64,000 nucleotides of DNA from an uncultured Thiomicrospira sp. (GTDB lineage Bacteria > Pseudomonadota > Gammaproteobacteria > CAKMZV01): positions 1,536,001 to 1,600,000 of the forward strand of contig OZ239628.1 of NCBI GenBank assembly GCA_965195345.1, read 5' to 3'. A program made the position numbers and the translations under genes. Shown piece after piece: positions 1 to 64,000 of the stretch (positions are counted from its first letter, which is position 1; each line of letters starts with the position of its first letter). The notes under the pieces are model-generated. The model saw only the letters and a list, made by a program, of their open reading frames with translations, made no database searches and had not been told where the DNA came from.

Positions 1-2
1 GC

Positions 3-221
3 GAAACTTCACAAGTATTCGTTATTACTCATCAAGCCCAAGTTGCTGCTCAAGCACAGAATCATTTTAAGATTATCAAACGCATTGAAGAGAGCAAAAC
101 AATTACAAAAGTAGAACGGCTCGATGAAAAACAAAGAGTAAGTGAAATTTCACGAATGATTGGCGGTTCCAGCATTACCTCGCAAACGATTGCCCATGCT
201 ACTCAAATTCTCTCAAGTTAA
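3..221 (+). CDS. recN: DNA repair protein RecN, 3' end (partial)
   Basis: Manual translation ETSQVFVITHQAQVAAQAQNHFKIIK...RVSEISRMIGG...ILSS* fits the RecN C-terminus (QV..ITH.PQVAA, R..EIARMLGG); TAA at 219-221. Confidence 0.9.
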   Translation, partial: ETSQVFVITHQAQVAAQAQNHFKIIKRIEESKTITKVERLDEKQRVSEISRMIGGSSITSQTIAHATQILSS

Positions 222-2288
222 CACGAGGACATCAGCCGCCACAACCGAATCTGCATTGACAATGATCGGGTTAACATCAATTTCTTTGAAATAATCTCGC
301 AGGTGATGACACATTAAAGAAAAGCTAACAAACGCTTCAATAACCGCTTTTTTATTTACCTTCTCCTGTCCGCGCACACCATCCAATAACTTTTTCACTC
401 GCAAAGACTCTAGCATTTCTTCTGCTTTCAAATAACTAACAGGAGCTAAAGCAAACCGACGATCAGCAACCAATTCAATCAAAAAACCACCGGCTGCAAT
501 CATAACAATTGGACCCACATCAGCATCTAATACACAACCAAAAGCTAACTCTACTCTTTTATCAAGCATTTTCTGTACTATTACACGCTCCCCAAGCCGC
601 TGGCTGATATCTTCATATGCTAACTTCAGTTGCTCAATATTTTCAATGTCTAAATACACACCTTGCTGATCACTTTTATGCTCAATTCCTGATGCAGTTT
701 TCAAAGCAACTGGAAAATCAAAATCAACGATGCTCTGGTTCAGCTGATCCCATGTTGTGCATACTCTATTCTCAACAGTATCCAGCCCAAAGTCTTGTAA
801 TAGCGACAGTCCTAATGACTCATCAATGATTTCATTAGATAAAGTTTTTTTCCATTTCTCTATCATGCATGATGGGAAGTCAAAAGATTCAGGTGAAACT
901 TCCTTCTCGTCTTTTTTCCTTCCCCATTGAAGAAATTTACTAGTCGCATAAAGTACTTCATGCAGACCGTTAAGCATTGGGACGTTTTTCTTAGCTAATG
1001 CATTAGCCAGTTTTTTATTATTTGTCTGAGCAAAACTTGAATAGATGAAACAAGGCTTAGATGTTAAATTTGGAAGATCTGTCGCCAACTCTAATAATTC
1101 TGGGGCGTAGATATAGTCATCTCTAAAGTCGGCTTCAAATCCAAGCATTGATACTTCATCAGATGTGCTGAAGATATCGAGCGAATGACGAAAGGCGTCG
1201 GCATAATTACCCGTTAAATTTCCGCCACAATCAAGAGGATTGGAAGCAACAAGTGGTGGTGGCAATATGGCTTGCAATTTTTCCATAAGGCTTTCATCCA
1301 AAATGGCTAATGGCGAATCCATTTTATCTGCACAATCCATTGCCAGCTCCCTCAACCCACCAGAATCATTGACCATAGCCACGCCACCTGCTCGCGGAAT
1401 CCTCCCCTGAGAACACAGCAATGCAACATTCATCATTTGATCTATTGTGTCAACAACAATAGCACCAAAATTTTCAAAAAGTGCATCGTATGCTGTTTCT
1501 GATCCAACAAGTGCTCCTGTATGGGATTGTGCCATTTTCTTGCTTTCTTCCGTACGTCCAACTTTGCAAATTACTACTGGAACACCCATTTTTTTCGCTT
1601 TTTCGATTGCTTGTGCTAATCCTTGTGGATTTCGAGCCGTCTCCATAAATACAGCAATCACATTTGTAGTCTCTCTTGAAAGAGCATAATCAATATACTC
1701 ATCTATACTTGAACCAATTTCTTGTCCAGGAGAAACAACCAGATCGAATCTATACCGAGCATCGTTTAAGGCAAGAAGCGTAAAAACGGAGCCCGAGTGG
1801 GCTAATAAAGTAATACCCCCTTGCTCAAGATGACCTGCAGGGTAATAGGTTCCAACACAACGGGAAGGCACATTAATAAACCCCATACAATTGCCACCAC
1901 AAATAGGAAAATTTGCCTCTTTAGCAATGTCTTTTAATCTTTGTAAAAGGTTCTTTTCCCCTGAAACACCATGACAGGCATCATATATAACCGCTGATCC
2001 GGCACCGCTTTCGATAGCATCCACTAATGCACTTTCAATATGTGCCCCACCTACTCCAAGAAGCGCTAAATCAACACTTTTTCCTAATTGTTTTAAACTT
2101 GCATAACAATTTTTACCAAGCATTGAATCATACTTAGGATTGATAAAATGCATATCACCTTCAAAACCAGCGCTACCAGCAGATTGAACCATACGCAATC
2201 CAAATGAATGCTCTTTAGGAGAGGCGCCGACTATGGCTATAGAATTCGCTTCAAACATTCGAGCAAGACGGTGTTTCATATCAGCCAT
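213..2288 (-). CDS. Acetate-CoA ligase family (ADP-forming acyl-CoA synthetase), fused CoA-binding and ATP-grasp domains
   Basis: SIAIVGAS, GGNCMG, SHTGALVG (phospho-His motif), SNPLD, HKSD..GV, EIDVNP. Confidence 0.88.
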   Translation of the reverse strand: MADMKHRLARMFEANSIAIVGASPKEHSFGLRMVQSAGSAGFEGDMHFINPKYDSMLGKNCYASLKQLGKSVDLALLGVGGAHIESALVDAIESGAGSAVIYDACHGVSGEKNLLQRLKDIAKEANFPICGGNCMGFINVPSRCVGTYYPAGHLEQGGITLLAHSGSVFTLLALNDARYRFDLVVSPGQEIGSSIDEYIDYALSRETTNVIAVFMETARNPQGLAQAIEKAKKMGVPVVICKVGRTEESKKMAQSHTGALVGSETAYDALFENFGAIVVDTIDQMMNVALLCSQGRIPRAGGVAMVNDSGGLRELAMDCADKMDSPLAILDESLMEKLQAILPPPLVASNPLDCGGNLTGNYADAFRHSLDIFSTSDEVSMLGFEADFRDDYIYAPELLELATDLPNLTSKPCFIYSSFAQTNNKKLANALAKKNVPMLNGLHEVLYATSKFLQWGRKKDEKEVSPESFDFPSCMIEKWKKTLSNEIIDESLGLSLLQDFGLDTVENRVCTTWDQLNQSIVDFDFPVALKTASGIEHKSDQQGVYLDIENIEQLKLAYEDISQRLGERVIVQKMLDKRVELAFGCVLDADVGPIVMIAAGGFLIELVADRRFALAPVSYLKAEEMLESLRVKKLLDGVRGQEKVNKKAVIEAFVSFSLMCHHLRDYFKEIDVNPIIVNADSVVAADVLVLT

Positions 2289-2290
2289 GT

Positions 2291-3109
2291 TTATGAACCT
2301 TTGAACTTTGGAGGGCGTTTTTCAGCAAACGCCACAGCGCCTTCATTAAAATCATCGGAATTCAACATTTTTTCATAGTGCGCCATATTACTCATCCTTG
2401 CCCATGCTTTATGTGCGTTTTTGTGTGCCATTTCAGGTGACAAATTGGCGTTGTAGCGCATAAACTCTTTAAGTGCCTTGCTCACCAGCGGTGCACCATC
2501 GGCAATTAATTGAGCAACTTCGTATGCTTTTTTTCGCACATTATCCTTTGAAACCACATCACGAACCAACCCCCAATGTTTAGCTTCTTGAGCACTCATA
2601 CGACGCCCAGTTAAAATCATGTCTAAAGCAACGTTGTAAGGAATTCGATGGTGCAACTTCTGGATGCCGCCACCGTCTGGGATGAAGCCCCGTTGCATTT
2701 CTGGCAACCAAAATTCCGTATTTTCCGATGCGATAATTAAATCAGCGCCTAATACCATTTCGAAGCCACCACCGACGCATAAACCATCAACTGCAGCAAC
2801 AACTGGCTTATACATATCCCAAAATTCAGGTAGTCCACCTATGCCACCTGGACCTAAATCAAATCCACCCTCTTGATCTCGTCCATCGCCTTTTGCAAAA
2901 GCCTTTAAATCCCAGCCTCCACAAAATATGTTTTTGTTATTTGTGCTGGCCGATAAAATACCAACACGCAAGCTATCGTCATTATTCAATTCTTTGAATG
3001 CATCGTACAAGTCACAACTCATCTGATGATCAATAGCATTTGCTGGTGGTTTATCGAGCATTATTTCAAATATGCTCTCGTTTCTTAATGTCTTCGTAAA
3101 TTGTGTCAT
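2291..3109 (-). CDS. caiD: Enoyl-CoA hydratase, carnitinyl-CoA dehydratase (CaiD)-like
   Basis: LDKPPANAID, GWDLKA, DLGPGG, KPVVAAVDGLCVGGGFE, PDGGG, TGRRMSAQEA..WG, AFAEKRPP. Confidence 0.75.
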   Translation of the reverse strand: MTQFTKTLRNESIFEIMLDKPPANAIDHQMSCDLYDAFKELNNDDSLRVGILSASTNNKNIFCGGWDLKAFAKGDGRDQEGGFDLGPGGIGGLPEFWDMYKPVVAAVDGLCVGGGFEMVLGADLIIASENTEFWLPEMQRGFIPDGGGIQKLHHRIPYNVALDMILTGRRMSAQEAKHWGLVRDVVSKDNVRKKAYEVAQLIADGAPLVSKALKEFMRYNANLSPEMAHKNAHKAWARMSNMAHYEKMLNSDDFNEGAVAFAEKRPPKFKGS

Positions 3110-3249
3110 TTTAGGAGTTGGCTGTTACGTTTTTCACGTGCGCATTTTATCTATTAAACCAACACAATGCAGTACAAATATTAAGGTAAAATAGAACGCA
3201 CTTAATTGACACAACTTCAATGGTTGAACACATTGAGTTCATGGTTTAA

Positions 3250-4320
<1,071 letters not shown>

Positions 4321-4375
4321 ATTCGAACACCACTGAAAATCTTTATCAGTACGATAATTCATAAAATCAAACCCG

Positions 4376-5176
4376 ATGCCTCTTAAATTTGGGTTAAAAT
4401 TTTCCATACTAACACTGTTATGTGTAGCACTTCTCTATACTGACATCAATCTGAAATGGCTCCAAGGGATTCGTCAAACACTACTCATCCCTTTGACACC
4501 ATTTCACGCATTACCGACTAAAGCACACAACCTTTCTAATTGGATTCAATCCTTAGGTCTTTTTCAAAGTGCTCTTCTTGAAAAAAATGAACAACTGGAA
4601 ACATACAATCAAATACTTTTGTCAAGATTACACAAATTAGTTTCTCTTGAACAGGAAAACGATGCTTTGCGTGAATTGTTAGGTGTTACCGATAGAATAG
4701 GATCCGTTCGATTGCTCGTAGCCGAAACACAATCGGTTAGTTTCAATCCTTTCGACTCTAACATACTCATAGATCGAGGAACAGATGATGGCGTTTATCT
4801 GCACCAACCAGTTGTTGAACATAATGGAATCATAGGTCAAGTGAGTCAAGTCAATGAAAATCAAAGCATTGTTACTTTAATTAATTCAATCTCCCACGCC
4901 ACTCCTATTACAAACCAAAGGAATGGAGCACGTGGCATATTATTTGGAAACGGTGAAAACCTTGAACTTCGCTTTATTTTTCAAGAGAATCAATTTCGCA
5001 CGAATGACATATTGATAACTTCAGGTTTGGGTAACGTATTTCCTGCAGGATATCCAGTTGCGGTAGTTAAAGAAGTTAAAAAAAAGACAAATAATTTTAC
5101 TTCTATTGTTGCTAAGCCACTGGCTTCGCTGAACACAGCTCGATACGTTCTGCTATTGTGGGATGATCAAGAATGA
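4376..5176 (+). CDS. mreC: Rod shape-determining protein MreC
   Basis: N-terminal TM helix, coiled coil ENDALRELL, TSGLGNVFPAGYPVA; follows mreB. Confidence 0.95.
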   Translation: MPLKFGLKFSILTLLCVALLYTDINLKWLQGIRQTLLIPLTPFHALPTKAHNLSNWIQSLGLFQSALLEKNEQLETYNQILLSRLHKLVSLEQENDALRELLGVTDRIGSVRLLVAETQSVSFNPFDSNILIDRGTDDGVYLHQPVVEHNGIIGQVSQVNENQSIVTLINSISHATPITNQRNGARGILFGNGENLELRFIFQENQFRTNDILITSGLGNVFPAGYPVAVVKEVKKKTNNFTSIVAKPLASLNTARYVLLLWDDQE

Positions 5177-5679
5177 TTTTATATAACGAAAAAAACTTTG
5201 CTGATTTAAGTTATCGCCTTGTGGCCTTTTCTCTTGTCATCTCCTTATTTATCTACATATTACCTTGGGATAAATCACTCAAAATACTGTTACCTGACTT
5301 TCCTCTTTTAACGGTGCTTTTTGTAATACGCCATTCACCGAAACGTTATGGGCTTATCTTGGCGTTCTCAATCGGTTTAATTCAAGACGTTCTTCTCTTT
5401 ATGCCTTTAGGTTTAAATGCATTTATTTTTTTAAGTTCTGCTGTTATTTGTTTAATCTTCTTCAACCGTCCTTATCAAATTAGCAATGTCCAAGAAGCTA
5501 TCCTTACCTTTATATTATTTTTCTTATCAAAAATAATCCATTTGATCGCACTAGAGCTATTATTGACTGAACCAAACTATGGTGAAGTAATGATCCCTTT
5601 GATAATTTCATTGTTTTTTTCTACCGCTTTATGGATGATGATGCGTGCTTTAGTCCTCTTATACTATAGTGATAGGTAA
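5173..5679 (+). CDS. mreD: Rod shape-determining protein MreD
   Basis: Hydrophobic 168 aa, PDF..L, GLIQDVL...PLGLNA; lies between mreC and mrdA. Confidence 0.9.
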   Translation: MILYNEKNFADLSYRLVAFSLVISLFIYILPWDKSLKILLPDFPLLTVLFVIRHSPKRYGLILAFSIGLIQDVLLFMPLGLNAFIFLSSAVICLIFFNRPYQISNVQEAILTFILFFLSKIIHLIALELLLTEPNYGEVMIPLIISLFFSTALWMMMRALVLLYYSDR

Positions 5680-5681
5680 TT

Positions 5682-7547
5682 ATGGTATACCAACAACAAA
5701 AACGACAATATATCAATAATGCGCATACGGAAAATAGTATTCTCAGTGGACGCATTATTTTCCTATTTATCATATGCCTTTTATTGATAGCCACTCTATT
5801 AATTCGCATCATTGATCTGCAGCTATTCAAACATGAAAAATTCTCTCTTTATTCAGATAGAAATCGACTAGACATAATTTCTTTAGCACCTTCCCGTAGC
5901 AATATTTATGATCGCAATGGAAAGTTACTCGCAACCAATCATCCTTCATTTAACCTTGAAATACATCCTAAACAACTTAAACGTACCAACTACACAGAGG
6001 TATTGGATACTTTATCAGAAATTGTCACATTAGACGAAAATGACAAAAATAAAATCATTAGAGCCATACAAAAAGGCACTAATAACCCATTACTGATAAA
6101 GCAAAATATCAGTGAAGTAGTCGTCGCTCAAATTAGTGCTCGATTAAACAAACTACCAGGGGTGCGTATAAAATCAGAACCCAAACGTTACTATCCTTAC
6201 GGTTCTGTTGGTTCACATGTTATTGGATACACTGACATAGTCAAAGCAGAGGACATTGAAAAAAACGACCCTCAATCTTTACGAGGGATTAAGCGAGTAG
6301 GACGTAAAGGCATAGAGGCGTATTACGATACATGGTTGAGAGGAAAAGCTGGATATGCCACTATTGAGCAAGATGTTTTGGGTAATGATATTCGCGAAAT
6401 AACAAGCACGAATCCAACCGACGGAATGCCATTAACATTAAGCATAGACATCCAACTTCAACAATACATTGAAGAGCTAATATCCCCATTTAAAGGTTCA
6501 GTAGTTGTTGTTGACACACACAATGGTGAGGTTTTATCTTTAGTCAGTATGCCAAATTATGATCTCAACCTAATTATAGGTGAGCGTAACAGTTCAGAGT
6601 ATAAGACACTGATTCGATCTCTCGATAGCCCATTTCTAAATCGTGCTATTAACGGACAATACTCACCAGGATCTACGTTCAAACCATTCATCGCATTAGC
6701 AGGCATGGAAAAAAATAAACTTGATCCTAATAAGAAAGTTTTTGCAGGTCCATATTATCAAATACCAGGGAAATTAAAACATAAATTCTATGATTGGAAA
6801 GACGGTGGTCATGGTTGGGTTAACTTGGATACCGCTATAGCTCAATCATGCGATGTTTATTTTTATGATTTAGCCTATCGTATTGGTATTGACGATCTCC
6901 ATGAATACCTTTCACAATTTTATTTTGGTTCTTCAACAGGAATTGATTTACCTAATGAAAGTGCTGGACTTCTTCCTTATCGAGCATGGAAAAAAGAAAA
7001 AAAATCGATTCGTTGGTACCCAGGAGAAACTGTTATTTTCGGAATTGGTCAAGGATACTTGCTAACCACTCCTCTGCAAATGGCTGTTAATATGTCAGCT
7101 ATCGCCAATAGAGGTCGACTCATTTCACCCAAAATAACCTTGAACTCTCCGACCACATCCTCAAAAAATCAATCCAAAACCATTCCTACTGCAAACACAC
7201 TTTACTGGAACAAAGTAACGAGTGCTTTGCATAATAGTATTTCCAAAAAATATGGAACAGCACATAAAATATCCACAGGAGCAAAATACTCGATAGCTGG
7301 GAAAACTGGAACAGTCCAGGTATTTCAGCTATCTCAAGATAAAGAAATACGAAAAAAACAAAAAGAGATAACACAGGAAAAACTACGTGACCATTCTGTC
7401 TTTACTGCTTTCGCCCCAGTGAACAATCCTCGAATTTCAATCGCAGTCGTCATTGAAAATGGCGGAAGTGGGAGTTCATTAGCAGCACCTATTGCGCGTG
7501 ATGTAATGGATAAATATTTTGAACTATACCCTCTAAATCATCTGTGA
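5682..7547 (+). CDS. mrdA: Penicillin-binding protein 2
   Basis: IYDRNG, RYYPYG, PGSTFK (SxxK), SCD, KTGT. Confidence 0.96.
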   Translation: MVYQQQKRQYINNAHTENSILSGRIIFLFIICLLLIATLLIRIIDLQLFKHEKFSLYSDRNRLDIISLAPSRSNIYDRNGKLLATNHPSFNLEIHPKQLKRTNYTEVLDTLSEIVTLDENDKNKIIRAIQKGTNNPLLIKQNISEVVVAQISARLNKLPGVRIKSEPKRYYPYGSVGSHVIGYTDIVKAEDIEKNDPQSLRGIKRVGRKGIEAYYDTWLRGKAGYATIEQDVLGNDIREITSTNPTDGMPLTLSIDIQLQQYIEELISPFKGSVVVVDTHNGEVLSLVSMPNYDLNLIIGERNSSEYKTLIRSLDSPFLNRAINGQYSPGSTFKPFIALAGMEKNKLDPNKKVFAGPYYQIPGKLKHKFYDWKDGGHGWVNLDTAIAQSCDVYFYDLAYRIGIDDLHEYLSQFYFGSSTGIDLPNESAGLLPYRAWKKEKKSIRWYPGETVIFGIGQGYLLTTPLQMAVNMSAIANRGRLISPKITLNSPTTSSKNQSKTIPTANTLYWNKVTSALHNSISKKYGTAHKISTGAKYSIAGKTGTVQVFQLSQDKEIRKKQKEITQEKLRDHSVFTAFAPVNNPRISIAVVIENGGSGSSLAAPIARDVMDKYFELYPLNHL

Positions 7548-8647
7548 AAAACAGTTTGAAATCGTTCGCCGCGCTGATCACAATTGATTGGTATTTGCTA
7601 TTATTATTTCTTATCTTTGCTGTTGTTTCTCTCGTTCTACTATACAGTGCTGGTAGTGGCGAGTTTCAATATGTACAAAAGCAGGCGTTGAATTTTTTGA
7701 TTGCTTTTATTTCTATGTTAGTAATTGCTCAACTACCCGTAAGGCATATACGTACACTAACACCTTGGATCTATTTATTATTTATTGGATTGTTAATATT
7801 TGTACTGTTTGCTGGGCAAACTGGGAAAGGCGCTCAACGTTGGATTTCATTTGGTGGCATCAGCCTGCAGCCTTCCGAAATTGTGAAAGTCATTCTTCCA
7901 GCGATGCTCGTATGGTGGCTAGAAAAAACACGGGGCAGCAACCAATCTATAATCGTTTGGTTAGGGTTTATCATACTAACTTGTGTGCCTCTTGCGCTTA
8001 TCGTCTTACAACCAGACTTAGGCACAAGCTTAATGATTTCTGCTAATGTCATTATCATCATAATCGCCATTGGAGTATCCAAAAAAAAAATAGCCGGTCT
8101 GTTTGCCCTAGGAATATCGGCTCTGCCTATATTATGGTTAAACATGCACGCCTATCAAAAGTCGCGTGTACTCACTTTTCTTGATCCTTTCAAAGACCCA
8201 TTAGGTCATGGATATCACGTAATCCAGTCGCAGACAGCAATTGGCTCTGGAGGTATAGTCGGAAAAGGATGGCTGAATGGAACGCAATCTCAACTTAATT
8301 TCGTACCCGAACAACACACTGATTTTATCTTTTCCCTTCTCGCTGAGGAGTTTGGATTCATTGGTATTATTGTTCTTTTTTTGTTATATTTTTGTGTGTT
8401 AATACGTGGATTATTGATAGCATGGAATGCACAAAATTTTTTCACACAAGTGCTCGCCATCTCTCTAACTACCAGTTTTTTTATAAATGCGATTGTTAAT
8501 ATTGCTATGGTGACAGGTTTGCTACCCGTGGTGGGATTGCCATTGCCTCTCATTAGTTATGGAGGAAGTGCGCTGTTGACACACGCGCTTGCCTTTGGAC
8601 TGCTGATATCGATCGGATCTCATAAACTCTACATAATAAATAAATGA
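7544..8647 (+). CDS. rodA: Rod shape-determining protein RodA (SEDS family)
   Basis: GAQRW, QPSE, QPDLGT, PEQHTDFIF, LISYGGS. Confidence 0.96.
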   Translation: MKNSLKSFAALITIDWYLLLLFLIFAVVSLVLLYSAGSGEFQYVQKQALNFLIAFISMLVIAQLPVRHIRTLTPWIYLLFIGLLIFVLFAGQTGKGAQRWISFGGISLQPSEIVKVILPAMLVWWLEKTRGSNQSIIVWLGFIILTCVPLALIVLQPDLGTSLMISANVIIIIIAIGVSKKKIAGLFALGISALPILWLNMHAYQKSRVLTFLDPFKDPLGHGYHVIQSQTAIGSGGIVGKGWLNGTQSQLNFVPEQHTDFIFSLLAEEFGFIGIIVLFLLYFCVLIRGLLIAWNAQNFFTQVLAISLTTSFFINAIVNIAMVTGLLPVVGLPLPLISYGGSALLTHALAFGLLISIGSHKLYIINK

Positions 8648-9690
8648 TAATGCTGAAATATTTACTAAAACCACTTGCTTCTAAACTGCTTATTACTTTA
8701 ATTGTAATCATTCCTGTTAATGCACTTGCTAATAACCTTTTCCAAGAAAACAAAAATTTAAAGCATTTGCAAAAAAAAGAGGTCTTACGTTTTATTTCTA
8801 CTCTTAAGAAAAAACATGGTTTTTCTCCAGAACAGTTAAATACGATATTTGCAACTTATCAGTACGACCCCACGCTATTACCTATTCGAAAGAAAAGAGT
8901 GGCAGCAATACAGAAAAAAGGATCTCCTTGGCTAAGATACAAAAGAAAAGCGATAACCAATGAGCGCCTTGAAGCTGGGCGACGCTTTTATGTTGATAAT
9001 TATGAGATATTTTCAAGCGTAGAGAAAAAATTCCGTGTAGACAGTTCCTACATCCTTGCTATTCTCGGGCTTGAAACAAACTATGGCGCGTTTCAAGGTT
9101 CTCGGAGAGTTTTTGATACATTAACTACCTTATCCTTTCACAAACGTTCAAGAAGGAAAAAACTATTTTCTTCAGAGTTAAAAGAATTTTTAATGTTGTA
9201 TCAGAGTAAAAAACTTCAACTATCTGACATCGGTTCTCGAGCTGGAGCTATGGGTATGAGTCAATTTCTTCCTACATCTTTGAAAAACTTTGGCATTGAT
9301 TTTGACAACGATGGCCACGTTAACCTATTTAACTCAAAAGCGGATGCTATTGCCAGTATTGCAAACTATTTAAAACATCATGGTTGGCAACACAATAAGA
9401 AGGCAGCAATCCGTTTGAATCCTCATAAAACTCTTTCTTTTATGGCGCGTAGCAAATACAACTATTCAGTAAGGAATCTTCAAAAAAACTATGGTCAAAA
9501 GTTGCCAAATTTTTCACCAAAAACTTTAGGAAAAGTATATAACTTCAGTACTGATGAAAAATCGATTTATTGGTACGGAATGAAAAATTTTAGAATATTA
9601 AAACAGTACAATCACAGCAACTTCTACGCCATGTCAATAACGCAACTGGCTGATTTATTTAAACTTGACAAGGCAATTGGTGCTAAATGA
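8644..9690 (+). CDS. mltB: Lytic murein transglycosylase B family
   Basis: ILGLETNYG, GSRAGAMGMSQFLPTS, DFDNDG, ASIANYL, YNHSNFYAM. Confidence 0.9.
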   Translation: MIMLKYLLKPLASKLLITLIVIIPVNALANNLFQENKNLKHLQKKEVLRFISTLKKKHGFSPEQLNTIFATYQYDPTLLPIRKKRVAAIQKKGSPWLRYKRKAITNERLEAGRRFYVDNYEIFSSVEKKFRVDSSYILAILGLETNYGAFQGSRRVFDTLTTLSFHKRSRRKKLFSSELKEFLMLYQSKKLQLSDIGSRAGAMGMSQFLPTSLKNFGIDFDNDGHVNLFNSKADAIASIANYLKHHGWQHNKKAAIRLNPHKTLSFMARSKYNYSVRNLQKNYGQKLPNFSPKTLGKVYNFSTDEKSIYWYGMKNFRILKQYNHSNFYAMSITQLADLFKLDKAIGAK

Positions 9691-9697
9691 TTATTTT

Positions 9698-10792
9698 TCA
9701 AACACCCATCTTAAGACTTGCTTCGATGAATTGATTCAAATCTCCATCAAGAACCGCTTGAGTATTGCCTACCTCAACACCTGTTCGTAAGTCTTTTATT
9801 CTTCCAGAATCAAGAACATAAGAACGAATCTGACTCCCCCACCCAATATCCGCCTTATTATCCTCCAATTCCTTCTTTTCACTATTGCGTTTGCGCATCT
9901 CTAATTCATAGAGCTTAGCGCGCATCTGCTTCATTGCTTCAGCTTTATTTGCATGTTGTGATCGAGAGTTTTGACACTGAGTAACTATGCCACTAGGTTC
10001 ATGCGTTAAACGTACTGCAGATTCCGTTTTATTTACATGTTGCCCTCCTGCACCTGAAGCCCGATAAACATCAACACGCACATCCGCTATATTAACATCC
10101 ACCTCAAAACTATCGTCTATCTCTGGAGAAACAAATACGGAAGCAAAAGACGTGTGTCTTTTACTATTTGAATCGAAAGGTGATTTCCTAACTAATCGAT
10201 GAACACCTGTTTCAGTACGTAGCCAACCATATGCAAAATGACCTTTCACATGCAAAGAGGCACTTTTTATCCCTGCAACATCTCCATAGGAAACATCATT
10301 AATTTCAACTTGGAATCCTTGACGTTCAACCCAACGTAAATATTGTCGCATCAACATTTGCGCCCAATCTTGAGCTTCCGTACCACCGGAACCAGATTGA
10401 ATTTCTACGTAACAATTATTAGCATCAAGCTCCCCATTAAACATGCGCTGAAATTCGGCGGTTTCAACTCGTGTAACTAATACGTCAACCTCTCCCACCA
10501 TCTCCTCCGCACTGTTGACATCACCCTCTTCGCGCATCATTAACCAAAGCTCACAGCTATCTTTCACATCACTACTTAAACTATCAACTTGTTCTACCTG
10601 AACCTCCAGCATTGACTTACGACGCCCAAAATTTGCACTTTTTTCAACGTCAGACCAAACTTCAGGCATGGTTAATTGCTTCTCGATATATTCCAATTCA
10701 GTCCGCAAATCCTCTATTTTCAGCATTTCAGCAAGCTGCTTCACCCTATCTTCTAAATCTGTCAGACGTTCAATATAAAGCGTATACTCCAT
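9698..10792 (-). CDS. prfB: Peptide chain release factor 2, uninterrupted ORF
   Basis: GGTEAQDW, RKSPFD (SPF), GAGGQHVN, GWGSQIRSYVL. Confidence 0.97.
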   Translation of the reverse strand: MEYTLYIERLTDLEDRVKQLAEMLKIEDLRTELEYIEKQLTMPEVWSDVEKSANFGRRKSMLEVQVEQVDSLSSDVKDSCELWLMMREEGDVNSAEEMVGEVDVLVTRVETAEFQRMFNGELDANNCYVEIQSGSGGTEAQDWAQMLMRQYLRWVERQGFQVEINDVSYGDVAGIKSASLHVKGHFAYGWLRTETGVHRLVRKSPFDSNSKRHTSFASVFVSPEIDDSFEVDVNIADVRVDVYRASGAGGQHVNKTESAVRLTHEPSGIVTQCQNSRSQHANKAEAMKQMRAKLYELEMRKRNSEKKELEDNKADIGWGSQIRSYVLDSGRIKDLRTGVEVGNTQAVLDGDLNQFIEASLKMGV

Positions 10793-10793
10793 A

Positions 10794-11876
10794 CTAGCTA
10801 TCGTTTAAAATTGCTTTTTTAACTGCTGAAGCAGTCGCCTCAACTATTTCAATTTTTGAAGTGCTTTTACATTGTTCAATTGCAACATCTGGATCTTTCA
10901 TCCCATTTCCAGTCAAAGTACAAACAATTTGCGATCCTTCTTTAATTTTTCCCAAGTTGATGTCACGTATGAGACCCGCTAAAGAAATAGCGGACGCTGG
11001 TTCACAGAAAATTCCTTCCATACGAGCAAGCATGGACTGGACTTCAAGAATATGCTTATCGTCTAATTGACCAAACCATCCTTTTGACTCCCTATTAGCT
11101 GCCCATGCCAAATCCCAGCTTTGCGGATTCCCTATCCGAATTGCTGTTGCAATTGTTTCTGGGCTTTCAACCGGTTGTCCTGATAAAAATGGAGCGGCAC
11201 CACTCGCTTGATACCCAACCATTACGGGTAATTTCGTACTCAAATCATCGACTTGATATTCTTTATATCCCATCCAGTATGCACTGATATTACCAGCATT
11301 ACCAACCGGCAAGTAGTGGTAATCTGGCGCATCTCCTAAATCATCAATAATCTCGAAAGCTGCGGTTTTTTGACCTTGTAACCTATACGGATTAATTGAA
11401 TTGACAATTGCAGCGTTTGACTCTTCTGCTACTTCCTGTACCAATCGCATTCCATCATCAAAATTACCTCGTACTTGGATGATTTCAGCGCCGTACATCA
11501 TTGCTTGAGCCAATTTCCCCATAGCAATCTTCCCTTCAGGGATGAGAACAACTGAACGAATACCAGCCGATGCAGCATATGCAGCAGCGGCGGCTGAAGT
11601 ATTGCCAGTAGACGCACAGATAATTGTTTTTGAACCCTCGTTAACGGCATGAGTAACCGCCACAGTCATTCCTCGATCTTTAAAAGATCCAGTTGGATTC
11701 AATCCTTCATACTTAACATATATACTAACATCAGTAGATAATTCGGAAGGAATTCGAACCAATTTAATCAGTGGAGTTTGACCTTCACCGAGACTAATAA
11801 CTCTCTCGCCATCAGCGATTGGAAGACGAGATCGATATTTATCTATAAGACCTGTATACCGTGAAAAATTTGACAT
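10794..11876 (-). CDS. thrC: Threonine synthase
   Basis: EGLNPTGSFKDRGM, ASTGNTSA, PVGNAGNI, TGNGMKDP; start moved to ATG 11876 because the longer ORF overlaps tRNA-Pro. Confidence 0.95.
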   Translation of the reverse strand: MSNFSRYTGLIDKYRSRLPIADGERVISLGEGQTPLIKLVRIPSELSTDVSIYVKYEGLNPTGSFKDRGMTVAVTHAVNEGSKTIICASTGNTSAAAAAYAASAGIRSVVLIPEGKIAMGKLAQAMMYGAEIIQVRGNFDDGMRLVQEVAEESNAAIVNSINPYRLQGQKTAAFEIIDDLGDAPDYHYLPVGNAGNISAYWMGYKEYQVDDLSTKLPVMVGYQASGAAPFLSGQPVESPETIATAIRIGNPQSWDLAWAANRESKGWFGQLDDKHILEVQSMLARMEGIFCEPASAISLAGLIRDINLGKIKEGSQIVCTLTGNGMKDPDVAIEQCKSTSKIEIVEATASAVKKAILNDS

Positions 11877-11900
11877 ATTTGATATATTAAAGACAATACG

Positions 11901-11977
11901 TGGTCGGGACGGCAGGATTTGAACCTGCGACCCCCACAACCCCATTGTGGTGCGCTACCAAGCTGCGCTACGCCCCG
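11901..11977 (-). tRNA. tRNA-Pro(GGG)
   Basis: Minus strand CGGGGCGTAGCGCAGCTTGGTAGCGCA-CCACA-ATGGGGT-TGTGG...GGTTCAAATCC...CGACCA; cloverleaf, GGG anticodon, CCA end. Confidence 0.96.
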
Positions 11978-12009
11978 AGTTAGCCAGTATTGTACGCGCA
12001 ATACCTATA

Positions 12010-12249
12010 CTATTTGTCGTTTTTTAGACCTTTCTCATCATCACTAACTGGATCATAGCCATGCCCTCCCCAAGGATGACAACGCAACAATCGTTTTACA
12101 CCAAGAATACCTCCATGCCAAAACCCTTTTTTTTTCAAAGCGTCTATCATGTAGGCAGAACAACTTGGATCGTAACGACAATGACTGCCTATGATTGGGC
12201 TAATAAGATATTGATAAAACCTTACAATTCCTATCAGTAGTTTCGTCAC
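12010..12249 (-). CDS. yidD: Membrane protein insertion efficiency factor YidD
   Basis: [33 protein letters not shown]. Confidence 0.96.
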
Positions 12250-12264
12250 AACATCCAGTTGCGA

Positions 12265-13143
12265 TTAACTTTGCAGAGAACGTAAAGCTGCTATGCGCTC
12301 ACCCAAAGGAGGGTGACTCATAAAGAGGCGAGAAAATTTGCCTCTTTCTCCTCCTGATATACCAAATGCCATCATCTCATCAGGCAATGGTTCTGGATGA
12401 TTAATTTGTAAACGCTCTAAAGCAGCGATCATTTTTTCTTTTCCTACTAATCGAGCAGAGCCTGCATCAGCATAAAACTCCCTTTTTCTTGAGAACCAAA
12501 AAACGATAGTGCTTGCTAATATCCCCAACACCATTTGAGCGACAAGCGACGTAATGAAAAATCCAATTCCATGTCCTCCTTCATTACGAAATATTACTCG
12601 GTCAACAAAATGTCCAATAATCCGCGCAAAGAATATAACAAAAGTATTAACTACACCTTGAATCAGAGTTAGAGTAATCATGTCACCATTGGCAATGTGG
12701 GCTACCTCATGAGCCACTACAGCCTCAGCTTCTCCCTCTGACATTTGTCGCAACAAACCCGAGCTTACCGCAATCAATGACTTATTCTTTGAAGAACCTG
12801 TAGCAAAGGCATTGACTTGTTCCGAAGGGAAAATGCCAATTTCTGGTATGGGCAATCCTGCCTGCCTGCACAATCTTTCAACTGTTTCAATCAACCATTT
12901 TTCTTTGCCACTTGACGGCGCAGTAATTAATTTTACCCGCATCGATCGCTTAGCTAACCATCGCGACAGAAGCAATGAAATGAATGAACCTCCAAAACCA
13001 AACGCCGCAGAAAAAATAAACAAAGACGTATAATTTAGTCCTGTCCCTTCGAGATAAGAACCTACTCCAAATAAACTGAGTACCACACCTACAACTAAGA
13101 GGATAGCCAGGTTAGTTAATAAAAATAATCCAACTCTTAACAT
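12265..13143 (-). CDS. htpX: Zinc metalloprotease HtpX
   Basis: NAFATG, AHEVAHIANGDM (HExxH), FSRKREFYAD, SHPPL. Confidence 0.97.
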   Translation of the reverse strand: MLRVGLFLLTNLAILLVVGVVLSLFGVGSYLEGTGLNYTSLFIFSAAFGFGGSFISLLLSRWLAKRSMRVKLITAPSSGKEKWLIETVERLCRQAGLPIPEIGIFPSEQVNAFATGSSKNKSLIAVSSGLLRQMSEGEAEAVVAHEVAHIANGDMITLTLIQGVVNTFVIFFARIIGHFVDRVIFRNEGGHGIGFFITSLVAQMVLGILASTIVFWFSRKREFYADAGSARLVGKEKMIAALERLQINHPEPLPDEMMAFGISGGERGKFSRLFMSHPPLGERIAALRSLQS

Positions 13144-13199
13144 TTTTACTCCTTATAAGTAAACTTAACAAAATTCATATAACAACAGTCTTGATCAAC

Positions 13200-14477
13200 T
13201 CACAAATCTTCTACTTGTATTTTCCCTGTTAAAAACTTCAGTTGTAGAGCGTCCAGCCATAACTGCAATTGAATTGAGCGCAGATCCGTTTTAGCAGATA
13301 TTAAGTTACGCCGCGCGTTCACAACTTCTATCAATTCACTCAATCCCACCAACAATGATTCATTTGTTGCCTCAAGAGCAGATTCTTGCGCCTTTACAAG
13401 TGCACTAAGCGCTGGCAGTTGCCCTACCCCATTATCAACACGTGCCAAAAGCTGATCCAGCTGAGCAATAATCTCTCTTTCAGTATTTTCAACTTGAAAT
13501 GCTGAACTACGCACCAAAGCTTTCGCCTCATCATGCTGTGCTTGACGCACTCCACCATTATAAAGCACCCAATTGAAATTGAACTGAATACCGATATCTC
13601 TTGAGTCCTGAAGCGAAGTAGTTTCAGTTTCAAATTCGGTTTGTAGCCAAGAAACAGTGAAGTTGGCCGTAGGAAATATACGTTGCGCAACCGCGTCAGC
13701 ACCTTTATTCGCTGCTTTTATGCCTTGGCGCTCTTGCAACAATCGAAGATTATTATTCTTCACTTGCTGCACTAACTCTTCCAAAGGTAATTTATACGCT
13801 TCAATTGAATTCAGGCTAAAGTTGACATCTTCGATATTCTTAACACGTTTGCCAACAATAGAGTCGAGTACTGAAAATGCCGATTTCACATTATTGCGCA
13901 TCGCAAGCAAACTGCTTTCACTCAGTCGCAAGTCCGCTTCGGCTTGAAGCATATCAACGCGAGTGCCGCTACCGACCTCTAATCTCTGCCTAGCACGATC
14001 TGCCAAATTCCTACTGGACTTTAACTCCTGATCCGCCAAGTCTAAACGTGTTTGAGCCAAAAGAACATTCACATACGCTTGAGCCACGTCAATCATCAAG
14101 TTTTGACGAGCTAAATCTCTACCAATTTCAGATTGCTCAAGCAAAGCATTTACCTGACTGAGCCTTTTAAAAACTTCTCCATTGAATAAAACTTGTTGAA
14201 CTCGAAGTTGATGCCTGTTAAAGTCAGAAACACCATTGGTACTGTCATCATCCCTACTAACACTAAAAGTATAGTCAATTACTGGGTAAATATTGCCTAT
14301 TGCAATGTCTTTTTGAGCGCTTGCGGAATCTCTTTGAACGTCTGCTTGCAGCAAATTTGGATTATTTGTCAACGCATATTCAAACAAAGTACGCGGATTA
14401 TCAGCATAAACAGAAGTTACTGTTAATGTCCCTAATGCTACTCCAGATAGAAAAGCTTTAATCAATCCATTTATCAT
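13200..14477 (-). CDS. TolC-family outer membrane efflux protein
   Basis: Signal peptide, AL.NNP.L, two OEP repeats (VAQAY.NVL, R.EVG.GT..D..QA; LY.GG). Confidence 0.88.
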   Translation of the reverse strand: MINGLIKAFLSGVALGTLTVTSVYADNPRTLFEYALTNNPNLLQADVQRDSASAQKDIAIGNIYPVIDYTFSVSRDDDSTNGVSDFNRHQLRVQQVLFNGEVFKRLSQVNALLEQSEIGRDLARQNLMIDVAQAYVNVLLAQTRLDLADQELKSSRNLADRARQRLEVGSGTRVDMLQAEADLRLSESSLLAMRNNVKSAFSVLDSIVGKRVKNIEDVNFSLNSIEAYKLPLEELVQQVKNNNLRLLQERQGIKAANKGADAVAQRIFPTANFTVSWLQTEFETETTSLQDSRDIGIQFNFNWVLYNGGVRQAQHDEAKALVRSSAFQVENTEREIIAQLDQLLARVDNGVGQLPALSALVKAQESALEATNESLLVGLSELIEVVNARRNLISAKTDLRSIQLQLWLDALQLKFLTGKIQVEDL

Positions 14478-14940
14478 AAGGATTCTTTGCTAAATTTATA
14501 TTGTAATAACGTGGATCTGCAGTAACTTCATCACCAACCCATTCGGGCAAATCCACTACTTCTTGTTCAATTGATTCAAGTTCTATTTCAGCAATAATCA
14601 AACCTTCATTATTACCCTTGAACACATCAACTTCCCAAAACAAACCATTGTGCATAACAGGCCAACGTAACTTCTCAATTTTGTTCGTAGTAGATAAATC
14701 AAGTATTTTTTCAGCCTCGGAAAAAGAGATTCTATATTCAAATTCGTCACGAGTATGCCATTCTCCCTTAACAAACTTAATATTTACTGAACCATGCGTA
14801 CCTTGGGTTCGCACACGCACCGACACCCCATCGTTTTCACTAATAACTGCTTGGCATATTGGAATTGAAGCACTGGCAAATTCTTTCCAACTTTCATTGA
14901 TGACTAAGTACTTTTTTTCGATCTCTCTTTTATAACTCAT
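14458..14940 (-). CDS. CYTH domain protein (triphosphate tunnel metalloenzyme)
   Basis: EIEKKYLV (ExExK), VRVR, RDEFEY, WEVDVF, AEIEL, EVT.DPRY.N; start set at ATG 14940. Confidence 0.92.
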   Translation of the reverse strand: MSYKREIEKKYLVINESWKEFASASIPICQAVISENDGVSVRVRTQGTHGSVNIKFVKGEWHTRDEFEYRISFSEAEKILDLSTTNKIEKLRWPVMHNGLFWEVDVFKGNNEGLIIAEIELESIEQEVVDLPEWVGDEVTADPRYYNINLAKNPYDKWID

Positions 14941-14950
14941 AGCATTACCA

Positions 14951-15841
14951 TCAAGCAAAAACGCCTGTTGATAAATAACGATCCCCTCGATCACATACTA
15001 TGGAAACAACTACATCTTTTTTGCTTAACGTGGACGCCAATTTAAGAGCGCAGTACAAAGCACCACCTGAAGAGATCCCAGCAAAAATGCCTTCTTTTTG
15101 AGCCAATTTACGCGTCAAATTTTCTGCCTCGTTTTGATTCACTTCCATAATTTCATCAACCCGCTCTCTTTCAAAGAATTGAGGCAAGTACTCTGGTGGC
15201 CATTTGCGAATGCCAGGAATTTGGGAATTATCATCCGGTTGTACACCAACAATTTGTATCTTTGGGTTTTTTTCTTTCAAATATCGTGAGCACCCCATAA
15301 TCGTCCCTGTAGTCCCCATTGAAGAAACAAAATGCGTGATTTTCCCAGCAGTTTGTTCCCATAATTCTGGCCCAGTGGTTTGATAATGCACATTGGGATT
15401 ATTCAAGTTTGCAAATTGATTGAGTACCAAACCCTTCCCTTCTTTTTGCATTTGCAAAGCAAGGTCACGCGCGCCTTCCATTCCCTCGTCCTCTGTTACC
15501 AAAATTAATTGGGCACCATAAGCTGTCATTGCCGCGCGCCGTTCAACACTTAGATTATCGGGCATGATTAAAATCATTTTAAATCCCCGTATCGCTGCAG
15601 CCATAGCCAGTGCTATCCCAGTGTTACCGCTAGTGGCTTCAATCAATGCATCACCTTTTTTAATGATGCCACTTTTTTCAGCTTGAGAAATCATATTCAA
15701 GGCAGGCCTATCCTTTACAGATCCTGCAGGATTGTCCCCTTCTAATTTCAGCAATACAAGAGCCCCATTCTCCGATTGCAAGCGCTGCAAGCGAATCAAC
15801 GGCGTATTTCCAACACAATCTTCTATAGTCGGCCAACTCAT
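14951..15841 (-). CDS. cysM: Cysteine synthase B
   Basis: KLEGDNPAGSVKDR, EATSGNTG, SMGTTGT, IPGIRKW, CDRGDRYLSTGVF. Confidence 0.96.
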   Translation of the reverse strand: MSWPTIEDCVGNTPLIRLQRLQSENGALVLLKLEGDNPAGSVKDRPALNMISQAEKSGIIKKGDALIEATSGNTGIALAMAAAIRGFKMILIMPDNLSVERRAAMTAYGAQLILVTEDEGMEGARDLALQMQKEGKGLVLNQFANLNNPNVHYQTTGPELWEQTAGKITHFVSSMGTTGTIMGCSRYLKEKNPKIQIVGVQPDDNSQIPGIRKWPPEYLPQFFERERVDEIMEVNQNEAENLTRKLAQKEGIFAGISSGGALYCALKLASTLSKKDVVVSIVCDRGDRYLSTGVFA

Positions 15842-18105
15842 GCTTTTACAGTCTCAGCTTTTTTCACAGGCTTTTGTTTCTTCTCAAATATCAACTGAAG
15901 TTCATCCTGTGCATTGACATCAACAGATACTTGCCCGCCCTTTTTCAGCTTGCCAAACAATATCTCATCAACTAATTTGGTAGTTAGTTCGTTTTCTATT
16001 AAGCGAGTCATCGGACGCGCACCCATTTTAGTGTCGTAGCCTTTGAGTGCCATCCATTGACGTGCCTTAGGACTAACATTCAACCCCACTTTTTTATTTA
16101 ATAGTCGTTTTTCAAGTTCAAACAAAGACTTATCAACCACTTGTAAAATACTTTCATGATTTAAACTATTAAACTGCACCACTGCATCCAATCGATTGCG
16201 AAACTCAGGAGTGAAAACTTGTTTCATTGATTTTTCAATATCATACTCATGGTCCTGCTCAATGAATCCCAACAAAGATTTATCTGTGTTTTCTGAACCC
16301 ACATTACTCGTCATAATTATAATCGTATTTTGAAAATGTGCTTTATTGCCATTATTGTCTGTCAATATTCCATAATCCATCACTTGTAACAAAATATTAA
16401 ACAAATCTGGATGCGCTTTCTCAATTTCATCTAGTAAAACAATGGAATGCGGGTTTTTGACGACAGCCTCGGTTAAAAGCCCTCCTTGATCAAAACCAAC
16501 ATATCCAGGAGGTGCGCCTATAAGCCGCGATACTGTATGACGTTCCATGTACTCAGACATATCAAATCGCACCAGTTCGATCCCGAGTTGCAAAGCTAAT
16601 TGGCGTGTTATTTCCGTTTTCCCAACACCAGTCGGACCTACAAAAAGAAAAGAACCCAATGGCTTGTTTTCGTTATTCAATCCAGCTTTGGACATTTTAA
16701 TAGTCTTTGTTAATACTTGAATCGCCTTACTCTGTCCAAAAATAACGCGTTGCAAATCATCACCAAGCACTTTAAGCTTTTGAGTTTCAGAAGTGGTCAT
16801 TTGTGAAACGGAAATTTTGGTCATTTGAGAAACCACTTTTTCCACTTGATCAACACCTATCGTGGTACTTTCACTATCTGAAAGTTGAACACAAGCACCT
16901 GCTTCATCAAGCACATCAATGGCTTTATCAGGCGCCTTTCGACCATTTATATAGCGGTAAGATAACTCAGCTGCTTTCTCAACTGCTTTAGGGGTGAAGC
17001 GTACACTGTGGTGTTTTTCTAACGTGCTCTTAAGTCCTTTAAGGATATTGATTGTCTCAATCAAACTTGGCTCATCTACATCAATTTTCTGGAATCGACG
17101 AGAGAAGGCTCTATCTTTAACAAAGATTTCACGATACTCTTCATGAGACGTAGCGCCTATGCATCGCAACTCTCCTGAAGCAAGCAATGGTTTAATTAAA
17201 TTAGAGGCATCTAAAGCACCACCACCTGTCGCTCCAGCCCCTATAAGAGTATGAATTTCATCAATAAACAATATAGCATTCTCATGCTTGGCAATATCAA
17301 CGAGGACCCCTTTTATGCGCTTTTCAAAATCTCCTCGATATTTAGTTCCAGCAATTAACCCACCCAAATCAAGAGAAAAAACTTCAGCTGTCAAGAGTTT
17401 TTGAGGAACCTCACCGCATACGATCTTTAAGGCCAACCCTTCAGCTATAGCCGTTTTTCCCACACCAGGGTCTCCCACAAAAAGAGGATTATTTTTGCGC
17501 CTGCGACATAAGATCTGAAGACACCGTTGCACTTCGTTTTCACGACCTATTAGCGGATCAATATTGCCAATAATTGCCTTATCGTTCAAGCTAACTGCAT
17601 ACTTTGAGAGCGCATTGCTTTCAAAGTCAGACTCACTGCCTTCATCGTCCATATTGTAGGAAGCATCTTCTGGCATACCATGCGCGAGCCAAGCAATAAT
17701 ATCAAGACGTTCAACGCCTTGCTTTTCGAGAAAATATACGGCATGACTATCGGGTTCGGCATAAAAACTGACTAAAACATGAGAGGGAAGCACTTCCTCC
17801 TGTCCATTACCTTGAACTTGAAAAATAGCTCGTTGCACAACTCTTTGGAAGCCAACACTCGGATGAACATTAACACTATCATCTCCAACGCTGAGATTTT
17901 TGATCGGCATTTGTGTAGCAAGGAAGTCATCAACTTCTTGTTTTAATTTCTCACAATCGGCGTCACAATTATTTAATATCTCTAAAACTTCATCGTCATC
18001 CAGCATGACACGAAATAAGTGCTCAAGTGTCACTATTTCATGATTCATACTTTGTGCTAATACAAAGGCTTCGTTCAATATATTTTGTAAATTGTCATTT
18101 AACAT
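15838..18105 (-). CDS. clpA: ATP-dependent Clp protease ATP-binding subunit ClpA
   Basis: Two AAA+ modules ([16 protein letters not shown]), 755 aa, adjacent to clpS. Confidence 0.97.
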
Positions 18106-18107
18106 GT

Positions 18108-18404
18108 TTATTCCTGCTCTGCCTCACATAAAAGGGGATGACCATTTTTTCTTGCATAAGCGTTAACTTGTTGTACTTTAGTTTCTGCCACATCCCTCGT
18201 ATAAATTCCTGCCAGTCCTTTTCCTTCATGATGGACTTTCAAGGTTATATTTTTAGCCTCTTCTGGGTTTTTTTGAAAAAATGTACACAATACTTCAACG
18301 ACAAAATCAAAAGTTGTAAAGTTGTCATTAATCAATAACACTTTAAACATCTTTGGACGGCGTACTCGTGTACTTACCGAGGAGACTGTGCTTGTTTTAC
18401 TCAT
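18108..18404 (-). CDS. clpS: Clp protease adaptor ClpS
   Basis: KVLLINDNFTTFDFVVEVL, VHHEGKG, AETKV, HPL. Confidence 0.96.
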   Translation of the reverse strand: MSKTSTVSSVSTRVRRPKMFKVLLINDNFTTFDFVVEVLCTFFQKNPEEAKNITLKVHHEGKGLAGIYTRDVAETKVQQVNAYARKNGHPLLCEAEQE

Positions 18405-18485
18405 AATAGATCTTAGTCGCTGCTTTCTTAATTATTCTGATTGATTATATTCTTCTTAGTTATCTCATTATGGTGCTACGTGTAT

Positions 18486-20000
18486 TTATTTCAAGAAGAA
18501 ATCGTAAGCTTTATTATCACTCTCTTCGAAAAAGGGATAATCAAGTTCTTCAAGAAATTTATAAAAATCCCCCTCATCCTCTTTAGAAATCTCCATGCCC
18601 GCAAGCACTCGCCCATGTGAAGAACCGTGATTTCGATAATGAAATAAGCTGATATTCCATCTTCTTCCAATTTTCTTTAAAAAATCCAACAAAGCTTTAG
18701 GTCGCTCAGGAAATTCAAATCGAAATAGCCTTTCATTTTTTAAAGAACCAGCCCTTCCTCCAACCATATAACGCACATGCGTTTTTGCTAAGTCATTATC
18801 GGTTAAATCACGTGCACTAAACCCTTCCGATCCAAGTTTATCTATGAGCTTACGAGGCATTGATGCATCACCATTGATACCGAGACCAACAAAAACATGG
18901 GCTTGTGTTGAATCGGAGTAGCGATAATTAAATTCAGTAATATCATTATTTTCGAGCAATTTACAAAACTCTAAAAAACTTCCAGGTTTTTCTGGGATAG
19001 TGACACTCAATAATGCCTCTTGATGCTCGCCAATCAAAGCACGTTCAGCCACATAGCGTAACCGATCGAAATTCATATTCGCGCCGCTAACTATGCACAC
19101 CACTTCATCCAATTCTTTATGCAGTTGCAAGTAATTTTTCATTCCTGCAAAAGCAACTGCACCAGCTGGCTCTGATATTGACCGAGTGTCTTCAAATATA
19201 TCTCGAATACTTGCACAGATTTCATCATTAGTGACTGTTATAAAGTCATCTACATTGTGTTCGACAATCTGCCATGGATGGTATCCAATTTGTTTGACTT
19301 GTACGCCGTCGGCAAATATCCCTACTTGATCAAGAACAACACGCTCCTTTGCTTCATGTGCAGCTTTCAAACATGCTGAGTCCTCAGGTTCAACGCTAAT
19401 TATCCTTACTTCAGGATACAACGCCTTCATATACGCTGCAATACCGGCAATCAACCCACCACCACCAACAGGAACAAAAATTGCCTTGGGTGGTTTTTTT
19501 AATTGCTTCATTATTTCCATTGCAATTGTCCCTTGACCCGCAATGATATCGGGATCATCGAATGGAGGCACAAAAACTGCGCCTGTCTCCTCTGCTCTCT
19601 TAGAAGTAAATGCTTTGCTTTCATCCAAAGTATCTCCATGCAAAATCACTTCCCCGCCGTATTTCTTCACCGCGTCTACTTTAATCCTTGGAACAGTTAT
19701 CGGCATTACTATTGTCGACTTTATCCCTAAATGACTCGCGGCTAAAGCGACTCCCTGAGCATGATTTCCTGCAGAAAAGGCAATAATACCGCGTTTTTTC
19801 TCAGCCTCGCTAAGCTTACTAATCTTGTTGTACGCTCCGCGCAGTTTAAAAGAGAAACCCAATTGCAAATCTTCTCTTTTTAAAAAAACTTCGCATTGCA
19901 AGCGATTCGAAATATTCGCTGCTTTTGTTAACGGAGACTCCTGTACAACCTGATAAACGGGTGCATCCAATATTTTCTTTAGGTAATTGTGTACTTGCAT
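18486..20000 (-). CDS. ilvA: Threonine ammonia-lyase, biosynthetic
   Basis: KREDLQ..FSFKLRGAYN, SAGNHAQG, PVGGGGL, two C-terminal regulatory repeats (PEKPG, FPERP). Confidence 0.97.
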   Translation of the reverse strand: MQVHNYLKKILDAPVYQVVQESPLTKAANISNRLQCEVFLKREDLQLGFSFKLRGAYNKISKLSEAEKKRGIIAFSAGNHAQGVALAASHLGIKSTIVMPITVPRIKVDAVKKYGGEVILHGDTLDESKAFTSKRAEETGAVFVPPFDDPDIIAGQGTIAMEIMKQLKKPPKAIFVPVGGGGLIAGIAAYMKALYPEVRIISVEPEDSACLKAAHEAKERVVLDQVGIFADGVQVKQIGYHPWQIVEHNVDDFITVTNDEICASIRDIFEDTRSISEPAGAVAFAGMKNYLQLHKELDEVVCIVSGANMNFDRLRYVAERALIGEHQEALLSVTIPEKPGSFLEFCKLLENNDITEFNYRYSDSTQAHVFVGLGINGDASMPRKLIDKLGSEGFSARDLTDNDLAKTHVRYMVGGRAGSLKNERLFRFEFPERPKALLDFLKKIGRRWNISLFHYRNHGSSHGRVLAGMEISKEDEGDFYKFLEELDYPFFEESDNKAYDFFLK

Positions 20001-20087
20001 AAAAGAGTAAAAGATTTTTTAACTTATAATACGCTACAGTACGTAGCATGAAGGTCTTTTATTTTACTGCATTTATCCAAACAATCT

Positions 20088-20750
20088 ATGAATCAAAATA
20101 CACTTAAACAAATGGTTGCAGAAGCAGCTCTCGATTTTATAAAACCTGATTTTATTGTTGGAATCGGAACTGGAACAACAACCAATTACTTTATAGACAA
20201 ACTCGCGACGATGCGCGGACAAATAAAAGGGACTGTGGCAAGTTCACAGGCCAGTGCGCAACGATTGCAAGCACACAATATCCCAGTATTTGAACTTAAC
20301 GACGTTTCTGAAATAGAAGTTTATATTGACGGGTGTGATGAATCAGACAAATTTCTCCATTTAATTAAAGGTGGCGGTGGTGCATTAACACGTGAAAAAA
20401 TCCTTGTTGCCAATGCAAAAAAGTTTGTGTGTATTGCGGACCAGTCAAAACTTGTATCCACGCTTGGAAACTTTCCTCTCCCAATTGAAGTAATCCCAAT
20501 AGCACGTAGTTATGTTGCCAGAGAAATATTTAAAACAACAGGGGGAGAGCCTGTATGGAGGAAAGATTACATTACTGACAATGGAAACCAAATCCTTGAT
20601 ATTCATGGATTGGATATAGTGGACCCCAAAGCACTTGAATCAAAAATCAATCAAATTGTTGGCGTTGTAACGAACGGTCTTTTCGCACTTCGAAGTGCCG
20701 ACATTCTTTTAATTGCAGAACCTGAAGGAATACAAGAGATACACTCGTAA
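20088..20750 (+). CDS. rpiA: Ribose-5-phosphate isomerase A
   Basis: [30 protein letters not shown]. Confidence 0.97.
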
Positions 20751-21253
20751 TGTATAGTATGAAAATATTACCAGCCATTTCACTATTTGTAATCGTATTA
20801 GGCGTCATCTTTTTGTGGTTTTCACCAAGTTATGGTTACGATGCCCCCAAACTGAGTGTTATCGATATTGACTCTCAAAAACACAACACTGTTAATCCTG
20901 AAGCACCCACACTAATTACTTTTTGGGCTACCAATTGCCCGCAATGTATAGCCGAAATGCCTGAGATGAAAAAACTGCACGAACAGTGGCAAAGCAAAGG
21001 ATTTAAGATCCTCGCCGTTGCTATGTCTTACGATTCTTTAGGTGCTGTTCGTACTTTCCAACGGAATGCTCAATTATCTTTTCCCATCGTATTCGATACA
21101 AATGCTCGCATATCAAAAGCTTTTGATAACGTACGCCTGACCCCAACGCATTTTCTAATTGACAAAAACGGGAAAATTATTTTTCAAACAATCGGTGATC
21201 CGAATTTCAACAGACTACATGGTTTAATAAAACAGTCATTCGATGCAACATGA
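20750..21253 (+). CDS. TlpA-family thiol:disulfide oxidoreductase
   Basis: N-terminal TM helix, FWATNCPQC..EMP, TPTHFLID. Confidence 0.88.
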   Translation: MYSMKILPAISLFVIVLGVIFLWFSPSYGYDAPKLSVIDIDSQKHNTVNPEAPTLITFWATNCPQCIAEMPEMKKLHEQWQSKGFKILAVAMSYDSLGAVRTFQRNAQLSFPIVFDTNARISKAFDNVRLTPTHFLIDKNGKIIFQTIGDPNFNRLHGLIKQSFDAT

Positions 21254-21996
21254 GCACCTCCTTGCGCTCAAGCGCACCCAGCATTGCCTTTATTGGGGGC
21301 ATGGATCCAAGTGGCGGAGCGGGCCTTGCTGTTGACATTCCCGTAGCAAGAGCATTGCAAATACATCCACTTCCTATAGTAAGCGTACAAACTTCCCAAA
21401 ATACAACCAATGTACTCGATAGCTCTATAGCACCTCTTTTTCAAAAACAACTTGAAAGCATTTTAAATTGCAATATTCAAGCCATCAAAATTGGACTGAT
21501 TGCTAAGGAGCACATACAAATAATTTCTTCATTTATTAAACGCATGAATGTACCAGTTGTTTTTGATCCAATTATTTTTGCTGGAGGTGGTTACACGTTT
21601 CATGAAAACCCTAAGTTATTGCATGATTTACTTTTAAATAGCATCGTTACCCCTAACTTAAATGAAGCGCAAATACTTACTGACTATTCACCCGATCCAG
21701 TCAATTATTTGTTTAACTTAGGTTGTAAGGCAATTGTTTTGACCGATGATGTATTCAAAGGAGACACACATATCTCTCTACACAAAAAAGGCGAAAAAAA
21801 AATATTACGATACTCGTATCGCAAACAAGAAAACAATTTTCATGGAACTGGATGTTTATTCACAAGCAGCCTAATTAGTTATTTGGTTAAGAATGAAAAA
21901 ATAGAAGAGGCTGTTGAATTAGCACTTCAATACTGCCAAAATGCTATTAAAAAAGGTTACTCAATTGATGAAGGGCAATTGATACCTAAGATATGA
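21250..21996 (+). CDS. thiD: Hydroxymethylpyrimidine/phosphomethylpyrimidine kinase
   Basis: DPSGGAGL..DI, IKIG, VFDP, TPNLNEA, HGTGC. Confidence 0.85.
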   Translation: MSTSLRSSAPSIAFIGGMDPSGGAGLAVDIPVARALQIHPLPIVSVQTSQNTTNVLDSSIAPLFQKQLESILNCNIQAIKIGLIAKEHIQIISSFIKRMNVPVVFDPIIFAGGGYTFHENPKLLHDLLLNSIVTPNLNEAQILTDYSPDPVNYLFNLGCKAIVLTDDVFKGDTHISLHKKGEKKILRYSYRKQENNFHGTGCLFTSSLISYLVKNEKIEEAVELALQYCQNAIKKGYSIDEGQLIPKI

Positions 21997-22049
21997 TTAG
22001 TGAAGATATTTAAAGAATATTAAAAAATATTATTTATCCTAAATAGCAC

Positions 22050-22532
22050 TCAGTCAAGCATGATCTCTTCATAAAACTGTTCATTTCGCAGCGAGAACAA
22101 TCTATAAACAACATCACCTACCAACTTAATAAACTGCGGAAAATGACGTTCATCTAAACGCATAAGCGCCGCCGCCGCCGCATCTATATAAATGGGAACT
22201 TTTTGATTCAAAGCAATATCTTTTAAAAGAATATAACCTTTGCTGCGATATTCTTTTTTCTGAAAACTTGCAATCCCATCGCCTTCAATAATGATAGCTA
22301 ATTTAGTATTTGGAGTATTCTTTCGTAAAAAAAGTATTTGTTCGTGGAGGTTTTTGATAGCTTCAGCAGTTTTCTTTGCGGTTTGTGCGCGCATGATAAA
22401 AACCACACCCTCTGGCTCAACTACTCTCTCACTCATTTCTTTCACTGCCTCTAATACAGCAGCCTGACTTGTCGCTGTATGCATCAGGAAAAGTAGTGTG
22501 AAGCACTGTAGAAATAATTTAATCATATACAA
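22050..22532 (-). CDS. Exported DsrE-like hypothetical protein
   Basis: Signal peptide; P.GVVF, LAIII.GDG, FP.FI pattern resembles secreted DsrE-family proteins. Confidence 0.5.
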   Translation of the reverse strand: MYMIKLFLQCFTLLFLMHTATSQAAVLEAVKEMSERVVEPEGVVFIMRAQTAKKTAEAIKNLHEQILFLRKNTPNTKLAIIIEGDGIASFQKKEYRSKGYILLKDIALNQKVPIYIDAAAAALMRLDERHFPQFIKLVGDVVYRLFSLRNEQFYEEIMLD

Positions 22533-22725
22533 GCATTATCCCATTAAATCGCATCAGAATGAAAATAAAAGACATTACCCTTATACCAAGGTTAGGGTGA
22601 ATTAAATTGGTTAAAAAAAATTAGTAAAAAACAATTCCTTCTCGCCAAACTTCATAAAAATCATTCCAATTTCAATCAACAACCACAAATAATCGCACAG
22701 CCGCTTTTCGCAAACAAGATTCCAA

Positions 22726-24156
22726 TTACTTTAATAATTCTTTTAATAGGTCATTTACCTGTGAAGGATTGGCTTTCCCTTGAGTCGCCTTCATTACTTG
22801 TCCAACAAAGAAACCAAATAATTTATCTTTCCCACTTCGATACTGTTCAAGTTGCATTGGATTTTCTTCAACAACTTTTTTAACGATCTCTGCAATAGCA
22901 TCAACATCTGTAATTTGTTTTAGACCTTTTTCTTCAATAATATTGTCTGCACTTTTTCTCTCAAACCACATCGCCTCGAAAACTTCTTTAGCAATTTTTC
23001 CTGAAACGGTATTATCTTGAATACGATTCAACAAAGAAGCTAAATTTTCAGGCGGTATAGGGCTTTTCTGCAATTCTAAATTATCGCGATTAAGAGCCGC
23101 CAAGAAATCACCCATCACCCAATTAGCACACTGTTTAACATCCGCATTAGAAGCATCTACAACTGCTTCGAAATAGTCAGCCAGCTCTTTGCTTGAAGTC
23201 AATACGCCTGCATCATATTCGGGCAGTTCTAGTTCCTCAATAAATCGCTTTTCACGTACATCAGGCAGCTCAGGCATTGTAATAAGCACATCTTTTTTAA
23301 ATTCTTCACTGACTTGAACAGGAAGCAGATCAGGGTCTGGGAAGTAACGATAATCGTTCGCCTCTTCCTTACTGCGCATGGAGCGGGTTTCATCTTTATC
23401 GGCATCGTAAAGTCTTGTCTCTTGAATAACAACGCCCCCATCCTCAAGTATCTCTCTTTGACGTTCAATCTCATAGTGCAAAGCTTTTTCTAAAAAACGG
23501 AATGAATTAATATTTTTTATCTCAGCTCTTATACCTAATGGTTTTCCTGATTTACGCAATGATATATTGGCATCAATACGAAAAGAACCTTCTTGCATAT
23601 TCCCATCACAAATACCCAAATACTGCACAGTCGCATGAATCTTCTTCGCATAAGCGACAGCTTCTTCTGGAGAAAACATATCGGGTTCAGAAACAATTTC
23701 TAAAAGAGGAGTTCCAGCTCTGTTTAAATCAATACCCGACTCATTATCAAAGTCTTCATGCAAAGACTTACCTGCATCTTCTTCTAAATGTGCACGCGTT
23801 ATGCCAATCGTCTTCATCGAGCCATCACCTAAAACAATGTCTATTTTTCCGACACCAACAATGGGCAGTTCATACTGCGATATTTGGTAGCCTTTTGGCA
23901 GATCTGGATAAAAATAATTTTTACGAGCAAATACAGAAACAGGCGCAATCTCAGCGTTAACAGCCAAACCAAATTTAACCGCCATTTTTACCGTTTCTTT
24001 ATTCAAGACCGGCAGCATACCTGGCATTCCCAAATCAATGTGACAAGCTTGTGTATTTGGTAAGGCTCCAAAAGCAATTGAAGAACCTGAAAATATTTTT
24101 GTCTTAGTTGCCAATTGAGCGTGAACCTCTAGCCCTATAACTACTTCCCAACTCAT
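22726..24156 (-). CDS. gatB: Asp-tRNA(Asn)/Glu-tRNA(Gln) amidotransferase subunit B
   Basis: [42 protein letters not shown]; start at ATG 24156. Confidence 0.98.
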
Positions 24157-25610
24157 ACGACAACCTCTGGTGTTCTTTGCCTGTGCCATTCACTGTGCTG
24201 CTGATATTGATGCACCGTTGCTAACAGCGTGCTTTCTGAAAAATAATTCCCAATCAATTGCGCCCCTATAGGCATGCCTTGATCAAATCCAATTGGAAAG
24301 CCTATCGCGGGTAGTCCCGCTAAATTTACTGGTATCGTAAAGATGTCTTGCAAATACATAGCTATGGGATCGTTTTGCAAAGTATTCAATTTAAAAGCTG
24401 TATTAGGCGTTGTCGGCAAATGGATCATATCTACTTTAGCAAAAGCTTTTTTGAAATCATCCGTTACCAATCTCCTTAGCTTCTGCGCTTTTAAATAGTA
24501 AGCATCATAATAACCTGCTGATAACGCATAAGTGCCAACCATAATCCGTCGTTGCACCTCTGCGCCAAAGCCTTCAGTTCGTGAACGTGTGTACAAATCC
24601 TCTAAATCCTTGGGATTTTCACACCGATGCCCATAGCGCACACCATCAAACCGAGAAAGATTCGATGACGCCTCCGCTGGAGCCAACACATAATAAGCAG
24701 GCAGCGACAGCTGTAAACTATCCAGATCAATATCTACTATCGTTGCGCCCAAACTTTTCAAATCTTCAATATTGCGCGAAATCGCTTTAACAATCTCCTC
24801 ATCCACTCCTTCAAACAGCTTGCTTACAATCCCGACTTTCTTTCCTTTCAAAGAGGCATTAATGTTATCTATGGTCGAAACACGCGGTCTGTCTATCGAC
24901 GTTGAATCACGCTTATCAAAGCCATGAATAACATCATATAGAAAAGCACAATCTTCTGCACTACGAGCCATCGGTCCACCTTGATCGAAACTAGATGCAT
25001 AAGCAACCATCCCAAATCGAGACACCGTTCCATAGGTCGGTTTTAAGCCAGTAATACCACAAAAAGCAGCGGGCTGGCGAATTGAACCACCAGTATCACT
25101 GCCTGTGGCAAGAGGAGCCATTCTTGCTGAAACAACAGCAGCAGATCCTCCAGAAGAACCCCCTGGAACTTTTGTCGTATCCCAAGGATTGTGCACTGCT
25201 CCAAAATAGGAATTTTCATTGGACGATCCCATAGCAAATTCATCACAATTTGCCTTGCCTAACATCGGCATTAAAGCGTCTTTCGTTTTTTTAACGACGG
25301 TTGCATCGTAAGGAGATATGAAATTTTCTAACATTTTTGATCCGCACGTTGAGCGAACCCCTTGCGTGCAAAAAATATCTTTATGAACCAATGGTACGCC
25401 ACATACTGCATTGCCATCTCCTTTTGAGAGTGCCTCATCGGCTAATGCAGCTTGTTTTAATGCCAAATCCGGTGTCAACGTGATGTAGGCATTTAACGTC
25501 TTTTGTAATCTCTGCGAGCGTTCAATAAAGTGTTTAGTCAACTCAACACTAGAAACTTTTTTACTTGATAACGCTTTTGATAATTCGCGTATAGATAAGG
25601 TATGTAGCAT
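24153..25610 (-). CDS. gatA: Amidotransferase subunit A
   Basis: Amidase signature [22 protein letters not shown]. Confidence 0.98.
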
Positions 25611-25623
25611 ATTTAAATAAATA

Positions 25624-25911
25624 TCATTCTATTACTTTAGGAACCAAATACAAACCCACACTCGTCTTTGGAGCAATTGCTTGAAATGATTCTCTCTGAT
25701 TAGCTTCAGATATCTCATCAGAACGCAAACGTTGCGTTATCTCCAATGGATGTGAAAGTGGTTTTATGTCTTCTGTGTTTGCTTTTTCCATCTCCGCTAT
25801 CATTGCAAGCACACTGTTAATTTTCTGCATATAGACTGGCAAAAGCTGCTCATCAATAGACAGCCGAGCAAGCGAAGCTACTTTCTTCAACTCTTCTGGT
25901 GATATAGTCAT
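25624..25911 (-). CDS. gatC: Amidotransferase subunit C
   Basis: [18 protein letters not shown]. Confidence 0.96.
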
Positions 25912-26116
25912 ACGTGATATTTTAAAAGAAGGTTAATAAGACGATAATTTTGGCAGTATTGTACTTCTTAACGCACAAAAAGCACTCGAAAATTCCATTT
26001 GAAGTCATTTACACAAATAAGCGCATAATTATATTGCTAATGGAAATATAATTACGGAAGTGCCACCTTTCATTCCTTTCCTAGAATTGATTACACCATA
26101 TAAAACCAGATAAAAC

Positions 26117-27268
26117 ATGCGCATACATATCTACATAATCACGCTACTCATACTATCTCTGTCTTCAGAAGTCTACGCAAGCTCAAGAAAGCCGACCATT
26201 AATGCTCGTTCCTATACGTTAATGGATTTTGCAAGCAAGAAAATTATATTCTCTTCAAATCCTAACCAACTCATTGAGCCGGCAAGCATGACTAAAGTTA
26301 TGACCGCTTATGTGGTATTCGATGAAATACACAATGGCAGAATAAGCTTAACCGACACCACAAAAATATCTGCACAATCCTATAGCGCAAAAGGATCAAG
26401 AACCTTTTTAGAAATTGGATCTACAGTCGACATAGAAACTTTATTACTTGGCATGATCGTACAATCGGGTAACGACGCCAGTATTGCTCTTGCCGAATTC
26501 ATTTCAGGAAGCGAGCTTGCTTTTTCCGACAGAATGAATGAAGTTGCCCTTTCAATTGGTATGGAAAACTCAAATTTTATCAACAGCACAGGCTGGCCCG
26601 ACCCAGATCACGTCACTACAACCAAAGATCTTGCTGAACTTGCTTATCGCATCATTCAAGATTTCCCCGATCTTTATTGGATGTTTTCTGAGCGCTCCAT
26701 GACGTACAACAACATTAAACAAAACAATCGAAATGCATTGTTATGGCGTGATCCAAGTGTTGATGGCTTGAAAACTGGACATACCTCAAGCGCTGGATAC
26801 TGCCTACTCAGTTCCGCCATAAGAAAAGACAGGCGCCTTATCAGCGTCATTGCAGGAGCTGATAGCATCAACGATCGTAATATTGAATCACAAAAAATGC
26901 TAAACTACGGTTATCGTTTTTTTGTGACTGAAAAAGTGTTGCCAGCAGAAGTCGTACAAAAAGACATCCGTATTCTTGGGGGAGAAAGCGATTACTTAAA
27001 ACTTGGAGTACTTAAGGACGTCAACCTCACTTTTCCCAAAAAACGAGAAAATAAGGTGATCACTTCATTTAGCGTTCCTGAAGAAATTACAGCCCCTATA
27101 AAACGCGGTGATAGCATTGGAGTTGTAACAGTGAAAATAGATGGAGAAGTGCTTTATGAAGGCGCTCTATTCGCACTTAATACTATTCCTGAGGGCGGCA
27201 TGTTCAAAAAACTAAAAGATCACAGTATGTTTTGGGTACGCAGCTTACTTAATGACATAAAAAATTAA
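26117..27268 (+). CDS. dacA: D-alanyl-D-alanine carboxypeptidase (PBP5/6)
   Basis: PASMTK (SxxK), SGNDA, DGLKTGHT. Confidence 0.93.
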   Translation: MRIHIYIITLLILSLSSEVYASSRKPTINARSYTLMDFASKKIIFSSNPNQLIEPASMTKVMTAYVVFDEIHNGRISLTDTTKISAQSYSAKGSRTFLEIGSTVDIETLLLGMIVQSGNDASIALAEFISGSELAFSDRMNEVALSIGMENSNFINSTGWPDPDHVTTTKDLAELAYRIIQDFPDLYWMFSERSMTYNNIKQNNRNALLWRDPSVDGLKTGHTSSAGYCLLSSAIRKDRRLISVIAGADSINDRNIESQKMLNYGYRFFVTEKVLPAEVVQKDIRILGGESDYLKLGVLKDVNLTFPKKRENKVITSFSVPEEITAPIKRGDSIGVVTVKIDGEVLYEGALFALNTIPEGGMFKKLKDHSMFWVRSLLNDIKN

Positions 27269-27272
27269 TTAC

Positions 27273-28139
27273 ATGCCATTAGAACCTATTTTTTTCAACG
27301 GTCAATGGTCAAAAGAAGATAGTATAAAAATCAGTCCTTTTGATCGTGGCTATCTTTTCGGCGATGGAATTTATGAAGTAATTCCTGTATACAATAGTCA
27401 AGCTTTTCGACTACAGGAACACTTAAATCGCTTTGAAAAGAATCTGCACTCAGTCAACATCCCTATAGTCTATTCTGCACAAAAGCTAGAAGAAATTATT
27501 AAAAAAACTATTGACCAGCAACCTCTTGGTAATTATTACGTATACCTCCAAATTACTCGTGGAGTACAAAAACCGCGTGACTTTAATCCTACTCCGAATA
27601 CAGAGCCTCAAATACTAGTCTATCTTGAAAAACTTAAACCGCTCGATCAAACAGTAATACAAAACGGTCTACAAATTCGAATCGCTGAAGACCCTCGCTG
27701 GCAGCTCTGTCACATTAAATCTCTCAACTTGCTTGGATCTGTTTTGATGCGTCAAAAGGCAAAAGCTGAAAACTTAGACGACATTCTCTACATGCGCAAT
27801 AATTTTTTATCCGAAGCCACCGCTGGTAATTTTTTTGCTGTGATAGATGATACCGTTGTAACTCCTCCTGCAAGTAATGATATTCTCGCAGGCGTAACGC
27901 GTTCATTTTGTTTAGAATTACTCAAAGAGTGCCCTTGGAAAGTCAAAGAAAACAAAATAGAACTTTCGCTTTTACCAAAAATCACCTGCGCTTGGCTGTG
28001 CAGTTCTACCAAAGAACTTCAACCTATTCGCCGTATCTTCTATAAGGATCAACAGTTCAAAATAAACCATAAGCATGAAACATTCCTGTGGTTGCATCGC
28101 GCATTTAATGAGAATCGAACGAAAGTAATGAATCAATAA
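27273..28139 (+). CDS. dat: D-amino acid aminotransferase (class IV PLP enzyme)
   Basis: DRGYLFGDGIYEV, YLQITRG, IKSLNLL, ILAGVTR. Confidence 0.85.
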   Translation: MPLEPIFFNGQWSKEDSIKISPFDRGYLFGDGIYEVIPVYNSQAFRLQEHLNRFEKNLHSVNIPIVYSAQKLEEIIKKTIDQQPLGNYYVYLQITRGVQKPRDFNPTPNTEPQILVYLEKLKPLDQTVIQNGLQIRIAEDPRWQLCHIKSLNLLGSVLMRQKAKAENLDDILYMRNNFLSEATAGNFFAVIDDTVVTPPASNDILAGVTRSFCLELLKECPWKVKENKIELSLLPKITCAWLCSSTKELQPIRRIFYKDQQFKINHKHETFLWLHRAFNENRTKVMNQ

Positions 28140-28141
28140 AC

Positions 28142-28408
28142 ATGAATCAAACCAAAGAATTAGTTATTGAGTTTCCTTGTGAATTCTCTATCAAAGCATT
28201 AGGCAAGCAGACGCCTGATTTAGTAAATATAGTGGCACAACTGGTAGCAAAGCACGTTGACGTCCAAAGTAACAACATCAGTACACGTCCAAGCAAAAAC
28301 AAATCATATACAGCTGTTACAATAAAAATTATTGTACAAGACAGAGATCAACTGGATAATGTCTATCGAGCACTATCTGAACATCCCAGCATCTTAATGA
28401 CCCTTTAA
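28142..28408 (+). CDS. ybeD: YbeD / DUF493 family protein
   Basis: IEFPCEFSIKALG, RPS...Y.AVT, VYRAL..HP. Confidence 0.9.
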   Translation: MNQTKELVIEFPCEFSIKALGKQTPDLVNIVAQLVAKHVDVQSNNISTRPSKNKSYTAVTIKIIVQDRDQLDNVYRALSEHPSILMTL

Positions 28409-28423
28409 AAACATTTAATAACA

Positions 28424-29035
28424 ATGATAAAAAAACTTCTTTTCATTGGCTTTTCCTTCCTCGTCGTCAATATGGCAAGCGCTGATAGTAGCCTTGATGC
28501 TGCTTTGGAAAATATTAAAAATTTTCATGCGCGATTTATCCAAACAGAAGGAAGTAATGACCAATTCACGAAAAAAAAGTCGAATGGTGAAATATGGGTA
28601 AGTGTCCCCAATCGTTTCAGATGGCATGCCAAAGGAGAAGATGAACAGATAGTTGTTGCGGATTCAAAGAATTTATGGATTTATGACATTCCCCTTAAAC
28701 AAATAGCCGTTTATGACCAGATGCAAGCCTTAATTAATTCACCGGCTATACTCTTAAGCAATCCGTCTCAATTATCGGATGCATTCACTGTTGAATTCAT
28801 GCATGAAAATCAAAAAGGACGTTGGTATAAGTTGACCCCAAAGACGAATAGCTTCCTGTTTGATGAAGTAATATTCCTCATACGTAACAAGCGCATCAGA
28901 GAATTAGCTATGATTCAATTTGACGACAATAGCGAAACTCGACTGAAATTGCAATATAAGTCTTATAACAAGGCTATTGAAGATGAAATTTTTCAATTTA
29001 TTCCCCTCGATGGGATTGATGTTATTGCACAATAA
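28424..29035 (+). CDS. lolA: Outer membrane lipoprotein chaperone LolA
   Basis: Signal peptide, A.F.Q, PNRFRW, EQ.VVAD...LWIYD..L.Q, SPAILL, F.F.P..G.DV. Confidence 0.9.
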   Translation: MIKKLLFIGFSFLVVNMASADSSLDAALENIKNFHARFIQTEGSNDQFTKKKSNGEIWVSVPNRFRWHAKGEDEQIVVADSKNLWIYDIPLKQIAVYDQMQALINSPAILLSNPSQLSDAFTVEFMHENQKGRWYKLTPKTNSFLFDEVIFLIRNKRIRELAMIQFDDNSETRLKLQYKSYNKAIEDEIFQFIPLDGIDVIAQ

Positions 29036-29066
29036 GCAACGTGCGCTCCCGCATGGTACACCTTCT

Positions 29067-29083
29067 TGATATAATGCCGCGCG
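29067..29083 (+). promoter_or_regulatory. Extended -10 promoter with GC-rich discriminator for tRNA-Leu
   Basis: TGaTATAAT at 29067-29075 followed by GCCGCGCG, just upstream of the tRNA. Confidence 0.65.
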
Positions 29084-29091
29084 ATGATCTT

Positions 29092-29179
29092 GCCCGGGTG
29101 GCGAAATTGGTAGACGCAACGGACTTAAAATCCGTCGGTATAATATACCGTGCCGGTTCGACTCCGGCCCCGGGCACCA
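29092..29179 (+). tRNA. tRNA-Leu(TAA)
   Basis: GCCCGGG acceptor stem, ACGGA-CTTAAAA-TCCGT anticodon arm, long variable arm, GGTTCGACTCC, CCA end. Confidence 0.96.
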
Positions 29180-29706
29180 CCACAGTATTCCCATACAGCC
29201 TCAAGTGCCAGCAAAAAGTAAGGAAAAAGATAATAAAGAACCAGCCAGCAGGCATAAAATTTGTTTGAACACTAAAAAAGCTATGGACGGGTACACATCA
29301 TCAGTAATCTCTGGAAAATAGAAGCTTCCGCCAAACAAAAAATTTGCCCCCCATCTATATTCTGGACGCTGAATAGGAATTAATTTCAGAGAGTTAACCA
29401 AATTTAAATCTATTTGATGTCTAATAGGATCAGAATGAAAAAGAGTCCATTCAACACCATTTTATATGGATCCTAATACAGTATCCCTCATTTTGCATAA
29501 TGCACATCTTGCTTAAAAATAAACTCTAAACTAAATTTTTCAGTCAACACAGTAATAATAAGTAGAGGGATGGTAAGATTAGTGTCCCAAAATGTTGTGT
29601 TTCTTAAGAAGATCAATAACGTATAGTCGTTAAAAAATTCTATTTAATACTCTTTAATATTAGTATGTACAATACTATTATCGAAATAAATTACAGAAAA
29701 AATATT

Positions 29707-31185
29707 ATGAAAAACACTCATTTGATTATTTTACTCCCTTTTCTAAGTTTTATCGCAAAAGCGGACACTGTAACGAATTTTGAGGAAGTGACTACAAAAG
29801 CACCATTCGCTACGATGGCTGCTAAAAGAACTTTTGACTCTAAAAAAACCATTGAGCCTTTTATCAACTCTTCATTGTCAAAACCATCATCTCAAACTTA
29901 TGCAGGTGGTTTTTTTGAACTCAACCACAATTACCCAACAGAAATCGACAGTAACAATGAGGATTATCCTTGGAAAACTGTCACTAACAATGGAGTGATA
30001 ACAAAAGCTAACGCACTAGAGTATGTTATGGCACTAAAAAGTTATGTATCAACAGATATGCGTAACCTCATCATTAATACGACAAATCCCAATAATGTCA
30101 ACTGGTATCAATCGATTTGGCTTGGAACAGAACGTGAACCTATTCATGGAATGTACGTTGGTTCAGGATTTCCTGCACAAACACTTACGGGACAGAATAT
30201 AGACTTAACAACGTATGTTTATACGCTATACGACAAACGAGCAGCTAAAACGCTTGGAGATATTTGGGGAGTGAGCAGCACATCGGCTATGAAGCCCAAT
30301 ATTACTACTGAGACAACTCAGTACGCTGAAGGAAGCGTAATCGTTAAATTTGCGTTCGTAACGGCTTGTGGTTCAGATTGGAGCCCTATGGAAGGAGCAG
30401 CAGTTTGGCAAATTTACGCACCTGTAAATATTAGCAACGGTACCGCTAAATCCGATAAATCAACATGTCCAAACAGAGGTCATGATAGCAATGCAATCTC
30501 ACCAACACTAACTAATGTCTATCTCATGCAATTCGATATAATCGTTAAAGATAGCCAAGCTTCTACTGATACTGGGTGGGTTTTTTCTACTCTTGTTTAT
30601 GATAAAAACAGTACAGGTAATGATGTTTGGGACAAAATGATTCCTTTAGGTGCAACTTGGGGTGGAAATCCAGAGATAATCAACACAGATACTACTGCTT
30701 TAACCCCTCCAGTAATAGTCAATGCTTCATTAACAGAAAATTGGATTAATAACAATACCCCCGCGTATTCTCGTTCAACGTTAGGATGGGACGGTCGATT
30801 ATCTGGACCTAATGACGGTGCAGTTGTCCAACCTGCTTGGGCAGGTGTGAGGTACTATCATAAAGGAATTGCAACAGCAGGGTGTATTGGATGCCACTCC
30901 AGCGCACAATATCCTATGACTTCCTTTTTATTGCCAGCAACCACTAATCCTCCTCAAAATAAAGAAATCCCTCTAACAAACAATAGTAACGTAGCTGATT
31001 TGGTTTTAGTTTTACCTCAACCCGGGGGTAAATTATGGATGAAATGGTTTAGCAGAAATAGTGGCTATACTCCAATGGGACCTGCAAAGAAAGATGGTAA
31101 AAAACCTGTTGCACTTGACTATGATATGGTTACTGCTTTTAAAGCAATTCCAAACTGGACCGCAGCAACGCAAGCAAATAATTAA
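29707..31185 (+). CDS. Secreted monoheme c-type cytochrome, putative expanded cytochrome P460-like fold
   Basis: Signal peptide MKNTHLIILLPFLSFIAKA; CIGCH; EGSVIVK, IVKDSQ...GWVF and DMV motifs in P460 order. The ORF is secure, the family call is tentative. Confidence 0.55.
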   Translation: MKNTHLIILLPFLSFIAKADTVTNFEEVTTKAPFATMAAKRTFDSKKTIEPFINSSLSKPSSQTYAGGFFELNHNYPTEIDSNNEDYPWKTVTNNGVITKANALEYVMALKSYVSTDMRNLIINTTNPNNVNWYQSIWLGTEREPIHGMYVGSGFPAQTLTGQNIDLTTYVYTLYDKRAAKTLGDIWGVSSTSAMKPNITTETTQYAEGSVIVKFAFVTACGSDWSPMEGAAVWQIYAPVNISNGTAKSDKSTCPNRGHDSNAISPTLTNVYLMQFDIIVKDSQASTDTGWVFSTLVYDKNSTGNDVWDKMIPLGATWGGNPEIINTDTTALTPPVIVNASLTENWINNNTPAYSRSTLGWDGRLSGPNDGAVVQPAWAGVRYYHKGIATAGCIGCHSSAQYPMTSFLLPATTNPPQNKEIPLTNNSNVADLVLVLPQPGGKLWMKWFSRNSGYTPMGPAKKDGKKPVALDYDMVTAFKAIPNWTAATQANN

Positions 31186-31275
31186 CAAGAATTCCCTATC
31201 GTTCTTTCAATTCCAACCTCACTCAAGCACTTACATATTATAGTGAGGCTTTAAGTAAGTACTTCATCATTAGAG

Positions 31276-31452
31276 ATGAATCGAATATTGGGATTTGATG
31301 GAGAGAAATTCAGTGCTGCGATCAAATACTCCGAACGGTTAAGTTTGCGTTTTCTGAAATGACCTCAATAATGGGGAAAGTGCACATGCAACAATCTCAA
31401 AATAAAATGGATGGTGAGTAAGTTCAGGAATGAATATTTAAACCAGCACTGG
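31276..31452 (+). mobile_element. Degenerate IS3-family transposase (integrase core) remnant
   Basis: KFRNEYLNQHW at 31420-31452 resembles IS3 KFRDECLNEHW; upstream DGEKFS and LSLRF...GK segments interrupted by stops. Confidence 0.45.
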
Positions 31453-31473
31453 CGACATGATATGTTGTATTAA

Positions 31474-32271
31474 TCAACCATCTGTGTATAAATGCTCCCA
31501 TTTTCCATTTATACAATAATAGACATTCCTAACTGATTCAATTTTTTCATCTACTAATCCATCATGAGTGATATGAGTCATCCTCAATGCATCTTTGTGC
31601 ATATAACTCGTTAGATTATTCCCACCACCTCGCTTTTCATAACTTGCTATGTGTTTTCCACCAAAGTAAATATGATTGACTTCGTCTCCACTTGCAAGAT
31701 TCTTCTCATAAATCTTACCAATATAAAGACTCTGCACACCATTCACCGTCTTTAGAAAACGACTACCACTCTCATCATAAGCAAATCCCGTACGATTACT
31801 GCCTTTTTTAAAAAGTGTGGGTTTGTTCTGTGCGTTATAAGTGATTTGGGTACCGTTTACTGCACGAGTCATATTACCCAGCGCATCATAATGAACATTG
31901 ACACCACCAGCACTCAACAATACCCCCCTTAACGTATTCGACTGTTGTTGATAATCCCCATAAAGATAATTACCCGCTGGACCACTTAAAATATCACCAT
32001 GATCGTTATAACTGTAAGTATGGTTATATGATTGCTGAGGAGCCACGACCGAATGCGTTAAGATACGATCCATATGATCATAGCTCATACTCTCTTGACG
32101 AGTGAGTACATAGTCTTGTTTCGATACTAAATTGTTCATCGCATCGTAACTAAACTCCAAATCCTGTATATTGGTGTTATCACCTTTAAGCATATTACCC
32201 GTCTGCAAACCCATCAAATAACCACTCGCTTGATCGTAATCAAAACTACTCATCAAACTATTACCGCACAA
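31474..32271 (-). pseudogene. RHS/YD-repeat protein fragment
   Basis: YD repeats (YDAMNNL, YDHMDRI, YDALGNM, YDESGSR), YMHKDAL; no proper start, upstream in-frame stop, no DPxG core end. Confidence 0.8.
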
Positions 32272-32524
32272 GGCTCGGGTACGCCCCTCAACATCCGTTT
32301 AATTAATCAATAGATGGATGCCGTTATAAAAGGCATTCCATTTTATTACGAAACCTGTTTTTTATAATTTACAGGATATATGGGACGTTAATTAAGACCC
32401 TATCAGCCATTAACGGCAATGGAAATTTATAATTTCATCCAAACATTTGAGATTTGTCGAAAAATGCGATAAGCGATCAATGATCCTTCATTTCTCTAAT
32501 GATTTTTCAACACGATCAAAGAGC

Positions 32525-32655
32525 AAAACACGTGAGCCGAAAATTAAAACGCCCCCACTAGGGAGGGCGATGGCTCGTATTGAAACTTCGCCTGCGAAAT
32601 TAAAATTTCTTGGTATGAAAAGCTATTTCGTCAGATTCCTATCAGTTATACTAAG
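32525..32655 (-). ncRNA. tracrRNA of the type II-C system (ends approximate)
   Basis: 21-nt perfect anti-repeat at 32630-32650; on the minus strand it is followed by CAAG, a GAAAT-TTTA-ATTTC hairpin, a nested GAGCC/CGCCC..GGGCG/GGCTC stem and a U-rich tail. Confidence 0.85.
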
Positions 32656-32686
32656 TAAATACATTTTAACTTCAAAAGAGAATTCT

Positions 32687-35600
32687 ATGTTAAAAATATT
32701 TAGTTACGATATTGGTAGTAATAGTTTAGGGTGGAGTTATCTTCATAGACCCACTGAATACAATAAAGAAATAACAGGCGAACTAATTGATTGTGGTGTC
32801 AGGATTTTCCTTGAAGCTGCGCAAGAAGGAAAACCACCTAAAAACGCTGACCGCCGAAAATATAGACTATTGCGCCGTGTTATTCAAAGACGTGCGAGGC
32901 GGAAAGAAAAATTAGAGAACATTTTAATTAAAAACGATTTGCTTCCTGAGCACGTTAAAGATGCAAAACAAAGAGAGCGTTGCTTGAACGAATTAGGCAA
33001 TCCTTATACACTTCGAGCTAATGCTTTAGATAATCGACTTAAACCTTATGAGTTAGGTCGCGCCATCTTACACATTGGACAGCGCCGAGGCTTCTTGAGT
33101 ACTAAAAAAAATATTCTGGGAGATCTTGCCAATAATCCCGATATGATTGATTTGATGGACGACCAAGACGATTTGGAATATCTTGATGAAAGTCAACAAA
33201 AAGAAGAAACTGCATTTAAAGAATCGATCACAAAACTCAATGAAAAAATAAAGGATGCAAACGCTCGTACCTTAGGTGAATTCTTACACTTCCATCTACA
33301 GGATCCAAATAATCATTCTCGTAACCGAAATCATGCGCATGAAGATTTCTTGCGTACTGAGCGCAAAATGTATGAAGATGAATTGGCGCTTCTTTTCAAA
33401 AAACAAAAAGACCATCACAGCGCATTGACCAACCAATTTATAAAAGAAATAACAGATACAATATTTTTTCAACGCCCGCTCAAACTGAAAAAAAATCGCA
33501 TCGGCAAGTGTAGTCTTGAAAAGTCTCGATATCGTTGCGCTCTTGCACGACTTGAAGCGCAGCGTTTCAGATATATGAGCTTCATCGGCAATATTCGCTA
33601 TAACGGAGAATTTGGAAAAGAGGAACCGTTGACCCAAGAGCAACGAAAAGCCTTACACAATCTTTTTGAAAAAAATCCAAAAGTAACCATTACTAAATTT
33701 CGTCAAGCCGTTGGTTTTAATACCCGTGTGAAAATAAATTATTCAACAGCAGACTTTTCTAAACAAGCCATAGGCAACACGACGGCTTGCGCCATAGCAA
33801 AAGTATTTGAAGATTTTGATAAACAAGCCATAAAAAGCAACTCCACAGCTTGCGCCATAGAAAAAAAATGGGGCAACCTATCGCCTGCCAAACAAACCGC
33901 TTTGGTTGAGGATTTATTAACGATTAGATCAAAAAAAGCACTGTTCAACAGGCTACACTCAAAATGGGAGTTTGATCGTGATTTGAGCTTGAGATTGTGT
34001 ACAGTTACTCTTGACCCCAAACACTCGAATCTCTCCTTAAAAGCCATTAATAAAATACTTCCGCATTTGGAAAATGGTCATACCCTTAGTTGCGCAATAA
34101 ATCAGGCAAAATACGAGAAAAAATTAGATGATAATACAAAAATCAATGATCAAAAAGATTCATTAGATAAACTGCCCCTCCCCCCCGTTTTACCAAACCC
34201 AATCGTTAATCGTGGTATGAGCGAATTACGTCGCGTAGTAAATGCCATGATTTTAGAATTCGGCAAACCCGACCTGATTTGTATAGAGTTGGCAAGAGAC
34301 ATTGTGCAATCGAAAAAAAGTAGAAATGCCATAAAAAAACAAAATGATCGTAATGCAAAAATGAACGATGAAGCTAAAAGTGAATACGAAGTGTATGCCT
34401 CCAAACATCGATTAAGCCCTTACGCAAATAGAGAACAAAAATTGAAGTATCGCTTGTGGAAAGATCAAGATTATCAATGCATTTACAGCAATGAGAAAAT
34501 TTCAATAAATCAGCTATTTTCAGCAGAAATTGAAATTGATCACATTGTGCCCCTAAGCAAGAGCCTAGATGATTCTTATATGAATAAAGTTGTTTGTTTT
34601 TCAAATGAAAACAGAACCAAAGGACAACGAACACCTATAGAGGCTTTTGGAGGGAATGATCAAAAATGGCAAGATATAACACATTCATTAAAAGAGTGGA
34701 GCGATGATTTAACATCAAAAAGAAAACGTTTTTATATGACAAAAGAACAAATGAACGAGCATGACTTTACCAAGGCTCAATTAGTTAACAGCGGTTATCT
34801 CGCACGCGAAGCCCATAAATACCTTAAACAACTGGGGGTAGAAGTATTACCTACAAAAGGGCGAGCTGTTAGCTGGCTCCGCGCACAATGGGATCTCAAC
34901 CGTCTTATTAGTGAGGATACGACGAAAAACCGCGAAGATCACCGACACCATGCTATAGATGCGTGTGTGATTGCGCTAACAAACCGTTCACTTTATCAAC
35001 ACCTTGCTAACAACGCAGAAGATGTTGAACAAGGCAGAAAGACTCGCTATAAAGCGCCCGATTTGAGTGACCACCTGAAAAAAACACTAACAGATAAAAT
35101 AGATAAACTTATCATCTCACACCAAGTCATGCGTAAAGTAAAAGGTGCCCTTCATAAGGAAACAGGGCGTGGCTATAATGAACGCCTTAAGATTGCCTAC
35201 TCGCGTAAGCGCGTAGATAAAGATCTTTCAGTCAAAGATATTATTGATCCAATAGTTAAAGAACAAGTACTCCAACATATTCAAAACCATGACGGTGACG
35301 TAAAAAAAGCATTTGCTGAAACAGTATTCCACAAAGATGGAAAAACACCCATTCATCGAGTGCGAATCATTAGTGGATCAAATCTATCCCCTGAAAAAAA
35401 TGCAAAAACTAAACTTGGTATTAAAAGAAAAGGCGCAAATAATGAAATATTCCGTTGGATGAACTATGGAAATACGCATTGTGTGCATGTTTATCAAATA
35501 CAAGACAAATTAAATTGCAAGTTTATCACTTCTTGGGAAGCGGCACAAAAAACAAGAGGAAACCGCCTTCAAATACCCATCAACATTAAGGAAAATCAAA

Positions 35601-35824
35601 ATTTTTTAATGACACTTTATAAAAATGATACTGTACGCATTGCTGGCGAATTGTATCGCGTTCAAAAATTAGATTTACAAAGTAAAAGAATAACTGTGAG
35701 AAAAATACGCGAAGCAACAATAGACAATAAAGAGACAATGTTGCATAAAACCGTTGTTAAGTTTGTTGAAGAAGGGATGAAAAAAGTCAGGATTAATGTG
35801 TTGGGAAAAATAATAGCAAGGTAA
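32687..35824 (+). CDS. cas9: Type II-C CRISPR-associated endonuclease Cas9 (about 1045 aa)
   Basis: RuvC-I YDIGSNSLGW, Arg-rich bridge helix, RuvC-II IELARD, HNH EIDHIVP...NKV...N..KG.RTP, RuvC-III HHAIDA; start at ATG 32687. Confidence 0.97.
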   Translation: MLKIFSYDIGSNSLGWSYLHRPTEYNKEITGELIDCGVRIFLEAAQEGKPPKNADRRKYRLLRRVIQRRARRKEKLENILIKNDLLPEHVKDAKQRERCLNELGNPYTLRANALDNRLKPYELGRAILHIGQRRGFLSTKKNILGDLANNPDMIDLMDDQDDLEYLDESQQKEETAFKESITKLNEKIKDANARTLGEFLHFHLQDPNNHSRNRNHAHEDFLRTERKMYEDELALLFKKQKDHHSALTNQFIKEITDTIFFQRPLKLKKNRIGKCSLEKSRYRCALARLEAQRFRYMSFIGNIRYNGEFGKEEPLTQEQRKALHNLFEKNPKVTITKFRQAVGFNTRVKINYSTADFSKQAIGNTTACAIAKVFEDFDKQAIKSNSTACAIEKKWGNLSPAKQTALVEDLLTIRSKKALFNRLHSKWEFDRDLSLRLCTVTLDPKHSNLSLKAINKILPHLENGHTLSCAINQAKYEKKLDDNTKINDQKDSLDKLPLPPVLPNPIVNRGMSELRRVVNAMILEFGKPDLICIELARDIVQSKKSRNAIKKQNDRNAKMNDEAKSEYEVYASKHRLSPYANREQKLKYRLWKDQDYQCIYSNEKISINQLFSAEIEIDHIVPLSKSLDDSYMNKVVCFSNENRTKGQRTPIEAFGGNDQKWQDITHSLKEWSDDLTSKRKRFYMTKEQMNEHDFTKAQLVNSGYLAREAHKYLKQLGVEVLPTKGRAVSWLRAQWDLNRLISEDTTKNREDHRHHAIDACVIALTNRSLYQHLANNAEDVEQGRKTRYKAPDLSDHLKKTLTDKIDKLIISHQVMRKVKGALHKETGRGYNERLKIAYSRKRVDKDLSVKDIIDPIVKEQVLQHIQNHDGDVKKAFAETVFHKDGKTPIHRVRIISGSNLSPEKNAKTKLGIKRKGANNEIFRWMNYGNTHCVHVYQIQDKLNCKFITSWEAAQKTRGNRLQIPINIKENQNFLMTLYKNDTVRIAGELYRVQKLDLQSKRITVRKIREATIDNKETMLHKTVVKFVEEGMKKVRINVLGKIIAR

Positions 35825-35827
35825 CTC

Positions 35828-36742
35828 GTGATTAAAAGAATCATTGATATTGCCCAACCAAGTATGCTTTCAATAAAGAACAATCAATTATGTATTCAGC
35901 AAAACAAAGAGATTGTTAGCCAAACCCCTGTAGAAGATCTCGGTATATTGATTTTTTCACATTATGCTATTACATTATCATCTTATGTCATTAGCAAATG
36001 CCAAGAGAATAATGTAGTGGTCATCTTCTGCGATAAGAGAATGCTCCCCTGCTCCGTGTTCCTCCCTATATTTCAAGCAAACAATTTGCACCATAAAGTA
36101 CTCCAGCAACAGATGAATGCTTCGGTAACAAAGCACAAACAACTTTGGAAACAAGTCGTTACTCATAAAATAGATCAACAGTCTAAGACATTGAAAAAAC
36201 TTAATAGGCCGACTGCGTATTTACAACGGGTGATGAAAAACATTCTAACAGGCGATCGAACAAACGTTGAAGCACAAGCTGCACAATATTACTGGAAACA
36301 TTTGTTTGGAAAACCCTTTAAGCGCGACACAGCCCTTGATGGGTACAATCAACTATTCAATTACGGCTACGCTATAGCACGTTCAATGGTTGCGCGCGCG
36401 TTATGTGGCGCAGGGCTTCACCCTACCATTGGTATATTTCATCGCAATCAAAACAATGGGCTATGTTTAGCCGATGATTTAATTGAACCTTTTCGTCCTT
36501 GGGTTGATTATCTAATTGTTACACATCTCAATGATTGCGATAATGCAACAGTCGATAAGCTTTTCAAGTCTCGGATTCTTTCGTTACCTGCACTGCAAAT
36601 CCAGTATAAAAGCAAACGCATGCCATTGATGGTTGCTCTGCATTATTTAATGGCAGATTTCAAAGAAGGATTGAGCAGACCTCTAAAATTGGAGTATCCA
36701 CAATGGGATCGAGACATCACCGAGTGGTTTACGGAGGATTAG
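35828..36742 (+). CDS. cas1: Type II CRISPR-associated integrase Cas1
   Basis: PVEDLG, EAQAAQYYW, N..FNYGYA..R, GIFH.N..N...LADDLIEPFRP. Confidence 0.97.
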   Translation: MIKRIIDIAQPSMLSIKNNQLCIQQNKEIVSQTPVEDLGILIFSHYAITLSSYVISKCQENNVVVIFCDKRMLPCSVFLPIFQANNLHHKVLQQQMNASVTKHKQLWKQVVTHKIDQQSKTLKKLNRPTAYLQRVMKNILTGDRTNVEAQAAQYYWKHLFGKPFKRDTALDGYNQLFNYGYAIARSMVARALCGAGLHPTIGIFHRNQNNGLCLADDLIEPFRPWVDYLIVTHLNDCDNATVDKLFKSRILSLPALQIQYKSKRMPLMVALHYLMADFKEGLSRPLKLEYPQWDRDITEWFTED

Positions 36743-37053
36743 ACAGCATGTGGGTTATCGTACTTTTCGATTTACCAACAGATACCAAGAAAGCACGCAG
36801 ACAATACACGCTATTTCGCAAGCACCTATTAAACGATGGTTTCACCATGATGCAGTATTCAGTTTATATGCGCCACAGTGCGAGCGATGAAAATGCTGAA
36901 GTTCATGTAAAGAGAGTAAAGCAAACATTACCTCCCGATGGAGAAGTGCGAATTATAAAAATTACTGATAAGCAGTTCTCACGTATTCAAGTATTTTATG
37001 GGAAAAACCGCAAACCCATCGAACAAGCCCCATCACAATTATCACTTTTATGA
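36703..37053 (+). CDS. cas2: CRISPR-associated protein Cas2
   Basis: MWVIVLFDLPT, FRK.LL.DGF.MMQYSVY.R, ITDKQF; alternative start ATG 36748 has GGAGG upstream. Confidence 0.97.
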   Translation: MGSRHHRVVYGGLDSMWVIVLFDLPTDTKKARRQYTLFRKHLLNDGFTMMQYSVYMRHSASDENAEVHVKRVKQTLPPDGEVRIIKITDKQFSRIQVFYGKNRKPIEQAPSQLSLL

Positions 37054-37103
37054 CAATCTTAACGGGGCTAAATTTAACAAAATCAAATATTTACAACAAC
37101 TCA

Positions 37104-39981
37104 GATTATAACTGATAGGAATCTGACTGCAAATCACAACTACAAACGTATACGAAGACCTTTTGAGAAGATTATAACTGATAGGAATCTGACTGCAAAT
37201 CACAACTCTCAGAATTACAGCTCCGTAATTCCTCACGATTATAACTGATAGGAATCTGACTGCAAATCACAACCTCCAGACAAGACTATGTTATTCAGTC
37301 GGTGATTATAACTGATAGGAATCTGACTGCAAATCACAACAGACAAAGTGCCACCGCCATCAGCGCAAGAGATTATAACTGATAGGAATCTGACTGCAAA
37401 TCACAACCGGATATACGGCTGTTAATAAACGTTAGCTGATTATAACTGATAGGAATCTGACTGCAAATCACAACCTCTAAGGGTGTGCATGATGATATTG
37501 TGGAGATTATAACTGATAGGAATCTGACTGCAAATCACAACTGAGCGGCGACAGCGTAATTGTGCTTTCTGGATTATAACTGATAGGAATCTGACTGCAA
37601 ATCACAACTTTGACAAATACCTCCCCGATTGCAACCATGATTATAACTGATAGGAATCTGACTGCAAATCACAACACGTTAATACCTTTAATCACTTTAT
37701 TTTTTGATTATAACTGATAGGAATCTGACTGCAAATCACAACGCTAAGCAGGTTGTAGAAAAACCTGATATGGATTATAACTGATAGGAATCTGACTGCA
37801 AATCACAACTCTTCTAATGTCACTACTGCCATTGTTCTTGATTATAACTGATAGGAATCTGACTGCAAATCACAACTATTATAACTCACTCCCATTGGTT
37901 TAGCAGATTATAACTGATAGGAATCTGACTGCAAATCACAACTATGAATAATCCAGCTTACACCTACAGAGAGATTATAACTGATAGGAATCTGACTGCA
38001 AATCACAACTTGTGTTGATGATTTGGCACTTGAAATTTTGATTATAACTGATAGGAATCTGACTGCAAATCACAACAAAAATGACGCAAGAAGAATTTAA
38101 CGATTTGATTATAACTGATAGGAATCTGACTGCAAATCACAACCTGTAGTTTAGTAGGTATTTGTTGCTGCGGGATTATAACTGATAGGAATCTGACTGC
38201 AAATCACAACAATGAACAGTAAAACCCAGTTCAGCATCTGGATTATAACTGATAGGAATCTGACTGCAAATCACAACTTGTGTATGTGTCTATCAATTGT
38301 TGAACAGATTATAACTGATAGGAATCTGACTGCAAATCACAACAGCCAAGCACAAACATATCAGTCCCTTTGGGATTATAACTGATAGGAATCTGACTGC
38401 AAATCACAACTTGAGCATAGGCAGTAGCAAAAAGGAAGTAGATTATAACTGATAGGAATCTGACTGCAAATCACAACTGAAACAGCTGTGGTATCTTTTT
38501 CAGTGATGATTATAACTGATAGGAATCTGACTGCAAATCACAACTTGTGGCCAATGGGAGCGTTACTTCATAGCGATTATAACTGATAGGAATCTGACTG
38601 CAAATCACAACTACAAAGGTAATCTCACAAAAAGTCAAACTGATTATAACTGATAGGAATCTGACTGCAAATCACAACTCAAAATCAAGAATGATGCGAC
38701 TGGAACATGATTATAACTGATAGGAATCTGACTGCAAATCACAACTCTACAAAGGTTCTTTTATATCTATGGAAAGATTATAACTGATAGGAATCTGACT
38801 GCAAATCACAACCATTTTAGTCGTCTTTAATCATGGAGTGCGGATTATAACTGATAGGAATCTGACTGCAAATCACAACTTCTTCCGTGACCACCCTCTA
38901 CTGCAATTTGATTATAACTGATAGGAATCTGACTGCAAATCACAACTTATTGAAAAAATACATCGACCGCTGTAGTGATTATAACTGATAGGAATCTGAC
39001 TGCAAATCACAACTATGCTCACAAAACTATCAAACAGCCATTTGATTATAACTGATAGGAATCTGACTGCAAATCACAACTGTTACTGAAGAAGATAGGC
39101 TAATTATCTGGATTATAACTGATAGGAATCTGACTGCAAATCACAACAAGAGGTTGTGTTTAATGGAATATTTACCTGATTATAACTGATAGGAATCTGA
39201 CTGCAAATCACAACTGTTACTGAAGAAGATAGGCTAATTATCTGGATTATAACTGATAGGAATCTGACTGCAAATCACAACAAGAGGTTGTGTTTAATGG
39301 AATATTTACCTGATTATAACTGATAGGAATCTGACTGCAAATCACAACTAAGCATTTGCGCACTAAAAGAAGCCCTGCGATTATAACTGATAGGAATCTG
39401 ACTGCAAATCACAACTCTCAGCCTTTGGCGTGTCATTTATTTTCTGATTATAACTGATAGGAATCTGACTGCAAATCACAACTAAGTAGAAGGTGCTATT
39501 CGCAGATGAATAGATTATAACTGATAGGAATCTGACTGCAAATCACAACGGGGGTGGGCGTGTGCGTTTTCAAAACCAAGATTATAACTGATAGGAATCT
39601 GACTGCAAATCACAACACTAAGAACTAACGCAAATTCTACAACCGAGATTATAACTGATAGGAATCTGACTGCAAATCACAACTGTGACATTAGTCGGGG
39701 TGGCAGGAGTGGGGATTATAACTGATAGGAATCTGACTGCAAATCACAACTGGTTAGGATAATGGGATTTAGAAAAGAAGACTTTGCGCGCATGCAAACA
39801 ATCGAGCGTGCTTTTATTTTAAAAACAATTGCCGAATAATCTCGACAAGCGAACGGTAAAAGATAACGATGCACACGAGCATTCCAAGTATTATTAACTC
39901 CATTAGAGGGATTGTAGCATGAATGATTTAAGAGTTAATATTGAGATTATAACTGGTAGGAATCTGACTGCAAATCACAAT
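37104..39981 (-). CRISPR. CRISPR array: 41 repeats of 37 nt (+ strand GATTATAACTGATAGGAATCTGACTGCAAATCACAAC), 39 spacers of 29-30 nt plus one 194-nt interval
   Basis: 40 identical repeats from 37104 to 39750 counted by hand; terminal repeat 39945-39981 has 2 substitutions; strand inferred from tracr complementarity and GTTGTG...TATAATC orientation. Confidence 0.98.
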
Positions 39982-40104
39982 CTCGCAGTTAAAGCAATAC
40001 CTATAAGGTCAGGTAATAACTTATCATCTTTCATTTCCTGAATAACGTTTTCTTTTTGCCATCTCAAGTTAAATCGTGGACAATATGCATATTACCAAAA
40101 TCAT

Positions 40105-40136
40105 AAAAAACGGGGGTTTTTCCTTCAAAAACCCCC
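40105..40136 (-). terminator. Rho-independent terminator-like hairpin
   Basis: GGGGGTTTTT-CCTTC-AAAAACCCCC 10-bp stem with an A6 run on its left, giving a U-tract on the minus strand. Confidence 0.6.
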
Positions 40137-40165
40137 ACTAAATAGACTGGAGCAGTTTTATCAGC

Positions 40166-42727
40166 ATGACCACCCATACTCCTATGATGCAGCAGTACCT
40201 ACGGATAAAAGCTGATCATCCAGATATGCTGTTGTTTTATCGTATGGGCGATTTCTATGAATTATTTTTTGACGACGCTAAACGTGCTAATAGCCTTCTT
40301 GATATTACGTTAACGCACAGAGGGAAATCTAGTGGTGAACCCATCCCAATGGCTGGCGTTCCCTATCATAGCGTCGATAATTATTTGAGTCGCTTGCTTG
40401 AATTAGGTGAGTCAATCGTCATTTGTGAACAGGTTGGGGAGGTCACAGGAAAGGGCCCTGTTGAACGCCAAGTTACTCGCATCATCACTCCTGGCACTTT
40501 AATTGATGAAAACCTTTTAAAAAATTCAAGCGCAAATTATTTATTAAGCGCTTGGTGTGAGAATAACATTTGGGGCTGTGCTTGGTTGGATTTATCAAGT
40601 GGCGAATTTTGTTGCAAACAGGTTGACGATAAGCTTCAACTTGAAGCTGAAATTGAGCGCATGCACCCACAAGAGATATTAATCACTTATGAGCATGCAC
40701 TATTGCTAAAAAACGAGCGTGTGCACAACATTCCCGAATGGTGGTTTGATAAAGATAACGCTTTCAATGTCTTATGCAAACAATTTAAAACGCATGACCT
40801 ATCTGGATTCGGCGTCAACGAGAAGCCTTTGGCTTTGATGTGTGCAGGAGCTGCTTTAATATACGCGAAAGAAATGCATCGGACTTCGCTGGCACATATA
40901 AATACCATTCAAGTTGAAAACAATAACGAGTACGTCTATCTTGATGCTGTTTGTAGACGTAACCTTGAAATTGAATATAACTTGCAAGGCACACGGCTTC
41001 ATACATTAATGGCCGTTCTTGATAATACCCAGACCCCCATGGGGAAAAGACTTTTAAATCAATGGATTAATGCTCCTTTGAGAAGCAACTCAATACTAAT
41101 GCAACGTTTAAATTCCATTGAAAGTATGATGCAAAATGAGCAAAGTCCTAAGATACGCCATTTACTAAAATCATTTGGGGACATTCCACGAATATTAACA
41201 CGTATAGCCCTCGAAACAGCAAGACCTCGCGATCTCTCGCAATTAAGACTGGCGCTTGATAACATTCCCATCCTAAATGATCTTTTACAACCATGTATTG
41301 AGTCAATTAATCCTTTGAAGTCTTGTCCTGAAGTACTTGAATTATTACAAAAATCAATAGTTGAAGAACCGCCTGTACTGATTCGCGATGGAGGCGCTAT
41401 TAAGAAAGGTTTCAATGAAGAGCTGGATGACTTGCGTACATTACGCGAAAATGCTGCAGAATATTTGTTAAAACTTGAAGGAGAAGAAAAAGAACGAACA
41501 AACAACCCCAATCTGCGTGTTAGTTACAATCGCGTGCACGGCTATTACATTGAAATATCTCATGGTTTCAAAGGAGAAATACCAGCACACTATCAGCGCA
41601 GACAAACACTTAAAAATGCGGAGCGTTATATCACTCCCGAGTTGAAAAGTTTTGAGGACAAAGTATTAAGCGCGAATGAAAAGGCATTAGCGCTTGAGAA
41701 AAAACTGTTTATTGAAGTTCAAGGCAGCATTTTCAAGCATCTTAAGCTATTACAAGAGATTGCCAATCATTTTGCGTTAATCGACGTTTATTCAACGTTA
41801 GCCGAGCGCGCAACAACATTAAACTGGAACAAACCAGAATACGTAGACGACATATGTATGGACATAAAAGAAGGCAGACATCCTGTTGTGGAAGAGTCCC
41901 TCAATGAAAATTTTATTCCAAATGACTGCCACCTTGATCCTGATAAATCTTTACTGCTGATTACAGGACCTAATATGGGAGGAAAGTCGACTTATATGCG
42001 CCAAACGGCACTCATTGCTTTGCTTGCACGCAGTGGCTCTTATGTTCCAGCCAAGCATGCAAAAATAGGCAATATAGACCGTATATTTACGCGAATAGGA
42101 GCGTCCGACGATCTGGCATCCAATCGATCCACTTTTATGGTTGAGATGACAGAAACAGCCAATATTTTAAATAATGCCACGAAGCATTCTTTGATTTTAA
42201 TGGACGAAATTGGTCGCGGGACATCAACATTTGATGGATTATCTTTAGCATGGGAATGTGCTGTTTCCTTGATACAGAGGAAGGCTTTATGTTTATTTGC
42301 CACACACTATTTTGAATTAACCGCTTTAGCTCGTTCTTACGACAATGTGAATAATGTGCACCTAAAAGCAATCGAATACAAAAATGAAATTCGTTTCCTT
42401 TATCACATCGAGAATGGAGCAACCAATCAATCGTATGGTTTACAAGTTGCCCAGCTTGCAGGCATACCCCAAAAGGTTATTAAGGCGGCAAGCAAGAAGC
42501 TTTGTGAATTAGAAAATCAAAATGTAAAAATAAACAACCAACTTGACCTTTTTGTTTCTTCGGATGCGGCATTACCATTGGAGAAACAAGATAGCATTGA
42601 TGACAAGGTGCAGCCTATCATAGATGAAATAAAATCAATACAACTCAATAGTCTTTCGCCTTTACAAGCTCTGAATATTTTGTCGGACATTCAAGAAAAA
42701 ATTGAAAAAGTCAATAATGAAATATAG
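40166..42727 (+). CDS. mutS: DNA mismatch repair protein MutS
   Basis: [45 protein letters not shown]. Confidence 0.99.
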
Positions 42728-43332
42728 TCTATTCACAATCCGCAATTTTGATATTAAACTTAACAAGAATCACAGAGATATTTCCGAGCACCAAGAATTT
42801 CACGTACGCTAATTCAGTGAAAGGTCACTGTTTAAAATAATCTCTAGCGTGCGCTTTAGGCATCCAGCCCGCCAGTGCGCGAAAACGAAGCGCTTGATAA
42901 TTGCGCCAAATAGGTAAAACCAACAAAATTGCAAATAACTTTTTAGGCATTGACCAACTTATATCAGAAGGACAACTACTCCACCACCGGTTATTAACGC
43001 CGAAATGTTTTGTTTTCAACAATAGATGCACGACAAACTTCCAGTTATTTGAAAAATAATGAAGTTTTTTAATCATCGATCTACCGCTCTAAAAGTTACT
43101 AAAATGCTGGTTTCATGTCCAATCATAGATAACACATGGAATAACCGAGGGGATGAGAGATAAGGCATTTAGAGGATTATATCCTAAAAGCATACCTGCA
43201 CTATTTTAACATTCTTTCTATATATCACCTTCATGATAAGATCTCATCAGACCACCAAATTACTCCAATATTAAGGATGTGCTTTTCAAATTTACAAAAC
43301 TGTAATGCAACAATGGTAGAATCTGTCAAGTT

Positions 43333-44073
43333 ATGCGTTCGGTTATATTTTATTTGTGTATTACTTTTTTCAGCTCCTTTGCTGTAGCAGAAGCGTGGCG
43401 CTTTGAAAGTGGCAACAACAAGGTCCAACTGATTGAGCTATTTACTTCACATGGGTGCAGCTCTTGCCCTCCTGCTGAAAAATGGATCAACAAATACAAA
43501 AATAATTCAAAATTGTGGAATCGTTTTGTTCCAGTTTCCTTTCATGTCGATTATTGGAATTTCCTTGGATGGAAAGATCCTTATTCAAACGCATCTTATT
43601 CGCAACGCCAATATAACCATGTATCAAATAGCAACCTAAGTTATCGATATACACCTGGATTTGTAGTCAACGGGAAAGAATGGAAAGGATTTTTCTTTCA
43701 TCACCCTCTTCCTCTACTCACTCAATCGGCAAAAAATTTAAGCGTCCATGTTGTTGATAATTCGTTACTTGTTCGTTACGAGAATGCAAAATCGGACGAG
43801 TTAATTGTCAATGTTGCCACTCTTGGATTTGGTTTGAAGGACGCTATAGAGCGCGGAGAAAATAAGGGCAAAGTTCTCGAGAGTGATTTTGTTGTTTTAC
43901 ATTTCAAACAAAAACCTTCTAAAACTGGAGTTTGGAACGTTGTTTTGCCTGAAAGCATAGATGTCCAAGGAGCCAATAAATTGGCTTTAGCAGTATGGGT
44001 AAGTGATTTACAACAGCGACCTATTCAGGCAACGGGAAACTGGGCACCTAAGTCATGGTTGCTTACTAAGTAG
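43333..44073 (+). CDS. DUF1223 family secreted thioredoxin-like protein
   Basis: Signal peptide, ELFTSHGCSSCPPAE, FHVDYWN.LGWKDP, YTP..VVNG, GEN.G. Confidence 0.88.
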   Translation: MRSVIFYLCITFFSSFAVAEAWRFESGNNKVQLIELFTSHGCSSCPPAEKWINKYKNNSKLWNRFVPVSFHVDYWNFLGWKDPYSNASYSQRQYNHVSNSNLSYRYTPGFVVNGKEWKGFFFHHPLPLLTQSAKNLSVHVVDNSLLVRYENAKSDELIVNVATLGFGLKDAIERGENKGKVLESDFVVLHFKQKPSKTGVWNVVLPESIDVQGANKLALAVWVSDLQQRPIQATGNWAPKSWLLTK

Positions 44074-44127
44074 TAACTTCTTGAGTTTACTACTTGAATT
44101 AAGAATTTTTGGACTATCAAATCAGTT

Positions 44128-44748
44128 TTAATCTTTAGCATAGAAAATGCTCAAAGTCCTTCGCTTTTTTAAACTTATCATCCTCCAGGACAATAAAGCT
44201 ATGAAAACAATTGCATACAAAATAGGTTCTACTAAATCTGCTTTGACTAAAAGCAGGAAATGAACGACGCCCAAAACAGGTACTATATATATCCAATTGT
44301 GGATTTTTTGCCATGTTTTTTTAAGCTTCCTACGCAAACCTTGCGTTGATGTCACAGCTAACAAAAGCATAATCAACACAGCAATCATGCCAACCCAAAC
44401 GTATGGGTGTTCTAGCAAATCAATCCAAATCTCTTGCCAATAAAAACCCAAATCAACGCCAAAGTATATAACTGCGTGTAACGCAGCATAATAGAAAGCA
44501 AATAACCCTAATTGACGGCGATATTGCATGATTTGAAAAAAACCAAAAACCTCTTGCGCTGGCCTAATCATCAAAGTCACCCCAAGGAAAAAAAGTGATA
44601 ACTGCCCTGTCTGATGGGTAGCATACTCAATGGGATTTCCTCCGAGGCTGTCTGTGTAGATTCCCCATGCAAAATAGATGGAAGGAAGCACTGAACCCAC
44701 AAACAATGCCATTCGCCAAAAGGACCATTGATACATGTTATATATCAA
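44128..44748 (-). CDS. msrQ: Methionine sulfoxide reductase heme-binding subunit MsrQ
   Basis: NPIE...H.TG, RRQLGL.AF.Y..LH, LAVTS, W.KIH...Y. Confidence 0.93.
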   Translation of the reverse strand: MIYNMYQWSFWRMALFVGSVLPSIYFAWGIYTDSLGGNPIEYATHQTGQLSLFFLGVTLMIRPAQEVFGFFQIMQYRRQLGLFAFYYAALHAVIYFGVDLGFYWQEIWIDLLEHPYVWVGMIAVLIMLLLAVTSTQGLRRKLKKTWQKIHNWIYIVPVLGVVHFLLLVKADLVEPILYAIVFIALLSWRMISLKKRRTLSIFYAKD

Positions 44749-45674
44749 TAGTACTTAGTTAGATTCATTCCTTCATAAAGATCAGCAACTTGTTCTCGAT
44801 ATCCATTAAATGGTAGCGTATTAACTTTCCCAAAACTACCAAGTGGGCGCTCGCGACTTTGCAGCCAACGTGGATGGTGGACATCAGGGTTAACGTTAGA
44901 ATAGAATCCGTATTCGCTAGGAGCGGCTTCATTCCATGCGGTTTTGGGCATCTCTTCCATAAAATGAATTTTATTTATTGACTTAATGCTTTTAAAGCCA
45001 TACTTCCATGGAACCACTAAGCGTATAGGCGCGCCGTTTTGAGGCAACAATTCCTTCCCATATAAGCCAACTGCTAAAATTGTCAGTGGATGCATTGCTT
45101 CATCCATCCGTAATCCCTCATGATAGGGCCATTTCAGCACAGGGTAACGTTGCCCTCTTAAGACTTTTGGATCATAAATAGTAGAAAAACGAACGTATTT
45201 TGCTTTACTTGTAGGCTGGAATTGATTGATCAAATGGCGAAGTTCAAAACCGTTCCACGGAACAACCATAGACCAACGCTCCACGCATCGAAAACGATAG
45301 ACTCTTTCTTCAAGTGGAAATTTCAGCAATTCTTCCATGCCTATTTTCCCTGGGTTTTTCACTTCCCCAGACACCTCAATTGTCCAAGGATCATACTTTT
45401 TCAAGGCTTTATCCATCCACTTTCTATTACGAGCTGGATCAGATTTATCTGTGCCTAATTCATAAAAATTATTATAAGTTGTAACGCGTTTATAACTTGT
45501 ATGCTTCAAATCAACACTCATCTCTGGATTTATTTTTCCAAGATGAGCAAAGGCAGAAGGGATCATCAGGCTTGTCGCACCGACCAAACCTGCTTTCATT
45601 AATGCTCTGCGTTGATCAAATACCGATTCTGAGGTTATTTCGTTAGAGGATATTTTGGGAATTTTAAATGACAT
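44745..45674 (-). CDS. msrP: Methionine sulfoxide reductase catalytic subunit MsrP
   Basis: Tat RR signal, YNNFYE.G, RCVE.WSMVVPW, QNGAPIRLVVPWKYGFKSIK; alternative TTG start at 45686. Confidence 0.96.
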   Translation of the reverse strand: MSFKIPKISSNEITSESVFDQRRALMKAGLVGATSLMIPSAFAHLGKINPEMSVDLKHTSYKRVTTYNNFYELGTDKSDPARNRKWMDKALKKYDPWTIEVSGEVKNPGKIGMEELLKFPLEERVYRFRCVERWSMVVPWNGFELRHLINQFQPTSKAKYVRFSTIYDPKVLRGQRYPVLKWPYHEGLRMDEAMHPLTILAVGLYGKELLPQNGAPIRLVVPWKYGFKSIKSINKIHFMEEMPKTAWNEAAPSEYGFYSNVNPDVHHPRWLQSRERPLGSFGKVNTLPFNGYREQVADLYEGMNLTKYY

Positions 45675-46029
45675 GAATAGAACCAACTAGTTGTAGTAAA
45701 ACATTTTTAAATATGTGATTACATGTGAATTATTTTAATCGAACAATCCTATTAATTTAAAGGTTATTCTAACTTATGAAAAATAAAAAAGTCATATAAA
45801 TTATGCTCTGTAATTTACTTTTTCCCCTACGCTTAGCATTAAAAACAATGTTCCTAAAACTCAACACCTTATCCTCAGCAATGACATAAAATCACTCGAG
45901 GGGGATTATCTATTTTACAATGCCATTGCATAATTAGAAAAATTGATTGCTTGAAATCAGATTCAATACTATAGTACATAATCAATATCTCATGTCAAGC
46001 TCTAAACCAAAAGCATCAAAAGAATAACT

Positions 46030-47238
46030 ATGAAAAGTAAATTGCTTAGTCCTTTGACAGTCATAATAACCGCTTCATTATTAGTTACTCTTTCTCTCGG
46101 ATTCCGTCAATCTTTAGGAGTTTATACAGCTCCTTTTGATGAGATAAGTGATGCTGGTCGACAAATGTTTGGACTAGCAATTGCTGTGCAAAATTTGCTT
46201 TGGGGTATTGCCGCTCCTATTTTCGGAGGGCTTGCTGATCGCTATGGCGCGCATAAATCCGCCCTAATCGGAGCCATACTTTACTCCATGGGCTTGTTTT
46301 TCATGCAGGATGCAAGCTTAACGAATCTTTTTTCAGGACAAATATTGATTGGGCTTGGCTTAGGCGCTTGTGGAATGTCTACTGCTCTCGGGGCTGTATC
46401 AAAAATAAGTACTCCGGAAAAACGCTCCATGCTCCTCGGTGTCGTATCAGCTGCTGGATCACTTGGTCAATTCTTGCTGGTACCTATTGCTGGGCAATTA
46501 CTAATGGAATTTGGCTGGGCTTCATCATTACTTATTCTAAGCATGATTGCAACAATTATGATTCCTCTATCCTATGGTTTGAAAGGATCTCATATTCGAC
46601 AGCCTGAAAAAGGCAATCATTTTTCAACCAAAGAAGCCATCTCTCAAGCTTTTAATCATCGAGACTACTTATTGCTTATGGCTGGTTTTTTTGTATGTGG
46701 CTTTCAGGTTGTTTTTGTTGCAACGCATTTAATCGCTTATTTAGTTGAGCATCATATTTCTTCAGAGATTGCCTCGTGGTCTTTGGCGTTAGTTGGACTT
46801 TTCAACATATTTGGAACGCTATTGTGCGGCTATTTGGGAGGGAAGTATCGCAAAAAAGTGATTTTGACTTGGTTTTATTTGCTTCGATCACTCGTCATCG
46901 CATTATTTTTAATCTTACCACTAACCCCGATAACGGCTATAGGGTTTGGTGCGCTTATAGGTTTTCTCTGGTTAGGAACCGTTCCATTAACCAGTGGACT
47001 AGTCATCTATTTTTTTGGAGTACGTTACGTGACTTTAATATACGGAATTATATTTTTCTCACATCAATTGGGTTCTTTTCTGGGTGCTTGGCTTGGTGGT
47101 TGGGCTTACGAGAACTTTCAAAGTTACTCAATTGTGTGGGGTTTGGCTATTTTATTTGGGATTATTTCCGCCGCTTTGCATCACCCTATTCGTGAGTCTG
47201 CACCCAAAGTTGAAATAAAATCGGAGTCTATCACCTGA
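46030..47238 (+). CDS. MFS transporter
   Basis: About 12 TM helices, GGLADRYG motif A, FFVCGF, SHQLGSFLG. Confidence 0.9.
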   Translation: MKSKLLSPLTVIITASLLVTLSLGFRQSLGVYTAPFDEISDAGRQMFGLAIAVQNLLWGIAAPIFGGLADRYGAHKSALIGAILYSMGLFFMQDASLTNLFSGQILIGLGLGACGMSTALGAVSKISTPEKRSMLLGVVSAAGSLGQFLLVPIAGQLLMEFGWASSLLILSMIATIMIPLSYGLKGSHIRQPEKGNHFSTKEAISQAFNHRDYLLLMAGFFVCGFQVVFVATHLIAYLVEHHISSEIASWSLALVGLFNIFGTLLCGYLGGKYRKKVILTWFYLLRSLVIALFLILPLTPITAIGFGALIGFLWLGTVPLTSGLVIYFFGVRYVTLIYGIIFFSHQLGSFLGAWLGGWAYENFQSYSIVWGLAILFGIISAALHHPIRESAPKVEIKSESIT

Positions 47239-47768
47239 TAACGAGTAATAGTCTCTGCATCGAATGCTGCCATTAAAACAACTTCAGAAAAATCTACTTT
47301 CCAATTAATAGGAAATAAAACGTGTTGTTGCAAATTTTTACCAAATTCAATACAAGGGCAAAAAGTTTCGTTATCGTTCCTGTATCCAAGTGCATTGCAA
47401 CCTTTGCTAATTTGCGAATGAAAACTTTCTAATTCAAAAGATACTCCACCATACGCTGCGAGTATGGGAGAGTCAAGTTGAGGGAAGTTTCCAAGACTTG
47501 ATAATGCAATATTTGGAAGTTTTGAGAACCGCATCGCTTGAATTAAACCAAGAAAGTTATTAGCACCTCGTCGAGTGATGCTACCAATGCTGTATAGCCT
47601 AATAAACCAATCTGATGGATCGCACCAATGTAAGGAGTCCAAGCGTGTGTCTTTTCGGACTGCACTGAGTTTATCGTGTATCAATTCAATGGACTGATCT
47701 GACGGAATAAAGGCAAGAAAAGACTTTTCACAAATAACAGGTCCTGTATCAGGAGGTATGTCAGTCAT
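47181..47768 (-). CDS. 2H phosphoesterase (ThpR/LigT-like) homolog lacking both HxT motifs
   Basis: FLAF, W..P..W.I.L..IG, G.FP....P.IL, LGY......F.P.I, F.EVVLM, RY.VI follow the ThpR layout. Confidence 0.55.
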   Translation of the reverse strand: MTDIPPDTGPVICEKSFLAFIPSDQSIELIHDKLSAVRKDTRLDSLHWCDPSDWFIRLYSIGSITRRGANNFLGLIQAMRFSKLPNIALSSLGNFPQLDSPILAAYGGVSFELESFHSQISKGCNALGYRNDNETFCPCIEFGKNLQQHVLFPINWKVDFSEVVLMAAFDAETITRYQVIDSDFISTLGADSRIG

Positions 47769-48049
47769 TCCTTAACGACCCAGTACCAAGTTTCATCTTT
47801 CTTAATACGTCCCAAATTACGCCTTGCAATTCCTTCTAATGCTTCTGGATATTTACGCAAAATTTCAACGTCAACTTGCAACTTCACCAATTCATTTTGA
47901 GCTGCACTGTTAGCGTCTTGTTGTTGAACGATTGCTTGATTACGTTTTATAAGACTAACTATTCCCGTACTTCCAAACCATAACCGTGCCTGAAGCACTA
48001 ATACCACAATTACCGCCAATCCGATGTATAACTTCGTATTAAACTGCAT
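47765..48049 (-). CDS. ftsB: Cell division protein FtsB
   Basis: TM helix, LQ.RLWFG..G, coiled coil, EGIAR..LG.IK.DE; directly follows eno. Confidence 0.9.
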   Translation of the reverse strand: MQFNTKLYIGLAVIVVLVLQARLWFGSTGIVSLIKRNQAIVQQQDANSAAQNELVKLQVDVEILRKYPEALEGIARRNLGRIKKDETWYWVVKE

Positions 48050-48050
48050 A

Positions 48051-49358
<1,308 letters not shown>

Positions 49359-49369
49359 TTATCTCCTTT

Positions 49370-51918
<2,549 letters not shown>

Positions 51919-52112
51919 TCAAAAACAAATCAAACATCTTACAAAGTAGAGCGCGCTTTTGCTGTTTTGAATACTTATAAGAAAAAGTCATCAGTGGACG
52001 TAAAGAAGGCTAAAAATGCTGGTTCTTAAAACATTTCGACTTATAAAGCCACACTAAAAAAATTCAACGCTGACTTGAAATTTACTGAAGACTTACCTAA
52101 AAACTCTCGTGC

Positions 52113-53513
52113 TCATCTTCCGTACTTATCTTCTACCCGTTCAATGTCGTCTTCGCCCGTATACTCCCCTACTTGAACTTCAATCATTACCAGATCTTCG
52201 CTCTCGTGATTTTCTAAACGATGCAACTGTCCCATTTTTATATAAGTCGACTCATTTGGATAGACAATAAATATATCCTCACCCACTGTAACCGTTGCTT
52301 TTCCAGAAACAACAACCCAATGCTCATTGCGATAGCGATGCTTTTGTAAAGATAACCTACCCGATGTTTTAACCACGATCCGTTTAACCTTGTAACCCGT
52401 TCCTACTGCAAGGATTTCATAACTTCCCCATGGACGGTGTGCTTTTTGATGAATTTCAGTCAATTCTGGAATGGACTGTTTTATCAAGGTCACTAGCCCC
52501 TTGATGCCTTGAGAAGAACCAATCTTCGATATCATCAAAGCATCGCTTGTATCGACAATCAGTGTATCCTCTATATCAAGCAATGAGATGTGCCTCGTGT
52601 CGGAAACAATTAAATTATTTTTTGAATTAATGCATATAGGCTCAGGATCATCTGCTGATTGCTTCAAATTAGAATTTGAGGAAGAGTCATTATCAATAAC
52701 TTCTTTCAATGAATCAAAGCTACCCACATCAGACCAACCCATATCGCATACAACTACTTTAACTGCATCCGAATGCTCCATCACTGCATAGTCAATACTT
52801 TCATCTGGTATCAATTGCATGTGCTCCATTAAAATTTGTAGGGAGTCTTCAGAATTTCTTTGTGCGGAATCATATGCCAATTTTGAACGCTCAAATATTT
52901 CCCCATTAAATTTTTTCAACTCCTCTAAGTAAACACCTGCTTGGAAACAAAACATGCCACTATTCCATAAATAATTGCTTTTCTTTAAATAAGATTGGGC
53001 AACATCTAAAGTGGGTTTTTCATTGAACGACAGTACACGACTCCCTTCAACTTCTATGTAGCCATAGCCCGTTTCAGGTTTATCAGGTTTAATTCCAAAA
53101 GTAACCAGCCCCCCTTCTTTCGCTAATAAGAAGGCATTATTAACTGCTTCATTATAAGCACTTACATTTCTAATCAAATGATCTGAAGGTACAACCAAAG
53201 CAACTTCTTCTGGATCCATATCAAAACATGCCAAAGCAATAGCTGGTGCTGAATTTTTCCCAATAGGTTCAATTAAAAAGTTTAAATCGTCGGTGTTTTT
53301 TAATACCCCTTCTAACTGATCAATCGCCAAAAAGTATTGATCCTGATTTGAAACAACCATTAATTTCGAGCATAAACTTTGATTTCTTTCAATCGTTTGC
53401 TGAAATAAAGAACGCCCCTCAAACATCCTCACAAATTGCTTAGGCATTAGCTTTCGACTTAATGGCCAAAGCCTTGTTCCAGAACCTCCAGCTAATATAA
53501 TTCCTTTAATCAT
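52113..53513 (-). CDS. manC: Mannose-1-phosphate guanylyltransferase / mannose-6-phosphate isomerase
   Basis: ILAGGSGTRLWPLSR...PKQF, WNSGMF, GWSDVGS, C-terminal cupin RPWG, SLQKH..R.EHW. Confidence 0.95.
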   Translation of the reverse strand: MIKGIILAGGSGTRLWPLSRKLMPKQFVRMFEGRSLFQQTIERNQSLCSKLMVVSNQDQYFLAIDQLEGVLKNTDDLNFLIEPIGKNSAPAIALACFDMDPEEVALVVPSDHLIRNVSAYNEAVNNAFLLAKEGGLVTFGIKPDKPETGYGYIEVEGSRVLSFNEKPTLDVAQSYLKKSNYLWNSGMFCFQAGVYLEELKKFNGEIFERSKLAYDSAQRNSEDSLQILMEHMQLIPDESIDYAVMEHSDAVKVVVCDMGWSDVGSFDSLKEVIDNDSSSNSNLKQSADDPEPICINSKNNLIVSDTRHISLLDIEDTLIVDTSDALMISKIGSSQGIKGLVTLIKQSIPELTEIHQKAHRPWGSYEILAVGTGYKVKRIVVKTSGRLSLQKHRYRNEHWVVVSGKATVTVGEDIFIVYPNESTYIKMGQLHRLENHESEDLVMIEVQVGEYTGEDDIERVEDKYGR

Positions 53514-53549
53514 AATCTTCCAAGCATCATCAAATACAAAATACGCTAT

Positions 53550-54644
53550 TCATACGTTAAATAAAAAGTGAATAACGTCGCCATCGTTAACAATATACCC
53601 TTTCCCCTCTAATCGCAACAAACCTTTTTCCCTTGCCCCTGCTTCACCATTGCATGCGATATAACTGTCAAAGTCAATCACTTCGGCGCGAATAAAGCCT
53701 TTTTCAAAATCGGTGTGAATTTTTCCTGCTGCTTGCGGTGCACTTGCGCCAATTGGAAGCGTCCAAGCACGCACCTCTTTTTCTCCAGCAGTAAAATACG
53801 TCTGCAACCCAAGCAATTCATAGCCTGCCCTAATCAATCGATTCAAACCTGGTTCAACCAAACCTAAATCGGATAAAAATAATGCCTGTTCCTCCAAATC
53901 CAATGCTGCAATTTCCCCTTCAATTTGAACACATATCGCTAAAACTGCCGCATTATCTTTTTCAGCTTGGGCTTTTACTTTATCCAACAAAGGGTTTTCT
54001 TTTAAACCATTTTCGTCCACATTAGCAACATAAAGCAAAGGCTTTGACGTCAAAAGCTGAAAAACAGACAATACGCTCAACTGTTCCTCCGTCCATTGAA
54101 ATGTACGCAACCACAATCCTTTTTCTAAATGTTCTTTTGCCTGCTCCAGAGTTTCAATAGCAGCCAGCACAGATTTATCACCCGATTTAGTTTGTTTCTT
54201 ATAACGCTCGATTGCTTTCTCAACACTTGCTAAGTCAGCTAATGCCAACTCATAATTAATAACTTCAATATCTTCAATCGGATCTACTTCTCCCGAAACA
54301 TGCACCACATTATCGTCACTGAAACATCGAACCACTTCCACTATCGCATCCGTTTCCCGAATATTGGCAAGAAATTGATTGCCTAACCCTTCGCCAGTTG
54401 AGGCACCTTTAACCAACCCAGCTATGTCAACAAACTCCATCGCTGCAGGTATTACTTTTTGTGGGTGCACCACATCGGCTAACTGCTGCAACCGCAAATC
54501 GGGAACAGGCACAATGCCTACATTTGGTTCAATAGTACAAAAAGGATAATTAGCCGCTTCAATTTGAGCATTAGTCAGCGCATTAAATAATGTTGACTTC
54601 CCAACATTTGGCAATCCTACAATACCGCATTTAAATCCCATCAA
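53550..54644 (-). CDS. ychF: Redox-regulated ATPase YchF
   Basis: [42 protein letters not shown]. Confidence 0.98.
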
Positions 54645-55240
54645 TTGACCTCACTGGATTGGTTAACATTATTGCCATGTAAATCATTCATTGCTTTTTC
54701 ATAGTCCCCTCGCAAAATACCATCCATCTCCTGTACAAAACCACCTATTCTTTGCATGATTTCCTCCGCTTCATTTAATGGTGGATTCGATAGAACATAC
54801 GAACTCACCAAATCAGGAGAACCAGGATGATCAATGCCGATGCGTACTCGAGCAAAACCATCTCCCCCACAATGGCGGATACAATCGCGTAAGCCATTAT
54901 GTCCTCCATGCCCACCACCTAATTTTAGACGTATTTTCCCTACTGGGAAATCTAATTCATCATGCGCAATTAATATTGATTCTAAAGGGATCTTGTGATA
55001 TCGCATCAGCTGACCAACACCTTGTCCATTCTGATTCATATACTGATCGGAATGGTATAGGAAAACTTTCTCACCTTCAAATTCAAATGCAGCTATTTGC
55101 CCTGTGAAATTTGGCTTTTTTTTGAATTCAGATTGATAACGTCGTGCTAATAAATGCAGAAACCAAATCCCAGCATTATGTCTATTAAAAACATATTTGC
55201 TTCCAGGATTCCCTAAACCAACGATCAACCGTGTTTTCAT
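54641..55240 (-). CDS. pth: Peptidyl-tRNA hydrolase
   Basis: [34 protein letters not shown]. Confidence 0.97.
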
Positions 55241-55273
55241 CAAAAAATTCTCAAGTAAGACGTCTTAAAACAG

Positions 55274-55296
55274 CGATGCCGCATAATGCGGCATCG
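55274..55296. repeat. Perfect inverted repeat between rplY and pth
   Basis: CGATGCCGCAT-A-ATGCGGCATCG. Confidence 0.7.
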
Positions 55297-55320
55297 TATC
55301 AAGTGTTATACAAATGCTTT

Positions 55321-55899
55321 TTATCGCACTTTACCGACGATCAAAACAGCATGGTCGTATTCCGTTCCACCTTTGCGCAACGCAACCAAATCAACGCCTT
55401 TAGGCAATTGCACATCCGACATTTTCATTGATACACCACTTTCAAGCATACTGCAATCGATGTTGATAGATTCTGGCAAATCCTTTGGCAAACAACGCAC
55501 TTCGACAGTTGACATCAAAGGAGTTAACAACGCGCCCAACTTAACAGCAGCGGATTTTTCCACGCCATCAAAACTCAACGGAACTTTTTTAGTAAGCATG
55601 CGTTTTTCATCCAAACGTTGAAAGTCAATATGATTGATTTTATTTGCAAAAGGATGGCGTTGTAAATCTTTGATAATGACTTTTTCAGCTTTGCCATCTA
55701 TTTTCAAAGTAATGATAGTAGTGAATATTCGCTCATCTTCAAGCATGTTCCATAGCATATTATGATCAACCCCAAGTGATACAGGCTTGCTATTCCCACC
55801 ATAGACTATTGCCGGCACTACGCCTGATAGACGAAGACGGCGGCTCGCACCCTTCCCTTCATCGGTACGTTTTTTTGATTCCAAAGTAAACTCAGACAT
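55321..55899 (-). CDS. rplY: 50S ribosomal protein L25 (long Ctc form)
   Basis: GKGASRRLR..G.VPAIVYG, QRHP, HIDF.R, C-terminal extension. Confidence 0.96.
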   Translation of the reverse strand: MSEFTLESKKRTDEGKGASRRLRLSGVVPAIVYGGNSKPVSLGVDHNMLWNMLEDERIFTTIITLKIDGKAEKVIIKDLQRHPFANKINHIDFQRLDEKRMLTKKVPLSFDGVEKSAAVKLGALLTPLMSTVEVRCLPKDLPESINIDCSMLESGVSMKMSDVQLPKGVDLVALRKGGTEYDHAVLIVGKVR

Positions 55900-55988
55900 T
55901 CTAAACTCCTAAAAATTAATGTAGACACCATCCAATGCTTGGTATGCTCTACAATATAAAAACCTATCAACACCGCGACCAGTGTTTA
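55900..55988 (-). promoter_or_regulatory. Putative L25 autoregulatory leader
   Basis: Minus strand AACAC-TGGTCGCG-GTGTT hairpin carrying the GGUCGC motif recalled from gammaproteobacterial rplY leaders, then a second hairpin and AGGAG RBS. Confidence 0.5.
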
Positions 55989-56094
55989 GTTCAAAAATTT
56001 AACACTGTAAACAAAACATTGACAACCACTCACAAATTGTTTACACAATAAAGCGCGCGTATTGTACAGGGTGAACCACCAAATAATCGTGCAA

Positions 56095-57924
56095 ATGTAC
56101 AAAAATATAAGCAAAATCAGTATTACACAGATCATTATGCTCATTTGTTTTTGGACATACTCAAATTCAATACACGCACAAGCATCCACGGAAGAGAAAA
56201 TTTACTCTTTGGTAGCAACCGCATTACCTGGTGAGATACGATTGAATTGGCTGCAAGATGACCTACTGACCTATACGCTAACTTGGCAAAGTTGTACACC
56301 TAGTCAAAAAAGAAATTCAGCAGCGCAAGAATGCACTGGTCAACAGCAATCTGGTCAACAGCACAGCATTAGTTCTCCGCATTTTTTTGGTCCTTTTGCA
56401 GCGAACACTGAAGTTAAGTGGTGGCTCACTGCATACCAAGAAAATAACAGCATCCAGCACAGCAGTGGCTCTGAGTTGGTTCAACACTCTGGGTTACAAC
56501 TTCTGTCATCCTATCCAACAACCAACACAGTGGAATGGCAAAGCTATGAACCTATAACGTTAGAATTCACCCAAGTTATTTTGCTTCTCGACACCGGCAC
56601 TATCAAAATCACACCTTTAGATGTCACTAAAGCACGCTTTGACTACCCACACACCAATACTTTCATAATTAAAGCAAACAGTTCTTGGATACGCATTAAT
56701 AACAACCAGTTGCATATTGCCTCTCCTGCTTTTTATAAAACAGGCGTTCATCGAACAGGCATCAATTTACTATTTGACACAGAATATCAAATAATTCTTG
56801 ATCGTGTTGTTGAAGGAGCAGTCAATCAAGCAGCTATGCATGGATATCAACTAACCACTTTCCGTACCCCCGCATTAAAATTATTCACACCATCCACTCA
56901 AGAACCCAATTTAGAGCCCTTTAAAGTTGATGCAGATCTTGACGAAGAATCACTCAAAAGTCTTAATTTATCAAGGAAGAAGCATGGTAAATCGATTCTC
57001 CAAGAAAACAACTCTTCGTTCAGTGGCTTGGGAGTCAAAGTAGCTTTTATGGATGAAGGCATTTTACAAAACCACCCTGTCAACGATAATGTCGTATGGC
57101 GACTAAAACAGCTAAACGATCAGTTTCTACTGCCCTTAGATGCATTTTCACGAAACAACCACGGCACATTAATGGCAGGTTTCTTACTTGACTATGCGCC
57201 CGATGCCCAGCTTATTGACTTTCATGTTTTTGCAGGACCCGCACACACACACATCCCTTTACTAAACGGGTTCAATCGTAAACAGATCTCTCCCTTTGCC
57301 TACGCTCAACTTGCTAAAGAGCTGCAAGCTGATATACTCAATGTATCCCTTATTAGTAGGGATTTCCAAAATCGTCCTAAAGATTGGGCAACAGCAATCG
57401 ATAATGGGCTCATAGTAAGCAAATCTTTAGGTAATCATCGAAACCACCCTAATTTATGGGCAAGTGCTAAATGCCTCGACCCTACTAATTTATTGCCTTA
57501 TTTTTATGATTTTTCACAAGCATCTGGTGCGATTGTTACCCTTCAAGCGGTCGTTTTTGATGGTAATCAATACCTAAGTGTCCGAGCTCGAGCCGATGAT
57601 GCCGCAAGCTACACGCTTAGCGTCCTTGAGACTGGAAAAGGCGCAACTTCGCAAGCTGCTGCTACTTTTTCTGGCATCCTTGCCACTCTAATACAGGCGG
57701 CGCGATTTTATAATCGTCCATATACGCCTAAACAAATTGTAGAACTGCTTTTTGAAACAGCAGAAGACATCGGAGAAGCTGGTGTCGACCCAATATTTGG
57801 ATACGGGCTAGTCAACTTACCAGCTGCGTTAAAACGCATAGAAAATGGGCATGCTCCTCTTTTTCATCTCTATAGCGACTTGAGTATTCACCACTATATT
57901 TCTTCTTTTAAGTGCTCCAGCTAA
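56095..57924 (+). CDS. Secreted S8 (subtilisin-like) serine peptidase with N-terminal beta-rich domains
   Basis: VKVAFMDEG (Asp), HGTLMAG (His), SLGN (oxyanion), ATSQAA (Ser), DIG..GVD..FGYGLVN; start uncertain (56062 or 56095). Confidence 0.8.
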   Translation: MYKNISKISITQIIMLICFWTYSNSIHAQASTEEKIYSLVATALPGEIRLNWLQDDLLTYTLTWQSCTPSQKRNSAAQECTGQQQSGQQHSISSPHFFGPFAANTEVKWWLTAYQENNSIQHSSGSELVQHSGLQLLSSYPTTNTVEWQSYEPITLEFTQVILLLDTGTIKITPLDVTKARFDYPHTNTFIIKANSSWIRINNNQLHIASPAFYKTGVHRTGINLLFDTEYQIILDRVVEGAVNQAAMHGYQLTTFRTPALKLFTPSTQEPNLEPFKVDADLDEESLKSLNLSRKKHGKSILQENNSSFSGLGVKVAFMDEGILQNHPVNDNVVWRLKQLNDQFLLPLDAFSRNNHGTLMAGFLLDYAPDAQLIDFHVFAGPAHTHIPLLNGFNRKQISPFAYAQLAKELQADILNVSLISRDFQNRPKDWATAIDNGLIVSKSLGNHRNHPNLWASAKCLDPTNLLPYFYDFSQASGAIVTLQAVVFDGNQYLSVRARADDAASYTLSVLETGKGATSQAAATFSGILATLIQAARFYNRPYTPKQIVELLFETAEDIGEAGVDPIFGYGLVNLPAALKRIENGHAPLFHLYSDLSIHHYISSFKCSS

Positions 57925-58526
57925 TTTACCAAGACCCTTGGTTTATTGCTATCGATAAGCCAGCAAATCTTTTGGCTGTTCCTGCAAAAGATCCAAATCG
58001 GACAAATGCATTAACCAGCATTCAACAATCTTTCCCAGAAGCACGCATTGTGCATCGCCTTGATGAGCCTACCTCGGGTGTTTTATTGTTTGCTTTGAAC
58101 AAACAAAGTCAAAGTGCAATACAAATGCAGTTCCGCCAACGTACCATTCATAAAATTTACGTTGCCATCGTTGCAGGAGTAGTTCACAGTGCGCGTGGAG
58201 ATATTCATTTACCTCTACGTGCCGATTGGCCTAACCGACCAAAACAGATCGTGTGCCATGCTTTGGGAAAACCTGCACATACCCATTGGTACACCCTACG
58301 CAATGACCAATGCTCAACGCGGTTAAAACTTATGCCCAGTACTGGACGAACGCATCAATTGAGACTGCATCTTGCGTCCATTGGTCATCCAATTATTGGC
58401 GACACTCTATACCAACCACATTCCAACAAAACCACCTGCCGATTGCATTTACATGCGCATGAACTTACTTTTCATCATCCTTACATCAATCATGCGATTA
58501 CTCTGAAAACCCAGCTGCCTTTTTAA
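57912..58526 (+). CDS. rluA: RluA-family pseudouridine synthase
   Basis: KPANLLAVP, VHRLDEPTSG, TGRTHQLR.H, GHPIIGD.LY. Confidence 0.9.
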   Translation: MLQLIYQDPWFIAIDKPANLLAVPAKDPNRTNALTSIQQSFPEARIVHRLDEPTSGVLLFALNKQSQSAIQMQFRQRTIHKIYVAIVAGVVHSARGDIHLPLRADWPNRPKQIVCHALGKPAHTHWYTLRNDQCSTRLKLMPSTGRTHQLRLHLASIGHPIIGDTLYQPHSNKTTCRLHLHAHELTFHHPYINHAITLKTQLPF

Positions 58527-58677
58527 CTTCATAGAATCACAAACCCATCAAATCTTTACAAAGCCCGTAACCTCCTCTAAGCAGTTATCGTATAATTTGA
58601 TCAAATTTTCTGGGAAAAATCTATTGTAGATATTCAAATAGAATCTCAAGAATAAAACACCAAACTAAACCACCAAA

Positions 58678-60258
58678 TTGAATTCACTTATAACCGTACT
58701 ATTCATCCTCCGTGTAGCCTTAAAACATGGCGTAGATGAACTCTTTGTAAAAACACCAATCCTCAGGCATTTTAATCTGCTACTGTTGTTTTTTCCATGG
58801 ATCTGCTTTAAAAGAAAAACACAAAAGAAAAGAAGCCGTGGAGAGCGCGTTCGGTTGATGTTGATTGAGTTAGGAACCATATTCATCAAACTTGGACAAA
58901 CATTATCTGCAAGACGCGACTTCATCCCCGACGACATAGCAGATGAATTAAGTCAGTTGCAGGATAACTGCCCACCATTTCCTACAAACATCGCCCGTGA
59001 AATAATCGAAAAACAGCTTGGTCAACCAATTGATAAAGTGTTTAAAAACTTTGACGATCAACCTTTAGCAGCCGCTTCTATTGCTCAAGTTCATCAAGCC
59101 ACCCTACTTACTGGTGAGTCGGTTATTGTCAAAATAGTCCGCCCAGATATCGAATCACGAATTAATAAAAGTGTATGTACGATGCGTCATCTCGCCAACA
59201 TTGCTCAACGACTTATTCCTGCCGCTCAACGCATACGACCCAAAGAAATAGTTGAAGAGTTTGTATATACGCTATGGAACGAAACCAACATGACACGTGA
59301 AGGTTCAAACGCCAGCGTTATTCGGCGAAACTTTACCGGGGATGATACCGTATATACTGCAAAAATCTATTGGAAATTTACCACTGAGAAAATACTCGTA
59401 ATGGAACGAATCGATGGCATCCCAATAACAAACATAAAAGCCCTTGAAGCGGCCGGATTGGATCGAGAACAACTATCAACAAATGGAGTTCTTATTTTCT
59501 TCAAACAGGTTTTTCGTGATAATTTATTCCATGCCGACATGCACCCTGGCAATGTCTTTGTCAGTACAGATGGCAAATACAAAGCCATTGATTTTGGAAT
59601 AGTTGGATCACTCTCAGAAAGAGACAAGCGTTATCTTGCAGAAAACTTTATTGCGTTTTTCAACCAAGACTACCATCGCGTCGCTCAACTTCACATTGAC
59701 TCTGGATGGGTCAACCCTAATACGCGGTGCCAAGATTTAGAAGCCGCTATACGTTCAATTTGTGAACCTATAATGAACCTGCCACTTAGCCAAATTTCGT
59801 TTGGGAAATTTTTATTACAGCTTTTCTCCGTTGCTAGGCAGTTTGACATGGAAGTACAACCTCAATTGGTTCTATTTCAAAAAACCTTATTTAACATTGA
59901 AGGTTTAGGAAGACAACTTTATCCTGATTTAGACTTGTGGGATACAGCAAAACCTTTTCTTGAACAATGGTTGAAAAAACACTATGGCGCACGCTCTCTT
60001 GTAAAAGAATTACGTGCTCATTGGCCTGCAATACGACAAGAGTTACCGACACTCATACGCTCCCGAATTGAATCACCGAAGCCATTAAATGTTCAAAAAG
60101 AAAAAAAGAACTACCTGTTGCCTATTGGAATTCTAATAGCGGGCATTCTCAGCATCAGCCAAGATGCAGGAAACATTACTCCTCTGCTATACAACGCCCT
60201 ACCTCTGTCCAGCGGACTATTTTTATTACTCTCTATCTGGTTATTCTGGAGAAAGTAG
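58678..60258 (+). CDS. ubiB: Ubiquinone biosynthesis kinase-like protein UbiB
   Basis: FIKLGQ.LS.R.D, AASIAQVH.A, FHADMHPGN, DFGIVG, VQPQLVL.QKTL. Confidence 0.95.
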   Translation: MNSLITVLFILRVALKHGVDELFVKTPILRHFNLLLLFFPWICFKRKTQKKRSRGERVRLMLIELGTIFIKLGQTLSARRDFIPDDIADELSQLQDNCPPFPTNIAREIIEKQLGQPIDKVFKNFDDQPLAAASIAQVHQATLLTGESVIVKIVRPDIESRINKSVCTMRHLANIAQRLIPAAQRIRPKEIVEEFVYTLWNETNMTREGSNASVIRRNFTGDDTVYTAKIYWKFTTEKILVMERIDGIPITNIKALEAAGLDREQLSTNGVLIFFKQVFRDNLFHADMHPGNVFVSTDGKYKAIDFGIVGSLSERDKRYLAENFIAFFNQDYHRVAQLHIDSGWVNPNTRCQDLEAAIRSICEPIMNLPLSQISFGKFLLQLFSVARQFDMEVQPQLVLFQKTLFNIEGLGRQLYPDLDLWDTAKPFLEQWLKKHYGARSLVKELRAHWPAIRQELPTLIRSRIESPKPLNVQKEKKNYLLPIGILIAGILSISQDAGNITPLLYNALPLSSGLFLLLSIWLFWRK

Positions 60259-60259
60259 C

Positions 60260-61219
60260 ATGCCCGCTCAATCGCAACCTTCACTTCAGCACTTCCCAAC
60301 ATTCCTTTTCACTAGCTCAATGGGGGTATCCACCTTATCAATCGCTGGATTTACTCTAAACGAATACTATGGACTGCCTTTAGAAATCCCAATATTTATA
60401 CGATTTATTGCAGGCATACTATTTTTTAGCCTGCTCGTTTTACAAATTTTAAAAACCATCAAACACTTTGATACTATAAAAGAAGAAATAAGCGAACCTA
60501 CTCTAGTGTGTTCGTATTCAACTATAGCAATCACAGTGCTTTTGCAAGCCAAATCATGGAGTTTTACCACGTCTGTAGCCCATCAACCACTGTGGTGGAT
60601 TGGCAGTATTCTCATCCTATTGTCTGCCATGCGTGTTTTCACCATTTGGATTTATAACGACACCAAACTAGACAACATATCACCCTTATGGATCATTCCT
60701 ATGGTTGGCAATATGATTGTGGCTCTGCTGGCTAAACAAATAACGAATATTGAAGTTGGTTGGGCATTTTTTAGTATCGGATTGATCCTTTCAATGATGG
60801 TGTTCACTACGGTTGTATTTCGTGTGATTGCCTCAGCGACCTTGCCTGAAAAAATCATGCCGAGTCTTTTCGTATTGATCTCTCCATTAGCCGTTGGCAC
60901 AATTAGTTACATGGAACTCATTGACAAGGTCGACCCTTTTGCACGCATGCTCTTTTACCCTGCGGCGTTTCTATGGTTGTTATTGCTTAGCCAGTACAGG
61001 CGTTTTTCAAAATTACCACATACTCTTACTTCGTGGGCATACATCTTTCCATCTGCTGCTCTTTCTATCGGTGCAATCAATATTGCCTACTACTTAGATT
61101 CTGTATATCACCTATACTTTGCATACGTCGTACTATTGCCTACTAGTATTTTCTCCGTATTCCTGTTAGCATCAACCATCAACCAACTTATCAATGGTAA
61201 AGCACTATCAGCACCATGA
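60260..61219 (+). CDS. TDT/SLAC1-family anion channel (TehA-like)
   Basis: F...MG, ISPLWIIP.VG, WAYIFP, about 10 TM helices; start at ATG 60260. Confidence 0.8.
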   Translation: MPAQSQPSLQHFPTFLFTSSMGVSTLSIAGFTLNEYYGLPLEIPIFIRFIAGILFFSLLVLQILKTIKHFDTIKEEISEPTLVCSYSTIAITVLLQAKSWSFTTSVAHQPLWWIGSILILLSAMRVFTIWIYNDTKLDNISPLWIIPMVGNMIVALLAKQITNIEVGWAFFSIGLILSMMVFTTVVFRVIASATLPEKIMPSLFVLISPLAVGTISYMELIDKVDPFARMLFYPAAFLWLLLLSQYRRFSKLPHTLTSWAYIFPSAALSIGAINIAYYLDSVYHLYFAYVVLLPTSIFSVFLLASTINQLINGKALSAP

Positions 61220-62589
61220 AACATGTACATATTTTAGGCATTTGCGGAACTTTTATGGCGGGCATTGCTTCCATTGCTAAGCAAGCTGGTTGGCGTGTGA
61301 GCGGTTGCGATCAAAATGTTTATCCTCCAATGTCAACTTTACTTGAAAAATTAGACATCGAAGTGATTCAAGGATTTGATTCAAATCAGATAAAATTAAG
61401 ACCTGACGTTTTTTTGATTGGCAATATCGTCTCCAGAGGCAACCCTGTAGCAGAAGCGATTTTAAGAGAAAAACTACCCTATCAAAGCGCCCCTCTTTGG
61501 CTGTATGACAATGTATTAAAAACACGTCACGTCATTGCTGTCAGTGGTACGCATGGTAAAACTTCCACGACCGCTATGCTTGCACACATTCTTGATCAAT
61601 GTCAAAATGATTGTGGCTTTTTAATTGGCGGTGTGGCTGAAAACTTTGGACTATCCGCTCGCATTGGTAGTAGCAACCACTTCGTTATTGAAGCAGATGA
61701 ATATGATACGGCTTTTTTTGATAAGAGCGCAAAGTTCCAGCACTACTATCCGAACACACTCATCATCAATAACTTAGATTTTGATCACGCTGACATCTAC
61801 CCTGACATTCATTCAATTATTCGACAGTTCCATTATTTACTGCGTAAGTTACCCGACAACGCCCTCATCTTATGCGCACACAACAATCCGAATATTGACG
61901 AGGTATTGGCTCAAGGCGTTTGGAGCAACGTAGAGCGTATCAATAGCGATTGGCTTTTTAATCAACAAAACCAACTTTTGTATAAAGGAGAGCGCTTCGA
62001 TGCCTTAGACTGGCAGCTCATTGGACAATGCAACCGATTGAACGCCTTAGCAGCAATCGCCGCAGCCAATCATATAGGCATTGAACCTAACAAAAGTTTA
62101 CACGCACTACAAAGTTTTCAGCATGTCAAACGTCGACAACAGCTTCGTGGAGAAGTTCATGGAATTAGCGTTTACGATGATTTTGCCCACCACCCGTCAG
62201 AAATTCAAGCAACCTTATCAGCATTTAAAGAAGAGCACGCAAAAAGGAATACTTATTCAGTTGGCACAACCGCATCAAAAAAACATGAAACACATGGGAA
62301 AATATGGGCTGTTTTTGAACCCGCGTCAAATTCAATGCGCCAAGGTGTGCATACCGCTCAACTTGCTTTATCCTTTAAAGATGCCGATGAAATTATTTTC
62401 TTTGATAATCAAAGATTAGAGTGGGATTTAAATGCATTAGAAATCCCAAATAAATTAGTATTTGATGACCTGTACCAAATGATTCAACATATTAAAAAAG
62501 GCGCTACTACAGGGGATTCAATCATCGGGATGAGTAACGGAAATTTTAGCAACTTCCACAATTTAATGCTTGAACAGCTTGATACTTGA
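61216..62589 (+). CDS. mpl: Murein peptide ligase
   Basis: HILGICGTFMAG, YPPMST, GTHGKTST, EADEYDTAFFDK, DDFAHHP. Confidence 0.96.
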   Translation: MKHVHILGICGTFMAGIASIAKQAGWRVSGCDQNVYPPMSTLLEKLDIEVIQGFDSNQIKLRPDVFLIGNIVSRGNPVAEAILREKLPYQSAPLWLYDNVLKTRHVIAVSGTHGKTSTTAMLAHILDQCQNDCGFLIGGVAENFGLSARIGSSNHFVIEADEYDTAFFDKSAKFQHYYPNTLIINNLDFDHADIYPDIHSIIRQFHYLLRKLPDNALILCAHNNPNIDEVLAQGVWSNVERINSDWLFNQQNQLLYKGERFDALDWQLIGQCNRLNALAAIAAANHIGIEPNKSLHALQSFQHVKRRQQLRGEVHGISVYDDFAHHPSEIQATLSAFKEEHAKRNTYSVGTTASKKHETHGKIWAVFEPASNSMRQGVHTAQLALSFKDADEIIFFDNQRLEWDLNALEIPNKLVFDDLYQMIQHIKKGATTGDSIIGMSNGNFSNFHNLMLEQLDT

Positions 62590-62763
62590 TGCTTATGGTT
62601 TAAAACGCATCGTGAGAAACTGATCACACTGGCAAGTGGGCGCATTGATAAACGCATAAATAAGGATAAAAAATGCACTGGAATGCACACTCTCCTCCGC
62701 AACCTCTAATGCAAAAGTTGCATCAACCAATCATTTCTTCAACAGCACTTAAGAGTCGAATTT

Positions 62764-63258
62764 TTAGAATGGAATGTCGTCATCAAAATTTGATTCCGTT
62801 GAAGGAGGTTCTGATGGAGAAAATGGCTGCTGTGGCGCACTTTGCACTGCAGGTTGATTCTGATTACTCTGGTTATGGCTCTGATTAACGTTGTATTGCT
62901 GATTATTCTGTTTGTAGCCACCTCCTTGAGAGTCAAGCAACTGCATATTATCAGCCACAGTCTCGGTAGTGTAACGATCACCACCATCTTGCGCTTGCCA
63001 TTTGCGGGTTTGTAACCGCCCTTCAACATACAACTTTGATCCTTTTCGCGCATACTCACAAACAACTTCCGCTAACCGTCCAAAAAACACAACTCGATGC
63101 CACTCCGTTCGCTCTTGCGTTTCTCCAGTATTTTTGTCTTTCCAACGTTCGCTCGTTGCTATGCTAACGGATGCAATAGCGTTGCCATTGTTTGCAGTCC
63201 GTCGTTCTGGATCTGCTCCTAAATTACCTACTAAAATCACTTTATTCACACCGCGCAT
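62764..63258 (-). CDS. ssb: Single-stranded DNA-binding protein
   Basis: [25 protein letters not shown]-terminal DDDIPF. Confidence 0.98.
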
Positions 63259-63812
63259 GTGGTCTTCTCCTTTCCTAATAAGCCAAATAATAAAAAATGG
63301 AACAAGCACAACCTTCCATAGTACCTAACCATTTGTTTTTGCTGAAAACTTTCACTTCAAGTATTATATGATTATCCAATACAATCAATGCAATAAACGA
63401 GCGCTGAACTGTACCATATTTCAAATGAACATAAAGGGCAATTCTCTATGTAACAAGATGGGTCAAAAATGAATGCTTTGAACAAATTATAAGCGTATTC
63501 AATTCATCGAAACAGGCTAATTCACGCACCTATAACTTTAGGGAGATTTCAAAAACAAAACCACTTTGCGATTATGCATATTGAGAACAGCCTCACTAAT
63601 CCTTGTCTTACTAAGCCACTGGCGTAGCGCAAGCAAATTAACATCAAAGATTGTCCGACTGTACGATTTCACATAAATGTATAATCCCAATAGAAATCAT
63701 CAATGGCAAAAAGTACGCCTTTTGAACAAAACCAAATCGAAGAAAAAAGAAAGAAAATCTATTAGATAAACAAACCCATTTTTTTGCGAACCGTTAGCAT
63801 GGATTCTTTTGA

Positions 63813-63886
63813 TGGAGGCTGGGAACGGAATCGAACCGATGTCTATGGATTTGCAATCCACTGTATAACCACTCTACCACCCAGCC
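63813..63886 (-). tRNA. tRNA-Cys(GCA)
   Basis: Minus strand GGCTGGG...GTGGA-TTGCAAA-TCCAT...GGTTCGATTCC...CCCAGCCTCCA. Confidence 0.95.
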
Positions 63887-64000
63887 TAAATAACAACATC
63901 CAATCTATATATTGCGCAAAACACGCCTTGACCCTTTAACGCTGTAAAAAACGCTACAGACACAAATTTAAACGCCAACATTTTACCTTATTTCCAACCC

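Follow-up and report, generated by a model that had tools for sequence, protein, structure and literature searches.

How did a stretch of 194 nt come to occupy the place of a spacer in a CRISPR array whose other intervals all measure 29–30 nt, and what is this stretch? The array lies in 64,000 nt of DNA from an uncultured Thiomicrospira sp. (hereafter the window, with positions counted from its first letter). Scanning the whole window with the 37-nt repeat gave 41 copies (R1 to R41, + strand) at 37104–39981. The first 40 are perfect, and the final copy, R41, carries two changes (A>G at position 12 and C>T at position 37). Of the 40 intervals that the repeats enclose, 36 measure 30 nt and three 29 nt, whereas the remaining one is 194 nt long; spacers 30–31 recur as 32–33, a duplicated two-spacer block. 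The scan thus confirmed the initial annotation in placing the long interval between the last perfect and the degenerate repeat. At 6.5 times the canonical spacer length, it falls well outside the ruler length of the subfamily (29–31 nt), to which the other 39 intervals conform. Also as annotated, 194 nt does not fit 30 + 67k, and a decayed repeat within the insert was rejected, since the best local alignment to the repeat scored 13 against a shuffle mean of 13.9, with 365 of 500 shuffles scoring at least as high as the real sequence. The insert is flanked by full repeats on both sides, with no partial repeat or spacer remnant, and contains no ORF longer than 52 aa.

Judged by its sequence, the surrounding locus is an ordinary type II-C system (Table 1). 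It consists of cas9, cas1 and cas2 only, csn2 and cas4 being absent after cas2. We placed the start of cas9 at ATG 32687 rather than at the upstream TTG of the mechanical ORF. The encoded protein shares 42–51% identity with the Cas9 proteins from 10 other II-C loci, and a related-locus search of genome contigs gave no close Cas9 relatives. The 50 nt between cas2 and the first repeat (37054–37103) form the acquisition-side leader. A minus-strand promoter (TTTGCA-N17-TATAAT, 10/12 to consensus) was present in all four repeats scanned, R41 included, and these repeat-internal promoters are predicted to read towards the cas genes. Since these promoters would drive crRNA synthesis along the minus strand, the 194-nt insert fills the oldest slot of the otherwise ordinary array. 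Upstream of cas9 we find a candidate tracrRNA whose anti-repeat is predicted to pair with the crRNA-sense repeat at -37.2 kcal/mol (21 bp of perfect duplex, an internal loop and a lower stem), compared with -32.2 kcal/mol for R41. Its position appears to be conserved in relatives, as five of eight related loci with arrays, and also L101 and L104, have an anti-repeat-like match (at most about 12 mismatches in 36 positions) ahead of their cas9. The opposite arrangement, in which the array and a tracrRNA upstream of cas9 would both be read on the plus strand, was rejected because the anti-repeat lies only 35 nt from the cas9 start. On the far side of R41, an intrinsic terminator likely insulates the array from outside transcription. 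Terminators upstream of II-C arrays are a described class of elements, and mutation of the oldest 'extra' repeat, as in R41, is a described II-C pattern, both in the available text of PMC12080349.

Table 1. Features of the type II-C locus and of the 194-nt insert (window positions).
Feature	Position	Strand	Basis or remark
Candidate tracrRNA	32550..32653	-	Anti-repeat 32617–32653, terminator hairpin 32550–32569, T-run
cas9, 1045 aa	32687..35824	+	Pfam HNH_4, RuvC_III, Cas9_a
cas1	35828..36742	+	Pfam Cas_Cas1, E 2.3e-32
cas2	36703..37053	+	Pfam CRISPR_Cas2, E 2.4e-21
Main array R1–R40, 39 spacers of 29–30 nt	37104..39750	- (crRNA sense)	Repeat scan
194-nt pseudo-spacer, contiguous phage fragment	39751..39944	.	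Repeat scan, contigs, P0002 homology
Sole part that could act as Cas9 guide, ~24 nt beside R40	39751..39774	-	Inferred from II-C crRNA anatomy
3' end of DUF1799 tape-measure-chaperone gene, 28 codons + TAA	39753..39839	+	P0002 homology
RBS GAGGG (39906–39910) and first codons of next phage gene	39906..39944	+	Cut by R41
R41, oldest 'extra' repeat	39945..39981	-	2 changes, promoter hexamers intact
Intrinsic terminator, upstream of R41 in crRNA sense	40109..40139	-	13-bp stem + T-run
mutS-like gene flanking array	40166..42727	+	Reading of N-terminal translation alone

On the + strand, the insert reads as the junction of two phage genes. A frame ending in TAA (39837–39839) is identical at 24 of 28 positions to residues 90–117 of P0002. 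This metagenomic protein of 126 aa belongs to DUF1799, a family of phage tape-measure chaperones, and was the better (E 5.6e-6) of two matches at E <= 0.001 in a phmmer search of the insert frame against 1.84 billion representatives. P0002 in turn matches PF08809 (E 7.3e-16) and phrog_680, category tail (E 2.5e-18), and the 11 matches that it has among phages all come from siphophages, including one gene that is annotated as a tape measure chaperone and precedes a tape-measure gene by 38 nt. The homology continues past the end of the frame and spans 39753–39863: where the window has TAA, P0002 has Q, followed by eight residues that are identical up to the stop at 39864–39866. After a gap come GAGGG and an ATG at 39919 with eight further codons before the repeat. 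In Enterobacter phage Phc the tape-measure gene starts 38 nt after the chaperone gene, and by its position the truncated gene here would likewise encode the tape measure. The ORF end, the gap, GAGGG and the ATG cut by the repeat had all been described in the initial annotation, and its loose guess of a phage tail chaperone/tape-measure junction turned out to be right, given P0002, its DUF1799 and phrog_680 assignments and the gene order of phage Phc.

Contigs from the public run X1, about 91% identical to the insert, extend beyond both of its ends into non-CRISPR sequence with both reading frames open. A 13.6-kb contig ends in 39751–39829 (7 differences), and to the left of 39751 it continues in non-repeat sequence whose translation equals residues 80–89 of P0002. 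An 88-nt contig corresponds to 39800–39887 with 0 differences, and a 7.3-kb contig starts at 39858–39945 (7 differences) and proceeds rightward into non-repeat sequence, where the frame stays open for 10 more codons. These three overlapping pieces together span 39751–39945. At both repeat borders (39751; 39944/39945) the homology to these phage-type contigs breaks off to within 1 nt; on the R41 side one nucleotide is ambiguous, because the contig there shares the G at 39945. Differences from these contigs reach 49 and 57 nt inward from the two insert ends. The contig graph has array-type and phage-type continuations around the common 88-nt core; contig depths gave no consistent pairing of left and right pieces and were left unused. 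The insert is a single contiguous piece of a tailed-phage genome, and we are confident both of its phage origin and of its exact fit into the slot of a spacer.

The closest sequences found, 86% identical in protein and about 91% in DNA, are evidently relatives, and the actual donor is not among them. The contiguous 194-nt match in phage databases that had been named beforehand as support for capture was not obtained. Blastn against 50,697 phage records gave chance matches only (<=37 bits, E = 8), tblastn with the 28-aa frame gave no match in phages and plasmids, and the 28-aa and 40-aa frames matched nothing in Pfam and PHROGs except DUF7421 (E 0.16). An exact 28-mer of the conserved core had 0 matches in each of the viral, metagenome and genome contig collections, and the 28-aa frame had none at E < 0.1 in 60 relatives. 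P0002 itself is a singleton cluster from one 220,783-bp ENA contig. A related-locus search of viral and metagenome contigs produced no relative, a homologous-protein search returned only P0002 itself, and 400 genomes of the class held just 37–41% identical relatives, in two genomes. Nor did the suggested check of the other spacers tie any of them to the same phage. The sole match beyond chance in the phage records was that of S19 (29/29 to a Roseobacter phage gene). The host's own genome gave chance matches and the plasmids no protospacer; in the 60 relatives the search picked up the related array of G004 but no protospacer. None of these four collections yielded a protospacer for the remaining 36 unique spacers. 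Two crRNA-sense 3' flanks are available, one taken from the X1 contig at the repeat-proximal end of the insert and one from the S19 match. Both read N4-ATC, a tentative PAM given that it comes from two flanks only, one of them from a heterologous phage.

Could the insert be something other than captured DNA? An assembly artefact, in which a phage read was joined into the array, seems highly improbable. The exact left 49 nt of the insert occurs in no contig of run X1 or X2, which stem from two samples in a single study and where we found variants only, and accordingly no contig shows it beside a full repeat, as an artefact would allow. Against this, the host genome is a single 1.92-Mb contig, both insert junctions are exact, and Logan contigs of both samples match 39800–40500 or 39874–40500 with 0 differences, thereby including the right part of the insert, its junction with R41, R41 itself, the trailer and mutS. 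A 515-nt contig in addition joins repeat-end sequence to a variant of the insert's left part. These contigs supply part of the read support that had been called for, covering the right half, R41 and the trailer, albeit not the exact left 49 nt. Equally hard to credit is a native functional element, be it R41 serving as tracrRNA anti-repeat or regulatory RNA gene with the 194 nt as its promoter, or a conserved leader or trailer. The two transitions in R41 would keep G:U pairing with the minus-strand crRNA, and three other II-C loci (L089, L156 and L160) do have a solitary repeat-like copy, remote from the array, that is a tracrRNA anti-repeat. We nevertheless rejected R41 in this role given the better, positionally conserved tracrRNA candidate, with its terminator, upstream of cas9. 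Downstream of R41 the RNA shows no structure (z = -0.26), Rfam gave no matches, and a look-up of sequencing runs listed no RNA run with the sequence. The 194 nt has its homologues in two neighboring phage genes and no match in 10 related loci (blastn/tblastx) or the 60 relatives. A (miniature) transposable element was rejected as well, since the insert lacks convincing terminal inverted repeats and a duplicated target, and the host chromosome contains it only once. The outcomes named beforehand as speaking against capture, namely conservation in related II-C loci, a match in the host chromosome and misassembly, thus did not materialize: neither the 10 loci nor the 60 relatives share the sequence, the host has it once, and its right part recurs in independent contigs.

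We then turn to how often such inserts occur. Our survey covers 57 II-C arrays, the window's own and 56 others holding 1,363 intervals. In the 56 others the intervals are 22–32 nt long, with five exceptions: two terminal inserts (953 nt in L104 and 1303 nt in L101), one IS insertion, one masked stretch and the irregular array L090 (18–64 nt). Pseudo-spacer-like inserts are consequently present in 3 of 57 terminal (cas-distal, oldest) intervals versus 0 of ~1,346 non-terminal ones. If errors occurred evenly over time, the chance that all three would be terminal is 1/40 x 1/14 x 1/8 = ~2e-4. That all three inserts are the oldest therefore argues against errors evenly spread over time, and the terminal bias implies that either the founding insert is special or a separate process acts at the old end. 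The former reading, which we find doubtful, is that long unprocessed DNA enters a II-C array at its birth, when there is a single repeat and Cas9 is without crRNA. A state of this kind is the 'super-adaptation' state of N. meningitidis in the available text of PMC12477760. Founding inserts would explain why those of 194, 953 and 1303 nt all sit in the oldest interval. If true, oversized oldest 'spacers' would be fossils of array birth, and Cas1-Cas2 would act in a casposase-like manner on substrates of 0.2–1.3 kb.

Our best guess for the arrival of the insert, which we hold tentatively, is integration of an over-long prespacer by Cas1-Cas2. The enzyme would have joined both ends of a prespacer left uncut to the 30-nt ruler length; this would have happened early, with the 194-nt piece probably among the first inserts of the array, and the 39 later spacers would then have followed on the cas2-proximal side. 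A long RNA running through the insert would start from the promoter inside R41, and only its part next to R40 (Table 1) could guide Cas9, as the guide of a II-C crRNA is described as sitting 5' of the repeat handle (PMC12477760). A weak hairpin at 39829–39848 is a place where this RNA might terminate instead. The integrase route, its timing and the guide function are all matters that we infer. An active integrase did exist here, as the intact cas1 and cas2 and the 39 ruler-length spacers indicate, and of the two routes that the accessible part of PMC3718332 proposes for the archaeal pseudo-spacer SiL-E1, one is an error in prespacer processing. The N4-ATC shared by both available flanks is a weak hint in the same direction. 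On the other side, Cas1-Cas2 measures its substrate, and 39 of the 40 intervals here are indeed 29–30 nt. We know of no direct evidence that a II-C Cas1-Cas2 integrates ~200 bp. It also counts against this route that none of the ~1,346 non-terminal intervals is oversized while all three inserts are terminal, and that recombination between two spacers predicts the same structure. The earlier proposal of an untrimmed prespacer integrated whole is supported as far as foreign DNA kept whole in the slot is concerned, entry through Cas1-Cas2 being its tentative part.

The main rival, which we regard as rather unlikely, is recombination of phage DNA with earlier spacers: two adjacent, co-oriented spacers lying ~134 nt apart in the phage would have recombined with incoming phage DNA by double crossover or gene conversion, so that the intervening repeat was replaced by the phage's own sequence. 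This would yield exact repeat borders and full collinearity, as seen; the array does recombine, as its duplicated two-spacer block attests, and a related phage or prophage co-occurs with the organism in run X1. Recombination between spacers and phage protospacers was reportedly observed in staphylococci by Varble et al. in 2019. It is also the second route proposed for SiL-E1 (PMC3718332, available text). Such an event demands, however, that two adjacent co-oriented spacers both came from the same 194 nt and that homologies of just 30 nt sufficed for the crossovers. Under the tentative N4-ATC PAM, the internal site required by a second spacer (39915–39944) is 2 nt out of register. The differences from the X1 contigs extend 49 and 57 nt inward, rather than 30, leaving no visible trace of old spacers, and recombination alone gives no reason for three of three inserts being terminal in 57 arrays. 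The terminal position shared with the 953-nt and 1303-nt inserts would instead favor some other process at the old end, to which we assign a low probability. For example, a phage might have integrated through one crossover with an old spacer that it matched, most of the prophage being deleted later, or recombination or repair specific to the trailer might have captured DNA between the extra repeat and the array, unrelated to normal adaptation. The array-type and phage-type continuations around the 88-nt core would suit such a process. Yet single crossover and deletion predict a circularly permuted remnant, whereas the insert keeps the order of chaperone, gap and next gene; illegitimate joins would seldom hit the two repeat borders to within 1 nt, and to our knowledge no mechanism targets the oldest interval.

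Whichever route applies, spacer length is thought to be set by the Cas1-Cas2 ruler together with trimming nucleases, and natural inserts 6–40 times too long that end exactly at the repeats show that some route bypasses them. The insert also keeps phage sequence beyond the protospacer and records a phage that is otherwise almost unsampled, and its 194 bp of homology with a temperate phage family could promote recombination between phage and array. Taken by itself, the locus is a well-documented curiosity and no new system; the position of three out of three inserts in the oldest interval, among 57 arrays, is what points at array birth or events at the trailer end.

Lastly, we compared the insert with known systems. 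Searching the literature by phrase for spacers described as long, oversized or giant gave no relevant results, which reflects the limits of phrase searching and does not imply silence. Like the disruption of an array by an IS element, the insert makes an over-long gap between two repeats; unlike it, the insert has none of the transposase, inverted ends, split repeat and target duplication of an IS, which in L152 (genome G610) splits a repeat. The staphylococcal type III case of Varble et al. in 2019 is said to concern phage-CRISPR cointegrates and transduction of the CRISPR locus, and not a stable oversized spacer. In relation to that case, homology between spacer and phage can drive exchange, and 194 nt should make this far easier than 30 nt. 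With canonical II-C systems (Neisseria meningitidis, Campylobacter jejuni), as they appear in the available text of PMC12477760 and PMC12080349, the locus shares the cas9-cas1-cas2 order without csn2 or cas4, the promoters inside repeats, the addition of spacers at the last-transcribed end, the mutated oldest repeat and the terminator upstream of the array. It departs from their ~30-nt ruler spacers in that the insert keeps a stop codon, an intergenic gap, an RBS and a start codon. The closest parallel is SiL-E1, a pseudo-spacer in CRISPR_2 of Sulfolobus islandicus LAL14/1 (Jaubert et al. 2013, PMC3718332, in the part available). Both inserts are many spacer lengths long, sit between two repeats of an array and are collinear with a mobile element end to end up to the repeat borders, although collinearity is judged here against relatives that are 86–91% identical and not against the donor itself, and for both the candidate routes are an error in prespacer processing and recombination with spacers already present. 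SiL-E1 is ~2 kb long, with five ORFs, derives from a conjugative plasmid and lies in an archaeal type I/III system, where further spacer-repeat units follow it, whereas ours is a 194-nt phage gene junction in the last interval of a bacterial type II-C array, beside a mutated extra repeat. The oversized pseudo-spacer is thus a rare but already described kind of structure, to which the 194-nt insert adds a member.

Searching the entire window with the 37-nt CRISPR repeat gave 40 perfect copies and an imperfect last copy, R41 (39945-39981; A>G at position 12 and C>T at position 37), in the arrangement shown in the table. The array intervals measure 30 nt in 36 cases and 29 nt in three, the remaining one being the 194-nt interval at 39751-39944, between R40 and R41, which we refer to as the insert. 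Spacers 30-31 are repeated as spacers 32-33, and the unique ordinary spacers number 37. The underlying 134-nt block, two spacers with their repeats, is duplicated exactly in tandem (39043-39176 = 39177-39310; region 39081-39348), and thus repeat-mediated recombination has occurred inside the array. At the other end of the locus, the mechanically called cas9 ORF begins with TTG at 32447 and crosses the candidate tracrRNA gene of the opposite strand (32447-32686), the true start most likely being the ATG at 32687; the anti-repeat lies just 35 nt upstream of this ATG, which forces the two promoters, of tracrRNA and cas9, into a back-to-back arrangement.

Features of the CRISPR-Cas locus and pseudo-spacer-like inserts in type II-C arrays
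Feature	Sequence	Coordinates	Strand	Remarks
Candidate tracrRNA	window	anti-repeat 32617-32653; terminator 32550-32569	-	just upstream of cas9
cas9	window	32687-35824	+	
cas1	window	35828-36742	+	
cas2	window	36703-37053	+	
Leader	window			50 nt, directly after cas2, before the array
CRISPR array	window	37104-39981		from 37-nt repeat scan of the whole window
Strong predicted terminator	window	40109-40139	-	upstream of R41
mutS-like gene	window	start 40166		
Pseudo-spacer-like insert	window	39751-39944		194 nt
Pseudo-spacer-like insert	L104 (genome G248)	6952-7940		953 nt; methyltransferase ORF fragment, cut by repeat
Pseudo-spacer-like insert	L101 (genome G246)	4852-6190		1303 nt; DUF4160/DUF2442 pair and Phd-YefM/YafQ-like pair

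The initial annotation had read the plus strand of the insert as a gene junction, and the repeat scan, the sequence and the frames bore out its coordinates, its arithmetic and this reading: an open frame runs to a TAA at 39837, followed by GAGGG at 39906 and by an ATG at 39919 with eight further codons behind it. Nor is there a convincing decayed repeat inside the insert, as it had also stated, the repeat alignment score being 13 against a shuffle mean of 13.9 (365 of 500 shuffles scored at least as high). The insert is a single copy in the 1.92-Mb genome. It was found neither in 60 relatives, both other species of the genus among them, nor by blastn and tblastx in 10 related II-C loci, and Rfam gave no match; these results rule out that it is a conserved leader or an RNA gene, tracrRNA included. 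A transposable element is excluded as well, since the insert has no inverted ends, duplication or other genomic copy. In an II-C array of genome G610 (locus L152, 14208-15739), an IS256-like element with a transposase ORF of ~427 aa does split a repeat and has duplicated a short target stretch of it, whereas the insert shows neither.

Phage and plasmid databases yielded nothing for the insert DNA or its 28-aa frame. When the open frame was searched profile-free against 1.84 billion protein representatives (E <= 0.001), two matches were obtained, the second a low-complexity repeat protein and the best a 126-aa protein, P0002, from one 220,783-bp ENA metagenome contig, with 24 of 28 residues identical. 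The window TAA corresponds to a Q in P0002, and the next eight residues are shared until the window stop at 39864-39866. P0002 matches DUF1799 (PF08809; E 7.3e-16) and PHROG 680 of category tail (E 2.5e-18), and has 11 matches at 35-42% identity in the phage collection, from siphophages of Pseudomonas, Stenotrophomonas, Pantoea and Enterobacter. The counterpart in Enterobacter phage Phc carries the annotation 'tape measure chaperone' and precedes the tape-measure gene by 38 nt. The earlier guess, a junction of tail chaperone and tape-measure genes, therefore holds, and a foreign, phage-tail origin of the insert is well supported. Genome G154, carrying one of the closest Cas9 relatives (locus L072), has two identical DUF1799 chaperone homologues with 41% identity to P0002 (C11:51788-52090 and C11:1185578-1185880), one of them ~6 kb upstream of cas9, so that a prophage tail module adjoins that CRISPR locus.

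We aligned Logan contigs of four sequencing runs to window positions 39560-40500. In one run, X1, the final 79 nt of a 13.6-kb contig correspond to 39751-39829 with 7 differences, and to the left of 39751 this contig continues in non-repeat sequence, 30 letters of which match P0002 residues 80-89 in frame. The initial 88 nt of a 7.3-kb contig likewise correspond to 39858-39945 with 7 differences, and non-repeat sequence follows rightward, where the frame from ATG 39919 runs on without a stop through 10 further codons. Positions 39800-39887 are matched without a difference by an 88-nt contig. As the X1 contigs run past both borders, a ~91% identical relative exists as contiguous ordinary phage or prophage DNA, and the homology of these contigs to the window ends within 1 nt of either repeat border. 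Misassembly had been named as a concern. A 12-kb X1 contig and two contigs of X2, another sample of the same study, match with 0 differences across 39858-40500 and 39874-40500, confirming the insert-R41 junction, the trailer and mutS; the left 49 nt of the insert were found in X1 and X2 contigs as variants only, not exactly. A low-depth 515-nt X1 contig (39717-39829) joins a repeat end of ~26-34 nt to a diverged left part of the insert, with 10 differences, and then turns into unrelated sequence for ~400 nt; a second, decayed pseudo-spacer copy or a CRISPR deletion derivative of another strain may account for it.

In type II-C systems of Neisseria and Campylobacter, promoters are described inside the repeats, spacers are added at the last-transcribed, cas-proximal repeat, an often mutated 'extra' repeat, the oldest, comes first, and in some cases terminators stand upstream of the array (PMC12080349; PMC12477760). 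Here, the minus-strand repeat forms a near-consensus promoter, TTTGCA-N17-TATAAT, in all four repeats that were scanned, R41 among them. With the candidate tracrRNA, the minus-strand repeat is predicted to form a duplex of -37.2 kcal/mol, whereas R41 is predicted to pair more weakly (-32.2 kcal/mol). Loci of the closest Cas9 proteins (42-51% identity) share the order cas9-cas1-cas2-array; on the strand not used by the cas genes, their repeats read GTTGTGA... or nearly so, and anti-repeat-like matches occur upstream of cas9 in five of the eight related loci having arrays. R41 is the 'extra' repeat of the II-C pattern, and together with its weaker predicted tracrRNA pairing and the minus-strand terminator upstream this places the 194-nt interval in the oldest slot of the array. 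Three other loci carry a lone direct repeat copy beyond cas9, with 2 mismatches in L089 (~11915-11950; G328), 7 in L156 (~12226; G652) and 8 in L160 (7309; G544), and the anti-repeat of L089 is nearly perfect (34/36); these copies would fit a tracrRNA on the strand opposite the crRNAs, an arrangement other than that of the window.

We surveyed 57 II-C arrays for oversized intervals (1,403 intervals, some arrays ending at contig ends; orientation was checked in the outlier arrays). The over-long gaps comprised three tracrRNA anti-repeats (L089, L156, L160), one IS (L152), one masked stretch (L162) and three pseudo-spacer-like inserts. Those of L101 and L104 lie between an outlying repeat and the remaining array, with ORFs co-oriented with the repeat promoters and a separate anti-repeat upstream of cas9 in each locus; the two inserts are unrelated, though the loci belong to one repeat family. 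All three inserts occupy the cas-distal, oldest interval, for which the chance under uniform position is ~2e-4 (40, 14 and 8 intervals), L101 and L104 sharing their repeat family. Locus L090 (13868-14644; G319) has 12 perfect repeats at irregular intervals of 18-64 nt, unlike all other surveyed II-C arrays.

For SiL-E1, a ~2-kb pseudo-spacer of Sulfolobus islandicus, the proposed routes are faulty prespacer processing followed by integration, or homologous recombination between the mobile element and pre-existing spacers (PMC3718332), and both routes fit the exact borders and collinearity of the insert. We rank the integrase route first, at a little under an even chance; over-long DNA would have been integrated after faulty prespacer processing. 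The crRNA-sense 3' flank at the insert's R40-proximal end reads N4-ATC, as does that of the only other spacer with a database match; with two flanks in all, this gives a tentative PAM. This spacer, S19 (38344-38373), matches the thymidylate synthase gene of Roseobacter phages CRP-5 and CRP-235 at 29/29 positions, its target probably being a conserved phage-borne gene and not these phages themselves. Homologous recombination of a mobile element with pre-existing spacers comes second and appears rather unlikely; a slight argument against a two-spacer model is that, at the internal site required for a second spacer at 39915-39944, the ATC is two positions out of register.

The oldest-end pattern argues against integration errors evenly spread over the life of the array, and directs attention to the founding insert or to some old-end process. 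Very high rates of spacer acquisition are described for a II-C array with one repeat and crRNA-free Cas9 (PMC12477760); that the insert entered as founding insert in such a state, with relaxed length control, we consider doubtful, and other processes at the old end, ranked third among the routes, quite improbable.

As transcripts in Neisseria are described as starting with the 6th spacer nucleotide (PMC12477760), the R41 promoter would by analogy start an RNA ~6 nt into the insert. After tracrRNA-guided cleavage in R40, only ~24 nt (39751-39774) would be left as a putative guide, trailing a ~165-nt 5' tail, and the X1 phage-type relative differs at ~3 positions of this stretch. A weak minus-strand terminator-like hairpin (39829-39848) and two promoter-like sites are predicted within the insert and could alter the predicted guide RNA. 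Phrase searches of the literature for long, oversized or giant spacers, themselves a limited tool, returned nothing relevant. The architecture of the locus, known here from its sequence, is that of type II-C in Neisseria and Campylobacter, and the insert is a pseudo-spacer, a rare kind but one already described, here in the oldest slot of a bacterial Cas9 array.
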